Shown piece by piece: positions 1 to 58,232 of a DNA stretch of 58,232 nucleotides; within the stretch, counting starts at the first letter, position 1; every line of letters starts with the position of its first letter. The notes under the pieces are model-generated. The model saw nothing but the letters and a program-made list of their open reading frames with translations. It made no database searches and was not told the origin of the DNA. A program made the translations under genes and the position numbers. Location: NCBI GenBank assembly GCA_016183865.1, contig JACPDT010000081.1, positions 1 to 58,232 of the forward strand, given 5' to 3'. Source of the stretch: Armatimonadota bacterium. GTDB taxonomy: Bacteria; Vulcanimicrobiota; JACPDT01.

Positions 1-26
1 GGGCGGCTCCTGGAATCGGACAACTT

Positions 27-1022
27 TCAGTCAGGCCCGTGTCCGGCATTAATGGTCAGAACATTCAATGCTCTCGTGGTCGCAAATGGAGCATAGCCTT
101 TCGCTGTGGCCTTGGAATAGAACTCGTCAATCAGTGCCTGTTGCGTTACGTAGTCTATGACCAGGACGAGCTTTCCGGCTTGCTTGAAAACGTCAAGATT
201 GGCAGTGGCAGCAGAGATTTGTGCGGCGCTGTTAGGAACATTATCGTTAAACCACGTTCCTTCCCTCCCAATGCCGGTGACAGCGCTGACATAGTCTGAA
301 TGCGAAGACAGCTCCTCGGCATTCTGCGGGAAAACCCCAAAATCTGCTTTTCCTTTTGTTACCCGGGCATAATTTGCCAGGGCCTTCACAAGATCAACCA
401 TTTCCTGCTCGGCTGTTTGTCTCCCCAGCCCGCTCTGCCCACCTGGTCCCCAGTATTGGTATGCGTCAATGATGTCAAGGTAGACTCCGTCAAACCCTGC
501 CTCGATGATCTTGTCCAGGTAACTCTGGGAAGAGCCGTAGATGATGGATTGCCACGCGGGATCCCAGTATTGCACCTTGTAATTCCCGGGCCACTGGGGA
601 TTCACGGGGCCGAGCCACGACGGTGCTCCCGGGTCGGGAGCACCATCGTTGTTCGCATCCCAGGCATTCTGCCAGTACCACCGATAGTTCTCCGCCTCAC
701 CTATGCTCATATAGGCGAGGACAAGTTTGGAACCACCGGGGCTGTTCTTCAATTCGCTGATTTGCTGGGCCGAGAATCTGCCGGCTTCGGTTCCATTGTT
801 TGAATAGTCAATTACGACCAGATCGTATTTTGAGTTTCCCATGGCGGCAAGGTCCACGTTCTGCAGTTGATATGCAAAATCGTTTACCCCATTCCAGGAA
901 AAAGTAGAATTGGATGGCGTCTGGAGTGTTCCGCCTCCGGAACAGCCCGTAAGCCATGCAAGGATCATGAACACAATCGCACTCGCAAAAATGACCAGCT
1001 TACGGCATCGTCTTGACATCAC
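27..1022 (-). CDS. Lipoprotein, GH114-like / TM1410-family glycoside hydrolase (endo-alpha-1,4-polygalactosaminidase-like)
   Basis: 331-aa ORF. The signal peptide ends in the lipobox LTGC. Motifs DLVVIDYS, LAYMSIGEAENYRWYW and FDGVYLDIIDAY are recalled from the GH114/TM1410 family. Confidence 0.6.
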   Translation of the reverse strand: MMSRRCRKLVIFASAIVFMILAWLTGCSGGGTLQTPSNSTFSWNGVNDFAYQLQNVDLAAMGNSKYDLVVIDYSNNGTEAGRFSAQQISELKNSPGGSKLVLAYMSIGEAENYRWYWQNAWDANNDGAPDPGAPSWLGPVNPQWPGNYKVQYWDPAWQSIIYGSSQSYLDKIIEAGFDGVYLDIIDAYQYWGPGGQSGLGRQTAEQEMVDLVKALANYARVTKGKADFGVFPQNAEELSSHSDYVSAVTGIGREGTWFNDNVPNSAAQISAATANLDVFKQAGKLVLVIDYVTQQALIDEFYSKATAKGYAPFATTRALNVLTINAGHGPD

Positions 1023-1353
1023 GAGCTGGTTGTCGCCTCCTGTCCGTATTTCTTCCGACTGACGGCATTCCCATTGTCAACCTCTATAACATCAAACTTC
1101 CAGCCTTTGGGAGCGCGACTCGAAGATTCAGGCTCATCAGGCTGTCATTGATGGGCAGCTCCTGCACCATATCCGAACAGTGATGAGGATGGGTCCTGGA
1201 GATTCAGTCACTTTGTTGACGGGAGGGGCCTGGAGCACGAAGCCGTCCTTCTCCATGGGGGCGCCCGCAAACGCAATTCCCGCGCCTACTGTGGAGCCAT
1301 CTATCACCCGCCAAAAATACCGGGCGAAGGGAATTGATTTTCCGATCCCTTCT

Positions 1354-4300
1354 TCAGGGAGTAATCCGCACCCCTTTCCCTGCATCAACAAAGCTTTCGT
1401 CTCCCGCAAATCTATACCAGTGTTCGTAACTCCGGCCGTCCTCGGAAAACACGAACTTGATGTCCCCAGAGTGCCCCGGGTCCTTAAAGTTGCCCTTGAG
1501 TATGTTCCCCTCCAGGGTGCCCCAAACTCTGCCTCCCCCAGCCCAGTCATAGGTGCCGGTCACATTGACACCGCTCTGGGTCAATCTTATAGGGCCGGGG
1601 TAGTGGCCGGTGCGGTATGTTCCCGTTACATTCAAGGGACCGTCCGGCTGACTCCCACCCGGAACTGTGGACGTCCGCGCTCCTGTTTTCCTTCCGTAAA
1701 GCTGGATATTCTGGGCCACGAACCACCCGTGCCCCGTAAGCTCAAGCCTGAAAGCATTCGCTTCGACGGGGCTGGCGAGAACCTTGCGATAATTGGGAAT
1801 CGAACGTCCTGTTACGCCTCCCGAAAGCTTCTCGCGGTTTATATTGGTGTTGGATAGAGTGTCCACAGTCACCCAGCCTCCCTGGGGCCTTTTCAGCTTG
1901 AGGACAATTCCGGCCCCATCTGTGGTGACGTCGGTTCCCGCGGTCTGGATGCGGATTTCCTCGATCCTGTAAGTCCCATCCATATCGAGCTGAAGCCAGT
2001 CGGAGCCGTTTCTGGAATTAACCCAGAGGCCGCCGTTGAAGGGATTTCCTTTAGAGTTGGGCTCACTAATGGTGCCGGCGCTAGCCTTGCCTCCCGTGAT
2101 CCTGTTACCTCCGGCTGACTCCGGCTGGACCGTGGGTGTGGGGGGCGAGGCCGGCTTCCCTGTCTCTCTTTCACGAGTCTGAGCCAGTTTGTTCTTCAGG
2201 ATGTCGCGGTTCTTCCGGGCCAACTCGAAATCCGGTTTGATTTTTAGAGATTTCTCGTAATCTTCGAGGGCGCCGGCGGAATCCCCCAAACGCTCCTTGT
2301 ACGCGCCCCTGTTGTTGTATGCTGAATAGTTATCCGATTGGAGCTCAATGGCCCGTTCAAGATCCTCGATGGCGCCGCGGGTATCCCCTAACTTGTTCTT
2401 GTAACGGCCACGTCCGACATAATAGTTCGAATTGCCCGGCTTGAGCCGGATGGCCTGGGTGTAATCGTCCACGGCTTTCTGATGCTCTCCCAGTGCGCCG
2501 TATGCAACGGCTCTGTTATTGTACGCTCTCGAATCAGGCCTCAAAGCGATGGCCTCCGTGTTGTCACTCACGGCGCCGTCATAATCCTTGGAATCAGTCT
2601 TCTCCCTGCCTCTTTGCAGAAAAGCATCAGCCAGCTTGTCTTTCAGCTCGGCAGCAGCTTGTGGAGCGATCCTGGCGAGTTCAGGGAGCAGTGCTTTCGC
2701 TTCATCCAGTTGCCCCTGTTGGATCAGATTGCTGAGCTGTTTCACGTCCTCTGCCGATTCAGCTTTTCCCTTTGCCGATAGCAATCGCTCCAGCTCTGTC
2801 CGGATGGTCCGGTCCTGGGGATCCAGGTTTTTCGCTTCCTGAGCCAGATTGACAGCCCGTTCAAGATCCCCTTGACGCTCTGCATCGTGCGCTTCCTCGA
2901 GTTTTTTTTGCGCCTTGTCTTTGTCGGACGCCGCCTTCATATGTTCCTGGGAGATCGTGACTTCGAAGCTGCCGGATCCCCTGCCTAACTCGTCCCCATC
3001 CGCATTCCGGACAACCATCGTCGCTTGACAGGTTCCGACTTCGCTCCGGTTCACGGTTGTTTCTTCGGTATGGGGGTTCCCCACGAAACTGGAGCCGGCG
3101 TTCAGGAGCCACTCATACCGAACTTCACCCGGTGGTTTCGGGGAGATCCCTGCTCGAATCCGGATATTCTGGAATACCGCAATACCGGTCTCCTTGTCTT
3201 TCAGCCCGCCCTTCGGACCTTGTTGCCATTCGGTTGTCGTGGGAAGTGAGACCTGTACCGACACTTTGTACAGTGATGCTTGAATGGTACCGCTCGCATC
3301 CCCTAAATCGCCGGCTGAACGGGCCACGACCGTAATCGGGCGCGCATCCTTTGGAGTGAGAGTAATCTCGAATGAATCGTTCGATTGAGCGATCTGTCTG
3401 GCATTGCCTGGAACTTCCCAGTTGAAATGGGCATCCTTGATGCCTGTAGGCACAGCCAGTCTCGCCTTCACCTCCTGACCGACAAGGGGGCGGGAGGGGG
3501 AGAAAGAAATCGAGAGATTGGGCGAAATGATATCCATTTCGATTTGCTGGGATTCGGCGACAGTTGAGAGAACATCGCCTTTCTTATTCAGGACTTCAAC
3601 CCAGACCTTGACACGGCCGGACTTTCGGAAAAGAACATCGGTGCCCGATGATCCGCTCTCTTGCGGCTTGAAATCAAGCTCCGAATTCGGCTGCCACCGG
3701 AAGACGTAGTTGCCGGAAACGGGTTTCCCGTTCAAGGTAAGAGTGGCCCTGAACTTTGCTTTACCACCAACCGGCGCCTGGTTGCTTCCGGGCTCCAGTT
3801 TCTCAATCTCGACTTTCAAGGCTACAATCGTTAGTGCTATGCTACCGGAGGCCGTATTCCCATGGTTGTCTCTGACTGTTACAGAAATCCTGTGGGACCC
3901 CGGTCTTTCTGAATCCTTGAATGCAAAGGTATCTCCTTTCGCCGTTCCGGTATCCGCGCCGCTCCAGGAATACTGATATCCAGGTACTCCGCCTGAAGCA
4001 CTGGCCTGGATGTTTGCCACATCACCCATTTGCAGAGTGGTCTTATCAGCCGTTAGTTCCACTTTCAGGGGTTTCATGAATTTCTTGTTTATGGCGGTGA
4101 TTTCTCTCTTGCTTGATTCCTTGTCGTATACTACGTTATGGGCCTTGTAGCAATCTTCTATACATTCTCCCGAAGCGATCATAAAGAACCTGTAGCAGCC
4201 CCAGTCGCCGCCCATGCAGGGACCATTTGCTTTGTCGTCACAACTTGGGCTCGCCCCCTTTACGTCTTCCGGGTGATAGTGGGCGCCCGTAATGGAATTT

Positions 4301-6588
4301 GAACATTTGCAGATGCAGTTGAGCAGTTCTCTCCTCTCTGCTTCCGTAAGAGCACTGAACGGTCTGGGTCTGGGTTTTTCTCCAGGCTGTTTCTCGGGTT
4401 CTTTGGGTTGTTCGGGCTTTACAGGTTTTTCAGGTTTTCCCTGCCCTTCCGAATCAGGGGGCTGTGCAGTTTTGTCGCCATCAGCCGGTTTCTCCGGCGG
4501 GGGGGGTTCCGTTTGCTTCGGACCTCCGGAGACTGAGCGTCCTTTTGGCTTTATGATCACACTGGTCTCGGCGAGCACGTGCATTTTACCGAAATCACTG
4601 AGCGTGTAGAGCTGTACCAGTAGTTTTCCCTGGCCCGAAGCCTTGACCTGAGCTTGTTCTCCTTTTTGGGAGACAATCTCCAGTCCACCGCTCGATTTCC
4701 AGGCCCACATGGCTTCTGCAGGGGGTGCGCCTTTTTTCAAGACGGCACGGGCCTTGACGGTTGAGCCGGACTCCGGCTGTGCATTGGAGACATTGATCTC
4801 AAGTGTTAAAGGAGCGCCGGTTACGGTAACGGTGTGTACGGCATCCGCAAGCAGCCGCTCCTTACTCGCGGTCAACTTCCACGTAACAGCACATTTGATG
4901 TGACGTTCACCTTTACCGGCGGGCACGTACATCAGCGAGTTGCCATCTCCGAGCACCTTGTTGCCCTCAGTCCAGGTCAACCTTATCTTACCGGTGCAAT
5001 CATCTATCAATGGCTGACCATTTCGCGTCAAGACTTCAGCCTTGAGCTCGATCGGCTTTCCTTCCACTGCCTGCGCTTCCCCCACTATTTTGGCCTTCAC
5101 GAAATCATCCGGTGGGGGCTTCAGACGATACAGCGCCTCAAGTTGTTCGACCAGGTCCGCTTCTTTCTTATCCACAGCAGCACGAACATTACCGAAGAAC
5201 TCTCGCGCATTGTTGAACGCATGATTCCGATGATATCCGAGAAAATCGCTCAAAGCTCCTCTTGCATCATCCCCGTATTTGCGTCCATAATAATCCAGAA
5301 GGGCTACGCAAATAACACCCTCGGTGTGGGCGCCCGGTGCATCCATGTCGTCTCTGGCCAGAGGAGCACAACTCAGGGCGATCTGTTTCGTGAATCCTTG
5401 TCCGACAGGCCTGCCTCGGATCCTCGACAAAAGGACACCGACAAAAGACGCTCTGCCCTCGGACCAGGCAGCCGGTTCTGGAATCAGATTCCCCCCCTCG
5501 TCGGTCAGCATGAACACACTCCCTCGGGCGACCGATGGTTCATCTATGTTTAACACCAGCTCCATGATGGCGTGTGTCCACTCGTGAAAAACGTTCTCCG
5601 CGCCCTGCGATGACGCAAAATTGAAATCCACGGGAAGGTTGATGCGTGAATTCCTGTAATTTTCACCGGAAGGGGTCTCTCCTTGAGGTATATATCGCAG
5701 TGCCACAGCGTCGATCCGACTGGCGTCCGCCCTGCCCACAAGCCCTGCCATAACTTCACGGATGTCTTTCTTCAATACGTAGAACCAGTCTTCCCGTGAC
5801 TGAAGCGCCACCTCAAGCTGTTCTGCTGCAGGGGGATATGTTTCCTCGATGAAACCCAGATAAATTCTACCATTAGCAGGATCTTCATATCGGGCAGTGA
5901 TTTTCATCTTCGTCAACTGCCGCCCGCGGGCATACTCCACCTGGCCGACCGGCAAGTAAAAAGTAACAGACCCTGACGTGTTTCGAGAAGGTGCGGAGCC
6001 CAGAAAACCTGTTGCTCCTGATTCGTCTGATAGCGCGAACACAACACCGGGCAGGGTCTGTCCATCTTTTTGCGAAGACACAACCAGCTTTCTAAATCCG
6101 AGGCGCACAACTGTGCCACTCTTTGCCAGACGCAGGCTCAGGGTGATTGAGAGTCCTGATTGACTCTGCCCCCCAGTAATAGGATCTCTAACACCACCCC
6201 CCGCGGCCTCTCGACCCGAAGCAAACCGATACTTTGTTTTCGACCCACCCATGATGTAAAGTTTTTCGAGAATCAGATCAGAAGAAGGCCGTTCAGGGAT
6301 CAGGACCTTCCCTGTTGCATCGGTATCCAGGTCGTGAACGCGCCCTGTACGCCTGTTGATTACAACAGCCCGCATCCCCTCGACCGCCGCGTCTCCATCA
6401 GGGGTCTGCGCCTTCACTGTAACGGTGCAGGTTCCTGATGCCGACGGACTGCCCGCCGGCGCACCCAGCGTACAAAAAAGAAATCCGGCGGTAAGCAGGA
6501 AGGTCGTCGCGGTCAGAACTGTTGCCGGACACCTGCTTATTCTGACTATTCCTTGCACGAAGATTGCGATCATGCTGAAATGTCTCAT
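1354..6588 (-). CDS. Giant (about 1744 aa) secreted/surface multidomain protein: HExxH module, Ig/PKD-like repeats, Pro/Glu/Lys linker, 8-Cys module, TPR repeats, discoidin (F5/8 type C)-like domain
   Basis: The ORF track gives 1354..6948. I place the start at ATG 6588 (MRHFSMIAIF...) because AAAGGGGGGG plus 5 nt precedes it and a hydrophobic signal/anchor segment follows. HEWTH lies at 5572..5586. TPR consensus: AYNNRAVAYGALG, YYVGRGRY, AYNNRGAY. Discoidin-like: DWLQLDMDGTYRIEEIRI ... FVAQNIQLYGR. Confidence 0.75.
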   Translation of the reverse strand: MRHFSMIAIFVQGIVRISRCPATVLTATTFLLTAGFLFCTLGAPAGSPSASGTCTVTVKAQTPDGDAAVEGMRAVVINRRTGRVHDLDTDATGKVLIPERPSSDLILEKLYIMGGSKTKYRFASGREAAGGGVRDPITGGQSQSGLSITLSLRLAKSGTVVRLGFRKLVVSSQKDGQTLPGVVFALSDESGATGFLGSAPSRNTSGSVTFYLPVGQVEYARGRQLTKMKITARYEDPANGRIYLGFIEETYPPAAEQLEVALQSREDWFYVLKKDIREVMAGLVGRADASRIDAVALRYIPQGETPSGENYRNSRINLPVDFNFASSQGAENVFHEWTHAIMELVLNIDEPSVARGSVFMLTDEGGNLIPEPAAWSEGRASFVGVLLSRIRGRPVGQGFTKQIALSCAPLARDDMDAPGAHTEGVICVALLDYYGRKYGDDARGALSDFLGYHRNHAFNNAREFFGNVRAAVDKKEADLVEQLEALYRLKPPPDDFVKAKIVGEAQAVEGKPIELKAEVLTRNGQPLIDDCTGKIRLTWTEGNKVLGDGNSLMYVPAGKGERHIKCAVTWKLTASKERLLADAVHTVTVTGAPLTLEINVSNAQPESGSTVKARAVLKKGAPPAEAMWAWKSSGGLEIVSQKGEQAQVKASGQGKLLVQLYTLSDFGKMHVLAETSVIIKPKGRSVSGGPKQTEPPPPEKPADGDKTAQPPDSEGQGKPEKPVKPEQPKEPEKQPGEKPRPRPFSALTEAERRELLNCICKCSNSITGAHYHPEDVKGASPSCDDKANGPCMGGDWGCYRFFMIASGECIEDCYKAHNVVYDKESSKREITAINKKFMKPLKVELTADKTTLQMGDVANIQASASGGVPGYQYSWSGADTGTAKGDTFAFKDSERPGSHRISVTVRDNHGNTASGSIALTIVALKVEIEKLEPGSNQAPVGGKAKFRATLTLNGKPVSGNYVFRWQPNSELDFKPQESGSSGTDVLFRKSGRVKVWVEVLNKKGDVLSTVAESQQIEMDIISPNLSISFSPSRPLVGQEVKARLAVPTGIKDAHFNWEVPGNARQIAQSNDSFEITLTPKDARPITVVARSAGDLGDASGTIQASLYKVSVQVSLPTTTEWQQGPKGGLKDKETGIAVFQNIRIRAGISPKPPGEVRYEWLLNAGSSFVGNPHTEETTVNRSEVGTCQATMVVRNADGDELGRGSGSFEVTISQEHMKAASDKDKAQKKLEEAHDAERQGDLERAVNLAQEAKNLDPQDRTIRTELERLLSAKGKAESAEDVKQLSNLIQQGQLDEAKALLPELARIAPQAAAELKDKLADAFLQRGREKTDSKDYDGAVSDNTEAIALRPDSRAYNNRAVAYGALGEHQKAVDDYTQAIRLKPGNSNYYVGRGRYKNKLGDTRGAIEDLERAIELQSDNYSAYNNRGAYKERLGDSAGALEDYEKSLKIKPDFELARKNRDILKNKLAQTRERETGKPASPPTPTVQPESAGGNRITGGKASAGTISEPNSKGNPFNGGLWVNSRNGSDWLQLDMDGTYRIEEIRIQTAGTDVTTDGAGIVLKLKRPQGGWVTVDTLSNTNINREKLSGGVTGRSIPNYRKVLASPVEANAFRLELTGHGWFVAQNIQLYGRKTGARTSTVPGGSQPDGPLNVTGTYRTGHYPGPIRLTQSGVNVTGTYDWAGGGRVWGTLEGNILKGNFKDPGHSGDIKFVFSEDGRSYEHWYRFAGDESFVDAGKGVRITP

Positions 6589-7009
6589 CTGATCCCCCCC
6601 TTTCATTTCGACAGTGTAATAGTCTTCAAGAGTGTTTAGTAGACAAGTCACTTTTCTCAGTCTTAGTGGAAACTCCTGCCCCGAGGCAAGGCGCATGGCC
6701 CTGCCAGAGACAGCCGAATCCAGGGAACCATACTCGTTCGACCCGGATGTTCCCACAGACATCTGGTGCCAGGACCCGAGCACGAATATGTGTAGCGCCT
6801 GATAAACTCCTGGCCCTGGCTTCGCCATTGCCCGAATGAACCCGATAACCAGCGGGAATTCTGTTGCCACTCTATTGGGCAGTTCCTCAACGATAAACTT
6901 CGTGCTTTCTCTCCTGAGAGAGCCCTCCCTGTCCCCCGCAAGGAGCAAATCCCCCTAAAATTCTGAGAAGGATCCCCTGATTTCCCGGAGAACTCCACCG
7001 ACGACAAAA

Positions 7010-7189
7010 TCAATTTACCTGTAACCACCAAACAAAGGCAGCCTGTTCCATAGTGATCATTCGCTGATCCTGAGCCAACTCAAGAATCTCCTGGTCGGAC
7101 CTTTGGTCGAGACCAACTTCTGATTTGTGTTTGATGACCCAAGACGGCTTTGCCCCCTGAAGCCACGAGGTTACGACCCTTGGACACAT
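7010..7189 (-). pseudogene. Decayed DUF5615-type (PIN-like, Mut7-C-like) toxin gene fragment, 59 codons
   Basis: My own translation is MCPRVVTSWLQGAKPSWVIKHKSEVGLDQRSDQEILELAQDQRMITMEQAAFVWWLQVN. The ...D.EILELA...R.I.T part matches the central block of DUF5615 proteins as I recall them. The N-terminal DEN motif and the C-terminal half are missing. It falls below the 60-aa ORF-track cutoff. Confidence 0.35.
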
Positions 7190-7190
7190 T

Positions 7191-7874
7191 TTATGCCTGC
7201 AAAAGACCGGACAGATTTAATATGCGGTCTGACCATATCTGCGATTGTTCCGCAAGCTGATTGCGCTGTATCGGATCTTCCCAGAAGCTTTCCCACTTAA
7301 GTTGCCAATAAGCCAACATTATCTGTAATTCAACCAGCTCGGCGGCGGTATCTATACCAGTTTCCATCGCTGTCCATTCAATGAAATGCTTGCTCTCGTC
7401 TACAAGACTCATGACCGCCACCCGATTAGCGTCTCGACTCGCGAACGACTTGATTCGGCGTAAGTTCGCCGCCAAACCACCTAATCGAATAGAAACACCA
7501 TCGCGCAGATAACGTTCGCGAATCTCTACCCAATCTTTACATCGGTCACCTAATAATTGACGAGTGATCTGGGCTACATTTTCCCGAATATCCATGTCAA
7601 CTATCTCCAGCGAGCGATTGTTTTGCCGGGGTCTGATATTGATCAGCGACTCGAAGGTCACTTGTTGACTGTTTGGGTTCCAGTCGGCGCCCCAGATATC
7701 TTCTTGCTGACTGCCGTCATCAAGCAAAGCCGCCTCGCAATCGGCATGCATAGCTCCACCGCCGGCCAGAATGCCTCGACGGATGTCCACGGCCAATTTG
7801 ATATATGTACCAAGCACTAGAAGCATTTCGTCTATCTGTAGTTGTGTCGCACGAGCTCGAATGATATGAACCAC
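7191..7874 (-). CDS. DUF5674-like domain fused to an uncharacterised helical C-terminal domain
   Basis: 227-aa ORF. N-terminal half: KLAVDIRRGILAGGGAMHADCEAALLDDGSQQEDIWGADWNP...SLINIRPRQNNRSLEI, which matches the DUF5674 signature as I recall it. The C-terminal ~115 aa (NLRRIKSFAS...ESKHFIEWTA...WSDRILNLSGLL) is unassigned. Confidence 0.55.
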   Translation of the reverse strand: MVHIIRARATQLQIDEMLLVLGTYIKLAVDIRRGILAGGGAMHADCEAALLDDGSQQEDIWGADWNPNSQQVTFESLINIRPRQNNRSLEIVDMDIRENVAQITRQLLGDRCKDWVEIRERYLRDGVSIRLGGLAANLRRIKSFASRDANRVAVMSLVDESKHFIEWTAMETGIDTAAELVELQIMLAYWQLKWESFWEDPIQRNQLAEQSQIWSDRILNLSGLLQA

Positions 7875-8307
7875 AAACCTCTCCTCGGCCTAAAGAATGT
7901 ACATTTTCCGATTGTACATCGAAGACAAAAAAAATGGGGCGAACGTGAACAAGCTCAACTACAGGAGGAGCAAAGAGGCCAACGACGCAACTGAACCAGC
8001 CACACTGAGGATGAGCACGTAGTCGATTGCTGCTCCCCGTATCGTACCAGGCGGAGCCGGTCCTAACTCATAGGTGCGGATGTCGCTTCCGTGTGACTCG
8101 ATGTACTTGTAAACATCCTTAAGGACGCCCCTGTCGCTTCCAAAGCTCCGGTACGTCCCCGAAGAAGAAACGGTCTTCTATGGTTTCCGAGATTTCGGAA
8201 AGACTTCTCATCCCCTCGACTTCCTTGCGGAGTTCACACAACACATACCTGACCACTACGAACACCGGGCATTCTACTATGGCGCCTGCAGTCACAAGCA
8301 TAGGGGA

Positions 8308-8580
8308 GTGCTCGAAGGAAGACCCGAATCTCACCTGAGAGAGCCTTCGATGGCGCCCAGAGCTTGCGGAAAAAACTGGGCTGCCCTCATTGCAAAGGTC
8401 TACAGGATAAACCCGCTGGTGTGTCAGATTTGTAAAGGTCCGATGGAGATTAAGAAAAACTGTGGCCGAATGCTTACCGGAACGAAGGGCGCACGCATCT
8501 TTTGCAAGTCGCCGAAACCCCCAGTTCCTATGTGGTTGGAGCAATCAGTTTTCCTATCAAATCATCCGGTGCCATGTTGA
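8308..8580 (+). pseudogene. IS91-family (Y2 transposase) C-terminal fragment
   Basis: The 90-aa ORF contains NWAALIAKVYRINPLVCQICKGPMEI. This is the conserved W-A-x-L-(I/L)-x-(K/R)-V-(Y/F)-x-x-(D/N)-P-L-x-C-P-x-C-x-G-x-M block found at the C-terminus of IS91/IS801-type transposases. No catalytic part is upstream. Confidence 0.5.
8537..8561 (+). repeat. 25-bp perfect direct repeat, copy 1 (TGGAGCAATCAGTTTTCCTATCAAA)
   Basis: Identical 25-mer at 9783..9807. Checked base by base. Confidence 0.95.
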
Positions 8581-8605
8581 CGCTCCATATGCCCTATGTT
8601 ATACT
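8577..8605 (+). promoter_or_regulatory. Sigma70-like promoter candidate for the AbrB-PIN pair
   Basis: TTGACG (8577..8582), 17-nt spacer, TATACT (8600..8605), about 50 nt upstream of ATG 8656. Confidence 0.4.
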
Positions 8606-8655
8606 GGTATTGATGTCGGATAATCGGACAATCAGGTCTTGTGGAGGGTGAAGCC

Positions 8656-8949
8656 ATGCTTGAAGCTTACAAAGTTGGAAAACGAGGTATGATGGTCTTG
8701 CCGGCCAAACTGCGGAAACGCTTCGGCATCCAGGAGGGATCTTACGTGGTGGCCGAAGAGCGCCAGGAAGGCATCCTTATCCGGCCTGCGGAGATACTGC
8801 CCTATGAGAGATACATACCGGAGCGTGTGGCGGAATTTCTCCTTGGGACTGCTGTCAGGACAGAAGAATACGCGGACGCCGTCAAGAAAGTACGTCAAAT
8901 GGGTCTTGATCCTGAAAAAATTGACCATGTCAAGCCCCCTGGAGTTTGA
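8656..8949 (+). CDS. AbrB/MazE/SpoVT-family antitoxin
   Basis: VGKRGMMVLPAKLRKRFGIQEGSYVVAEERQEGILIRP is a typical SpoVT/AbrB looped-hinge-helix motif. GGAGGG lies upstream of ATG 8656 (the track starts at GTG 8641). Only 3 nt separate it from the downstream PIN gene. Confidence 0.75.
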   Translation: MLEAYKVGKRGMMVLPAKLRKRFGIQEGSYVVAEERQEGILIRPAEILPYERYIPERVAEFLLGTAVRTEEYADAVKKVRQMGLDPEKIDHVKPPGV

Positions 8950-8952
8950 TAA

Positions 8953-9357
8953 GTGGACCGTCTTTTCTTGGATGCCAATGTCTTGTTCTCAGCAGCTTAT
9001 AATCAGGGATCCACTCTTCGAAAGATCTGGACATTCAAAGCGGTCTCGCTTCTTTCGTCCTCCTATGCCGTCAACGAGGCGAGAGTGAACCTGTCTGCAT
9101 TTTCCCCAGAGCGCGTGGGCGACCTGGAGCACTTGATAAAAAAACTTCGGATCGTTGAAACGATAAGTTTGGACGTATTGCCGCCGGAAGTCGCCGGCCT
9201 TCCGGAAAAAGACCGCCCCATTCTTATGGCGGCATTGGAGGCAAGAGCCACTCATCTCCTGACCGCCGACAAAAAGCACTTTGGGCCGCTCTTTGGTCGT
9301 ACCGTTGGCGGCGTCCTCATTCTCCCTCCTGGGGACTATATTCGAAGCCGACTCTGA
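8953..9357 (+). CDS. PIN-domain toxin (VapC-like)
   Basis: 134 aa. It has an N-terminal LFLDANVLFSA (first acidic residue), a later PEKDRPILMAALEA and LLTADKKHF (PIN acidic residues), and is paired with an upstream antitoxin. GTG start. Confidence 0.7.
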   Translation: MDRLFLDANVLFSAAYNQGSTLRKIWTFKAVSLLSSSYAVNEARVNLSAFSPERVGDLEHLIKKLRIVETISLDVLPPEVAGLPEKDRPILMAALEARATHLLTADKKHFGPLFGRTVGGVLILPPGDYIRSRL

Positions 9358-9382
9358 CCGGGGCAGACAAGGGAATAGGGTT

Positions 9383-9413
9383 TCGGAAGAGCTGATTTCC
9401 GACTTTTGAATTT
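9383..9413 (+). terminator. Weak intrinsic terminator candidate after the PIN gene
   Basis: TCGGAA-8 nt-TTCCGA stem-loop followed by CTTTTGAATTT. Confidence 0.3.
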
Positions 9414-9782
9414 GGCAACGGAAGCCGGAGTACTTGCCCAGAGGGGAATCCCCAAACAAGCAGCTAAGTAATTCTGGTACAGGAAGTTATATCCCGAGTG
9501 AGATAGTAACTGCGACTTTGGAGAAGACGGGGGGACTTTAGTGCCACGACCCGCAATACGAATATGTGTGAAGCTTGAAAAAAGAAAAAAGCAAGCATAA
9601 AATCCTTGCTGTCTGAAACGGCCCAAAAAAGCAAGAAAACTCCACATTGCCGCTTCCAATAACCTGACTCCACCCCTCACACATCCGCTTTTTCTCCAGA
9701 ACCCCCCGGGCAAGCCGAAAAAAACCACAATCCAAAGAGGAACCCCTCAATTTCTCCCAGAAATTGCAAATCAAAAGCAAAA

Positions 9783-9807
9783 TGGAGCAATCAGTTTTCC
9801 TATCAAA
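9783..9807 (+). repeat. 25-bp perfect direct repeat, copy 2
   Basis: Identical to 8537..8561. It ends 3 nt before the GGAGGA Shine-Dalgarno of the 9822 gene. Confidence 0.95.
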
Positions 9808-9821
9808 CGAGGAGGACCGCT

Positions 9822-11915
9822 GTGACATTCCGGATCTCGGGAAAGGGGTCATCAGGGAGAATTCTTCTGGTTGATGACAACCCACTGGTTGCCCGGTTAT
9901 GGGAGGCACAGCTTCGTAAGGCGCATTTTGAAGTGGCCGTTGCGGGCAAGGGGTTCGAAGGCTTCAACAGAGCCCTGATTGAGAAACCTGATCTGATCAT
10001 TGTGGATTCCGTCATGCCGGAGCTTGATGGGTTCGGATTCTGCGAGAAGCTCCAGTCCACTGCCTCCATCGCCGAGATCCCAACTCTCATCTGGTCGAAT
10101 TTCAACCAGAGCGAGAATGTAGAGAATGCACGGAAAATCGGTGCAGCCGATTTCTTGTTGAAATTCGATCTCACTCCAGGGGTCCTGATCGAACGGGTAT
10201 CCTCACTGATCCCTGACTGCAAGCCCAGGGTGGTCTGTGACGGATTCGACAGATCTCTGGGGGACATGCTGGTGCGAGCCGGCATCATTTCCCCCTCCGA
10301 GCTTTCCAGCATACACAAAGAGACCCATCAAGGCGGTCCGCCCTTCGAGGAAGTGCTGCTCAGGCTGCACGTCCTCTCAGGGGATGAAGAGAATTGTTTC
10401 AGAGAAATTCTATACAGAGCCGACTATGTCAGGCTTTCGGACTACACCTTGCAAAGAGAGGCTCTGAATCGAATCCCCGAATCGGTGACCCTGAACTTCA
10501 ACCTGATCCCTCTGGCTTTGAGGGACAATCGGTTGATGGTTGCCATGGCGGATCCCCGAGATGTGAACACAGTGGACTATCTCCAAAAAGTGACGCAATG
10601 TGAGATCCGGGTGGTCTATGCCGATCCCCACGACCTGGACAGAGCCATCATCCTCTATTACGGCGCCAGGGAAGCTCTGGGTGAATTGCAAAAAAGAGCC
10701 AGGAAAGAAAGCGAGCAGGAGGAAAGGGCGGAAGAAAAATCGGCCGCCCAGATCCTGGGCGAAGTGCCTGTGGTGGAGCTGATAGATGTCATGATCGTGA
10801 AAGCCCTCGAAAGCAGGGCCAGCGACATCCATCTGGAGCCCACGGAGAAGGAGCTGATTGTCAGATTCCGCATAGATGGAATCCTTCACGACACGCAGGT
10901 TCTCCCTTCCGATCTGAATCACGCGCTTGTCGCAAGGGTCAAGATCATGTCGGGAATGGATATCGCGGAAAAACGTCTTCCCCAGGATGGTCGCTTCGAG
11001 TTGAACCTGCGCGGCGACAAGGTGGATTTTCGTGTCTCCACCCTGCCCACCGCCTGCGGGGAAAAAGCGGTTCTCCGCATCCTGGACAGGCGGACGGCGA
11101 TGAGGAGTCTGGAAGAGCTGGGCTTTGGCGCCTCCCGGCTTGAATCCTTTCGACAAATCGTCCGAAGACCTTACGGGATGGTTCTCATCACAGGTCCCAC
11201 AGGAAGCGGAAAAACAACTACACTGTATGGGGTCTTAAATTTCTTGAAAAATGCGGAAATTAACGTGATCAGTGTTGAAGACCCCATTGAATACAGGATG
11301 GATCGAGTCAACCAGGTTCAGGTAAACCCGAAAATTGACCTCACCTTTGCCTCTATTCTCCGATCGGTACTCCGTCAGGATCCGAATGTGATCGTAGTAG
11401 GCGAAATCCGGGATATGGAAACAGCGGAATTGGCGGTACAAGCCTCCTTGACGGGACACCTCGTTCTGGGAACCCTTCACACAAATGACGCGCCATCGGC
11501 TCTCGTCCGCCTCGCGGACATGGGCATACCCTCTTATCTCGTCGCCTCAACAGTTAATGCGACCGTGGCCCAGAGGCTCATGAGAAGAATCTGCCCCGAG
11601 TGCAGGGAAGAGCACATTCTGACAGATGTGGAAAAACAGCTCATCCCTGAGGGGTATCGAGGCGTGTCCATTTGTCGGGGAAGAGGCTGCAGAATCTGCC
11701 GCAACACAGGGTATCTGGGCAGAATAGCCGTTTTCGAGCTTCTTCCTGTCACAAGAACCGTTTCTCAAGCCTTCCTGCAACAGCAGGGCATGGATACAAT
11801 AGTGAAAATCGCCAGGGAAGAAGGCATGCAGACTCTGAGAGAAGCGGCGTGGGACAAGGTGAAAGAAGGCATCAGCACCCTCCAGGAGATGTTCAGGGTG
11901 ACTTTGGATGAGTAG
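9822..11915 (+). CDS. Response-regulator receiver domain fused to a GspE/PilB-type secretion ATPase
   Basis: 697 aa. REC: ILLVDDNPL...DLIIVDSVMPELDG...K. T2SSE_N-like region: LGDMLVRAGIISPSEL. ATPase: Walker A GPTGSGKTT, VGEIRD, GHLVLGTLHTND, and a tetra-Cys cluster CPECREEH...CRGRGCRICRNTGYLGR. GTG start after GGAGGA. Confidence 0.85.
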   Translation: MTFRISGKGSSGRILLVDDNPLVARLWEAQLRKAHFEVAVAGKGFEGFNRALIEKPDLIIVDSVMPELDGFGFCEKLQSTASIAEIPTLIWSNFNQSENVENARKIGAADFLLKFDLTPGVLIERVSSLIPDCKPRVVCDGFDRSLGDMLVRAGIISPSELSSIHKETHQGGPPFEEVLLRLHVLSGDEENCFREILYRADYVRLSDYTLQREALNRIPESVTLNFNLIPLALRDNRLMVAMADPRDVNTVDYLQKVTQCEIRVVYADPHDLDRAIILYYGAREALGELQKRARKESEQEERAEEKSAAQILGEVPVVELIDVMIVKALESRASDIHLEPTEKELIVRFRIDGILHDTQVLPSDLNHALVARVKIMSGMDIAEKRLPQDGRFELNLRGDKVDFRVSTLPTACGEKAVLRILDRRTAMRSLEELGFGASRLESFRQIVRRPYGMVLITGPTGSGKTTTLYGVLNFLKNAEINVISVEDPIEYRMDRVNQVQVNPKIDLTFASILRSVLRQDPNVIVVGEIRDMETAELAVQASLTGHLVLGTLHTNDAPSALVRLADMGIPSYLVASTVNATVAQRLMRRICPECREEHILTDVEKQLIPEGYRGVSICRGRGCRICRNTGYLGRIAVFELLPVTRTVSQAFLQQQGMDTIVKIAREEGMQTLREAAWDKVKEGISTLQEMFRVTLDE

Positions 11916-11920
11916 GGCCT

Positions 11921-13180
11921 TCAAAAATTGTGCTGTCCCATGAGAAAGCTCCAATCGGAGGAATTTGCCGTTCCTCCGAGCACGGTCCGCACAAAGGGGC
12001 CGGGGGTGAAACGGGAGTATCCGGCCGATAGACGATAATTCTTCCCTGGAACAAAGGTCACCGCGAGATCCCATTCGGTTCCCACATTTGTCCCTGCGAT
12101 TCCGGCGAGGCTTCTGAGAACCGTGGCCCCTGATGTGTTGATGCCGCCTCCAGCGCCGTACCAGCCGTCCCGGGGCTGGGCCAGGGAGAACCAGTGGTGA
12201 TCCAGACTCAGTGTGAGCTTTGAAGAGGGCTTCACGCTCAGGCTGATTCTGAAGTCTTGCATATTTCTCCAACCCTGGTAATCTGCATAGCCGTACTTGT
12301 CATGGTTTGTCGGGAAGAGCTGATCGAAAGTCTCCACTGCTGCATCAGTTGGATCGGAATCCCCTGTGGCATAGGCATACTCGATTCCGAGTCGGGGACT
12401 CCAGGGCGCCGATCTCCAGGTATGGCCGAGGGCCGCATCATAGGCCGATGCCCGAAGATCCCTTGGGCCCACCTTCCCTGTCTCCAGCACGAGCTCTCCC
12501 GAGTAATCGCCGTTTCTTCCGATGGGGCCTGCCGCCCTCACGCCCAATGCGACTACGTTGATGTCTCCTACTCCCCCTGCCCCGGAGCGGTCCGATTTGT
12601 CCAGGAGGTACAGGTCCACTTTCCGCAAACCATCCGGGGACCACTGACCGTAAGCCCCATATAGCAGCACTCCGCGAAGTGGAAGATTGTTGTTGAGAGG
12701 CCTGACTCCAAAAAGATCTCCGGAGAATTTTCCCTGTTTCCAGGTTATTTTCACGCCATCGTAAGAGCGGGCGATATTACTCCAGCCGAAGGAGCCTACG
12801 ATTCTCTGGTCCCCATAGTTCAACTCCTGACGGCCCACCCGAATAACCGGGTTCTTCCCTGCTTCCAGCCAGCCCTGGTGAAGCCCCAGATAACCGTTGG
12901 AAGGGAGAATCCGTCCATCCCCTTGTGCCGTATACTGCAACTGAAGAAAACCCCTGGCCTTTTCAGGGAAGCTCGCCGACACGCCCAGACGAATTCTTTC
13001 ACCCGAAAAGACAACCTGGTCATCCCAGACATCGGCAAAATCAGCGTTATTTCGGGATTCAGCCCTGACCCGAATCTCGCCTGATGCGGCATAAGAAGGC
13101 TGGTCATCCCCGTAAGCCGAAACCGAAAGAAATGCCAGGAGCGTTGCAAGCCACAAAGTGACTGCCCGGTTCCGTGCCAT
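11921..13180 (-). CDS. Outer-membrane beta-barrel, alginate-export (AlgE)-like porin family
   Basis: Signal peptide MARNRAVTLWLATLLAFLSVSAYG. GEIRVRAESRNNADF and VGRQELNYGDQRIVGSFGWSNIARSYDGVKITW match the Alginate_exp family pattern as recalled. C-terminal residue is F. Confidence 0.6.
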   Translation of the reverse strand: MARNRAVTLWLATLLAFLSVSAYGDDQPSYAASGEIRVRAESRNNADFADVWDDQVVFSGERIRLGVSASFPEKARGFLQLQYTAQGDGRILPSNGYLGLHQGWLEAGKNPVIRVGRQELNYGDQRIVGSFGWSNIARSYDGVKITWKQGKFSGDLFGVRPLNNNLPLRGVLLYGAYGQWSPDGLRKVDLYLLDKSDRSGAGGVGDINVVALGVRAAGPIGRNGDYSGELVLETGKVGPRDLRASAYDAALGHTWRSAPWSPRLGIEYAYATGDSDPTDAAVETFDQLFPTNHDKYGYADYQGWRNMQDFRISLSVKPSSKLTLSLDHHWFSLAQPRDGWYGAGGGINTSGATVLRSLAGIAGTNVGTEWDLAVTFVPGKNYRLSAGYSRFTPGPFVRTVLGGTANSSDWSFLMGQHNF

Positions 13181-13389
13181 TCTCCACCTCCGTTCCTGCG
13201 CCGCCCTTTATCATACTAATGTAGTAACTACTCAGCCGCCGGTCTACGCAGATTAACGCCGATCAAGAAACTTCCAGGAGTATTATCCGTTATTTCTTTA
13301 TATTTGAACCTATCTGTGTTCATCCGTGTGAATCTGTGGCTGAATAAGTGCCTAACATATTCATATTATGGGGCTTACCCCGAATCTCG

Positions 13390-14535
13390 TCAATGATCTG
13401 CGTCACATCCGCCGTCCCTCGCCCGCCATCCGGAGTCCAGCAGCGCCCACAGCCCCCCTGAAACAAGGGAATGCCCTCCAAGGACAACGGGGATGGACGC
13501 CTCAAGGGCGGCTCTTGTGAGGGCCCGCACGTAAGAGTCGGTGATCTCGGAGTGTTGACCCAGGTCCGAGAGGTATCGGTCCCGGGCACTGACTGCGATC
13601 CCCGCGGAAGCGAAAAGGGGACGAGTATCCAGAAAGGCCGCATGGACGACCCCCCCAAGGAGTGAAAAAAACTCCTTGAAATCGAACCTCGACAGAAGAG
13701 ATCCCAAAATCGTAGTTACCGAGCCGGACTGCACCCTCCCCTGTGCCTTCATTCCGCGCTCTTCCGAGAAGAATCTGATTCTTGATGCTGCATCCTTGTC
13801 CAGGACGCTCAAGAGGAGAGATCCGGCTCTGCCGTACACAAACACCTCCAGACCAGGGTCAAGGAGAGCCTGTCGCGCCTCTGAAACAGGAAGAAGGCAC
13901 CGGAGCGAAGAGGCAGCCGCCCTCGCTCCCACCGGAGCCTCCGGGTGCATCGCCAGAATTACCGCGTCAATGGGTGTGTCCACATCGAAGATCAGGCCAA
14001 GGGACCTCGGAACCTCGGCCAGGGGAAGGCCGGATTCGTGGAGGAGATAAGCAAGACGATTGTCCGATTCCGGTGGTGGGAAAGTCATGAGGGCTTCTGC
14101 GGGTGAAAAGCCGACGCAATCGGAGGAAAAGAGGTTGTTTGTCGCAAGCACCCTGTGTGATCCCGCCACACAGGTTGCCAGCGTCTCGAGCTCCTCGGGA
14201 CCGGCGAGGGGAAGAGCTCCAGCGCCGACGTACAGGAGACGTTCCAGTTTGAACCGATGAATCAAGAAGCGAAGGGTTTCTCCGAAATGAAAAGGCGCGG
14301 TATCGGTAAGGACGGTCTCTACAGAAAGCTCGGATAACTCCCGAGCGAATTCGGGATCATCCACTGCGGCAATGATTCGGTCAATGGAAGGGAGCAAGGC
14401 GGCCCGCTCCACGTGAGTCCGAAGAATGGCCCTTTTTACTCTTCCCAGATTCTGCTCAACAGGCTCAGTCCCGCCCCCTCCGTGCATGAGGAGCAAAGGA
14501 CACGCGCGATTGTTCGGACTAGTAGCCGGGCTCAA
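13390..14535 (-). CDS. Hypothetical protein (381 aa), no family recognised
   Basis: Long ORF co-directional with hpf, overlapping the hpf 3' end by 17 nt. A later start (MHGGGG, about 14487) is possible. No motif I can name. Confidence 0.5.
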   Translation of the reverse strand: MSPATSPNNRACPLLLMHGGGGTEPVEQNLGRVKRAILRTHVERAALLPSIDRIIAAVDDPEFARELSELSVETVLTDTAPFHFGETLRFLIHRFKLERLLYVGAGALPLAGPEELETLATCVAGSHRVLATNNLFSSDCVGFSPAEALMTFPPPESDNRLAYLLHESGLPLAEVPRSLGLIFDVDTPIDAVILAMHPEAPVGARAAASSLRCLLPVSEARQALLDPGLEVFVYGRAGSLLLSVLDKDAASRIRFFSEERGMKAQGRVQSGSVTTILGSLLSRFDFKEFFSLLGGVVHAAFLDTRPLFASAGIAVSARDRYLSDLGQHSEITDSYVRALTRAALEASIPVVLGGHSLVSGGLWALLDSGWRARDGGCDADH

Positions 14536-15052
14536 TCAGCCCATAGTTCCCGTCATTTCGTTGATATACAACATTCACCTTCCCTGAGACCGAGTTCTCG
14601 AAAACCAAAAATTCCTGCCCCTGGCTGTCCAACTCTGTACAAGCTTCTTCTTCCGTGAGAGGCTTGATGGGAACTTTTTTCATCCGGATGATCCTCGGGG
14701 CAGGGCCCTCCCTTTCAGAGGCCGTTGCAACGGGCATTGCAGCTTCTTTGGCCGCAACGGTGCGGGGACGCTGGACCATTTTCTCTTTGTGCTTCTTCAT
14801 CTGTTTTTCCAGTTTCTCAATTACCCGATCTATGGAGCTGTACATGTCCGCCGTGCGTTCCTCGCCCCGCAATTTCACCCCATCGGCAAAAAGCGTCACT
14901 TCCACAATGTGCCAATTTCTCTCTGTGCTTAGCACCACGTCGGCCGACATGATGTGATCGAAATACTTCTGAACCTTGCCGATACGCTTCTCAGCGTAAC
15001 CTCTCAGGGCGTCCGTTACTTCCACGTTTTTCCCTTTTACGATAATCTGCAT
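14519..15052 (-). CDS. hpf: Ribosome hibernation promoting factor, long form
   Basis: MQIIVKGKNVEVTDALRGYAEKRIGKVQKYFD...VEVTL...R.EE...DMYSSIDRVIEKLEKQ, plus a C-terminal dimerisation-domain-like VVYQRNDGNYGLIEP. Confidence 0.9.
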   Translation of the reverse strand: MQIIVKGKNVEVTDALRGYAEKRIGKVQKYFDHIMSADVVLSTERNWHIVEVTLFADGVKLRGEERTADMYSSIDRVIEKLEKQMKKHKEKMVQRPRTVAAKEAAMPVATASEREGPAPRIIRMKKVPIKPLTEEEACTELDSQGQEFLVFENSVSGKVNVVYQRNDGNYGLIEPGY

Positions 15053-15090
15053 TACGCCTGCGCCCCCCGATACTCATAATAATCGAAACC

Positions 15091-15152
15091 CATTCGGCTG
15101 AAAAATAACAAGACTCGACCTCCCTCCCTTCCCACTCGCTGAGGGGCGGAAA
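15091..15152 (-). terminator. Intrinsic terminator candidate downstream of csp
   Basis: On the minus-strand RNA: CCCCCCTCCCTT - 20-nt loop - AAGGGAGGGAGG (12 bp, one mismatch), followed by TCGAGTCTTGTTATTTTT. Confidence 0.5.
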
Positions 15153-15227
15153 GGGAGGGGGGACCGAGAAGAACCGGCAGCTTTCCTGCACTATTCTTCT
15201 GTTTCGATTATGAAAGCGTATGTTCCT

Positions 15228-15446
15228 TCAAGCATTGCAAGCCTTGCAGACATTGGAGGCCTGAAGGCCCTTTTCTCCTTTCACCACATCAAATTCCACA
15301 TCATCGCCCTCTTCAAGAGTGCGAAAACCATCGAGCTGGATGGCCGAGTAGTGAACAAAAATGTCACGCCCGCCGTCCTGCGCAATGAATCCGAATCCCT
15401 TTTCGGGATTGAACCACTTCACTTTTCCTCTTGATTTTTCCGACAT
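15228..15446 (-). CDS. Cold-shock protein (CspA family)
   Basis: [30 protein letters not shown] (RNP1/RNP2 motifs). ATG 15446 is preceded by AGGAGG. The longer track ORF (to 15488) has no SD. Confidence 0.9.
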
Positions 15447-15699
15447 ACCTTTGTCCTCCTTAGCACCGCAAACACACGCAGACTTCACGTGCAGGACGGA
15501 CTCACCCGACCGACGCCTCCATGGAGACTGAAAGTGGAGTTGAGCGCGTAACGATCCCGCTTAAAGTACCTATGGTGTTGCTGAATTTACAAGGAGACTA
15601 TTCTGGGCCGAAAAAAAAATCTCCTCCCTGACCTGAAATATTCGAAAAAAAGAATGGTAATACCAACCCTCAGGAATTAATACTTTCAGCCTATTGCCT

Positions 15700-17379
15700 T
15701 CATAATAATTCTGCTATTACATAGGAATGGGTGGCTTCTACAACAACCGCTTTTACCCGGGCTCCGACCATATTTCCCGCACCTTTCACTTCCACCAACT
15801 GGCCCTCTATCCGGGTCAGGCCGCTCTGGATGCCTATGGGGTGCACTTCCCTTATCTCCACCGATATTTCCTCCCCGCTCCGAAGCTGATGAACTTTCTC
15901 CTCAATACGCTTCAAGGCATCGAGTGTGATCTGATATCTCTCCACGTGCTGGTTCTCGGCCACCCGCAGGAAAATGGCTTTGCCGATCTCCTGCTCCAGC
16001 TCCTCCACTCGCTCCCCTTCCCAGCCTGCCACTTGCACCAGAACCTGCGGGTTGGCCATGACCAGCACGGCATCACCCTTGGAGTCGAGAGAAAGCCTGC
16101 GAATCTCCCTCTCAAGCTTGATGGTCATTGTCTCCAGCGACAACACTCGGCCCCTTCCGCCGCAATAGGGACAGTCCTCTCTCAAAATCCCCTCAAGACT
16201 CTTGCTCACCCTCTTCCGGGTCATCTCCACAAGCCCGAGCTGGCTCATTCCCAGAATATGCGACTTGGTCCGGTCCTTCTTGACCGCCTCCTGGAGGCGG
16301 AGAAGAACCTTCTCCCTGTCCTCCGGCTCCTCCATGTCAATGAAATCAACGGTGATGATTCCGCCGATGTCCCTGAGCCGCAACTGCTTGGCGATCTCGG
16401 AAGCCGCTTCAAGATTTGTCTGGAGGATCGTCTCGGGCAGGTTGTTGGAACCCACGAATCGCCCTGTATTTACGTCAATTACGGCGAAAGCCTCGGTCTG
16501 CTCAATGATCAGATATCCCCCTGACGGAAGCCAGACCCTTTTTTTTAGAGCCTTCTCAATCTCCTGCTCCACCCCATGGAGATCGAAAAGAGGCCTCTTC
16601 CCCTCGTACAAGACAATTCGGGAGCGAAGCTCCGGGGCGATGACATCAACCAGCTCCAGGACTCTTTCGTACTCGGTGTGAGAATCCAGAATCATGCGAT
16701 CCACATCTTCGGAGAGAACATCCCGCACGACTCTGAAAACGAGACTTAACTCCTGGTGGATCAGGGCCGGCGCTCCGACTTTGCTGCCCAATCGCTGGAT
16801 TCGGTCCCATAGTTTCATCATGGCGGAAAGATCCTGGGATATCACATCCTTGTCTTTCCCCTCGGCAACAGTCCTGACAATGATCCCCGTTCCCGCCGGG
16901 CGGATGGTTTCAATAAGGCCCTTGAGACGCTCTCTTTCCACGGGCTGCTCGATGCGTCTGGATACACCGATGTAAGAGGCCTGCGGAAGAAGAACCAGAT
17001 ACCTGCCAGGGAGAGTGATGTGAGAAGAAACTCTCGCCCCTTTGGACCCTATGGGCTCTTTGATGACCTGAACCAGAATCTCCTGTTTCGTGCGGAGAAG
17101 ATCCTGAATGGATACCTCCTTGATTTCGTCGGGAGAAACCTCCTCCTCGTGAGCGAGCTTGAAGACTGCGTCATCGAGGCAGAGAAAGGCATTCCGCTCA
17201 AGCCCTATGTCCACAAAAGCGGCCTGCATGCCGGGCAGCACATTTACGACCCGTCCCTTATAGATGCTTCCTACACGTCTTTCTTTTCTCGCTACGTAAA
17301 TTTCGGCTAAGGCATCGTCCTCGACGATTGCGGCTCTGCTCTCAAGCAGGTCAACGCTGACCAGGATCAGTTTTGACAC
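15700..17379 (-). CDS. rng: Ribonuclease G/E family endoribonuclease
   Basis: 559 aa. N-terminal S1 domain (GSIYKGRVVNVLPGMQAAFVDIG), catalytic core (GGYLIIEQTEAFAVIDVNTG, GGIITVDFIDM), Zn-link CPYCGGRG. Confidence 0.85.
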   Translation of the reverse strand: MSKLILVSVDLLESRAAIVEDDALAEIYVARKERRVGSIYKGRVVNVLPGMQAAFVDIGLERNAFLCLDDAVFKLAHEEEVSPDEIKEVSIQDLLRTKQEILVQVIKEPIGSKGARVSSHITLPGRYLVLLPQASYIGVSRRIEQPVERERLKGLIETIRPAGTGIIVRTVAEGKDKDVISQDLSAMMKLWDRIQRLGSKVGAPALIHQELSLVFRVVRDVLSEDVDRMILDSHTEYERVLELVDVIAPELRSRIVLYEGKRPLFDLHGVEQEIEKALKKRVWLPSGGYLIIEQTEAFAVIDVNTGRFVGSNNLPETILQTNLEAASEIAKQLRLRDIGGIITVDFIDMEEPEDREKVLLRLQEAVKKDRTKSHILGMSQLGLVEMTRKRVSKSLEGILREDCPYCGGRGRVLSLETMTIKLEREIRRLSLDSKGDAVLVMANPQVLVQVAGWEGERVEELEQEIGKAIFLRVAENQHVERYQITLDALKRIEEKVHQLRSGEEISVEIREVHPIGIQSGLTRIEGQLVEVKGAGNMVGARVKAVVVEATHSYVIAELL

Positions 17380-19922
17380 ATTTCACCTCTGGTTCCATTA
17401 TTGAGTGTGAGCCCCACCCGAACGACCTGCTTCGGCGCCGCTCCAAAACCCTCGCAGGCGAGCAATGTCAGAATATCCTGGGGATGAGCGGCGCCCGCCG
17501 CCCCCGCCCCCAGGAGCATCTGCAAATGGGTCCCGCCAGGGTTTGTTTCCACTCGAAGATCTTGAATCAATGGGCGGATGTCCTTATCCCGTCGCCCGTG
17601 CTTACCATCGCGCTGAATAATGAGGGAGTCTGCACGCAGCAAAGCACTGACGGCATTCTCCATTTCCACAGTCTCAATGTCCGTGAAATCAGCTCGCCAG
17701 GAAGCGCCGCATACAAGGGAGGCGGCTGATGGAGAATTCACCGGCAATTCTTCGACTTCAAGCACCCGAAGCCCCTCCAGCAGAGCCGCCTGTAAATGGG
17801 AGGACACCTCCTCCGGTGAAAAATGCAGAGACAACTCCAGATCCATGATCTCTCCCTGTGAAGCAAAACCGAGAGCAAGAGCGGATGCCAGAGAGATTCT
17901 CGGATGAGGGTTACAGCCCTCCGTATAGGAAGGAGGAAGCCCTGACCTCTTTAGAGTCCGATGCAAGGCCCGCAGAAGATCCAGATGAGAAAGGAGTCGC
18001 AGAGGGTTTCCCTTTTCGAACTTGATGCGATACAGGAATCTCCCCGTTTTCCCCGGTTCATCAACAGGGCGCCTTTCTTTGACCTGCAGGGGCTTCGCCT
18101 TTCGGATCCCAGCCTTCAAATCCGGACACACTCCGCATTCGTAACATTTCTCCACCCTGCAATCAGGACGGAATGCCTCCGCCATGGATTGATCCCACTC
18201 GGCCCTGAGGAAGTCCTTATCGAGTCCTACAGAGATGTGATCCCAGGGAAGAATCTCCTTTTCGGAAATTTCCCTGTGGTAGAAATCGGGATCCAGCCCG
18301 ATTTCGTGGAACGCCTCCATCCAGCGTGAAAAGGAGAACATTTCCTGCCACCCATCGAAGCGGGACCCGAGGCGATGGCCCGCCAGAAGGGCTTTTCCTA
18401 CCCTGCGGTCCCCCCGGGAAAAGACGCCCTCCATATAAGACGTCTCGGGATCGTGCCAGGAGAAGGCGATTTGCCTCGTCTTGAGACTGCTTCGAAGAAA
18501 GGCGAACTTCCCGCGCAACTGGGAAACCGTGTTCTGCGCAAACCATTGATAGGGAGTGTGGGGCTTCGGCACAAAACCACCCACCGAAACGCGAATCCTG
18601 CACTGGCCCTTGCCGCTCGCTCTCCTGGCCACTCGGGCCGCCTCGTGAAGGAGCTCCACCATCCCGTCCAAATCGGCCTGCTCCTCTGTGGGCAAACCTG
18701 CCAGAAAATAGAGCTTTGTGCTCTGCCAGCCGTTGGAAAATGCGAGATCCACTGTCCTCAGAAAATCCTCATCCGAAAAGGCCTTGTTGATCACCCGCCT
18801 GAGTCGCTCCGTTCCGCCTTCCGGCGCCAATGTCAAACCGGAGCGGCCCTCCTTGATCAATGAGGCAAGCTCCACGCTGAAGGCGTCCAGACGAGTGGAA
18901 GGGAGAGATATTCCCAGTCTCTCATGATGGAATTCCTCAAGAATCCGGGTGACCGCCTCCGTTACCTGCGTGTAGTCCGCCGACGAAAGAGAGACCAGGG
19001 ATATCTCATCATATCCGGTGCTCTTAACGGATTCTCTGATAAGGGAGAGGATACCCTCCACATTGCGCTCCCTCACGGGCCGATAAATCATGCCTGCCTG
19101 GCAGAATCGGCAGGCTCGGGTGCAACCTCTGAAGAGCTCCACCATCAGCCGGTCGTGAACAACTTCCACGAAGGGGACCACAGGGCGTCTCGGATACGCG
19201 ACCGCATTCAGGTTCTTGATGACTCGCTTTTGAACAACCGGCTGTAAACCGTCCACAAGGGGATGAAGCTCAGCGATTGTTCCATCGGAATGATAGCATG
19301 CCTGATAGAAGGCAGGCACATAGACTCCTTCCAGGCGGGACAAGGCAACAAGGAGTTCTCTGCGGGAGCCGCCTCCCTCTCTCCACCTCCGAAACTCGGC
19401 CAAAACCTCCAATATCACCTCTTCTCCTTCACCGAGCACAAAGGCATCCACAAAATCCGCCAGGGGCTCAGGGTTCACGGAACAAGGTCCCCCTGCCAGG
19501 ATGATCGGATCCCCCTCGCTTCGCTCTGCCGCCGTGAGGGGCACCCCCCCCAATGCCAGGAATTGCAGGATATTGGAATAGCTCAGCTCATACTGCAGAG
19601 TAAAACCGATGAAATGGAAATCGCTGATGGGAGTCCTGGACTCGAGGCTCAATATGGGAATCCCCCGGGAACGGAGCTCCTCTTCCATGTCGGTCCAGGG
19701 ATTGAAACCCCTCTCGCAGTACACATCAGGCTGGTCGTTCAGAAGCTCGTAGAGTATCTTGGAGCCGAGGTGAGACATGCCGATCTCGTACAGATCGGGG
19801 TAAACAAATAGAAAACGGATGGTCTCCTGCAAAATTTCCTTGTGAACCGAATTCAGCTCGTTTCCCAAATAGCGTGCAGGCTTGACTACCTGCGGCAAAA
19901 TGGCTTCAAAAATGTCCTTCAT
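17367..19922 (-). CDS. B12-binding-domain radical SAM protein fused to a radical-SAM-linked (DUF2344-like) domain
   Basis: 851 aa. CTRACRFCQAG (CxxxCxxC). Size and architecture match the TIGR03960+TIGR03936 fusion that commonly sits upstream of rng. 13-nt overlap with rng. Confidence 0.75.
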   Translation of the reverse strand: MKDIFEAILPQVVKPARYLGNELNSVHKEILQETIRFLFVYPDLYEIGMSHLGSKILYELLNDQPDVYCERGFNPWTDMEEELRSRGIPILSLESRTPISDFHFIGFTLQYELSYSNILQFLALGGVPLTAAERSEGDPIILAGGPCSVNPEPLADFVDAFVLGEGEEVILEVLAEFRRWREGGGSRRELLVALSRLEGVYVPAFYQACYHSDGTIAELHPLVDGLQPVVQKRVIKNLNAVAYPRRPVVPFVEVVHDRLMVELFRGCTRACRFCQAGMIYRPVRERNVEGILSLIRESVKSTGYDEISLVSLSSADYTQVTEAVTRILEEFHHERLGISLPSTRLDAFSVELASLIKEGRSGLTLAPEGGTERLRRVINKAFSDEDFLRTVDLAFSNGWQSTKLYFLAGLPTEEQADLDGMVELLHEAARVARRASGKGQCRIRVSVGGFVPKPHTPYQWFAQNTVSQLRGKFAFLRSSLKTRQIAFSWHDPETSYMEGVFSRGDRRVGKALLAGHRLGSRFDGWQEMFSFSRWMEAFHEIGLDPDFYHREISEKEILPWDHISVGLDKDFLRAEWDQSMAEAFRPDCRVEKCYECGVCPDLKAGIRKAKPLQVKERRPVDEPGKTGRFLYRIKFEKGNPLRLLSHLDLLRALHRTLKRSGLPPSYTEGCNPHPRISLASALALGFASQGEIMDLELSLHFSPEEVSSHLQAALLEGLRVLEVEELPVNSPSAASLVCGASWRADFTDIETVEMENAVSALLRADSLIIQRDGKHGRRDKDIRPLIQDLRVETNPGGTHLQMLLGAGAAGAAHPQDILTLLACEGFGAAPKQVVRVGLTLNNGTRGEMCQN

Positions 19923-19941
19923 AGTGTAATCACCCGAGAAG

Positions 19942-19970
19942 TTGAGGTTTCACTTATTGTATCATAGAAT
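19942..19970 (+). promoter_or_regulatory. Sigma70-like promoter candidate for the 20043 gene
   Basis: TTGAGG (19942..19947), 17 nt, TAGAAT (19965..19970), in the divergent intergenic region. Confidence 0.35.
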
Positions 19971-20042
19971 CGGAATGGAAAGCAAGAGCGATTGCAGGTA
20001 TTGGAGCAAAGGGGAGCGAAATGGCGGAAGGGGCGGTGACAT

Positions 20043-20876
20043 ATGAAGATCATGCTTTCAACCCATCTGTTTTTATATCACGATCTGCTCGAAGAGGATG
20101 TCCTGAAACTGGCGGCAGATGAGGGGTTCAGTCAGGCGGAGATCTGGGCGATGAAGCCTCACTTCCCTTACGATGATCCCCGGGGGATGGAGGATCTTTG
20201 TCTCCTGGCCGCACGGGAAGGGGTGGAGTTCCACACCGCCCATCTTCCCATATATGAGAAAGTGTACCCCCCCAAAAAGCCCTCCGGACTCCTCAGCCCG
20301 GGCTCTCCCGATCCGGAGATTCGAGTGAGATGGAGAAACGAAGCGACAATGGCGGCCCGGGCAGCGGCAACATTGGGCGCGAAATACCTGACCATTCACG
20401 GGGACTTGCACCTGCCCGGGCCGGACCCGCGAGCGGCCAGAGTCCGCGAGTCGCTCCTGGACTTCATATCCGAGGATCTGCCTCAAGATGCAATTCTTTG
20501 TCTGGAAAATGCGGGAGGGGGACCGGAACAGGTTCTAGGGCTTCTGGACTTATTGAACGATCTGCCCTCCCAACTTACAGGCCTGACTCTTGACCTGGGA
20601 CACGCACTCCTGGGCGGGGATGTCCCTGCATCCATACTTGCAGCAGGGAGCAGGCTGAGGGTCGTTCACGCACACGACAATGACGGACATTATGATAAGC
20701 ACTGGCCTCCGGGTCGTGGCTGCATGCCCTGGGAAGCGGTCCTGAAAGCTTTGAGTGAGATCAACTTCTCCGGCCCCTTTATCTGGGAGATTCGGGACCC
20801 GACTGGAGGCGCGGACCTCCACGGTCTTAGATCCATCCTCGAGGAAATTCGCAAATTTGACCAGGTTTACGCTTGA
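20043..20876 (+). CDS. Sugar phosphate isomerase/epimerase (xylose-isomerase-like TIM barrel)
   Basis: 277 aa. LENAGGG..., LTLDLGHALL and VHAHDNDG are typical metal-ligand blocks of the AP_endonuc_2 TIM-barrel family. Confidence 0.65.
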   Translation: MKIMLSTHLFLYHDLLEEDVLKLAADEGFSQAEIWAMKPHFPYDDPRGMEDLCLLAAREGVEFHTAHLPIYEKVYPPKKPSGLLSPGSPDPEIRVRWRNEATMAARAAATLGAKYLTIHGDLHLPGPDPRAARVRESLLDFISEDLPQDAILCLENAGGGPEQVLGLLDLLNDLPSQLTGLTLDLGHALLGGDVPASILAAGSRLRVVHAHDNDGHYDKHWPPGRGCMPWEAVLKALSEINFSGPFIWEIRDPTGGADLHGLRSILEEIRKFDQVYA

Positions 20877-20952
20877 CCCCGCTTCGCTGCTTGATGTATT
20901 GACCGCGAATCTGACGAAGATTCTGGGCAGGGAACCCGGTCCCATTGACATC

Positions 20953-21975
20953 ATGCCTCTTCCACAGGACGCGAGCGCAAGACGCTATTACAGGCTCAAG
21001 GGTCCGCTCTTTAAGAGCCGCGAAATCATCGGCCCAACGATCATCCTGATGGTCCTGGCTGAGCCGAATCCCTGGAGAAAACCGGACGAGATCGCGACAG
21101 GGAACCGCTCTCTTCCCTGCAGGGCGCCCCGGGAGAAAGATCTGGATTTTGTGAGTGTCCTACGACATTTCGAGGCCATCGGGCTGCCTGTCCCAAGACT
21201 GTATTGCTACGATATTCCTGCAGGCCTCCTCTACCTTGAGGACCTTGGTGACGACTTGCTGGAAACGGCGGTCCGGCGACTCTCGGTGAGGCAGATGAGA
21301 GGATATTACCAACAAGCTCTGGATCTCATGCTCAAGATCCACGAAGACGGAACCTCATTGCGCAACGACGAGTTCGCACCTTTTCAGAGAGCCTTTGACG
21401 AGACCCTCCTTTTCGCGGAATTCGTGCATTACATAGAATATGGGATCGAAGCCCGCAAGGGAATCAAGGTCGCCTCAGCCGACCTCCAGGTCATGGAGGA
21501 TCAGATGAGAGCCATCAGTCGGGAGATTGCATCCCAGCCCAGAGTCCTGGTCCACAGGGACTTTCAAAGCCGGAACATCGTCGTCCAGGGAGAGCGTTTG
21601 CGGATTCTGGACTTTCAGGACGCCCTCATGGGAGTCAGACAGCATGATCTGGTGTGCCTCCTTCGTGATTCCTATGTAGTGCTGGATTCGGAGCCGGTTG
21701 ACTTTCTTATCGAATACTATGTCCACAAGCTGGAGGCACGGGAAAAAAAGAAGGTTGACAGGGTTCATTTCAGGAGGGTCTTTGATCTCGTCACTCTGCA
21801 GCGAAAGATAAAAGATGCAGGGCGCTTTGACTACATCGCCATCGTGAAGGGGAACTCGAAATTTCTACGCCACATTCCCGCCACTCTGGAGTATGTGACG
21901 GAAGCCTTTGATCGCCTGCCTGAATACGCCCCTCTCAGAAAGACCCTGGCCAAATACACTCCGGAGCTGACATGA
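20953..21975 (+). CDS. amgK: Aminoglycoside-phosphotransferase-fold kinase, AmgK-like (anomeric MurNAc/GlcNAc kinase family)
   Basis: PLPQDASARRYYRL, LYLEDLGDD and VLVHRDFQSRNIVV...ILDFQDALMGVRQHDLVCLLRDSY match the COG3178/AmgK pattern. It is followed by a MurU-like gene with a 4-nt overlap. The start is uncertain: ATG 20953 is chosen, while the track ORF opens at 20755 inside the previous gene. Confidence 0.65.
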   Translation: MPLPQDASARRYYRLKGPLFKSREIIGPTIILMVLAEPNPWRKPDEIATGNRSLPCRAPREKDLDFVSVLRHFEAIGLPVPRLYCYDIPAGLLYLEDLGDDLLETAVRRLSVRQMRGYYQQALDLMLKIHEDGTSLRNDEFAPFQRAFDETLLFAEFVHYIEYGIEARKGIKVASADLQVMEDQMRAISREIASQPRVLVHRDFQSRNIVVQGERLRILDFQDALMGVRQHDLVCLLRDSYVVLDSEPVDFLIEYYVHKLEAREKKKVDRVHFRRVFDLVTLQRKIKDAGRFDYIAIVKGNSKFLRHIPATLEYVTEAFDRLPEYAPLRKTLAKYTPELT

Positions 21976-22610
21976 AGGCAATGATTCTGGCCGCAGGTTT
22001 TGGAGAAAGGCTCAGACCGCTGACCCTGGCGACTCCTAAGCCCTTGATCCCCGTGGGAGGTGTCCCGAACATCCACAGGATCCTGCGCCTCCTGGAAGCA
22101 AACGGTTTCCGAGACATAGTAGTCAATCTCCATCACCTCGGTGAAAAGATCCAGGAATCGGTGGGAGACGGCGCCGCCTTCGGAGTTCGTGTTTCCTATT
22201 CCCCCGAAAAGGAAATCCTGGGAACGGGCGGAGGAATCAAGGGCGCACAACAGCTTATTGGGGACGAGACTTTTCTGGTCATCAATGGGGACATACTCAT
22301 CAGCATCGCCCTCACGGATGTGGTGCGATTTCATCGTGAGCACGGAGGGGCCGCGACCCTGGTTGTTCGGGATGATCCGTCCCTTGACGGATATGGTGCG
22401 ATCATGGTGGATTCCGGGGGCCGGGTGCGGGACATTCTCAGGCTTGTGGATCGAGCCCCCGGCTTGTTGCCCCGGCTTTTCACGGGAATTCAGGTGCTGG
22501 AGCCGATTTTTTTCAACTATCTTCCGGAACCGATCCCTGCCTCAACGACCCGAAAAGCGGAGGAGGATGTAAAAAAAGGGTTACAGGTCTCGCCTTCTGC
22601 CCTCTCCTAG
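21972..22610 (+). CDS. murU: Nucleotidyltransferase, MurU-like (sugar-1-phosphate NTP transferase); C-terminus looks aberrant or truncated
   Basis: MKAMILAAGFGERLRPLTLATPKPLIPV signature. Pairing with the amgK-like gene. The last ~26 aa (PIPASTTRKAEEDVKKGLQVSPSALS) lack the expected C-terminal G-x-W-x-D-x-G-T block. Confidence 0.6.
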   Translation: MKAMILAAGFGERLRPLTLATPKPLIPVGGVPNIHRILRLLEANGFRDIVVNLHHLGEKIQESVGDGAAFGVRVSYSPEKEILGTGGGIKGAQQLIGDETFLVINGDILISIALTDVVRFHREHGGAATLVVRDDPSLDGYGAIMVDSGGRVRDILRLVDRAPGLLPRLFTGIQVLEPIFFNYLPEPIPASTTRKAEEDVKKGLQVSPSALS

Positions 22611-22902
22611 CACCAATGCCACTGAATTAAGCAACGTTTTTGTCTTGAATAACGAATAGACCTCCTCATAGGAAGTAAGAATACTGGGTGTGAGCCCAGG
22701 ACAGAAGAGATCTGATGTTGGAATTCGCCAAAGCTCACAGGATTCTTGCAAGTCTCACGGAACGATTTTCCCTGGACCTGTTCAACGGGAATGATACGAA
22801 GGCCGCGGTCGAGGAGGCATTGGACAAGACAGGAAAATGGCACCAGAGGGAGTGTCCGCTGAAAGCGCCCTTCGATTTTCGTGTGCGCCCCAACGCAGAC
22901 GC

Positions 22903-23991
22903 TCACTCCTCCGGCAAGAGGCGATCTTTTCTCATATGGATATTGAGAAGAAACCCTATTGCCGTCATGTTCGTCAAGAGGGAGGTGCCTCCGTAGCTGA
23001 TAAAAGGAAGGGGAATACCGGTGATGGGCATGATTCCAATGGTCATGCCTATGTTGACGAGAACGTGAAAAAAGAGCATGACTCCTATTCCGGTTGCCAC
23101 GAGCCTGCCGAAAACATCCCGAGCCTCCATAGCTATGCGGGTAATCTGCCACAAAAGGACCAGGTAAAGGGCAAGAAGGGCGATGGCGCCGATGAACCCC
23201 AGCTCCTCCCCAATCACGGTAAAGATGAAATCGGTGGATTTCTCAGGCACAAACTTCAACTGAGCCTGGGTGCCCGCAAAAAGGCCTTTTCCCACCAATT
23301 GCCCGCAGCCCACTGCGATTTCCGATTGGATGATATTCCATCCGGCCCCCTGGGGATCGGCCTGGGGATTCAGAAAAACGAGAAGTCGCTGCACCTGATA
23401 CTCCTTGAGGATATGTGGAGCGACGGCAAGCCCGCTGACCACGAAAAGGAGAATATACACGGGCGAGGTCCCTGCCGCGAGGAGGAGCCCGAAAAGAATG
23501 GTGACAAGGACAAGAGCGGTGCCCAGGTCGGGCTGAAGCAGGATCAGGAGCAGGGGGGGTGCGGCATGAAGGAGTGCGAGCCCGAGAGTTTTCAGGCTCC
23601 GCGGGTCTTCACTGGATGATAACTGACGGGCAAGAGTGATGATCAAGAACAGTTTGGCCAGCTCCGAAGGCTGAAAGGAGCCAAGGGGTCCGAGAGAAAC
23701 CCAACGCTGGGCGCCCAGAGCGGAATGTCCGAAAAACATGACTGCCAGGAGCAGAATTACATTTATTCCGTAAAGGTAAAGGCTGAGACGCCCGACGGTG
23801 TGGTAATCCATCAGAAGAACGACGAGGAACATGGTCAGACCCAGAAAGAAAAAAACGGTCTGTCTCGTGAATTCGGTCGAGTGAGGGACTCTGAAATTCG
23901 CGCTGTATACGGCGACAAGGCCGTAGGCGCACAGGAGCAACGAGGCGATAATAAGCTGAAAATTGAGTCGGGTCCACCAGGGGCGGTACAC
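22903..23991 (-). CDS. rodA: SEDS peptidoglycan glycosyltransferase RodA
   Basis: 362 aa, polytopic. QPSELAKL, PDLGTALV, TDFIFTVIGEELGFIG and GIPLPFISYGGTS motifs. GTG start overlaps the minE stop (TAGTG). Confidence 0.85.
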   Translation of the reverse strand: MYRPWWTRLNFQLIIASLLLCAYGLVAVYSANFRVPHSTEFTRQTVFFFLGLTMFLVVLLMDYHTVGRLSLYLYGINVILLLAVMFFGHSALGAQRWVSLGPLGSFQPSELAKLFLIITLARQLSSSEDPRSLKTLGLALLHAAPPLLLILLQPDLGTALVLVTILFGLLLAAGTSPVYILLFVVSGLAVAPHILKEYQVQRLLVFLNPQADPQGAGWNIIQSEIAVGCGQLVGKGLFAGTQAQLKFVPEKSTDFIFTVIGEELGFIGAIALLALYLVLLWQITRIAMEARDVFGRLVATGIGVMLFFHVLVNIGMTIGIMPITGIPLPFISYGGTSLLTNMTAIGFLLNIHMRKDRLLPEE

Positions 23992-24446
23992 TATGAACGA
24001 TAACGCCTCTTTCCCTTCCCCCGCTTGCCGGCCACTGCGAGCTCCTTCCGCTTCCCTGCACTCCCCCCGGGGATTCCGGCACTCTCTGCCGCAGGTGATG
24101 GATATCCCGCCGCCGATGCCTGCGGCATCTCCGGTGGCCTCGTCTCGACGGATTTGGGAATCGGAGTGGACCTCTTGATTCGTATGATGGGAATATTGGC
24201 ATTCAGGGCAACTGTGTTTTCCCTGTGCTCAAAACCCACTTCCAGAGAGGACATATCTATCTCAAGATATCTGGAGATTACCTCAATCATCTCCTCCTTC
24301 AAGGTCTCCAGTAGTTGGGGGGAGACATTGGACCGGTCTTGAATCAGAACCAGTCGGAGGCGATCCCTGGCCACACAGCCCGGAGCCTTGTTCCCCCGTC
24401 CGAAAATGCGGAAAATGAAATTGAACTTGCTCATGAAATTCAGCAT
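23991..24446 (-). CDS. minE: Cell-division topological specificity factor MinE with a ~60-aa basic/Pro-rich C-terminal tail
   Basis: FGRGNKAPGCVARDRLRLVLIQDR...LLETLKEEMIEVISRYLEID matches MinE. It follows minD. Total length is 151 aa, against about 85-95 aa as I recall for typical MinE. Confidence 0.8.
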   Translation of the reverse strand: MLNFMSKFNFIFRIFGRGNKAPGCVARDRLRLVLIQDRSNVSPQLLETLKEEMIEVISRYLEIDMSSLEVGFEHRENTVALNANIPIIRIKRSTPIPKSVETRPPEMPQASAAGYPSPAAESAGIPGGSAGKRKELAVAGKRGKGKRRYRS

Positions 24447-24459
24447 AGCACCCGCCCCA

Positions 24460-25269
24460 TCACAATGCAGCTTGATCCCGGATGAAAAGCTTCCGGAGAC
24501 GACCTAAGATCCCGCCGTTTCTCTCTCCAAGGCTGAGCGGCAACGAAGGATCATCGAGCCTGCGGACGATATGCCGATAAGCCGCCCCTGCCTTGGAATG
24601 GGGGTCAAGAACAATGGGTTCGCCCTTGTTGGAGGAGACCACAATTCCCTCGTCCTCAGGGACTATCCCAAGAATCTCTATGTTCAAGATCTCCTGAACA
24701 TCACTGATGCTCATGCTGTTCCCTCTTCTGACCTGATCCGGCCTCAGGCGATTGAGGATCAGTCGAGGGTTGTACTTCTCCTCAGACTCGAGAAGTCCGA
24801 TCACCCGGTCGGCGTCCCGCACTGCCGAGACCTCGGGAGTTGTCACCACCAAAGCCGAATCGGCGCCTGCGATGGCGTTTCGAAACCCGTGCTCTATTCC
24901 GGCAGGACAGTCAATAAAAATGTAGTCAAAATTCTGGCGAAGCTCCTCGCAGATGACCTGCATCTGCTCAGGGCTCACAGCCTCCTTGTCCTTTGTCTGG
25001 GAGGCGGGAATCAGGAAAAGGTTAGGAAAACGCTTGTCTTTTATGAGGGCCTGCCTGTAAGAGCGGCACTTGCCTTCCACTATGTCCACCAGATCAAATA
25101 CGATGCGGTTTTCGAGCCCCATGACAATATCGAGGTTGCGTAAGCCGATATCCGCATCCACAAGGACGACCCGCTTGCCGAGCTGCGCGAGACCGCTGCC
25201 CAGGTTGGCCGAGCAGGTAGTCTTTCCGACGCCGCCCTTCCCGGACGTGACCACAATCACTTGTCCCAC
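24460..25269 (-). CDS. minD: Septum site-determining ATPase MinD
   Basis: VVTSGKGGVGKTT deviant Walker A, DADIGLRNLD, IFIDCPAGIE, C-terminal amphipathic LGRLRKLF. Confidence 0.95.
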   Translation of the reverse strand: MGQVIVVTSGKGGVGKTTCSANLGSGLAQLGKRVVLVDADIGLRNLDIVMGLENRIVFDLVDIVEGKCRSYRQALIKDKRFPNLFLIPASQTKDKEAVSPEQMQVICEELRQNFDYIFIDCPAGIEHGFRNAIAGADSALVVTTPEVSAVRDADRVIGLLESEEKYNPRLILNRLRPDQVRRGNSMSISDVQEILNIEILGIVPEDEGIVVSSNKGEPIVLDPHSKAGAAYRHIVRRLDDPSLPLSLGERNGGILGRLRKLFIRDQAAL

Positions 25270-25297
25270 CGATCTTCCCCCCTTCTTGAAGTACCGT

Positions 25298-26056
25298 CTA
25301 CTCTTTCGTGCTGTAAGCTTCGATCAATATTCCCCCATCCCGAATCCGCGCAATCTCAGGGACATGGGCGCGGGATCTCGTGGTTCTCGCATCGGGCGCG
25401 ATGCCGACATGACTCGATATTCGCAGTTGAGTCGGCTGCAGGTTCAAGGCAATCACCGCCGCGTCCTCCGATCCGGTTGCCCCTGCATGGGCGATGCCTC
25501 TGAGAGCGCCAAGAACGATGATGCTCCTGGTTGCGACAATCTCGGCGCCGGGATTCACGTCCCCCAGAACCACGACATGGCCGTCAAAATGGATTCTCTG
25601 TCCTGCCCGAAGGCCGCGCTTCATCAGAAGGGCGGGCTCCTGACCTTTTTCCAGGGCGGATGTCCGGATGGGCGACGGCGCCGCCTTCCACTGACGACGA
25701 GTGTGGCCTGCCCGCTGTGCCACAAGTTTCGGCGAGTGAATGATGGAAGAACCGGACAGAATGCGAATATTCTTGCTCTGTCCAAGCATCTTGGTCACCG
25801 GGGAGTTGCTCGAAATTCCCTTGATCCCCATGTTCAAAGCCGAGACAAGTTGCTCAAGAGCCTGGAATTCTTCTTCCTGGAGGGGGCGCTCTTCCAGCTC
25901 CAGGACTACTTCCGCCCCGCGGAAAAAAGATTCGTTTTCTTGAAGCTTAGTTCGGAGGCTTTCGAGGAGTTCAGAGAACTCGGGCCCATCAGGAAAGTGC
26001 ACCGTGAGGCCTTCATTAGTGCCCTTTATGGAAACCTGCGCCTGTTCTGCCGGCAA
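25298..26056 (-). CDS. minC: Septum formation inhibitor MinC
   Basis: C-terminal beta-helix block RAGQRIHFDGHVVVLGDVNPGAEIVATRSIIVLGALRGIAHAG. Lies upstream of minD. TTG start 7 nt after GGGGGGA. Confidence 0.85.
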   Translation of the reverse strand: MPAEQAQVSIKGTNEGLTVHFPDGPEFSELLESLRTKLQENESFFRGAEVVLELEERPLQEEEFQALEQLVSALNMGIKGISSNSPVTKMLGQSKNIRILSGSSIIHSPKLVAQRAGHTRRQWKAAPSPIRTSALEKGQEPALLMKRGLRAGQRIHFDGHVVVLGDVNPGAEIVATRSIIVLGALRGIAHAGATGSEDAAVIALNLQPTQLRISSHVGIAPDARTTRSRAHVPEIARIRDGGILIEAYSTKE

Positions 26057-26063
26057 ACCATTG

Positions 26064-26106
26064 TCCCCCCGTTTTTAGAATTCTTGATTCGATGAAAAGG
26101 GGGGGA
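26064..26106 (-). promoter_or_regulatory. Stem-loop able to sequester the minC Shine-Dalgarno
   Basis: Minus-strand RNA: UCCCCCCCUUUUC - 17-nt loop - AAAAACGGGGGGA (13 positions: 11 Watson-Crick pairs, one terminal G-U wobble and one G-G mismatch). The 3' arm GGGGGGA is the only SD-like element before TTG 26056. Confidence 0.4.
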
Positions 26107-26136
26107 AATCCTGCAAGGGCGGGGCGGAATCTTTCT

Positions 26137-26541
26137 TTACATGACGGTATTTCCCTGGCTCTCTCCGGATGAAGGTTTCCCTTCCTGATCGGCCATATGA
26201 AGGACCTTGATGAGCTTTTCGTTTGCAATGAAAGCCTGCTCGATACCTAGTTGGATATGGGATGGGTCGCCATCGGAGAAAAACCCGGCCATTACCTTCA
26301 GGGCACAACGATATTCGGAAAGTCCGTCCCCAAGCACATCTATTCCACGAAGCGCTTCCGGGGTCAGTTCCTCCTCAATCTCCACCGCGTTATACTGCTC
26401 CTGGGCCCTCGCCAGAATTGCATCCATTCTCTCCAGGGTCGAAAGAAACTCGGAAGAAGAGATCTTCCCTGCCAGAACTTTTTCTGCACGCTCTTTCAAA
26501 ATGAGAAAGTTCTGCAAATATCGAAAAGGCAACCACATCAC
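26137..26541 (-). CDS. Hypothetical helical protein (134 aa)
   Basis: ORF lying between mrdA and minC on the same strand. No recognisable motif. Confidence 0.5.
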   Translation of the reverse strand: MMWLPFRYLQNFLILKERAEKVLAGKISSSEFLSTLERMDAILARAQEQYNAVEIEEELTPEALRGIDVLGDGLSEYRCALKVMAGFFSDGDPSHIQLGIEQAFIANEKLIKVLHMADQEGKPSSGESQGNTVM

Positions 26542-26548
26542 CTCCTTG

Positions 26549-28402
26549 TCAATCGCCGGTCTTGACCTTTACTCGAGCTCCGTCCTTTTTCTCCTCTTTC
26601 TTGCCCAACTGAAAATATGCCTCCAGAACCTTTCTGGCAATGGGCGCCGCCCATTGTCCGCCGAAGCCGCCCGATTGCTCCAAACAAACCGCCACGACGA
26701 TCTCCGGCTTCTTGTAGGGCGCCATGCATACAAACCAGGCGTGGTTCCTGCCGGCAGGGTTCTCGGCACTGGGCATGTTCTCGGCTGTTCCCGTCTTTCC
26801 CGCCACTTCCACCTGGGGGATGTTCGCTGCCGTGGAAGTGCCGTGAGTCACGGCAGCTCTCATCCCCTGCCGCATAAAAGCAAAGTTCCTGGCACTGATG
26901 GGAACCTTCCGAACGAATACAGGGGAATAGGCCCGCACTACTTTGCCTTCCGGGGAAATGGCTTTTTTGAATAGATGGGGCCTGTAGAAGGAACCCGATG
27001 TGGCAACAACGCTGCCCACCACTCCCAGTTGCAGGGGGGTCACCTGAAGATACCCCTGACCGATGGAGAGATTGACCGTCTCCCCCTCATACCATTGATC
27101 GTGCAAGACCTCCTTTTTCCACGCCTCCCCCGGCAAGAGCCCGCCCGATTCACCCGGCATGTCAATTCCGGTGGGTTGTCCGAGACCATACTGGGAGGCG
27201 TAGTAATACAATCTCTTGATTCCCAGCCTGTACCCGCACGTGTAGAAAAAAACGTCGCATGACTGCCCCACAGCCTCCACAAACCCGATCGTCCCGTGCC
27301 CTGATGTCACGAAACAGTGAAAAGGGACTCCCACTCCCATGAACACTCCGCTACAATAAAGGGAGGAGTTGCCTGAAACGATTTTCGACTGGAGGGCTGC
27401 CGTGCCTGTCACCAGCTTGAAGGTGGAGCCGCAGGGGTACGCGCCGGTGATCGCCCGATTGTACAGCGGATAAAAAGGGTGTGTCATCAAGCTTCGATAG
27501 TCCCTTACGGAGATCCCCCCTGCGAAAAGGCTGGGAAAGTACCCGGGCCTTGAAACCATGGCCAGAACCTCCCCTGTTCTCGGATCAAGAGCTACAACGG
27601 CGCCCGGCGTTTTGCTCCCGTTGTTCTTAGCCAGCTCCTGCAAAGTGCTTTCCAGGGCAGTTTCAGCAGCTCTTTGGACCTCATTGTCCAAAGTCAGGTA
27701 GAGGGCGCGTCCGGCAATGGGGTTTCGCTCTCCCAGCACCTTTACCACCCTCCCCTGGGCGTTTACCTCCAGCCTGAGCCCCCCCTCTTTCCCCCTGAGG
27801 AGCTCGTCATATTCCTTCTCAACACCTTCCTTGCCCATGAGATCACCCATTTTGTAGCCTCGGCTTCTCAGCTTCTTCAGTTGTTCTTCGCTGATCTCGC
27901 CTACATAACCCAGGGCGTGACAGGCCATTCGTCCGTAAGGATATTTTCGGATCGGGCGAACATCAAGGTGGACTCCGGGGAGATCCGCCAACCGCTCGCA
28001 CAGGCGGGCCAGTGTTGGGAAATCAAGGTTCTCTCTCAGCTTAAGGGGTGCCGCGGGATTGGTATGGGCTTCGATCTTCTTTCGGATCACGTCAGGACTC
28101 AGGCTCAAAAGGGCGCCCACAAGAGGCAGAACTTCCCCGGGGCGCTTGAGCTCTTCAGGGATGAGAGTCACCTCAAAGGAGGGGGTGTTGCGGACGAGGA
28201 CCCGGCCTTTCCGATCATAAATGTCGCCTCTTGGAGCGGGAATCGGAATCTCCCGAATCCTGTTCTCCTCGGCCCGAAGCCTGAACTGGGCGCCATTGAC
28301 GATCTGGAGAAAGAAAAGCCTGCCGGCTATGACGACAAATGCGGCAATGATTGCAAGGCGAAGCAGAAGAATCCGAAGTTCAAACGCCTTTTGTTCCATC
28401 AC
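26549..28402 (-). CDS. mrdA: Penicillin-binding protein 2 (elongasome transpeptidase)
   Basis: 617 aa. N-terminal TM, PRGDIYDRKG, catalytic STFK (GSTFKLVTG), SGN-type and KTGTA motifs. Confidence 0.9.
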   Translation of the reverse strand: MMEQKAFELRILLLRLAIIAAFVVIAGRLFFLQIVNGAQFRLRAEENRIREIPIPAPRGDIYDRKGRVLVRNTPSFEVTLIPEELKRPGEVLPLVGALLSLSPDVIRKKIEAHTNPAAPLKLRENLDFPTLARLCERLADLPGVHLDVRPIRKYPYGRMACHALGYVGEISEEQLKKLRSRGYKMGDLMGKEGVEKEYDELLRGKEGGLRLEVNAQGRVVKVLGERNPIAGRALYLTLDNEVQRAAETALESTLQELAKNNGSKTPGAVVALDPRTGEVLAMVSRPGYFPSLFAGGISVRDYRSLMTHPFYPLYNRAITGAYPCGSTFKLVTGTAALQSKIVSGNSSLYCSGVFMGVGVPFHCFVTSGHGTIGFVEAVGQSCDVFFYTCGYRLGIKRLYYYASQYGLGQPTGIDMPGESGGLLPGEAWKKEVLHDQWYEGETVNLSIGQGYLQVTPLQLGVVGSVVATSGSFYRPHLFKKAISPEGKVVRAYSPVFVRKVPISARNFAFMRQGMRAAVTHGTSTAANIPQVEVAGKTGTAENMPSAENPAGRNHAWFVCMAPYKKPEIVVAVCLEQSGGFGGQWAAPIARKVLEAYFQLGKKEEKKDGARVKVKTGD

Positions 28403-29276
28403 ACAAGCCTGAAAGTCTTTGTCCGGCGGCCAGAACCGTGTTCCTGCAAACCATGGCGACCGTCATCGGCCCCACTCCCCCAGGCACCGGACTCAATGCC
28501 GAGGCTTTTTGGGAAACCTCATCAAAGGCCACATCCCCGAGGAGCTTGTCTCCAATCCTGTTGATTCCGACATCAATGACTACGGCGCCCTCCTTGACGT
28601 GGTGCGCCTTGATCATCCCGGGCCGTCCGGCGGCCACGACCAGAATGTCCGCTGCCCTGGTGTGCCTGTCCAGATCGGGTGTGCGGGAATGGCAAAGGGT
28701 GACCGTTGCATCCATATGAAGCAAAAGCAGAGAAAGGGGCTTCCCGACAATGGAGCTTCGGCCCACAATGACCGCATGTTTTCCCGAAACACTGATCCCG
28801 CCCTGGCGCAGCATCTCAACCACGCCAAGGGGTGTGCAGGGCGCCAGTTTGGGGGTACCCAGGGTCAGCCGCCCCATGTTTGCCGGTGTGAATCCATCCA
28901 CATCCTTGGCGGGTGAGATTTCGGCGGTGACCACAGAGACAGGCAAATGGGAAGGAAGAGGCAACTGCACAAGGATACCGTCAAGGGCGGGGTTCTGATT
29001 GAGAGAGCGCAATAACCGGCAGAGATCGTCAAGGGAGACGGTCTCGGAGAGATGCTCCTCTGAGGCCGTTATTCCCGTAGCGGCACAGGCTTTCATCTTC
29101 CTTCCCACAAATACCCGGGAGGCGGGATCATCCCCCACTCGAACCACTGTCAGTGAAGGAGGACGGCCCGCCCTTTTCTGAAAATCGGAAACCTCCTCCC
29201 GAACCCTCTCAAGGACTCTTCGAGCCATCATCTTTCCATCGAGAATCTGTGATGTCAACAAGGCTTCTCCCATCAA
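28380..29276 (-). CDS. folD: Bifunctional methylenetetrahydrofolate dehydrogenase/cyclohydrolase
   Basis: ILDGKMMA..., VGDDPASRVFVGRKMKAC, ILVQLPLPSHL, VIVGRSSIVGKPL and PVPGGVGPMTVAM blocks. Confidence 0.9.
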   Translation of the reverse strand: MMGEALLTSQILDGKMMARRVLERVREEVSDFQKRAGRPPSLTVVRVGDDPASRVFVGRKMKACAATGITASEEHLSETVSLDDLCRLLRSLNQNPALDGILVQLPLPSHLPVSVVTAEISPAKDVDGFTPANMGRLTLGTPKLAPCTPLGVVEMLRQGGISVSGKHAVIVGRSSIVGKPLSLLLLHMDATVTLCHSRTPDLDRHTRAADILVVAAGRPGMIKAHHVKEGAVVIDVGINRIGDKLLGDVAFDEVSQKASALSPVPGGVGPMTVAMVCRNTVLAAGQRLSGLCDGTKGV

Positions 29277-29770
29277 TTTCTATGAAAAAATTCCTTAGGC
29301 CTCACAACCAGCGGTCTGATCACCAGATTGACCACGAGCGCCAACGCGGCATTCAAAGCGGCAAAGGGATAGAGCAGCTCCTTCCACGGCAACGGGTAAG
29401 GGGGCACATTCCCTGAAAAGGCCAGAAAATAGAAGACAACCTGCTCGAGAAAAGAAAAGGCATACACCGCCAGTGCGGGAATGAATACGGAATCGGGAGA
29501 GACCCGGGAAGGCACCACCCCTGCCAGGAACCCGACGGATGTCTTCACAAAAGCGAGGACCCCGGCGCTCCTCCCACTGGCGAAATCCTCCAGCACCCCT
29601 GCCAGGAAGCCAAAGGCGGTCCCAGTCTGCGAACCTTTCAGCAGAGCCACGCAGACGACCATCACCGTGATCAGCTCAGGCCTGTATCCCGCGGGAAGTA
29701 TTACAGGGAATACCGATGTCTGGAGAACCAGAAAAAGCAGGAGAATGATCGCCAGTTGGGCCGGTTTCAT
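29273..29770 (-). CDS. mreD: Rod shape-determining protein MreD
   Basis: I start it at ATG 29770 (MKPAQLAIILLLFLVLQTSVF...), which overlaps the mreC stop as ATGA. 165 aa, polytopic, in the right position after mreC. The track ORF extends further 5' inside mreC. Confidence 0.7.
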   Translation of the reverse strand: MKPAQLAIILLLFLVLQTSVFPVILPAGYRPELITVMVVCVALLKGSQTGTAFGFLAGVLEDFASGRSAGVLAFVKTSVGFLAGVVPSRVSPDSVFIPALAVYAFSFLEQVVFYFLAFSGNVPPYPLPWKELLYPFAALNAALALVVNLVIRPLVVRPKEFFHRN

Positions 29771-30570
29771 CGCTCCACCACGAGCACCGACTCGATTGCC
29801 GCAAAATCCACAAGGGGGCGAATCCTTGCCATCTTGAAGAGCACGTCCTCCTTCTTGATCACCGCCGAAACCCGTCCAATGGGCGTTCCTTTGGGGAAAA
29901 GCTCTCCCATGCCCGAGGAGACGATGGTGTCCTTTTCCTTGATCGGAGCATCGTGTGCAATATACTTCATGATGCACTGATCCCCTCCCTGGCCGAACAC
30001 GATTCCAAGAGTCCTTCCCTCTGCAATCTGTGCCGGAACGGCACTGTCGGGATCCAGAATGAGGAGCACCCGGGACACAAAGGGAGAGACCTGGAAAATA
30101 CGACCTACCAGACCACCGGGAGTCAGGACGATCATGTCCTTTGTGATTCCATGGCTGGACCCTTTGTCAATAAGCACTGTATGAAACCATCGAGTGGGAT
30201 CTCTGCCCACAACCTCGGCAGGGATCGTCTTCTTGGCAATCCTGCTTCGAAAAGTCAGGAGACTGCGCAGTCTCTCGTTTTCATAGCCCTGGTCCTTCAG
30301 CTTCTCGATCTCGGTCGCATACAGACTCAAACGAGCCTTGAGAGATTCGATGCTTTCGGAGTCCTCCCTCGGGAAAAGGTCTGAGAACAGTCCCGAAGCC
30401 CCCCTCGTGATCCATCCGAAGATCTTTTGGATCGGGGCCATCACCGTTTCCAGCGCACCTTCCACCGGATTCATGAGCTGGTTGGCCGTGACATGGACCT
30501 GCACAAAAACGAGAAAAGCGCTCAAGAAGAACAGGAGCACATACGTTTCCCAATGAACTCTAACAAACAT
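29767..30570 (-). CDS. mreC: Rod shape-determining protein MreC
   Basis: 267 aa. N-terminal TM, coiled-coil (LKARLSLYATEIEKLKDQGYENERLRSLL), C-terminal beta domains (VLTPGGLVGRIFQV, IVSSGMGELFPKGTPIGRV). Confidence 0.85.
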   Translation of the reverse strand: MFVRVHWETYVLLFFLSAFLVFVQVHVTANQLMNPVEGALETVMAPIQKIFGWITRGASGLFSDLFPREDSESIESLKARLSLYATEIEKLKDQGYENERLRSLLTFRSRIAKKTIPAEVVGRDPTRWFHTVLIDKGSSHGITKDMIVLTPGGLVGRIFQVSPFVSRVLLILDPDSAVPAQIAEGRTLGIVFGQGGDQCIMKYIAHDAPIKEKDTIVSSGMGELFPKGTPIGRVSAVIKKEDVLFKMARIRPLVDFAAIESVLVVER

Positions 30571-31309
30571 GGCTCTCCAGAAAATCAGGCCCCATCATTC
30601 TTTTCTCCATGCGACTCTCCAGGTGTATTCTCAAGGAGTTGCGCAACTGATCCTCTTCCACCAGGCCCAGGCGAAGACGACCGATCCTGGAGAAAGGGGT
30701 CTTTGCAAGAAAGTGTATGGCCTCAAGACTCGCTCTCCCCAGAAAAAGGGAACGGTCATCCCGGGACGCACATTTTGCGCATAAGAGCCCGCCCAGGGCC
30801 GGACTGAAATATCCCCCTCCGGAGATTCGCCGGCTTTCGAGGCAGGAAGCGCATCGGTGTAAGGCGGGAAAATACCCCAGGTGAAGGGACAGTTTCGCCT
30901 CAAAGGAGCGAAGACCCAGGAAGATCTCCCCTCCTTCGTCCAGGTGGGCCAGCCCGCCAAAGAGAAGTCTGTACAGGCCGCCATCGCCCCCCCCTTCTTC
31001 CGTAAAGTTATATATGAGCTCCAGAAGGTAGGAGGCGGCGGCAATTCTCGCAAGGTCTTCCCTGATGTGGGAGAAGCTCCTCCGAAGCTCAGCCTGGCTG
31101 ATCACATCCAGATTCCGTCCCTCTGCCACAAGCAGATTCACACAAGAGAAGGTCTCCAGCTTTCCGGAGAAGCGGCTGGTAAGTTTGCGCACCCCTTTTG
31201 CCGTTGCCCTGATCTTGCCTCTGCCTGGTGAAAAAAAGGTGACAATCCGATCCGATTCCCCCAGATCATTCCGCTTCATGACAATGGCAGAGGTCTTATA
31301 AAGCCCCAT
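30560..31309 (-). CDS. recO: DNA repair protein RecO
   Basis: 249 aa. TSAIVMKRNDLGESDRIVTFFSPGRGKIRATAKGVRK OB-fold N-terminus. Zn-finger-like CASC...C.KC. Confidence 0.8.
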   Translation of the reverse strand: MGLYKTSAIVMKRNDLGESDRIVTFFSPGRGKIRATAKGVRKLTSRFSGKLETFSCVNLLVAEGRNLDVISQAELRRSFSHIREDLARIAAASYLLELIYNFTEEGGGDGGLYRLLFGGLAHLDEGGEIFLGLRSFEAKLSLHLGYFPALHRCASCLESRRISGGGYFSPALGGLLCAKCASRDDRSLFLGRASLEAIHFLAKTPFSRIGRLRLGLVEEDQLRNSLRIHLESRMEKRMMGPDFLESHVC

Positions 31310-32268
31310 CAGTATTTTCCGGACATTTTTTCCGGCGGAGATTGTTTCATGATGGCAACACTCGCGCTCGCGCCGATACGGGTGGCCCCTGCCTGAATCA
31401 TCTTCTGGGCGGTCGCAAAGTCGCGGATACCGCCTGATGCCTTGACACCCATATATTTTCCAACGGTTTGCCGCATCAGAGAAACGTCATGGACAGTGGC
31501 CCCTCCCGGACCGAATCCTGTGGATGTTTTTACAAAATCGGCCCCTGCTTCCTTTGCCATCTGACAAGCCTTCACTTTCTCCTCATCCGAAAGAAGAGCA
31601 GTCTCCAGGATGACTTTCAGAATCTTGTCTCCACAGGCCTCTCGGACCGCCTCAATGTCCCGCTTTACCAGATCATGGTTCCCCGCTTTCAGCGCTCCGA
31701 TGTTGATCACCATGTCAATTTCCGTGGCCCCATTGGCAATGGCGTCCCGTGTTTCCATGGCTTTTGCCACCGTAGTAGTGGCGCCCAGGGGGAAGCCGAC
31801 CACGGTACAGACCTTTACAGGCGTACCCCTCAATATCTCCGCACACAGAGGCACATGGGACGGATTCACGCAAACAGAGGCAAAGCGATATTTCTTCGCC
31901 TCTTCACACAAGCGCACGATCTCTTCCCTTGTGGCATCGGGCTTCAACAGGGTATGATCAATCATGTCCGCCAATTGCTGATCCAGCTTGGGCAACCCCA
32001 GAGTCGCCCCAACCCGCTCCGCGCCGACAGAGATTACCTGCTCCACTTTGTCTTCGATCTTCAGAGGACAAAGTCCGCAAGAGTCGCATTCACCGGAAAG
32101 GGCTGCACATGGAGCAAACTGGACGGGCTCCAGAACATATCGCCTGGCGCCCTGGACCTCTCTTTTCACCGGGGCCGCAATGTCACCGCCCCGAATCTGA
32201 ACTCCCTGGGATTCCAACTGACGCACCACTTCCGATGTCACAGCCTCAACAAGGCGATTGAGATCCAT
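31309..32268 (-). CDS. deoC: Deoxyribose-phosphate aldolase (DERA) with a ~95-aa N-terminal extension (encapsulation-peptide-like helix plus Cys motif)
   Basis: Core: [52 protein letters not shown] (Schiff-base Lys region), VKASGGIR. Start chosen at ATG 32268 (GGAG 9 nt upstream); alternatives are ATG 32283 and TTG 32295. Confidence 0.85.
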
Positions 32269-32284
32269 GTACCTACGCTCCATT

Positions 32285-32560
32285 TCAGATTTCAAAATCT
32301 ATCCGGTCCACTACGCCGACTATCACGGCTTCGCACGGGTTTTTCTCATTCCGGAGCAGCATGCGCGCCGATCCGCCTTCATAAAGGACGAGCACCGTAT
32401 CTCCGATGCCTGAGTCCACAATGTCTACCGCAAGAATGGTAGTCTCCGTGAATCTCTTTTTCAACACGTCATAGGGCTCTACAAGCATGAGCTTGGACCC
32501 GCGGAAGTTCTCTTCCTTTATGGTTGCCACGATGTTTCCCACAACTCTTCCAAGGGTCAT
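32285..32560 (-). CDS. BMC vertex (pentamer) protein, EutN/CcmL family (BMC-P 3)
   Basis: [27 protein letters not shown]...[15 protein letters not shown]...[12 protein letters not shown] overlap with the upstream BMC-P. Confidence 0.85.
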
Positions 32561-32835
32561 GAGGGCGCTTGCTCCAGATTCATCGTATCCACGATCCCCA
32601 CGATACAGGCATCAATGGGGGCTCCAGGCACAGGCCAGGGAATGGAACCCTCCCTTCCCTTGACCAGATACACAAAATCGCCGTATCCGGCCTGTACCAC
32701 ATCCACAGCGACAAGTGGCTTGCCCTCTTTTTTTCTGAGATGCGTGTAGCTCTGGACAATCAGGAGCTTCGCCCCTTCCAATTTCTCGTCTTTTCTGGTG
32801 GCCACTACACGGCCTATCACTTTTCCCAAAAACAT
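32557..32835 (-). CDS. BMC vertex (pentamer) protein, EutN/CcmL family (BMC-P 2)
   Basis: Start at ATG 32835 (MFLGKVIGRVVATRKDEKLEGAKLLIV...), overlapping the rpiB stop as TGATG. The track ORF extends further 5'. Confidence 0.85.
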   Translation of the reverse strand: MFLGKVIGRVVATRKDEKLEGAKLLIVQSYTHLRKKEGKPLVAVDVVQAGYGDFVYLVKGREGSIPWPVPGAPIDACIVGIVDTMNLEQAPS

Positions 32836-33296
32836 CAGGAATCGCAACACTTGACAAATTTTTTCTCGATATCCATAATCTTCTGAACGCGCCTCGAGTG
32901 ATGGAACCCCAAAAACTTGCAGGAAAGCCACACCTTGACGATCTCTCTCGCAAGACCGACGCCGATGACCCTTCCTCCCATTGTCAGAACATTGGCATCA
33001 TTGTGCTCCCTGGAGTTCCGTGCACAGAAGAGATCATTGCACACGGCCGCACGGATGCCGGGCACCTTGTTGCACACCATGGCCGACCCGATTCCCGCGC
33101 CGTCAATCATGATTCCCACAGTGTTTTCCTGCTTTGCCACCGTGTCTGCGACAAGAAAGGCAAAGTCGGGGTAATCCACCGATTCCGATGAATAAGTGCC
33201 GTAGTCCACACAATCATAACCCAGTTCCCGAATATATGTCTTCAAATCCTCTTTGAGGGCAAAACCTCCGTGGTCGCCGGCAATGACAACTTTCAT
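32835..33296 (-). CDS. rpiB: Ribose-5-phosphate isomerase B (LacAB/RpiB family)
   Basis: MKVVIAGDHGGFALKEDL...DYG...VDYPDFA...GIMIDGAGIGSAMVCNKVPGIRAA...ARNSREHNDANVLTMG. Confidence 0.9.
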   Translation of the reverse strand: MKVVIAGDHGGFALKEDLKTYIRELGYDCVDYGTYSSESVDYPDFAFLVADTVAKQENTVGIMIDGAGIGSAMVCNKVPGIRAAVCNDLFCARNSREHNDANVLTMGGRVIGVGLAREIVKVWLSCKFLGFHHSRRVQKIMDIEKKFVKCCDS

Positions 33297-33301
33297 GACG
33301 A

Positions 33302-33601
33302 TTACACCCTGTAGCTTACGGCTTGCTCCGGCACAGGCAGGATCTTCTCAACCTCCTCGTGAGGCCTGGGGATCACATGAGCCGAAATGAGAGTTCCCAC
33401 CTTGCGGGCCGCCTGTGCGCCTGCATCCACGGCTGCCTTTACGGCGCCCACGTCCCCCCGAACCATCGCCGTCACCAGACCGGCTCCGATGCGGACTTCG
33501 CCGATCAAGACAACCTTGGCGGCTTTGGTCATGGCGTCTGCAGCCTCAATGACCCCCACCAATCCCTGAGTTTCGATCATGCCCAGCGCTTCCATTGACA
33601 T
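33302..33601 (-). CDS. BMC shell hexamer protein (BMC-H, PduA/EutM-like) 2
   Basis: [31 protein letters not shown]...[23 protein letters not shown]...AHVIPRPH is a canonical single BMC domain. Confidence 0.95.
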
Positions 33602-33617
33602 GTTTCACCGCTCCAGT

Positions 33618-35093
33618 CTAAATGATTCTGAAATAATCCACGAGGACGCACCTTCTCGTCCGGGTAAAATGACGAGCCGATGTGATCCCTTCCCCTGTAA
33701 GACAACCGATGGTCATGGTCGTGTTCCCCTCTCCCCCGTACCCGAGTCCTGAGTAGATGGGAGCATTTTTCACAAATATCGCCGTATCTATGCGGTGAGC
33801 CATATTGCTCAGGTTTTCCACATTTCTTGAATGCATGGAAGCCGAATGTCCGTTTCCCTTTTCCGCTTTCACGGCCAGATCCATGGCTTCCTGCACATTG
33901 CCGACACGGACGAGAGGGAGAACAGGCATCATCTGCTCCGTCATCACAAGAGGATGAGTCCGATCCACCTCAGAGATGAGAACTCTCACCGATGTGGGTA
34001 CATCGAGGCCGATGGCCCGTGCGAGAACCCTGGCATCTTTTCCGATGAAATCCCGATTCATGGTCGCTTCCGGACACCCCGCAGATCCCTCTTTTGTGAT
34101 CACTTTCAGGAGCTGCTCCAACTGGGAGGGGGAAAGCTCATAAGCTGAATAGGCGGTCATTTCTTTCTTGAGCTGATCGAAAACGGCGTCAACGGCAAAA
34201 ACTTCCTTCTCGCATTGACACATGATGTTATTGTCAAAGGACGACCCATCCACAATCGCCCTGGCAGCCTTGGGAATGTCGGCGGTCTCATCCACAACGG
34301 ATGGAGGGTTGCCGGGGCCCGCTGCAATCGTTCGCTTTCCCGATTGCATGGCCGCGCGAACAACGCCGGGCCCGCCGGTCACCACGAGTAAGCGGATCTT
34401 GGGATTGCGCATCGTCGCCTGACTGGTTTCAATGGTAGGCTCGGCGATGGAGGTGAGCAGATGAGAAGGGCCTCCCACTTTCCGTATTGCCTGGTTCAAG
34501 ATCTCAATCGCTCTCAAGCTCACTTTCTTCGCGCCGGGGTGAGGATTGAAAACAACGGCATTTCCCGAAGCGATCATCCCGATCGAGTTGTTTATGATGG
34601 TTGCCGCAGGATTCGTTGAAGGGGTGATGGAGCCGATGAGCTTGTAGGGCGCCATCTCAATGAGGGTCAAACCGCGGTCTCCCGTATGAGCCACAGATTC
34701 CAGGTCTTCTATCCCGGGGGTTTTGTCTGCTACCAGGTTGTTCTTTCGAATCTTGTCCTCCACGCGCCCGAGACCCGTCTCCTGGACGGCCATCTCCGCC
34801 AGCTCCCGGGCATGGGAGCGGGCCGTATCCCGCATGGCTTCAATGATCTCCTTTCTCTTTTCCAGAGTGAGGCGGGCCAACTCCTGATAGCTCCGTTCCG
34901 CGGCCTCAATGGCCCGCTCCTGGGTTGCAAAAATCCCTGATTCTTCATTCGCGGAAACTGCTGGTGCAAGGCTCTTCTCACCAAAAGGGGACGACTTGAG
35001 CGCCCCATCTCCGGTCGTCCCGGCGACTCTTCGCACCACTTCTTCCACGATTCTGCCGATTTCCGATCTATCCAGTTGCAACATCACTCGCAC
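33618..35093 (-). CDS. CoA-acylating aldehyde dehydrogenase (PduP/EutE-like) with an N-terminal encapsulation-peptide-like helix
   Basis: 491 aa. ITPSTNP, FNPHPGAKK, PGNPP and FDNNIMCQCEKE (catalytic Cys context) are typical of BMC aldehyde dehydrogenases. N-terminus is LDRSEIGRIVEEVVRRV. Start may be GTG 35093 or ATG 35084. Confidence 0.9.
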   Translation of the reverse strand: MRVMLQLDRSEIGRIVEEVVRRVAGTTGDGALKSSPFGEKSLAPAVSANEESGIFATQERAIEAAERSYQELARLTLEKRKEIIEAMRDTARSHARELAEMAVQETGLGRVEDKIRKNNLVADKTPGIEDLESVAHTGDRGLTLIEMAPYKLIGSITPSTNPAATIINNSIGMIASGNAVVFNPHPGAKKVSLRAIEILNQAIRKVGGPSHLLTSIAEPTIETSQATMRNPKIRLLVVTGGPGVVRAAMQSGKRTIAAGPGNPPSVVDETADIPKAARAIVDGSSFDNNIMCQCEKEVFAVDAVFDQLKKEMTAYSAYELSPSQLEQLLKVITKEGSAGCPEATMNRDFIGKDARVLARAIGLDVPTSVRVLISEVDRTHPLVMTEQMMPVLPLVRVGNVQEAMDLAVKAEKGNGHSASMHSRNVENLSNMAHRIDTAIFVKNAPIYSGLGYGGEGNTTMTIGCLTGEGITSARHFTRTRRCVLVDYFRII

Positions 35094-35108
35094 CGCCTGA
35101 CATTGGTG

Positions 35109-35414
35109 TTATTGCCCGTCCCTGTGTTTCTCAAATGTCAACATACCCTCTATCTCAATGGTGTCAATAATTCCCATGATCACGGCATCCACAGGGGTGT
35201 TCTGAGTCCGTGCCGTCAGCCTGGCGGAACTGCCGCTGACCACGAGAACCATCTCACCCTGGCCGGCGCCGATGCTGTCCACCGCCACCAGCGGCCTCCC
35301 GTCAGGCTGAAAAGTCTTGGTATCCATCGGAAGAACCAATTGGAGCTTGGCCCCTGTCAGCTTCTCATCCTTCTGGGTGCACACTATGGTCCCGATCACT
35401 TTGCAGATAATCAT
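35109..35414 (-). CDS. BMC vertex (pentamer) protein, EutN/CcmL family (BMC-P 1)
   Basis: MIICKVIGTIVCTQKDEKLTGAKLQLV...AVDSIGAGQGEMVLVVSGSSAR...AVIMGIID. Confidence 0.85.
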   Translation of the reverse strand: MIICKVIGTIVCTQKDEKLTGAKLQLVLPMDTKTFQPDGRPLVAVDSIGAGQGEMVLVVSGSSARLTARTQNTPVDAVIMGIIDTIEIEGMLTFEKHRDGQ

Positions 35415-35418
35415 GATC

Positions 35419-36249
35419 TCATTCCCTTACAAGATCCACTCCCACATCTCTCGCCGTCTCCTCTGCAAGAGAAGTGACGATCCCGTCAGGAGGGACCGTG
35501 ATTCGCCCGGCTCCCTCCTTCTTCTTCTCCAGGATGTCATCCCGGGTCAATATGAAGCGAAGGCCGGCCGGTCCACCTCCAACCTCCCCCCGTCCATCTC
35601 CAGCCTTCCCACTGAGGGGGGAGGTTGAGTGGGGGACCGAGGAAGGACCCGACAGCTCTCTTACCAGATCGGATCTGGAAAAAAGGGCAATCCCGAAGGA
35701 GCCGATCTTCTCCGAATATCCCCTTACAAGCTCCGAAAAAGAAGGATATGGCCCTTTCAAAAAGCGCTCAAAATCATCGGTAGCGGCGAGAATGCGCTTT
35801 TCTTGCTGGATGGCTTCCAGAATCCCACGGAGAAAGCCATTGTCGCAGAACAGGGATGCGAGCCTCGCCAGAGATGCCAGGGACAGATGAGGCAAGACAA
35901 TCACAGATGCCTTGTCCAGAAGATCGCCGGTTATGCGCTCCACGCTGGAGATCTTGTTCCAGGCGGCCAGGGCGGAATCATCGTGGATCTTGATCAGAGA
36001 ATTGTCGGGATCGAAAGGCTGTGCGTGGCAACAGCCGCCGCATTTTCCACGGGCCGGCATCACCACCTGAAATCTCTTCCCTTGGCTCTCCAGGACTTGC
36101 AGGGAGGAAAAAAAATCTCGGGAAATAGAATTCCCCTCCAAAAGAATGAGGGGAACCGGACCCGCCTCCCCTGGCGGCGCCTTCCCGCGCCTCTCAAGCT
36201 CCCGCAGAACCTCTTCCGTGATCTGCTTCACCAGGGCGTCAAAATCCAA
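35419..36249 (-). CDS. BMC-locus protein of unknown function (276 aa) with an N-terminal encapsulation-peptide-like helix; possibly PduM-like
   Basis: It sits between BMC-H 1 and BMC-P 1. N-terminus is MDFDALVKQITEEVLRELERRG. Central part: LPHLSLASLARLA...ILEAIQQEKRI. C-terminus: ILTRDDILE...ITVPPDGIVTSLAEETARDVGVDLV. The PduM resemblance is from memory and weak. Confidence 0.55.
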   Translation of the reverse strand: MDFDALVKQITEEVLRELERRGKAPPGEAGPVPLILLEGNSISRDFFSSLQVLESQGKRFQVVMPARGKCGGCCHAQPFDPDNSLIKIHDDSALAAWNKISSVERITGDLLDKASVIVLPHLSLASLARLASLFCDNGFLRGILEAIQQEKRILAATDDFERFLKGPYPSFSELVRGYSEKIGSFGIALFSRSDLVRELSGPSSVPHSTSPLSGKAGDGRGEVGGGPAGLRFILTRDDILEKKKEGAGRITVPPDGIVTSLAEETARDVGVDLVRE

Positions 36250-36265
36250 GGCGCGCTCCCTTTAC

Positions 36266-36571
36266 TTATTTCTTGTCTCCCGCCTTTTCGACAGGGGGTG
36301 CGATAGGCAGTACTTTGTCCAGGTCGGAATGAGGGCGAGGAATCACGTGAACCGCGATCAACTCTCCCACCTTGCGGGCTGCCGCCGCCCCTGCGTCCGT
36401 GGCGGCTCTTACGGCGGCCACATCGCCCCTGACCAGTGATGTGACGAGACCTGCTCCAATTTTCTCATACCCGATGAGTTTGACGTTAGCGGCTTTGACC
36501 ATGGCATCCGATGCCTCGACCATGGCGACAAGTCCGCGGGTCTCGATCATTCCCAGTGCTTCATAGTTCAT
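36266..36571 (-). CDS. BMC shell hexamer protein (BMC-H) 1
   Basis: Start at ATG 36571 ([34 protein letters not shown]...), preceded by GAGGAGGGAACCT. The track ORF runs further 5' into era. Confidence 0.95.
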
Positions 36572-36669
36572 AGGTTCCCTCCTCAATGGTTGCTCTTCAG
36601 GTACATCGTCCTGTCTTTCGATAGAGGGCGTTCTTTTCCCTTCTATTTTTGCCGCGGGAGTTGGCGCCA

Positions 36670-37563
36670 TTATCCGAGCCATCGCAGCACCTCTTCTCTC
36701 TCTCTCCACCCGGGCTTCACCTTTACCCAGAGGGAGAGAAAAACCTTTTCTCCAAGCCATTTCTCCAGATCTTTTCTCGCATGTTCTCCTATTCTCTTGA
36801 GCATCTCCCCCCCTTTTCCCACAAGAATCTTCTTTTGGGATTCCTTCTCCACATAGAGAATTGCCTCAATGTATCGAACCCCGGGGGTCTTCCCCTCCCT
36901 CATTTCCTCCACCTGAACGGCAACGGAGTGGGGAACCTCATCTCTTGTTGCATATAATACTTTTTCCCTTATGATCTCTCCCGCCCAGGAACGCTCATCC
37001 TGCTCCGTCTTCTGATCCAGGGGAAACAACGGCGGACCTGGAGGGAGAAGTTCCGTAACGATGTTGAGGACCCTATCCACGTTCTCTCCGGTCAATGCGG
37101 AAACGGGGATCAGCTCCCTGAAAGGCGCCTCCCTGTGCCAGGCATCCATGACAGGCAAGAGGAGACTCTTGTCTTTGAGCCGATCCACCTTGTTCAGGAG
37201 AAGGATCGCAGGAACCTCACGAATACGTGCCCGGGCAAAGTTCAGAAGAGCCAGGTCCTCATCGCCGGGTGGAGAGCCCGCCTCTGCCATCAGAATAAGT
37301 ACATCGGCATCCCTGATCCCTCCTTTCGCAAAGCTCAGCATTCGCCTGCCAAGGGCGTCGCGGGCCTTGCCGAAACCGGGGGTGTCCACAAAAACGGCCT
37401 GAGAGGAAGGAGTAGACAAAATGCCGAGAATCCTACGGCGGGTTGTCTGAGGTTTCGGGGAAACGATCGTGATCCTCTGTCCCATGATATGATTCACGAA
37501 AGTGGATTTTCCCACATTCGGCTTCCCCACAAGAGCGACAAAACCGGACCGGAAATCGCTCAC
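36670..37563 (-). CDS. era: GTPase Era
   Basis: [18 protein letters not shown] (G1), PQTTR, DTPG, NKVD, and a C-terminal KH domain ([22 protein letters not shown]). Confidence 0.95.
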
Positions 37564-38306
37564 TTTCCCTTGCGCCGGGCAAGCTCCTGGACGATGTATG
37601 AAGCCACCTGCTCAGGCACCGTACCTGCGCCGAAGCCCGCATCGTATCCCAGCTCCTTTGCGAGAGGATGGGTCAATCCTGGTCCCCCTGCAATCAGCAC
37701 GTATTTGGAGCGCTCACCGGAGGCATCCAGATAGTCCAGGAACCGGGACAAGGTGGCTCGATGAATGTCCTTTTGAGTCACCACCTGGGAAATGAGAAGG
37801 GCGTCAGGACATGACTGCCTGGCCTTTTCGACAAGGTCTGCAGGCGCGACCTGGGCCCCAAGATTGGATACCTCAAAATCGGGATAAGACTCCAGGCCCT
37901 TGTGGCCGGCATATCCTTTCATACTCAGAACGGCATCAATGCCCACCGTATGCGCATCCGTTCCGAGGCATGCGCCCATGACCCTGATTTTTCTTCCGAT
38001 TCTGGATCTCACAAACTCGCGAATCTCCTCATGACTCATGAGGACCACATCCAACTTGGAAACCTGCAATGAGGAGACGTCCAGGCTGTGTTTGGAGGCG
38101 CCATAGACAACAAGGAAAACAAACTCCCTCCCGAGACGTTTCGCAAAAACGACTCGCGGATTCTCAAGCCCCATCTTGAGGGCCAGCAGCCTCCCACCTT
38201 CCCTTGCCTGATCCACGTCATCCAGGGGGAGGGTAAAGCTGAGTTGGACCGCCCCATCCCCCATGGTATCTCCGTATGGTTTCACGCTCTTCAATCCGGC
38301 TCTCAT
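37560..38306 (-). CDS. kamE: Lysine-5,6-aminomutase beta subunit-like, B12-binding (KamE-like)
   Basis: 248 aa. KPYGDTMGDGAVQLSFTLP N-terminal domain. Rossmann B12-binding domain with GTDAHTVG (DxHxxG). ATGA overlaps on both sides. Confidence 0.75.
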   Translation of the reverse strand: MRAGLKSVKPYGDTMGDGAVQLSFTLPLDDVDQAREGGRLLALKMGLENPRVVFAKRLGREFVFLVVYGASKHSLDVSSLQVSKLDVVLMSHEEIREFVRSRIGRKIRVMGACLGTDAHTVGIDAVLSMKGYAGHKGLESYPDFEVSNLGAQVAPADLVEKARQSCPDALLISQVVTQKDIHRATLSRFLDYLDASGERSKYVLIAGGPGLTHPLAKELGYDAGFGAGTVPEQVASYIVQELARRKGK

Positions 38307-39880
38307 GCGAGGCTTGCCTCCGTTCTTGAGAAAGCCGCAACAAAGGGGTTGAGATACCTGGATGTCTTCACGAAGACTCCCTCCAGCCCTTTTCCTCCGA
38401 CCATGTTTCTGGATATCTCCGCGAAGGCGCCCTTCTCGATAGCTTTCATGAGGCCTGTCTGCCGGATTTCCCGCAAAAGCTCAACCGTGCTGTCCAGCAC
38501 TTCTTCGGCTCTTTTCACCATGCGCCCCGAAGGGTTGACAACGATTTCATCCCTGAGGTGTCGCGCACTATTAAAAATGTATCTGGCGTTTTCCAGGGCG
38601 AGATACCTGTCATGCATGAAAGGTGTGTGGAGGGCCTCAGTCAGAATGCCCACAAGATGAATGCTCTGCCCCGTCAGAATGGAAGTCATGTTGAACATGG
38701 CGTTCAGAAGGTGGCCCTTGAAAATATTGCCTGTCATATATTTTGTTGGAGGCATGTATTTGATCGGACATTGGGGAAAAATCTGGCGAACCAGCTCCGC
38801 CTGCGCAATCTCCCAGAGGAGTCCATCCTCAATGTCGGGATTCATCTCAAATGCGTGGCCCAGACCGATCCTCGCGGGCTTCATTCCCGCCCTCAGAGCG
38901 AACTGCTCGTTTATCAATTGGGAAGCGATCACCGTGTGACTCTGCTCATAGGCATCGGCCGTTGTCAGATAATTGTCTTCCCCTGTGTTGATGAACATAT
39001 CGGAAAAGGCAAGAATCATCCTGGAGAAATACTGGTCCACAAAAGTCCGCTGCATGTTGATGTCTCTGAACAGTATGCCGTACATGGAGTCATTGAGCAT
39101 CATGTCGAGGCGCTCCAATGCCCCGATCGCGGCTATTTCCGGCATGCACAACCCTGAGGAGTAGTTCACGAGACGAACATACCGGCCCGCCTCCTCTCCC
39201 GCCTCATCCATGGCCTGCCGCATGAGGCGGAAATTCTCCTGGGTGGCATAGGTACCGCCATAGCCTTCGGTGGTGCTTCCGTGGGGGACATAATCCATGA
39301 GGCTCTGGCCGGTGCTCCGAATCACTGCGATGCAATCGGCGCCCAGCATTACTGCGGACTTCGCCTGCACAATGTCTTCATGGATGTTTCCTGTGGCCAC
39401 AATCACATATAAGAGGGGCGAAGGACCCTCCCCGAGCCTTTTCAACATCGCCTCCCGTTCTCTACTGCGGCTTTCCAATGATTGGACCGCCTGCCGGATG
39501 TGGGGCGTCAGAGCTTCCTGAACCTCCGCCGCCTTTGGGGAAACTTCATTCCCCAGTTCTCTACGGCCGGCCACAACGGCTTCCGCAAGTTGCGGAACGG
39601 GTGCATCCTTTTCCAGAAGGGCTTGTCCGACCCAGTAAGCGACCCCATCTCCGAGAAGGTCCTTTTCCAGCAGTTTCTCGACAATAACATTCGCCCAGGG
39701 TTGTCCCTGGGGAGTGGCCTTATCCACACCCAGGAGACGCAGAATGGCCCGTTCCACACTCGCCGTGCTGCGGGCTTCTATGAAGGGAATCAGGGAATCC
39801 ACGATTCGAGCGGAAGAGTCCCTGGCCTCCTCAATTTTGGACTGGGAAAAGGGAAACAGCTTTTTCATAATAAGTGGCAA
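38303..39880 (-). CDS. kamD: Lysine-5,6-aminomutase alpha subunit-like (KamD-like)
   Basis: 525 aa TIM-barrel-size protein. STASVERAILRLLGVD N-terminal block and overall KamD size, paired with the KamE-like gene. Start is TTG 39880 or ATG 39868; no clear SD. Confidence 0.7.
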   Translation of the reverse strand: MPLIMKKLFPFSQSKIEEARDSSARIVDSLIPFIEARSTASVERAILRLLGVDKATPQGQPWANVIVEKLLEKDLLGDGVAYWVGQALLEKDAPVPQLAEAVVAGRRELGNEVSPKAAEVQEALTPHIRQAVQSLESRSREREAMLKRLGEGPSPLLYVIVATGNIHEDIVQAKSAVMLGADCIAVIRSTGQSLMDYVPHGSTTEGYGGTYATQENFRLMRQAMDEAGEEAGRYVRLVNYSSGLCMPEIAAIGALERLDMMLNDSMYGILFRDINMQRTFVDQYFSRMILAFSDMFINTGEDNYLTTADAYEQSHTVIASQLINEQFALRAGMKPARIGLGHAFEMNPDIEDGLLWEIAQAELVRQIFPQCPIKYMPPTKYMTGNIFKGHLLNAMFNMTSILTGQSIHLVGILTEALHTPFMHDRYLALENARYIFNSARHLRDEIVVNPSGRMVKRAEEVLDSTVELLREIRQTGLMKAIEKGAFAEISRNMVGGKGLEGVFVKTSRYLNPFVAAFSRTEASLA

Positions 39881-39914
39881 TTTGGTTCAAAGGGAGAAAT
39901 TTCCTTCTTCCCGA

Positions 39915-42701
39915 TTACCCTTCGGGAAATAGGAGAGAAACGGTCTTTCCGAGAGCCGTGCCGATGACCGGACAAAGGAGCATGGCGCCGGCAAGAGTCC
40001 CGAAGATCTCCCTCACATAAGGCCTGCCGGGGGCGCCCTTCATGGTCTCAATAGATTTGTGCTGCCTTTCCACATATCTTCCCATAAAACTCTCGAGGAG
40101 GGGGCTGGTCACTTCTCTTTGCTCAGGGATCTTGAAGTCGGCAGACCCGATGGCTCCATCCTCCATCAGATGGTAGCCCCTTTTCTCCAGGATTTCGCCA
40201 TACTTTCTCATAAGGAAATTCTCATCGCCCAGGATGGCGGAGGGATCGGAAAGCTCTATCCTCTTCCCCAGCATTCTTGCATTGAATTCGCTCAAAAGGC
40301 GATTCTGGGGCGGAAGAGGAACCATGGAGACACTGTCATCCTTACCGTCTTTCAACTGTTGAGCGAAATCTTTCCCGATCTTTTCTCTCAGCTTCCCGTC
40401 ATTCGTTTCCACCAGAACATCCAGGTCGGAATTCGCTCCCAATCTTCCCTTGGCAAAGCTTCCGATAATATACATCTTCATAGGATAACCCTTGGAATGG
40501 GAGAGAATGAATTTCACCTTTTCCGACAGCTCCGAGTTCAGGGCCTTGATGTGGCCGAAGACCTCTCCGTCGGTGAAAGGGCTTTTCAAATCTCTTTCAA
40601 GTTTGCCCTTCCATCTCTGGCGCTCCAGGCGGGAGAGGATTCCATCGGGATCCAGGGTGCTTTCTTTGCCGATCTCCTCCAGTGTTTTGCGGGAGGCGCC
40701 GTTAAAAAGATATGTGGCGATGTTTCCTTTCAGAAGATTGTGATCGGAATCGTTCAGATTCATCTTGCCCAGGATCCTCTCCGCGATCCGGCAGGCCAGC
40801 TCCCTTTCCGGAACATCCTCTTTCCCGGTTATCACGTATTTCCGGGACAGAATTTGTTTCAGGTCTTTCAGGACCTGAAGAATGCCGATCCTGGGCGTAG
40901 CCGGAACAGGGGCATCCATTGCGAGCCCCTCCTTCGGGCGGAAGCTCCTGGCCTCTGACACCTCCACATCCTTTACTTGCCAGTATTCCAGGAGCTTGTC
41001 AATCACATAGGGAAACGATCTGCGGTATTCCGCCTCATTCCACTCATTTTCTTTCATGTATTCGATGGTTTTCCCGCTCCCTGTTCCCGGGATGTCGGAA
41101 ACAAGGAGCGCTGTGGAAAGCTTCACATCCTGTCCTTTGGAGTTGGCCTGACATACCGCCTTTGCGATCTCCGCGGCCTCCACATCCACTGTTTCAAAGC
41201 CCCGGCTTTTCAGATTCTCCACCAGGTCCCGGGTCTCCATCAAAGGAGAAGACATCTTTGTATGGATGGTGGAGAAATGAATCAGGAGATCCTGATCCTC
41301 CCTTTCGACAGGCTCCGATGCGGCAAATTCCCCCAGACCGTTCGCGAGGCCGGGATTCGCCGCTCTTCCGTCCTTTCCGATGATAAGGGAAGGAAAGTAA
41401 AGCTCCCCGATCTTCGCGTCGGGCGTCAGAACTCCGGAATTCCCGATATGTACGATTTCCTTCGCACCGAAGGATATGGCCTTTTCGGCAACTTTCCCCG
41501 ACATGTCGCCATAAAGGAATCGTAGATTGAGAATCTTCTCCCTTTCCCCGTTCTCCTTGATCACGGTGAATATCTGGGAAGGGAGAAGAAGATCCGCCAC
41601 CGTTTCACCGGCATAGGTCTTTCCTGGTGATGCACCTTGAATCTTGAGACTCTCCCTGTCGAAAAGCTCGGAAATGATTTTCAAACAGGGGTTCTTGATG
41701 GAAAGATCCCTGAGGAATCCCTCGAACTCGGCCATTTTCGCCGTATTCAGGCCCTTTCTGAAGACATCTTCCCTTGAGGAGGAGAGGAGAGATTCATATT
41801 CCTTGCGGCTCTCCATGGCTGAAATCACGCTCTCTGCGGAGACCTTCTCCTCAGGGCTTGCCGCATCACGGGTTACCTGCTTGAGTTGCAGCATCATCCC
41901 TGAATAGGCATTGTCCCCGAACCTGGTTTTCAGAGCCTCCAGCTTGCGGCCATAGAGGGCTCTCCTGGTGAGCTCGGCCTTGAGGACTCCCCTGTAACCA
42001 ATGATGACTTTGGAAGGCATGGTTCCAACTTTCTTGAAGGCATTCTCAAGAAAGATGTCATAATCGGGATGATGGTCAAAAACGAGGACCTGCCCTGGAT
42101 CCACGCCCGACAGCCTCAACTGCAGTTGGTTATGGAGATTCATATCATCCCCCATGACCTGGGTAAGAGCATAGCGAATCTCTCCGGTCCGGGGCGAATG
42201 AGCGGAAAGAAGCAGATGCCCCCCCGCCGGAGCGCCTGATATCTCGGGAATCGAAACCATGCCGATACGGGTGAATCCCCTCTCATGAAGAGATTTCACA
42301 GCCTCAATATCGGTGCATCTGTGGATTTCAATCTTGCGATGGTGAGCCTTGGCGTCTTCCACAACCCACGAGGGGATGCGGGCAGCCAGATATTTCTCCA
42401 GATCATGTATGGAATGAGGCTGGTCTGTCGTTACTGACGCCACTTCGGGTGAATAGCCTTCCTGGACCGCGGGTTCTTTGGGTGTCCTGGCGCGGAAATC
42501 GAGGTTCAGCCTGGATAGAAGGGATTGCCCCCCATAAAGCACTCGTGCGCCCACGCTGAAGATTCTTGCTTCCCTGGAAGTGGAGGCTGCCCCTGCACGT
42601 GCGGAATCTTCGGCAACAGAAGGCGGGGGGTCCGCATTTTCCGAGCCTCGCGCCACCCTGGACCACAGGGAGCAGGGATTTCGCGGTTCAATAAGGTTCA
42701 C
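39915..42701 (-). CDS. Orphan 928-aa multidomain protein: unknown N-terminal region, nucleoside-phosphorylase (PNP/UDP)-like central domain, MNT-type nucleotidyltransferase motif, C-terminal TM helix
   Basis: PNP-like: FGAKEIVHIGNSGVL...GELYFPS and FETVDVEAAEIAKAV...TALLVSDIPG (compare the DeoD blocks RVGSCG and GVEMEAAGI...TVSDH). NTase: YIIGSFAKGRLGANSDLDVLVE. C-terminus: IFGTLAGAMLLCPVIGTALGKTVSLLF. Confidence 0.6.
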   Translation of the reverse strand: MNLIEPRNPCSLWSRVARGSENADPPPSVAEDSARAGAASTSREARIFSVGARVLYGGQSLLSRLNLDFRARTPKEPAVQEGYSPEVASVTTDQPHSIHDLEKYLAARIPSWVVEDAKAHHRKIEIHRCTDIEAVKSLHERGFTRIGMVSIPEISGAPAGGHLLLSAHSPRTGEIRYALTQVMGDDMNLHNQLQLRLSGVDPGQVLVFDHHPDYDIFLENAFKKVGTMPSKVIIGYRGVLKAELTRRALYGRKLEALKTRFGDNAYSGMMLQLKQVTRDAASPEEKVSAESVISAMESRKEYESLLSSSREDVFRKGLNTAKMAEFEGFLRDLSIKNPCLKIISELFDRESLKIQGASPGKTYAGETVADLLLPSQIFTVIKENGEREKILNLRFLYGDMSGKVAEKAISFGAKEIVHIGNSGVLTPDAKIGELYFPSLIIGKDGRAANPGLANGLGEFAASEPVEREDQDLLIHFSTIHTKMSSPLMETRDLVENLKSRGFETVDVEAAEIAKAVCQANSKGQDVKLSTALLVSDIPGTGSGKTIEYMKENEWNEAEYRRSFPYVIDKLLEYWQVKDVEVSEARSFRPKEGLAMDAPVPATPRIGILQVLKDLKQILSRKYVITGKEDVPERELACRIAERILGKMNLNDSDHNLLKGNIATYLFNGASRKTLEEIGKESTLDPDGILSRLERQRWKGKLERDLKSPFTDGEVFGHIKALNSELSEKVKFILSHSKGYPMKMYIIGSFAKGRLGANSDLDVLVETNDGKLREKIGKDFAQQLKDGKDDSVSMVPLPPQNRLLSEFNARMLGKRIELSDPSAILGDENFLMRKYGEILEKRGYHLMEDGAIGSADFKIPEQREVTSPLLESFMGRYVERQHKSIETMKGAPGRPYVREIFGTLAGAMLLCPVIGTALGKTVSLLFPEG

Positions 42702-42705
42702 TTGT

Positions 42706-43638
42706 CTATGGCCACCTCTGTATCACCCAGTCATGCTTCTTTGCCAGTTGCGTGAGGTTTTGCTCTTCCGGACCTTCATTCCTGGGATTAATCACAAGGG
42801 AAAGACCTGAGCTGAATGACAACATGTCATAATCGGATAGACTGTTTCCTGAAACAAAGTCAACACGATCCCCGATCCATTTTCGGATCGCCTCCACCTT
42901 CCCTGGGCCGTGGATGATGGGTGGAATGATCTTGTCTGTGAGGATGCCGTCTTGAACCTCCGTCTGCAACCCGATCACATGGTCGGGGGAGATCCCGAAA
43001 CGTGAAGCGCCCGCTTCGACGATCCAGCGATTGCTTGCGGAAACGATCCAGACATCCACCCCCGCCTCCCGAAGCCTGTGAACCAGCTCCTTTTGTTTCG
43101 GAAAAACATTTTGCTCAAAAGAAGAAAAATATTCCTTCGCCCATTGCGTGAGATCGGTCTCCGCGATCCCCCTCATCGCAGTCACGAGAAAAGCAAAACC
43201 CTCGCCCGGATCCCTGGCGACCAGTTCTTCATATTGTTTGTATATGTCCCCATCCCCAGAGTCGCCTTTGAGCTTTCCGTTCTCGATCAGCCACCGGGCG
43301 AACCCTTCCCCCACATCATTTCTCCACAGAGTTCCGTCGGCATCAAAGACCGCAATGGGCTTTTGAATCTGCCCTGATTTCACCTTATCGAAAAATGCCT
43401 CTAACCGCTCCTCTGCGATGGGATTCCAGGTTTCTTCATCCGTAACATAAGGATCCTGCCTTGGCCCGACCAGCCCCCGGAGAAGAGCCTCCGTAACAGG
43501 CATCTTCTCCCTGGTACCGAGGACAACCCTGTCTTCCATTTCGAGGCCCGCCCCTGAGAAGATGGAGGAAAACCCCGACCCGGAAACAGCGCCTTGAATG
43601 CCCCGCACGATCACGTCCCGACCTCCCATCCGACCCAT
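42706..43638 (-). CDS. HAD-superfamily hydrolase, subfamily IB-like, with a ~90-aa N-terminal extension
   Basis: Motif I is AVFDADGTLW. Also present: a cap-like insertion, VSASNRWIV (motif II region) and GNSLSDYDML (motif IV). The stop is 4 nt before the 928-aa gene start. Confidence 0.7.
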   Translation of the reverse strand: MGRMGGRDVIVRGIQGAVSGSGFSSIFSGAGLEMEDRVVLGTREKMPVTEALLRGLVGPRQDPYVTDEETWNPIAEERLEAFFDKVKSGQIQKPIAVFDADGTLWRNDVGEGFARWLIENGKLKGDSGDGDIYKQYEELVARDPGEGFAFLVTAMRGIAETDLTQWAKEYFSSFEQNVFPKQKELVHRLREAGVDVWIVSASNRWIVEAGASRFGISPDHVIGLQTEVQDGILTDKIIPPIIHGPGKVEAIRKWIGDRVDFVSGNSLSDYDMLSFSSGLSLVINPRNEGPEEQNLTQLAKKHDWVIQRWP

Positions 43639-43660
43639 ACGTTCTCCCTGCTTTGATGGT

Positions 43661-43689
43661 ATTATACCCTATAGGGTCGGGACATTCAA
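43661..43689 (-). promoter_or_regulatory. Near-consensus sigma70-like promoter in front of the HAD gene
   Basis: Minus strand: TTGAAT (43689..43684), 17-nt spacer, TATAAT (43666..43661), 22 nt before ATG 43638, with GGGAG as SD. Confidence 0.5.
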
Positions 43690-43817
43690 GTTCCAGGTAT
43701 GCTCCATTTTGTGGCCTTCTTGTAAACATAACAAGGCCGGGGCGCCCCACCATTCCTGGTAACCGTTCAGGGGGGCCGGGACCAGGGATCGGGGAGCGCA
43801 GAAAAAAACGTATGCCT

Positions 43818-44195
43818 TCAACCTTTCGGCGAAGCTGGCGTGAATTTGGCCAGGATTTTCTGAACGCGCTCGAAATCCATGGGCTTTGGGATGACTTCAT
43901 TTGCCCCTGCACTAAGAGCATTAAGAATCAGTCGCGCGTTACTTGAGGATGTGCAGACGAGAACAGGCACGCTCGAACTGTGTTGTCTGACGCTTCGGAT
44001 GACTTCCAGGCCGTTCATTCCCGGCATCTCGAGATCTGTGATTACCGCATTCGGCTTTTCGGTCTCAAAACGCCTGATTGCTTCTTCTCCATCCTTCGCC
44101 GGTATTACGTTGTGGCCAAGGCTCTGCAATATCCTGGTCTCCCTTTCCCGGGACAGGACCGAATCCTCGGCAAGGAGTATCTTCAAGGAAACCAC
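43818..44195 (-). CDS. Single-domain response regulator (CheY-like receiver)
   Basis: 125 aa. ILLAEDS, ITDLEMPGMNG (phospho-acceptor Asp), LVCTSS, KP. Confidence 0.85.
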   Translation of the reverse strand: MVSLKILLAEDSVLSRERETRILQSLGHNVIPAKDGEEAIRRFETEKPNAVITDLEMPGMNGLEVIRSVRQHSSSVPVLVCTSSSNARLILNALSAGANEVIPKPMDFERVQKILAKFTPASPKG

Positions 44196-44325
44196 CTTCT
44201 TGACTTCACGTTTTCGGAACCAAGAAAGTTGATGACGTTCTCTAATTACAACAACTTATTCCTTACATGTAATACAACGAATCTCCTCGCAGAGTTCCTA
44301 AGGAGCTTGTCAACCGCCCCGGGAA

Positions 44326-44350
44326 AGGGTCCTCTGCCGGAGAGGACCCT
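44326..44350 (-). terminator. Perfect 10-bp hairpin downstream of the CHAP gene (weak U-tract)
   Basis: AGGGTCCTCT-GCCGG-AGAGGACCCT, with all 10 pairs checked. On the minus-strand RNA it is followed only by UUUCCC. Confidence 0.35.
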
Positions 44351-44377
44351 GTAAGAGCGATCAAGAGACTCGCAGTT

Positions 44378-45130
44378 TCACTCTGCAGGCTGTTTTCGCA
44401 GATAGCCGTCTATTTGATCCCTGCGGTACTTGTGTACCTGAACCGTTTCGTCCCAGTTTGAATTGGAGTCAATGACGTACACATATTCATCATCCACAGA
44501 TTTTACGAATCCCGTGTGGCCGTCCGGGTTGCTTGAGGTCCCCTGGCGCACGAATATGTCACCTGGTTGCGGGTCTTCGACGCGATCGAAGCCCGGGTGC
44601 TTGTCGTCATCCAGCATCTGGCCCGCGGATTCGACAGGGAACCAGACCCCGAGCTGTTTTTGGACGAAGCCCACGCACTGTCCGCCTTTTGTCCCCACCA
44701 GGCTGTCGGGAGGGACGTATCCGGGTTTGCTCGGGTCTTCCGATTGCGCCTGAAGGGGCTCGTTGGGCATCTCCGTCTTTTGGGGCTCTTCACCAGGGTC
44801 AGCCGGTTCTATGTCATTTCCCGGAGGTTCACTCCCCCCGATGGGATCGGGATCAGGGGTGGATGGGCCGGCCTCGTCGCCGAAAACAAACCGGCCGAGA
44901 GTTCCGAAGGCTCCCTTGTTTCCGGCGAGTACCGACAGTAATTTGGACGGCTGAAATCGGTCGGCCACCGGGCTGGAGGGAGAAGGACCCGCGCCGCCTT
45001 CGATCTCAGGGCGTGGAAGGTCGTGAGCTTTCAAAGCGGCGGAAGAACCAGGGCTTTTCACGTTCAACTCAGGAATCTTGATGTCGAGCATGTCCTCACC
45101 CCTTCTGAAAGGTTCCCATCCCGACATCAT
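44378..45130 (-). CDS. CHAP-domain (cysteine, histidine-dependent amidohydrolase/peptidase) protein with a low-complexity N-terminal half
   Basis: GGQCVGFVQKQLG (catalytic Cys context), GDIFV, DGHTGFV (His), VIDSN. The N-terminal 130 aa are Pro/Glu/Asp/Ser-rich, with no obvious signal peptide. Confidence 0.7.
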   Translation of the reverse strand: MMSGWEPFRRGEDMLDIKIPELNVKSPGSSAALKAHDLPRPEIEGGAGPSPSSPVADRFQPSKLLSVLAGNKGAFGTLGRFVFGDEAGPSTPDPDPIGGSEPPGNDIEPADPGEEPQKTEMPNEPLQAQSEDPSKPGYVPPDSLVGTKGGQCVGFVQKQLGVWFPVESAGQMLDDDKHPGFDRVEDPQPGDIFVRQGTSSNPDGHTGFVKSVDDEYVYVIDSNSNWDETVQVHKYRRDQIDGYLRKQPAE

Positions 45131-45260
45131 ACTCCCGAACCCTTGTCAAATTCACATCATTCTGCACTTACTTGGAAATCACAGGCAGGTTGGCATGTCA
45201 AATTTATGTAAACAAAAGGTAACTGCTCAGGTAGTCAGGAGTCAGAATGCAGGAGTCAGA

Positions 45261-45374
45261 ATGAGGACGTCAGCGACGAGATTTGAGGACCTGGTGGTGT
45301 GGCAAAAAGCCCACCAGTTTGTGCTTGCGGCCTACCGTTTTTCTCGGACATTTCCCCGCTCTGAAATGTCGTGA
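45261..45374 (+). pseudogene. 5' fragment of a four-helix-bundle (23S rRNA intervening-sequence protein family) gene
   Basis: MRTSATRFEDLVVWQKAHQFVLAAYRFSRTFPRSEMS*. The FEDL-VWQKAH...FP..E block is the conserved N-terminus of this ~120-aa family, and the reading frame stops after 37 codons. Confidence 0.5.
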
Positions 45375-45410
45375 CATGATCATGGTGTGTCCATTTGAAA
45401 TTGGGGGGAT

Positions 45411-46532
45411 ATGAATATGGATCTCTTCGGGTTGGGAGGATTGGGGAGCTTTCCGCCGTTGCCGGTAGGTCCCGGGGGACTGCCGGATGTGAGCAGAATC
45501 GATGCCGATGCCATCAGGCAGCAGATAGTGGGTCAACTGCCGCCTGACGCGCTTGCAGGCATGGACAACATTCTGCCTGGTGTCGGATTAGGAGCAACGG
45601 GGCTTCCGCCCCTGCCGATCAGGGCCTATGAAGCCCTGAAGATTCGATCCGAGCAATTCAATACCCAGCTTGACGGCGAGGCACGGGAATTCTCGTTGCA
45701 GGTTCAACAGGACAAGGAAGCCGTATTCCAACAATTCCATTACGAATTCGATGGGAACGGAAACCCTATCATGGATGGGAATACGCCGAGGCTCTTTCCG
45801 AACCAGCCGCCGCCGCCGCAACAGGTCACTGCCGCCGCCACCGTTGATGTTCCCACAACAACCATAACCACCCAACCGGTCACCACGATAGATCCGGTCA
45901 CAGGGCAAACGGTGACGACGATGGAAACCGTTACAACGGTCACCAATCAGCAGATGACCGTAGATGTGAATGTCCCCCTCCCCGCTCAACCGATACCTCC
46001 TGAAAGCCCTGAACAGAGACGGCAGAGGGAGGCCTGGGAGATGAGAACGCAGAACCAGGCAGTAGAGCGGCACAAGATGGAAAAAGATGCGCTGACTCTT
46101 CAACAACGGATTTGGTTTCAGGATTTCCTGAATGCCCATGTCTATGATATCGCTACTCCGGAAGTGCAGCAACAAATAGCGGCTCAGGCCCAGGCCTTCG
46201 ACCTGCAGCAGGCACAGCTAAAGGAAAGGCAACAGGTTGAATTTGCCCAGATCGGCCTGCCGACTCAGGAGTTGCGAAACAGAGTGACGGCCTTTGGAGA
46301 GAACCGCCACCGGCAAAAAGAGGAGTTCCAGAACTCTCTGCGATTTACCCCCGAAGGACAGGAAATCGCACAATATGAGCAGGCGATCAAGGACTTCACG
46401 GCCCGCCAGAGAGCCATGGTGGCTCAAATGATGGCAGGAGTGACTTCCCAGGTGCAGTTAGGAAGGTTTCTTCCCGAACTGCAAGATCCCGATCTGGCCA
46501 GAGCCCTGGGGGCGCTTAACTTCCAGGTCTAG
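45411..46532 (+). CDS. Hypothetical Pro/Gln/Thr-rich protein (373 aa) with a predicted coiled-coil C-terminal half
   Basis: ATG after GGGGGGA. Gly/Pro-rich N-terminus, a Thr/Val tract (TTTITTQPVTTIDPVTGQTVTTMETVTTVT), then a Gln/Glu/Arg-rich helical region. No family recognised. Confidence 0.55.
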   Translation: MNMDLFGLGGLGSFPPLPVGPGGLPDVSRIDADAIRQQIVGQLPPDALAGMDNILPGVGLGATGLPPLPIRAYEALKIRSEQFNTQLDGEAREFSLQVQQDKEAVFQQFHYEFDGNGNPIMDGNTPRLFPNQPPPPQQVTAAATVDVPTTTITTQPVTTIDPVTGQTVTTMETVTTVTNQQMTVDVNVPLPAQPIPPESPEQRRQREAWEMRTQNQAVERHKMEKDALTLQQRIWFQDFLNAHVYDIATPEVQQQIAAQAQAFDLQQAQLKERQQVEFAQIGLPTQELRNRVTAFGENRHRQKEEFQNSLRFTPEGQEIAQYEQAIKDFTARQRAMVAQMMAGVTSQVQLGRFLPELQDPDLARALGALNFQV

Positions 46533-46535
46533 CCC

Positions 46536-46754
46536 CTACTGAACAAGGGCCTTGATATCGGTAAGAAGCTTTTCATTATTGAGCCGAATCATGTCTGCCG
46601 TTATTTCGGCGGAAAGTATACAGGCGGCGGCAATGCTCTTGCCGACCGGGTCTCCTGGACCCTTGTGGGCGTCCCTTGCTGCATTCATGACCCCATCGCG
46701 AATTCTGGTGTGGTTCTCTTCGAGGTACTTCTTCATATCCAGGCCAAAATCCAT
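46536..46754 (-). CDS. Small hypothetical protein (72 aa)
   Basis: ATG 46754 is preceded by GGAGGAAAAGAA. The track ORF extends 5' across the tRNA and is therefore trimmed. Confidence 0.4.
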   Translation of the reverse strand: MDFGLDMKKYLEENHTRIRDGVMNAARDAHKGPGDPVGKSIAAACILSAEITADMIRLNNEKLLTDIKALVQ

Positions 46755-46773
46755 TTCTTTTCCTCCCGGAGGC

Positions 46774-46860
46774 TGGTGCGGAAGAGAGGATTTGAACCTC
46801 CACGACCTTGCGGCCACTAGACCCTGAATCTAGCGCGTCTGCCAGTTCCGCCACTTCCGC
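46774..46860 (-). tRNA. tRNA-Leu (anticodon CAG), 87 nt with a long variable arm and encoded CCA
   Basis: Reverse complement: GCGGAAGTGGCGGAACTGGCAGACGCGCTAGATTCAGGGTCTAGTGGCCGCAAGGTCGTGGAGGTTCAAATCCTCTCTTCCGCACCA. Acceptor GCGGAAG/CTTCCGC. Anticodon stem CTAGA/TCTAG with loop TTCAGGG. T-arm GGAGG-TTCAAAT-CCTCT. Confidence 0.95.
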
Positions 46861-46909
46861 ACGTTTTTTCTGCCCTAGTGTAGCATATTCCCAAAAAAAA
46901 TGCAACCCA

Positions 46910-48160
46910 TCATTTCGTCAGCCGAAGAAACCTGCGAATTGTCCCGGCGATAAGCCATGCGACGGCACAGGTCCAGAAAATCTGACTGAAACGGTCGGGC
47001 CAGCGCTCCCAGGCGAGGGCGGAAGAGACCCAGTATCCCAGGCCGGATACGCCCATCCATATGAGGCAGGCGGCTTGCACCCTTTCCGTAACGGCTGCAA
47101 TCGTAAAGTGGCGGATTTCTTTTCTGAGGAAAGCGGGGTCTTCATCCAGCCTTTTCTGGTACGCCTGCTCTTCCAGGAGCTCCTCCCGAACCAGGGCATC
47201 TCTCGCATGAAATACGGCCTGGTCCAGATATCTCAATGCCAGGTCTCTCTGCCCCTGGGTAAGATAATAGTGATACAAGGAGACATAAGCTCTGCCCGAA
47301 TTGGAGTCAAGAGCTGCAGCGGTGTGATAACATTCCACTCCACGCTGATTTTTCGAAAGATCCGAACATACATCCCCCAGGAGAAGAAGAGCCTCCTCAT
47401 CATCAGGACGGAGCTCCGCGGACTCCTCGAGGAGCGATTCCGCTTCGGCGGGTCTCTGGGTGCTGAGCAGGAGATAAGCGAGATTCTTGTTGACTTCCAG
47501 ATCCCTTGCGGCATCAGGCATATCTTTTCTCAGATCCTGGAGGATCTGGATGGCCTCTTCGAAACGGTTCCACAAAGCACATCCCCAGGCGGCCTTCTTC
47601 TCTTCCTCGATTTCCTTCGAAAGGATCCGCCTCCTTTGGAGAAGCTTCTCCAGATCGGTCTTCTTGAGGAAATAATCCGGAATCTTCTTGACCAGAAAGT
47701 CCAGCCGCCAGGAATCCACCTGTTTCAATATCTCGCCTACGATGATCCGAATCTCCCGAACATGAAGGGGAATTCTCAGGTTTCCGTTGCGCCAGCGAAT
47801 TACGAGATCCCCTGAGGGATAGGCGCTCTTGCCGATGGGAGAGGGCTTCCAGTCGTAATGGACCTCCCGAATCACCCGCCAATCCGTGTAGTGCGCACTT
47901 TGCCAGGAGAAACCCGGGATCCTGGAAAGCCAGAACGAAGTCACAGGGCTCACATGAATCCCCTCTTCGGTGAGTTGGATGAAAAGGATCGTCCTGGTGA
48001 GCAGGACCCAGCCAATGGCCGACAGGACAAGCCAGGGGAGAGAGAATGATTGAGGAAATATGGGCTCAAAGAATAGAAGAAGTCCAAAAAGAGTCGGTAC
48101 CGCCAGGAGAGCCGAAACGAGGCCGAATCCAGGTGGGGCGCTTACGATTCGCAGAGTCAT
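46910..48160 (-). CDS. Membrane protein with N- and C-terminal TM segments and central TPR repeats
   Basis: 416 aa. Hydrophobic N-terminus (two helices) followed by a PH-like stretch, TPR-like repeats (AESLLEESAELRPDDEEALLLLGDVCS, YYLTQGQRDLALRYLDQAV), and C-terminal TM helices. Confidence 0.6.
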   Translation of the reverse strand: MTLRIVSAPPGFGLVSALLAVPTLFGLLLFFEPIFPQSFSLPWLVLSAIGWVLLTRTILFIQLTEEGIHVSPVTSFWLSRIPGFSWQSAHYTDWRVIREVHYDWKPSPIGKSAYPSGDLVIRWRNGNLRIPLHVREIRIIVGEILKQVDSWRLDFLVKKIPDYFLKKTDLEKLLQRRRILSKEIEEEKKAAWGCALWNRFEEAIQILQDLRKDMPDAARDLEVNKNLAYLLLSTQRPAEAESLLEESAELRPDDEEALLLLGDVCSDLSKNQRGVECYHTAAALDSNSGRAYVSLYHYYLTQGQRDLALRYLDQAVFHARDALVREELLEEQAYQKRLDEDPAFLRKEIRHFTIAAVTERVQAACLIWMGVSGLGYWVSSALAWERWPDRFSQIFWTCAVAWLIAGTIRRFLRLTK

Positions 48161-48167
48161 GGTCCCC

Positions 48168-49019
48168 TTACTCCTCCAAAGGATGGCCCGTGAGGTTCAG
48201 GAAAACATCCTCAAGACTGGCCTCCGAAGAATGGATGGAGACCAATCGCCGCTCCAAAAGGAGCCGCTCCAGAAGCTTTCCTGCCCCGGGGTCCTCCAGG
48301 GAAAGATGATCCGATTCGTCCCGGTCTCCATTTCTGTAACAGACTCTTACCCCGTTTCCGGAAATCAGCCCTTTCAAGCGCGAAGGCGTATCGCATGCGA
48401 CCATTTTCCCGTGATCCATGATTGCCACGCGGTGGCACAAGGAATCGGCCTCCTCCATGGAATGGGTAGTCAGGAATATGGTGGCATCATTTTTCGTAAG
48501 GGTCCGTATCAGATCCCGTACCTCTCTAGCCGAATGGGGATCAAGACCGCTTGTGGGCTCATCAAGGAAAAGGACCTGCGGCCTGGACAGCAGTGTACGG
48601 GCCAACAGGAGTCGCTGGCGCATCCCCTTGGAGAATGTTTGGACAGGCTTGTGCTTTCGGCTCGAAAGACCCATCTGGTCCAGAACCTCGTCCGCTCTTC
48701 TGTCCGGCAAGCCGAAGATCTTGCAAAAAAAGACCAGGTTGATGCGGGCGCTGAGCCGCTCATAGAGATTCTGCTCCTCAAACAATACCCCAATGCGTGT
48801 TTTCAGGGAATCCTTTTCCCTGACCACATGGCAACCGGCCACAAAAGCCTCTCCTCTGGTCGGTGAAGTCTGGCCCGTAAGCATCCGGATCGTGGTTGTC
48901 TTCCCTGCGCCGTTTGGTCCGAGAAAGCCGAAGACCTCCCCCCTCTCGACCCGAAAGGAGAGATCATCAACAGCCGAAAATTCCCCATATTTTTTTTCAA
49001 GCTCCCTGGCATCAATCAT
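48168..49019 (-). CDS. ABC transporter ATP-binding protein (ABC-2/CcmA-like)
   Basis: Walker A GPNGAGKTT, signature FSKGMRQRL, Walker B LFLDEPTSGLD, H-loop TTHSMEE. The start overlaps the upstream giant gene's stop as ATGA. Confidence 0.9.
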   Translation of the reverse strand: MIDARELEKKYGEFSAVDDLSFRVERGEVFGFLGPNGAGKTTTIRMLTGQTSPTRGEAFVAGCHVVREKDSLKTRIGVLFEEQNLYERLSARINLVFFCKIFGLPDRRADEVLDQMGLSSRKHKPVQTFSKGMRQRLLLARTLLSRPQVLFLDEPTSGLDPHSAREVRDLIRTLTKNDATIFLTTHSMEEADSLCHRVAIMDHGKMVACDTPSRLKGLISGNGVRVCYRNGDRDESDHLSLEDPGAGKLLERLLLERRLVSIHSSEASLEDVFLNLTGHPLEE

Positions 49020-52000
49020 TGAATTTTTACCGTGATTTTCTCTTTGGAATCATTACCGGCCTCGTCTTCGCCCAATACTTCAAGATCGTGGGATCCGGGT
49101 TTCAAGGGTTCGGTGGTAAGGCCAAACCTTTCTGTCCTTGTATCAAAAATTCCGTCTGCAGGCAGTGCGGGGAGCCATGCTCCTCCGTCCACCCGATAGC
49201 GCACATTCACTATGGGGGAGGACTCGTCCGTTACGAAACCTGTGATCCTGGCCCGGTCCCCCTTGCCGACGAAAGAGACGTCATCGGTAATCTTGACTTT
49301 TGGAGGAGTGTTGTCCAGGAGAAAAGGATTGGAAAGATCGGAAACTTCGTACATCCCCTCTGCATGATGGAGGCGGTCGGATGCCGTGACTTTGAGGATA
49401 TACCTCCCATCCGAAAATCCTCCCGTGCCCCATGTGAAGCTTTGCTCTTTGGCAGTTTCCAGCCTGGCCTGGTCGGACGGTCCGCTACCCCCTTTCTGCA
49501 AAACCCCCTCTTTGATCACCCTCCAGGTTTGGCCTTCATCGCTGGAGGCATAGAGATCGAATACAAGTCCATCCCCGTCCGGGTCAAGAGCTTTCCACCT
49601 GACCGCCGCCTCTTTGGAGAGCCTCTCTCCGCCGAGAGGCGCCAGAAGGGCAAGTAAAGGCCGCTGATTCTCCTGTTTGAAGAAAATCCTTACAGAGGAT
49701 AAAACAGGAGTCTGTTTTGAGCTCTCCGTTGTCAGGAATGCCCGATACTGAATGAAACGCCCGGGAGGACTCAGGACTCTCATTCCCTGCGGCTTGTCGT
49801 AGGAGAGAGACCATTCGCTCCAGGAAGAGTCGGGGGTCTCGGTATTTCCGCTTCTGGTTTCGAGAATAACGGAGGTGCCGGACTTCAGGGATACATCCCA
49901 CTGGATCGTTCCCCATTCCGCCGGGAAACCTGCATCATAGACGGTGGATTCGATGCTTCCTTTTGAGACATGCTCGGGGAGGAGGCCGAAGACCTTGCCT
50001 CCATTGCCTGATGCGACATATATGGCGCCCTCCTTGTCCGTGGCGAGCCCGAGAATCTCCGTCTCCTCAAAACGATGCACGATGTGAAGGCGATCTTCCG
50101 GAGTCAACTTATACAGGATTCCGTCCTTGCCTGTCCCGGCGAAGACGGCGCCCGTGTCATCCACTGCGAGACTTTGAACCCGGGACTGAGAAATGTCCCA
50201 GTACGTGATCTTCCCCTTCGGCGTGATCTTATAAATGGCCCCTTTCTGGGATGCAGCGGCAAAGAGATTCCCTTCCTTGTCCAGGACGAGTGCATCCACG
50301 CTTACCTGGGGAGTATCGTAAACGGGCTCCGGAGCACCGCCCACGGGTATCCGATAAATGATCCCTCCATTGCTGGTGCCTGCGTACAAAGTCCCTGCGG
50401 AATCGAAAGCCAGGGATCGTATGTGGGATTGAGGCAGGTGAAAGAGATCCTCCCCCCTGCCGCTTCCGGTGATCTCAAAAAGAGCGCCCGAAGGTCCAGT
50501 CCCTGCATAGAGGCGGTCCCTTTGATCAACAGAAAGAGACCAGACATACTTCTGGCCTGTCCGAAAATAGGGGTTCACCTCACCCCTCGAAGTAATCTGA
50601 TAAATAAGTCCATGAGGTCCGGTCCCTGCATAGACATTTCCCTTGCTGTCCGAAGCCAATGAGAACACTTCCACATCAGGAATCTTGAATTCCGTTCGAA
50701 TCGTCCCATCCCGCGATATTTTATAGACCATTCCGTGATTGCCGCTTCCCGCAAAAATATACCCTGACACAGGCTCATAGATGCAACACCAGAGGAAAAG
50801 CTCTGAAGTCTCGTGGAGGGTTCTCAGGGCCGGCGCAAGGTAGATGGCGCCGTTTTTCGAGAAAGAGACATCCTCGAACTCCCCTTTCAAGAAATCGGAC
50901 AGACTGGACTGGGTCCATTTGCCCCGCTCAGGCGCTTTGGGTTTGGAGTCAGGGCGGGGTGAAGGGGTGGCGGAAGGCCTGGGCGTTGTCGGCGGCGCCT
51001 GGGGCTGGGGGGCCGATTCGTCGTCATACTCTTCCGTGTCTTCATCCATGTAGGTATTGCCGTGGGGAGACTGTGGTCGAGGAAGTACGGGAGGCAGGGA
51101 TGGTGGCGCCGGAGGCTGCACCCTGTTTTCTTCCCCCTTTTTCTTCTTTGCCTCCCCTTTCCGCTCCACTGTGACCGTTACGGACTCCTGGCCTGTTATG
51201 AGCCAGGGCGTGGCGACTTCCACCTCGAATTCGTTCGTCCGTGTCTTGATGGTGCTTTCCAGGGAGGACTCGAGGATATCGGAAACCGTGGGAGGCAGGG
51301 AGTAGAATTCCTCGCCCTCTATTGCCAATCCCTTTCCCGGAAGCAGGACTTTGGCAACAAGCTGATTGTTTTGTTTCTTCCTTCTGAAGTGGTTCAGGAT
51401 CTGGCCGGTGTTCACTGGTGCGGGCCTCAATGTTCCGACTCGCTTCTCCAGCGCCTGAAGATAGGCCCCCCCTGAAATGGAGATCCTGAGCTTGCCGCTT
51501 TCCAGATCCTCGGGGAGAGGAATGCTGACGATCCTCTTTTGTGGTGCTTCGCCGTAAGGAGTCAGGTCAACGGCAACCTCCACAGTGTCCCCCGGATTGT
51601 AACGGGGTTTCAGGAGCGCGACCCTGGAGATCCGGGCCGAGAGTCTTTTGGGCACCAAATCCACTTTCAGTTGAAGATGCTTTATGGAAGTCGGCGAAAA
51701 GTCATTCCCCAGGATGGTCGTGACGACCTCGCCGATCTCGGCTGAGACGGCGCTCCCCACGGTCCCTTCCTCGAAATATACATTCTGAAAATGAAGAGGC
51801 GGATAGCCTGCCACATCCACATCAAAGGAAACCCTTGCGGAGTAATCACCCCTGGCCCTGGAGTTGACCTGAACCGCCTCATTGACTGCAGCCGCCAAAA
51901 GGCCCCCCGCGAGAAACTTGTTCGGGATCACTTTCAGATGGTAGGCTTTGGAAATGCGTCTCTCGGGATCGGAAAAAGACATGGTCACAGGAATCAGACG

Positions 52001-53086
52001 AGGCGAAGCTCCGAGCCTTCCGGAAATGGCCCACATCCGATCTTCTTCGATTCGCCCGACGGTTCGAACGGGAGAGCTGAGCTTGAAAGAGCGTTGATAG
52101 CTGGGAAAGATGCCATGGATGTAGCCGGTCACCAGAGGAAGATCGCTCTTGCCCATGAACAATGCAGGGTGACCGAAAGCGAGAATGCGATCCCCTTTCC
52201 GGTACGTCAGAGTTCCCATCCCGGATATGTCGAAATCGCCACCCAGGAGCTGCATGCCCACCGGTGTTCCGGGCACAAGGGGAACGTTTTTCACCCCGGA
52301 CACTCCCGCGCCGCCCCCCTGCAATACGGTGCAATTGTAAGGCTCAAGGAGATCGTTCAGGCGCTTCAATCCGTCGGAGCTGAAGCCGTTCACAACGAGA
52401 AGGGACTGGAGGGGAGTAGCTGCGATGGTATGCTCATCCAGCGTGAATTTCGAGTTCCACCTGTTGCCCACCAGAATTCTTTGAATCTTTTTTCCGCCGA
52501 TCTTCAAGGGCCTGGAAAGGGAATACACGCTTCTGGAAGAAGGTGAGGAACCGGAAGCGGACCCCGCGTGCCAGACTCCTAACATACTTTCTATGGGTGT
52601 TATGCCGAAGATCGGCTCCTTCTCGAAAGAGGCAAAACCCCATGCCACGGCGCCGACCACCTTACCGTTGATGTACACAGGGGAGCCGCTCATCCCGCCA
52701 ACCACCCCTGTCTTGTGCTCCACAGGGTACCCGGATTCCAGAGAGGCTACAATGATGGGCTGATCGCCTGTCCATTTCTCCAGAACGCCGACAATCACCA
52801 CCCTGAACCTCTCGATCCGGGTTCCCTGGAAGACCGTAAGTCCATATCCGCGCATTCCGGACCTGATCTTGGACACAGGCATTATGTCCGGATATAATCG
52901 GGCCAGAGGGATGTCAGGCGCCTTTCGCCGAAGAGGAGCCTCTCTTTTCTTGTATTTCTTTTGCTGGGCAGAGGCGGCATCGCCTCCGAGCAGGATGGCG
53001 GCGCCCAAAGCCAGTAAGGAAACAAAAACAATGAGGAAAGAGAACGAAAAATTGCGGACCCGGAAATTCATTCGGGTGTGTTTCAC
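49016..53086 (-). CDS. Giant (1356 aa) secreted protein: SpoIVB/peptidase-S55-like domain, Pro-rich linker, beta-propeller-like repeats, Ig/FN3-like C-terminal domains
   Basis: GTG 53086 lies 6 nt after AAAGGAG, and a signal peptide follows. GYGLTVFQGTRIERFRVVIVGVL and GVVGGMSGSPVYINGKVVGAVAWGF...GITPIESML (52679..52696 encodes GMSGSP), then GTLTYRKGDRILAFGHP. At least six repeats of the type YAGTG.xG.IY.I. Confidence 0.75.
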   Translation of the reverse strand: MKHTRMNFRVRNFSFSFLIVFVSLLALGAAILLGGDAASAQQKKYKKREAPLRRKAPDIPLARLYPDIMPVSKIRSGMRGYGLTVFQGTRIERFRVVIVGVLEKWTGDQPIIVASLESGYPVEHKTGVVGGMSGSPVYINGKVVGAVAWGFASFEKEPIFGITPIESMLGVWHAGSASGSSPSSRSVYSLSRPLKIGGKKIQRILVGNRWNSKFTLDEHTIAATPLQSLLVVNGFSSDGLKRLNDLLEPYNCTVLQGGGAGVSGVKNVPLVPGTPVGMQLLGGDFDISGMGTLTYRKGDRILAFGHPALFMGKSDLPLVTGYIHGIFPSYQRSFKLSSPVRTVGRIEEDRMWAISGRLGASPRLIPVTMSFSDPERRISKAYHLKVIPNKFLAGGLLAAAVNEAVQVNSRARGDYSARVSFDVDVAGYPPLHFQNVYFEEGTVGSAVSAEIGEVVTTILGNDFSPTSIKHLQLKVDLVPKRLSARISRVALLKPRYNPGDTVEVAVDLTPYGEAPQKRIVSIPLPEDLESGKLRISISGGAYLQALEKRVGTLRPAPVNTGQILNHFRRKKQNNQLVAKVLLPGKGLAIEGEEFYSLPPTVSDILESSLESTIKTRTNEFEVEVATPWLITGQESVTVTVERKGEAKKKKGEENRVQPPAPPSLPPVLPRPQSPHGNTYMDEDTEEYDDESAPQPQAPPTTPRPSATPSPRPDSKPKAPERGKWTQSSLSDFLKGEFEDVSFSKNGAIYLAPALRTLHETSELFLWCCIYEPVSGYIFAGSGNHGMVYKISRDGTIRTEFKIPDVEVFSLASDSKGNVYAGTGPHGLIYQITSRGEVNPYFRTGQKYVWSLSVDQRDRLYAGTGPSGALFEITGSGRGEDLFHLPQSHIRSLAFDSAGTLYAGTSNGGIIYRIPVGGAPEPVYDTPQVSVDALVLDKEGNLFAAASQKGAIYKITPKGKITYWDISQSRVQSLAVDDTGAVFAGTGKDGILYKLTPEDRLHIVHRFEETEILGLATDKEGAIYVASGNGGKVFGLLPEHVSKGSIESTVYDAGFPAEWGTIQWDVSLKSGTSVILETRSGNTETPDSSWSEWSLSYDKPQGMRVLSPPGRFIQYRAFLTTESSKQTPVLSSVRIFFKQENQRPLLALLAPLGGERLSKEAAVRWKALDPDGDGLVFDLYASSDEGQTWRVIKEGVLQKGGSGPSDQARLETAKEQSFTWGTGGFSDGRYILKVTASDRLHHAEGMYEVSDLSNPFLLDNTPPKVKITDDVSFVGKGDRARITGFVTDESSPIVNVRYRVDGGAWLPALPADGIFDTRTERFGLTTEPLKPGSHDLEVLGEDEAGNDSKEKITVKIQ

Positions 53087-53293
53087 CTATTACTCCTTTC
53101 AAACATTTCATCCCTTCCCTGATCTCCGGCGCCGAAAGATCCCCCATCAATGGAGGGCGCGGTTCCGAGACCCCGAGAGCATGGAAAAAGAGATTGGCAG
53201 GAGGGATATTCTTCAAAATGCCTTGCGTCCCTGCAGTGCAACTCCCGGCAATAGTCTTCACCAATGGAGTCGGTCTTCCTGGTCCCCCGCCCC

Positions 53294-53322
53294 TTGACAG
53301 AAGAGAATTTTGCCGTTAACAT
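53294..53322 (+). promoter_or_regulatory. Sigma70-like promoter candidate for the 53356 gene
   Basis: TTGACA (53294..53299), 17 nt, TAACAT (53317..53322), then 33 nt to the TTG start. Confidence 0.4.
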
Positions 53323-53355
53323 GAACTGGAAAGCGTTGGAAAGGAAATCGGGCCC

Positions 53356-53703
53356 TTGAGAATCGCAGCCCCCCCAAAACCTCTTGTGATGACGGTGCTT
53401 GTTGTCTTTCTTCTGTGTGCCCTGGAAGTAGCCCTCGGCAGCCAGGTGGAGCAGCAATTGATCAAGCTTCGCGAGTTGAGGGGGCAAGCACCCTTTCAGG
53501 TGATTTTCCCCGTGAAAGACAGGGAAACAGGGGAAGCTTTTTGCGAGATCTTAAGGAGAGACGGAATGGAGGCCGAGACGGTTTCCACAAACAACGGCCC
53601 CACGGTAGTGGTTCACAAGATAAAAGATCGCTTCTTTCTCTTGACCTTAAAAGAAGCTCTGGAAAATATACGGATCAAAGCAAAAGAAAAACCCGACCCT
53701 TAA
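53356..53703 (+). CDS. Small membrane-anchored protein (115 aa), paralogue of the N-terminal part of the next gene
   Basis: RIAAPPKPLVMTVLVVFLLCALEVALGSQVEQQL aligns with VISPPPKALTCSALGVFLLSLLGVALGMQVERTL of the 53785 gene. That N-terminal similarity supports the TTG start. Confidence 0.55.
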   Translation: MRIAAPPKPLVMTVLVVFLLCALEVALGSQVEQQLIKLRELRGQAPFQVIFPVKDRETGEAFCEILRRDGMEAETVSTNNGPTVVVHKIKDRFFLLTLKEALENIRIKAKEKPDP

Positions 53704-53722
53704 GTTTCGCTCTGCTTTTTGC

Positions 53723-53751
53723 TTGACAGAGGCCGGCATTTCATGTAAAAT
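53723..53751 (+). promoter_or_regulatory. Near-consensus sigma70-like promoter for the 53785 gene
   Basis: TTGACA (53723..53728), 17 nt, TAAAAT (53746..53751), then 33 nt to ATG 53785. Confidence 0.5.
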
Positions 53752-53784
53752 AGTACCAGGTCAATTCAGAAAGGACCCCCCTAT

Positions 53785-54375
53785 ATGGTCATCTCCCCAC
53801 CGCCGAAGGCTTTGACTTGTTCAGCTCTAGGGGTATTCCTGCTCAGCTTGTTGGGAGTGGCACTGGGAATGCAGGTGGAGCGGACTCTTCTGGAGACGGG
53901 GAAGAAGCTCCCCGGTAAGCCCACTCGCCTCTTTTTCCCGGTGAGCAGCCGGCCAATGGGGGAAAAATATGTCAATATCCTCAGTGCTCAAGGGTATGAA
54001 GCGAGCCTGGTACGGAAGGTGGAGAGAGTGGAGAAGCCCGGGTTCATTGTCGCAGCCGACATGAAGTCTGACCTGGCGCAGATAACGGCCGAGACGATCC
54101 GGAAAAAAGGCTTTCAGGCGAAGGTAAGGCCCCTTGAGGAGAAATCGAGACTCCAGATTGGGCCGGTATTTTCGAACAAGAAAGCCGCCGAGCAATACCG
54201 GGACGGGCTGGAGAAAAGGGGGTACGATCTCTCAGTCATGCCCAATGAAGAGATCAAAGCCGGTTCCACTAATTTTGTACAGATTCGAAAAATCTACGAC
54301 CGTTTCACCGAGCAAATTCTTCAACAATCCCTCAGCCGTTCAGGCATCCAGGCGAGGGTGGAAGAAGACACATAA
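53785..54375 (+). CDS. Membrane-anchored protein (196 aa) with SPOR-like repeats
   Basis: N-terminal anchor. FIVAADMKSDLAQITAETIRKKGFQAKV and RLQIGPVFSNKKAAEQYRDGLEKRGYDLSV resemble the SPOR beta-alpha-beta-beta pattern. The assignment is tentative. Confidence 0.5.
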   Translation: MVISPPPKALTCSALGVFLLSLLGVALGMQVERTLLETGKKLPGKPTRLFFPVSSRPMGEKYVNILSAQGYEASLVRKVERVEKPGFIVAADMKSDLAQITAETIRKKGFQAKVRPLEEKSRLQIGPVFSNKKAAEQYRDGLEKRGYDLSVMPNEEIKAGSTNFVQIRKIYDRFTEQILQQSLSRSGIQARVEEDT

Positions 54376-54476
54376 ACTAGCCCCCAGGCGCCGACACTAA
54401 TAACGTAAATGATGCTTGATGGGATTTGTGTCGGGGGTAACCAGGGGCATTCAGGGATGGTTCGACCTTTCACAAC

Positions 54477-55520
54477 ATGCGTATGTTCTCGCAAGTCTAT
54501 GCAATTATTTACAAGGACTTTCACGACATTGTGCAAAGCAAGACAATGCTTATCACAATCATGATTCCCGTGTTATTCTCGATACTCTTCACCGCGGCCC
54601 TGAAGGATGTTCGGCTGCCGAGGTTGGCGGTCGTGGCAAAGGAGAAATCTCAGCTCCTGGACGCTCTCTCCCGCTCTCAGTTGTTCACCCTGTCCTATTT
54701 CGACGGGGAGCCGGAGGCGGCTGATTTCGTGCGATCAGGCAAGGCCCCCGTGGCCATTATACTACCGGACAACATAGATGCCGTCCTCATTGATGGAAGC
54801 GGGACGGGATCTCTTAGCTGCCTTGTGGATCCCTCGGCGCCCAGACAGGTGGCCGTGATCACGGCAGGTATCCGGGAAGTTCTGAGAGTCGCCTCTGGGC
54901 AAAATCTGCGGGCCAAATTGGAGGAAAAGAAAGTCTTTGAAGGAAAAGGAGGGAGAGGGCAAGAATTCCTCCCTACCTGGATTCTCCTTTCACTCATGGG
55001 GGCCTTGATGATTGTGGCCTCCTCCCTTGTAGAAGAGAAGGAAAAAAAGACCCTGCAGGCTGTCCTGGTCACTCCCATTTCGTTGGAGCACATTGTTTTG
55101 GGAAAGGGAATTCTGGGAATAATAATCACGCTGGGAAGTTGTCTGATCGTTCTGGCCTTGAATGGCGGCCTCGCGGGTAATCTCTTGTCCCTGGCAATAT
55201 TGCTGGTACTTGGAGCTGTCAGTTTTTCGCTGCTCGGGATCGTGATCGGACAACTGGCGCCCAGTCAATCGGCGGCAAACTCCATCAACGCAGTTCTGTA
55301 CATCCTGTTCTTTCTCCCGATTGTGTTGTCAGAGAGTTCAAGGACTATGGACATCCTTGCCCGAGGGCTTCCCAGCTACTATGTGGTGGATGGAATAACG
55401 AAGGCTATCATGATTTGCGCGCCTGTAGAGAGAGTCGGTGTAAATATCGCTTATCTCCTGGCTTTTTCTGCCGGGCTTTTCACAATGTCCAGGAAGCTTC
55501 TGGCACATCAAAATATATGA
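54477..55520 (+). CDS. ABC-2 type transporter permease
   Basis: 347 aa. N-terminal TM, a large periplasmic loop, then 5 C-terminal TM helices, which is typical ABC-2 topology. No adjacent ATPase gene. Confidence 0.7.
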
Positions 55521-55533
55521 GGAGGCTCTCAAA

Positions 55534-56196
55534 ATGAAACTTTTCATTGACACGGCCATTTTTGATGAGATCAAGGAGGTCCACTCCTGGGGGATCCTGG
55601 CAGGGGTGACCACAAATCCGTCTCTCATGGCCGCATCGGGAAGGTCCTTCAAGGAAGTGATCCGGGATATCTGCGCACTGGTGAACGGGCCGGTAAGCGC
55701 CGAAGCAGTTACCCTGAACGCGGATGAGATGATAAAAGAGGCTCGGGAGCTGGCATCCTGGGCGCCCAATGTCATCGTAAAATTCCCGATTACCGCAGAC
55801 GGTCTGAAGGCCACATCCGTGGTTTCGAAGGAGGGAATCAAAGTCAACATGACCCTGATTTTTTCGGCCAACCAGGCGCTGCTCGCCGCCAGGGCCGGCG
55901 CTTCCTTTGTCAGCCCCTTCGTGGGAAGGGTGGATGATATCAATGGCGAAGGAATGAGTATGGTCAGGGAGATCTCCGAGGTCTTCCAGATTCACCGAAT
56001 TCAGACGGAAGTCATTGCCGCAAGTATCCGACACCCTTTGCACGTTACCCAGGCGGCTCTCGCAGGCGCGGATATCGCTACAATCCCTTATAAGGTGTTC
56101 AAACAGATGTTACATCACCCCCTTACCGACACAGGCATCACCCGTTTCCTTGAAGATTGGAAAAAAGTGCCCCAGGTTGCCAAGGTAAGAGCATAA
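55534..56196 (+). CDS. tal: Transaldolase / fructose-6-phosphate aldolase family (short, subfamily 3B)
   Basis: [37 protein letters not shown] (Schiff-base Lys), NMTLIFS, VSPFVGR. Confidence 0.85.
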
Positions 56197-56214
56197 AGCA
56201 AGGAGGCTACCCCC

Positions 56215-57510
56215 ATGGTGGAAATTGCCGAACTGGAAACAAAAAGTAGAACCGAGCTTCAGGAGATCGCCAAGAGCTTCAATGTGCCCGGTTACCAGAA
56301 AATCAGGAAGCATGATCTTATTTTTAAGATCCTTCAGACTCAGGCGGAACAGCAGGGGTATATCTTTGCCTCCGGCGTTCTGGAGGTTCTGCCCGACGGC
56401 TACGGCTTTTTGCGCAAAGAATCTTACCTGGCAGGGTCGGAGGATATTTATGTATCCCAGTCCCAGATCAAACGTTTTGACCTGCGTGTAGGTGATACCG
56501 TTTCCGGACAGATCCGCCCCCCAAAAAACGGAGAGAAATACTACGGCCTTCTCAAGGTGGAAGCGGTCAATGGCCAGAACCCGGAAGTCTGCCGGCGTCG
56601 CCCCCGTTTTGATGACCTTACGCCCATATTCCCCAACGAGAGGCTCACTCTTGAGACTGACAGCCACGAAATCTCGGCGCGCATCATTGATCTCATCTCC
56701 CCCATCGGAAAGGGGCAGAGGGGACTGATCGTAGCGCCCCCTAAGGCCGGAAAAACGATTCTTCTCAAAAAGATCGCCCACGGAATAGCCACGAACTTCC
56801 CTGAAGTCTATCTCATAGCCCTTCTGGTGGATGAGCGTCCGGAAGAGGTCACCGATATGCGGCGGTCCATCGAAGGAGAAGTTGTGAGCTCCTGCTTTGA
56901 CGAGCCCCCCGAAGATCATACCCGGGTCTCGGAGCTTGTAACGGAAAAGGCAAAACGCCTCGTGGAATGCGGAAAAGACGTGGTCATTCTGCTGGACAGC
57001 ATCACCCGTCTGGCAAGGGCCTATAACCTGATCCTCCCGCCGTCCGGACGCACCCTTTCAGGCGGCTTGGATACGAGCGCACTGTACAAGCCCAAGAGAT
57101 TCTTCGGCGCGGCCCGAAACATCGAAGAGGGAGGAAGCCTCACCATTATCGCTACATCCCTCATAGAAACGGGAAGCAAGATGGATGACGTCATTTTCGA
57201 GGAATTCAAGGGAACCGGGAACATGGAGCTTGACCTTGTGAGAAAACTGGCTGAAAAGCGCATTTTCCCTGCCATTGATTTCAAGAAATCGGGAACCCGA
57301 CACGAAGAGCTTCTCATGTCCGAGGACGAGCTCCGAAAAGTCTGGCTCCTCCGGAGGGCTCTGGATCTTTTCGAGGGAACGGAAGCCACGGAAATGCTCA
57401 TTGACAAGCTGCAGAAAACAAACAGTAACAAGGATTTCATGAAGCTCATCACCAAGGAAGCAGTCTCCTTCAGCCGCAATATCACAAGCAAGGATTTCCG
57501 AGAAGTATAG
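56215..57510 (+). CDS. rho: Transcription termination factor Rho
   Basis: N-terminal [28 protein letters not shown] domain [14 protein letters not shown], Walker [29 protein letters not shown], and FPAID (AIDxxxSGTR-type motif). Confidence 0.95.
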
Positions 57511-57516
57511 AAACCC

Positions 57517-58232
57517 GTGAAAAGACGGCCCTTCTGGACCCTCCTGGCCCTGCCCGGCGGAGAGCTGGTGGAAGATACCTCCTTGCCTGCGCTGGGACGA
57601 AACGGCTCTTGCTCCGTGCCCCTCTCTCCGGAGGACATGATACCCATGCCTTTTGGGGCGGAGATCTGTCTTCTGCCAGGAAGGCGTCCCCCCGGGAAGC
57701 CCCTCTCAGGGGACAGGAGGCCCTTTTCCAATGCCGCTTCGGCAATACTTCCGCCAGGCTACCTGCGTCTTCTTCTCCCTGCATTTCAGAGAAACCCCAG
57801 GGCTCCGACCCTGCCCCTTCTCGGATTCACCTGTGTCGCATGGAGGGATGACCGGTTCTGGGTGGCGGCTCAAGAGACGGATGACACAAGAAAGTGGGAT
57901 CCCTCTCAGTACCACACGGTGGGCCTTCCCCATCTCATCAAGGCTCGCCTGAAAAGGCGCCCTGAAAATCGGCTGCTCTCACATCTTGCCGTGTGCGCCC
58001 TGGACTCCGGCTGTTACAATGCCCAGAACATTTTCTATGAGCGCTGGGAGGGGGGGATCCCGGTCTCCCCTGCGTGCAACTCCACCTGCAGGGGGTGTAT
58101 CTCCTTGCAGCCCTCGAAGCGCGTTCCTTCTCCACAGAATCGAATCTCCTTTGTCCCGACCGTGGAAGAAATGACGGAGGTGGTCCTCCATCACCTGGAG
58201 TCTTCGCCTGAAGCCATTGCCAGTTTCGGTCA
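57517..58232 (+). CDS. Radical SAM protein, 5' part only (runs off the window)
   Basis: Not in the ORF track. My translation from GTG 57517 is open to the window end (238 codons) and ends ...[21 protein letters not shown]..., i.e. CxxxCxxC. Confidence 0.6.

Follow-up and report, generated by a model that had tools for sequence, protein, structure and literature searches.

Among the sugar-phosphate-utilisation (SPU) types of bacterial microcompartment (BMC) locus, SPU6 of Chloroflexi is the only one studied experimentally (Dwyer, Sutter and Kerfeld 2024). Its DERA and RPI were expressed and assayed in 2024, and the formation of a DERA-RPI complex was shown (PMC11585597); the first-pass annotation of the DNA analysed here, which regarded the class as known from bioinformatics only, was out of date in this respect. 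The same paper reports that Cys66 is replaced by Asp in every SPU RPI. SPU4 occurs mostly in Bacillales and Clostridiales (Sutter et al. 2021, Supplementary Data 2). SPU1, SPU4, and SPU7 are the only published SPU subtypes in which PTAC is common, and ADH is confined to some SPU2, SPU4, and SPU6 loci. In Hodarchaeales, a flavoprotein-like domain is fused to the SPU DERA, and these loci have retained PTAC, citrate synthase, and an MNdh-Ts pair, which serve in cofactor handling (preprint PMC12747264). In the Salmonella Eut BMC, the N-terminus of EutQ joins shell and cargo (PMC12487888).

The DNA analysed here (the window, 58,232 nt) represents a single MAG contig in full. Using Pfam and NCBIfam, we confirmed nine co-oriented, tightly packed BMC genes at 31309-36571 on the minus strand between era and recO (Table 1). 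The earlier description of these genes as mostly overlapping was overstated: the gaps from BMC-H1 to DERA were 16, 4, 24, 16, 5, -1, -4, and 16 nt, and two of the eight internal junctions overlapped, namely the BMC-P2 ATG with the RpiB stop (1 nt) and BMC-P3 with BMC-P2 (4 nt). The locus lies within a co-oriented string of kamDE, era, the SPU genes, recO, and mreCD, with a 4-nt overlap between the kamE stop and the era start. In the era/BMC-H1 spacer, GAGGAGGG was found as the ribosome-binding site ahead of the BMC-H1 ATG; promoter and terminator signals in this spacer did not rise above chance, and an Rfam search of it returned no family. A longer BMC-H1 ORF reaching to 36760 was rejected, since it overlaps era and had no support from orthologues or a ribosome-binding site.

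Table 1 Features of the BMC locus and its flanks in the window.
Feature	Positions	Strand	Evidence and remarks
era (GTPase Era), upstream flank	36670-37563	minus	NCBIfam PRK00089, 345 bits; Pfam MMR_HSR1 + KH_2
era/BMC-H1 spacer	36572-36669	minus	98 nt; sole sizeable intergenic gap
BMC-H1	36266-36571	minus	PF00936, E 3e-29; 101 aa; pore motif KIGAG
276-aa ORF (U276)	35419-36249	minus	TIGR02536 eut_hyp, E 7e-9, below curated cutoff
BMC-P1	35109-35414	minus	PF03319, E 2e-31; pentamer vertex protein
AldDH	33618-35093	minus	NCBIfam PRK15398, 659 bits; PF00171; EutE-like, CoA-acylating
BMC-H2	33302-33601	minus	PF00936, E 1e-26
RpiB-like	32835-33296	minus	PF02502, E 7e-53
BMC-P2	32557-32835	minus	PF03319, E 3e-25, from residue 33 of long ORF
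BMC-P3	32285-32560	minus	PF03319, E 1e-21
DERA	31309-32268	minus	TIGR00126, 310 bits; 319 aa, short form
recO, downstream flank	30560-31309	minus	Pfam RecO_N + RecO_C
mreC	29767-30570	minus	MreC match; 11-nt overlap with recO

The SPU assignment made earlier was borne out: the locus encodes a DERA extended at its N-terminus, along with AldDH, an RpiB-like protein, and three BMC-P proteins. The DERA N-terminal helix, the Asp at the Cys66 position of RpiB, and a BMC-P triplet with an adjacent pair (BMC-P1 alone, BMC-P2 and BMC-P3 together) are published SPU hallmarks. With SPU4, the window locus shares the gene order eut_hyp, BMC-P, AldDH, BMC-H, RpiB, BMC-P, BMC-P, DERA, two similar BMC-H proteins (69% identical in the window), the BMC-P triplet, the lack of a consistent BMC-T, a eut_hyp/flavoprotein-like protein whose N-terminus carries an encapsulation peptide, and encapsulation peptides on AldDH and DERA. 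A locus of Paenibacillus alba (L042; PTAC, eut_hyp, P, AldDH, H, RpiB, P, H, P, DERA) fits the SPU4 description. However, PTAC and triosephosphate isomerase (TPI), which are typical of SPU4, are absent from the window, the SPU4 hosts are Firmicutes whereas the window lineage is labelled Armatimonadota or Eremiobacterota, and the window locus is embedded upstream of recO. SPU6 shares the DERA extension, AldDH, the BMC-P triplet, the Cys66-to-Asp RPI, and the general absence of PTAC. It differs from the window in that a BMC-Tdp is present, AldDH carries its encapsulation peptide at the C-terminus, RPI bears one as well, a ~130-aa EutQ-like protein stands in place of a full eut_hyp protein, and the genes run RpiB, DERA, P, AldDH, H ... 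P, P. We consider that the locus is probably a vertically inherited, reduced SPU4-like metabolosome locus in a long co-oriented gene string.

Backbone order and the recO neighbour are shared by L085 and L086 ('Armatimonadota' MAGs), L090 ('Eremiobacteraeota' MAG), L089, L091, and L017 (a Vulcanimicrobiota MAG); the labels of the relatives (Armatimonadota, Eremiobacterota/Vulcanimicrobiota, 'Chloroflexi') are the submitters' own. In L017 the order is era, H, U276, P, AldDH, RpiB, P, P, DERA, recO, with a protein identity of ~50% to the window (era 49%, AldDH 52%, BMC-H 86%). AldDH was 52-64% identical to those of the six relatives. In most of the recO-linked relative loci, DERA is long and fused to a flavoprotein-like domain, as in Hodarchaeales. 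It is short in the window and L017, and the flavoprotein-like protein of the window is separate.

By annotation from the genes, BMC-H1 is predicted to be the major hexamer shell protein. Its identity to the first BMC-H was 84-90% in L017, L085, L089, and L090; comparison with L086 and L091 gave 63-70%. BMC-H2 was 80% identical to the L091 BMC-H and 65% identical to the L086 BMC-H that follows BMC-T. The BMC-P2 start agreed with that of the L085 orthologue (MFLGKVIG).

The AldDH N-terminus MLQLDRSEIGRIVEEVVRRVAG forms an encapsulation-peptide-like helix, its likely start being the ATG at 35084, and its catalytic-Cys context FDNNIMC aligned with FDNNIGC of L085. The RpiB-like protein has no encapsulation peptide, and its IMIDGAG aligned with ILICGTG of E. 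coli. In DERA, an encapsulation-peptide helix (residues 1-22; 32203-32268) is followed by the Cys motif C54-x6-C61-x2-C64-x2-C67-P (32065-32109), kept in 100 of 116 homologues, and by the catalytic TIM barrel from near residue 98. The AF2 model showed the N-terminal helix and a high-confidence barrel. Residues at the catalytic positions were invariant across alignment A2, namely D194, K227, and K256 (in the 328-aa ORF numbering used in A2) in the motifs EIDMV, KVILE, and VKTST; presumably these correspond to E. coli D102, K167, and K201. The DERA enzyme is thus intact.

From these identities we infer encapsulation and a pathway flux as follows. The shell would be built from two BMC-H and three BMC-P proteins without trimers, and a similar N-terminal amphipathic helix on DERA, AldDH, and U276 would target them to the lumen. 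The RpiB-like protein, having lost the catalytic Cys, probably enters as a partner of DERA. Inside the shell, DERA would convert deoxyribose 5-phosphate into glyceraldehyde 3-phosphate plus acetaldehyde, and AldDH would convert acetaldehyde, CoA, and NAD+ to acetyl-CoA and NADH. Since no gene for CoA or NAD+ regeneration lies in cis, the cofactors would either pass through the shell or depend for their recycling on proteins whose genes lie at other genomic sites.

The absence of these partners from the 58-kb contig, as noted in the first-pass annotation, was verified. Pfam scans of the ~50 ORFs of the whole contig found no PTAC (PduL), Pta, acetate kinase, ADH, TPI, or extra BMC domains; BMC-T and PduS were also missing from the results of a six-frame phmmer search with PTAC, PduS, BMC-T, BMC-H, and BMC-P seeds, which recovered only the genes already listed. 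These absences had been regarded as unusual. However, the lack of PTAC and ADH is not unusual by itself, since several SPU subtypes normally do without one or the other. A missing BMC-T is typical of SPU4, and the window locus is collinear with that subtype. What stands of the idea of an incomplete locus is the comparison with syntenic relatives. PTAC was found at the 5' end of the locus in L085, L089, and L090, and PduS with BMC-Ts between AldDH and RpiB, the position of BMC-H2, in L085, L086, and L090, whereas both L017 and the window are without PTAC and the PduS-BMC-T pair. Since several relatives have PTAC and three have PduS-BMC-T, the window locus appears to be a reduced variant of the ancestral locus, although the relatives could instead have gained these genes.

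The minimal appearance may also be an artefact of one contig. Tentatively, the organelle could be complete if satellite loci on other contigs encoded an encapsulated PTAC, a PduS (MNdh)/BMC-Ts pair, more shell proteins, and perhaps an ADH. Such loci are on record for several SPU subtypes, the window is a single MAG contig, and an arrangement with satellites is seen in this clade, as in relatives BMC-P is missing within 10 kb of the main locus (L089, L090) or BMC-H within 10 kb (L001-L004, L087). However, L017 has the same compact set within the 20.9 kb of its sequence that were covered, and satellite loci are generally absent in SPU4. Furthermore, the PTAC and PduS-T genes of the relatives occupy fixed positions inside the main locus, and these positions are closed up in the window with 16-nt gaps. 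We favour the reduced SPU4-like locus.

The 276-aa protein, previously called unknown, gave no match in a Pfam search and corresponds to the eut_hyp/flavoprotein-like protein with an encapsulation peptide known from SPU4. It consists of an encapsulation-peptide helix (residues 1-22; 36184-36249), a Rossmann-like domain (residues 32-200; 35650-36156), and a motif like the EutQ N-terminus (residues 229-276; 35422-35565). We found 34 distant homologues, and orthologues occupy the same position in L017, L085, L089, L090, L091, and L042. TIGR02536 matched 23 of the 25 aligned family members, the window protein included (alignment A1). The AF2 model (pLDDT 79.7) resembled UbiX/CoaC/EpiD (Foldseek, E 1e-5), and the U276 profile matched CoaBC among PDB sequences (2e-4). 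Sequence and model suggest that U276 is an HFCD-flavoprotein-like protein.

The C-terminal motif of the family (~45 residues, xVxTxxDxxxAxxxG...IVTPLAxExAxxxGIEI) aligned in the orthologues to EutQ profile positions 2-48, the reported shell-binding region of EutQ (PMC12487888); the window's own motif matched weakly, with E 0.003 to the TIGR02536 tail and no direct EutQ match. The EutQ linker and PduM are among the nearest known counterparts. The motif is N-terminal in EutQ and C-terminal in U276, which has no cupin or acetate-kinase domain. Because U276 combines an N-terminal encapsulation helix with this EutQ-like motif, it is probably a cargo-shell linker, with the motif tying the cargo core to the shell.

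It seems unlikely that U276 is instead a working flavoprotein that reoxidises NADH inside the shell, as an NAD+ recycler in place of PduS or ADH, possibly with an electron route through the DERA Cys motif. The HFCD/UbiX-like fold, the PF02441 matches of seven of the 25 A1 members, the conserved CX6CX2CX2CP motif, and the flavoprotein-like domain fused to DERA in many SPU loci and Hodarchaeales are in its favour. However, L085 and L090 encode both a U276 orthologue and PduS; therefore, U276 is no substitute for PduS. Moreover, U276 has LPHLSLAS in place of the HFCD 'PASANT'-type motif, its N-terminal glycine-rich loop is degenerate, and the AF2 confidence for the DERA Cys-motif region was only moderate. 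HFCD enzymes are not known to act as NADH oxidases.

Locus reduction does occur within this clade, as the interior of the locus is deleted entirely in L039, which agrees with the favoured reading of a reduced locus. This loss, together with the PTAC and PduS-T genes present in relatives and absent from the window, would also fit a locus in decay whose products no longer form a working compartment. We regard this as very improbable. All nine ORFs are intact, residues at catalytic positions and encapsulation helices are conserved, and the gene spacing still fits translational coupling. The reduced set is maintained in L017 at ~50% identity, which implies long purifying selection.

Finally, the first-pass annotation had viewed the locus as a mobile cassette recently put into an existing era-recO operon. 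The era-recO interval in relatives had been set beforehand as the refuting comparison, and the identical order was found in L017. The SPU locus was directly upstream of recO in seven relatives (L017, L085, L086, L087, L089, L090, and L091), with a recO identity of only 27-43% across these loci. Because this adjacency recurs in seven divergent relatives, the position is considered old and inherited, and the ancestral locus of the clade would already have been upstream of recO; 'vertical' is used here on the grounds of synteny and because locus and flanks have diverged to a comparable degree. Recent insertion is hence scarcely credible, even though many bacteria, including L079, have era immediately next to recO, and the core module (P, AldDH, RpiB, P, P, DERA) lies away from recO in L001-L004 and can therefore move or duplicate: the locus and its flanks have equal G+C content with no compositional break, 1 nt is shared by the DERA stop and the recO start, and the borders carry no integrase, transposase, or repeat. 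The sole tRNA gene of the contig is located ~10 kb from the locus.

The genes of the locus were identified by Pfam and NCBIfam family scans. These scans confirmed the central reading of the first-pass annotation, namely an SPU (sugar phosphate utilisation) type microcompartment locus of nine co-oriented genes at 31309-36571, between era and recO. Its shell genes comprise two BMC-H (PF00936), whose products are 69% identical, and three BMC-P (PF03319), the second and third adjacent and the first apart. Neighbouring genes inside the locus lie between -4 and +24 nt apart. The last of them, DERA, runs 1 nt into the start of recO, which in turn shares 11 nt with mreC; the sole real gap was the 98 nt from era to BMC-H1. 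The G+C content of the locus equalled that of its flanks. A promoter/terminator scan of the locus gave nothing above shuffled expectation, and an Rfam scan found no riboswitch or other RNA near it. At its start, era overlaps the end of a lysine 5,6-aminomutase pair, and it appears to be translationally coupled to this amino-acid fermentation gene pair instead of rnc or ybeY. The aminomutase genes lie directly 5' of era with 4-nt overlaps, and just upstream of them is a 928-aa ORF in the same orientation, with weak matches only.

Features of the window with their coordinates and identifying matches
Feature	Position	Strand	Match or remark
recO	30560-31309	minus	immediate downstream flank
DERA	31309-32268	minus	TIGR00126, 310 bits
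Cys motif in DERA extension	32065-32109	minus	C-x6-C-x2-C-x2-C-P, residues 54-68 of 319-aa form
BMC-P3	32285-32560	minus	PF03319
BMC-P2	32557-32835	minus	PF03319
RpiB-family protein	32835-33296	minus	PF02502, E 7e-53
BMC-H2	33302-33601	minus	PF00936
EutE-like acylating aldehyde dehydrogenase (AldDH)	33618-35093	minus	PRK15398, 659 bits
BMC-P1	35109-35414	minus	PF03319
276-aa ORF (U276)	35419-36249	minus	no Pfam match
BMC-H1	36266-36571	minus	PF00936, E 3e-29
era	36670-37563	minus	immediate upstream flank
Lysine 5,6-aminomutase alpha/beta pair	37560-39880	minus	PF09043; OAM_dimer and B12-binding
928-aa ORF	39915-42701	minus	weak: PNP_UDP_1 (nucleoside-phosphorylase superfamily), nucleotidyltransferase
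Transaldolase / fructose-6-phosphate aldolase family gene	55534-56196	plus	PF00923, E 2e-59

The SPU class had been regarded as known from bioinformatics only; this no longer holds, since Dwyer, Sutter and Kerfeld (2024; PMC11585597) purified the SPU6 DERA and RPI (RpiB) and found an active DERA, a DERA-RPI complex and an RPI activity of almost nil. They set up seven subtypes: phosphotransacylase (PTAC) is a common component of SPU1, SPU4 and SPU7 alone, ADH is found in a subset of SPU2, SPU4 and SPU6 loci, PduS in every subtype except SPU6, and at least one BMC-Ts is given for all. All SPU RPIs carry Asp in place of Cys66, and all SPU DERAs an N-terminal extension with an amphipathic helix (PMC11585597). 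According to Sutter et al. 2021 (Supplementary Data 2), SPU4 has AldDH, RPI, DERA, PTAC and TPI as well as an eut_hyp (TIGR02536)/PF02441-related protein bearing an encapsulation peptide at its N-terminus, and is without a consistent BMC-T (Sutter 2021).

The window locus has BMC-H and BMC-P genes including the BMC-P triplet, DERA (PF01791) with the extension, AldDH (PF00171) and RpiB (PF02502) with the Asp. It shares with SPU4 the eut_hyp-type protein with an N-terminal encapsulation peptide, two similar BMC-H and a main locus without BMC-T. Absent from the contig were BMC-Ts (no tandem BMC-domain protein in any frame), PTAC (PF06130) and TPI (triosephosphate isomerase; PF00121 unmatched among the contig ORFs). 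About 50 ORFs spanning the entire 58,232-bp contig, from a MAG labelled 'Armatimonadetes bacterium', were scanned with Pfam and yielded no PTAC, Pta, acetate kinase, alcohol dehydrogenase, TPI or PduS and no additional BMC domain, and a six-frame phmmer scan of the contig had the same outcome; at the scope of the contig, the earlier statement that PduL/Pta, acetate kinase, ADH and BMC-T are missing from the 58 kb was thus borne out. Compared with the SPU4 locus of Paenibacillus alba, the window is collinear but lacks PTAC and TPI. Judged from its sequence, the locus truly belongs to the SPU type and represents a reduced, SPU4-like variant from a lineage that has received little study. The set that it shares with L017, a locus in a Vulcanimicrobiota MAG, matches no published subtype description exactly, being SPU4-like minus PTAC and TPI.

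Residues D194, K227 and K256 of DERA (numbered on the 328-aa ORF) were invariant in the DERA alignment, and the catalytic positions are intact as read from it. The window RpiB has Asp at the Cys66 position, with IMIDGAG against ILICGTG of E. coli. The N-terminal extension of DERA with its helix was seen in the sequence and predicted by AF2, and AldDH begins with a helix-like stretch similar to the N-termini of DERA and U276, a candidate encapsulation peptide. DERA is of a short form in the window and L017; many SPU DERAs are 450-550 aa long, with a flavoprotein-like domain as in U276 that follows the encapsulation helix and precedes the catalytic barrel, and a similar Flav+DERA fusion has been noted in Hodarchaeales (PMC12747264). 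The extension also holds a Cys motif that is a possible metal or Fe-S site. Among 116 SPU-type DERA homologues with the extension, CxxCxxC was found in 100 and the fourth Cys in 99, and the remaining ones had the variant C..GEC(G/A)GLG(H/K)C in its place. AF2 confidence in this region was only moderate, and metal binding cannot be judged from the model. A discussion of the motif was not found in the text of the SPU paper from 2024 (PMC11585597).

Genomic contexts were collected from DERA homologues and from recO homologues.

Gene orders of related loci (H, P and T, BMC-H, BMC-P and BMC-T shell genes)
Locus	Source	Gene order
L017	Vulcanimicrobiota MAG	era, H, U276, P, AldDH, RpiB, P, P, short DERA, recO, ruvX
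L085	'Armatimonadota' MAG	PTAC, H, U276, P, AldDH, PduS, T, RpiB, P, P, (PMT_2), long DERA, recO, ruvX
L086	'Armatimonadetes' MAG	...AldDH, PduS, (PMT_2 x2), T, H, RpiB, P, P, (TPR gene, opposite strand), long DERA, recO, ruvX
L087	metagenome contig	P, AldDH, RpiB, P, P, short DERA, (opposite-strand gene), recO, mreC
L089	MAG labelled Chloroflexi	PTAC, H, U276, AldDH, H, RpiB, long DERA, recO
L090	'Eremiobacteraeota' MAG	PTAC, H, U276, AldDH, PduS, T, H, RpiB, long DERA, recO, ruvX
L091	nearest recO, 41%	...U276, P, AldDH, 137-aa ORF, H, RpiB, (insert), P, P, long DERA, 145-aa ORF, recO, (opposite-strand gene), mreC, mreD, PBP2
L042	Paenibacillus alba SPU4 locus	PTAC, eut_hyp, P, AldDH, H, RpiB, P, H, P, DERA

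In this clade, modules of the SPU locus are present or absent at a fixed chromosomal site beside recO: PTAC at the 5' end (L085, L089, L090) and a PduS-BMC-Ts pair in the middle, between AldDH and RpiB (L085, L086, L090). The main loci of L089 and L090 are without BMC-P genes. Both PTAC and PduS-T are missing from the window and from L017, and in both of these era occupies the place of PTAC. The claim that the locus lacks its recycling partners stands for the contig and as a real difference from the relatives bearing PTAC or PduS-T, and for that part only. The partner genes may quite possibly, if short of probably, lie in satellite loci elsewhere in the MAG; relatives clearly keep shell genes apart from the main locus (L001-L004, L087, L089 and L090).

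L001-L004 and L087 are the closest short-form DERA homologues, with no BMC-H or U276 homologue within 10 kb. L087 has another DERA paralogue some 7 kb upstream, and it shares its source metagenome sample with L002. Since the P, AldDH, RpiB, P, P, DERA module lies in a context other than recO in L001-L004, the module can move or duplicate. In one relative, modular evolution seems to have gone as far as deletion of the whole interior. A single 422-aa ORF of rumen MAG RUG13580 (L039, CADASF010000015.1, 9386-10654) fuses PTAC (PF06130, residues 7-182) through the linker SDCCCCCSKKK to the bare catalytic domain of a DERA (PF01791, residues 207-413). Both of its flanks show synteny with L090 (54% identity for the HEAT-repeat gene, 72% for the PRK-family (PF00485) gene), where PTAC is the first and DERA the last gene of a full SPU locus. 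It looks as if an in-frame deletion had removed the entire shell and AldDH interior.

We also attempted to assign the 276-aa protein. Because a word-indexed homology search returned only U276 itself, an exhaustive HMMER search was needed, and it recovered 34 distant homologues, mostly of 235-281 aa and many aligned end to end. An alignment of 25 sequences, window U276 included, had three parts: an amphipathic helix at the N-terminus, a central domain with the signature VVLPxLxxxxLAKxAxLxxD, and a C-terminal motif of about 45 residues, RxVxTxxDxxxAxxxGxxxI...IVTPLAxExAxxxGIEI. TIGR02536 was matched by 23 of the 25, PF02441 by seven, and PduM or EutQ by a few. The AF2 model (mean pLDDT 79.7) consisted of a helix (3-22), a Rossmann-like domain (32-200), a disordered linker (204-228) and a small C-terminal unit. 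Foldseek matched the central domain to UbiX, CoaC and EpiD (E 1e-5, target-normalised TM 0.48-0.65), and a profile search matched CoaBC among PDB sequences (E 2e-4). The central domain is predicted to have the Rossmann-like HFCD fold of the PF02441 flavoproteins. At the FMN-binding positions of that fold (the N-terminal G-S/T-G-S loop and PxS/TxNT), window U276 reads LEGNS and LPHLSLAS; on sequence alone, flavin binding looks doubtful because these contact motifs are not conserved. The degenerate motifs and the presence of U276 together with PduS in relatives make it improbable that U276 is itself an internal redox recycler replacing the missing partners.

The C-terminal motif of U276 orthologues aligns with positions 2-48 of the EutQ profile. 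Against the first ~48 residues of EutQ, orthologues scored E 4e-4 (u245 of L085) and 0.011 (P0122); the tail of window U276 gave a weak match, only to the equivalent TIGR02536 tail (E 0.003). In the EutQ N-terminus, helices H1/H2 hold the shell and H3/H4 hold cargo encapsulation peptides (PMC12487888). These likenesses suggest that U276 is a cargo-shell linker, modestly so for the window's own copy. This would give a testable role to the uncharacterised eut_hyp family, which recurs in EUT2 and SPU loci. The idea that U276 is an N-terminal domain split off from the long DERAs was dropped because L085 and L090 carry a stand-alone orthologue plus a long DERA. The EutQ-N-terminus-like motif of about 45 residues also stands alone at the N-terminus of proteins of about 120-150 aa in many SPU6 loci, encoded by small ORFs about 4 kb downstream of DERA (L052, L025, L030, L015, L051, L032 and other Chloroflexi SPU6 loci). 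They fit the '~130 aa EutQ-like protein' of Sutter et al. 2021, and the motif may be a general shell-binding module of SPU compartments.

The locus had been seen as a cassette dropped into a housekeeping operon. Comparison of the era-recO interval told otherwise: SPU genes lie beside recO in L017, L085, L086, L087, L089, L090 and L091, and L017 has the same era-SPU-recO order. Such conservation is what the first-pass annotation had named as speaking against recent insertion. The recO proteins of relatives are only 33-43% identical to that of the window where detectable, and L017 recO matched only that of L085, at 27%; the locus proteins of relatives are 42-90% identical to those of the window. 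For L017, era is 49%, BMC-H 86% and AldDH 52% identical, and its U276 homologue scored E 3e-31 against the family HMM. Since recO has diverged so far and yet retains its SPU neighbour, the linkage is, from these comparisons, old, and the locus is stably resident upstream of recO. The closest recO among 5.8 billion protein clusters was only 41% identical, and no close genome with an 'empty' era-recO site was found; recO loci without SPU (L092, L093) were too distant to inform. When BMC-H1 was used to scan metagenomes, the loci recovered were mostly H-P-P-P loci belonging to other BMC types, with no additional era-SPU locus among them. Decay of the locus into a relic is very unlikely, given intact ORFs and the same gene set in L017. 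Recent insertion, contradicted by the conserved synteny, is about as unlikely.

What was observed directly are the gene identities, the intact catalytic positions, the conserved synteny and the similarities of fold; from knowledge of the families we propose the following working scheme. BMC-H1, BMC-H2 and the three BMC-P proteins would build the shell; shells of hexamers and pentamers only are known in synthetic systems. Similar N-terminal helices would target DERA, AldDH and U276, the RPI-like protein would be carried along with DERA, and U276 would tie the core to the shell. Because no PTAC, ADH or PduS is encoded in cis, CoA and NAD+ must either be exchanged across the shell or be recycled by the products of unseen genes.

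Private cofactor pools recycled by PTAC, ADH or PduS count as a design rule for aldehyde-processing microcompartments. Here, an intact SPU locus without recycling modules or trimers has been kept in two deeply diverged lineages, those of the window and L017. If there are no satellite genes, it would offer a natural test of the cofactor-pool rule and a small nine-gene engineering template. It is rather unlikely that the locus encodes a naturally minimal metabolosome, of two hexamers, three pentamers, DERA, AldDH, an RPI that looks inactive and a single linker, long-lived without a CoA/NAD+ recycling module or trimer gate. If so, either the hexamer/pentamer-only shell passes NAD(H) and (acetyl-)CoA, or HFCD-like U276 and the DERA Cys4 motif form a previously unrecognised internal redox module. 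Fixed co-transcription with recO, if true, would tie deoxyribose salvage to a housekeeping operon.

The contig also carries a transaldolase-family gene unlinked to the SPU locus, whose possible substrates could be sugar phosphates downstream of glyceraldehyde 3-phosphate. In Bacillaceae and relatives (L079, L053, L078), the region phoH, ybeY ... era, recO is preceded, at a distance of a few kb, by an ordinary deoC with no BMC genes, and in L092 a cytidine deaminase gene immediately precedes recO. Nucleoside-catabolism genes near era and recO may be an old feature predating the microcompartment.
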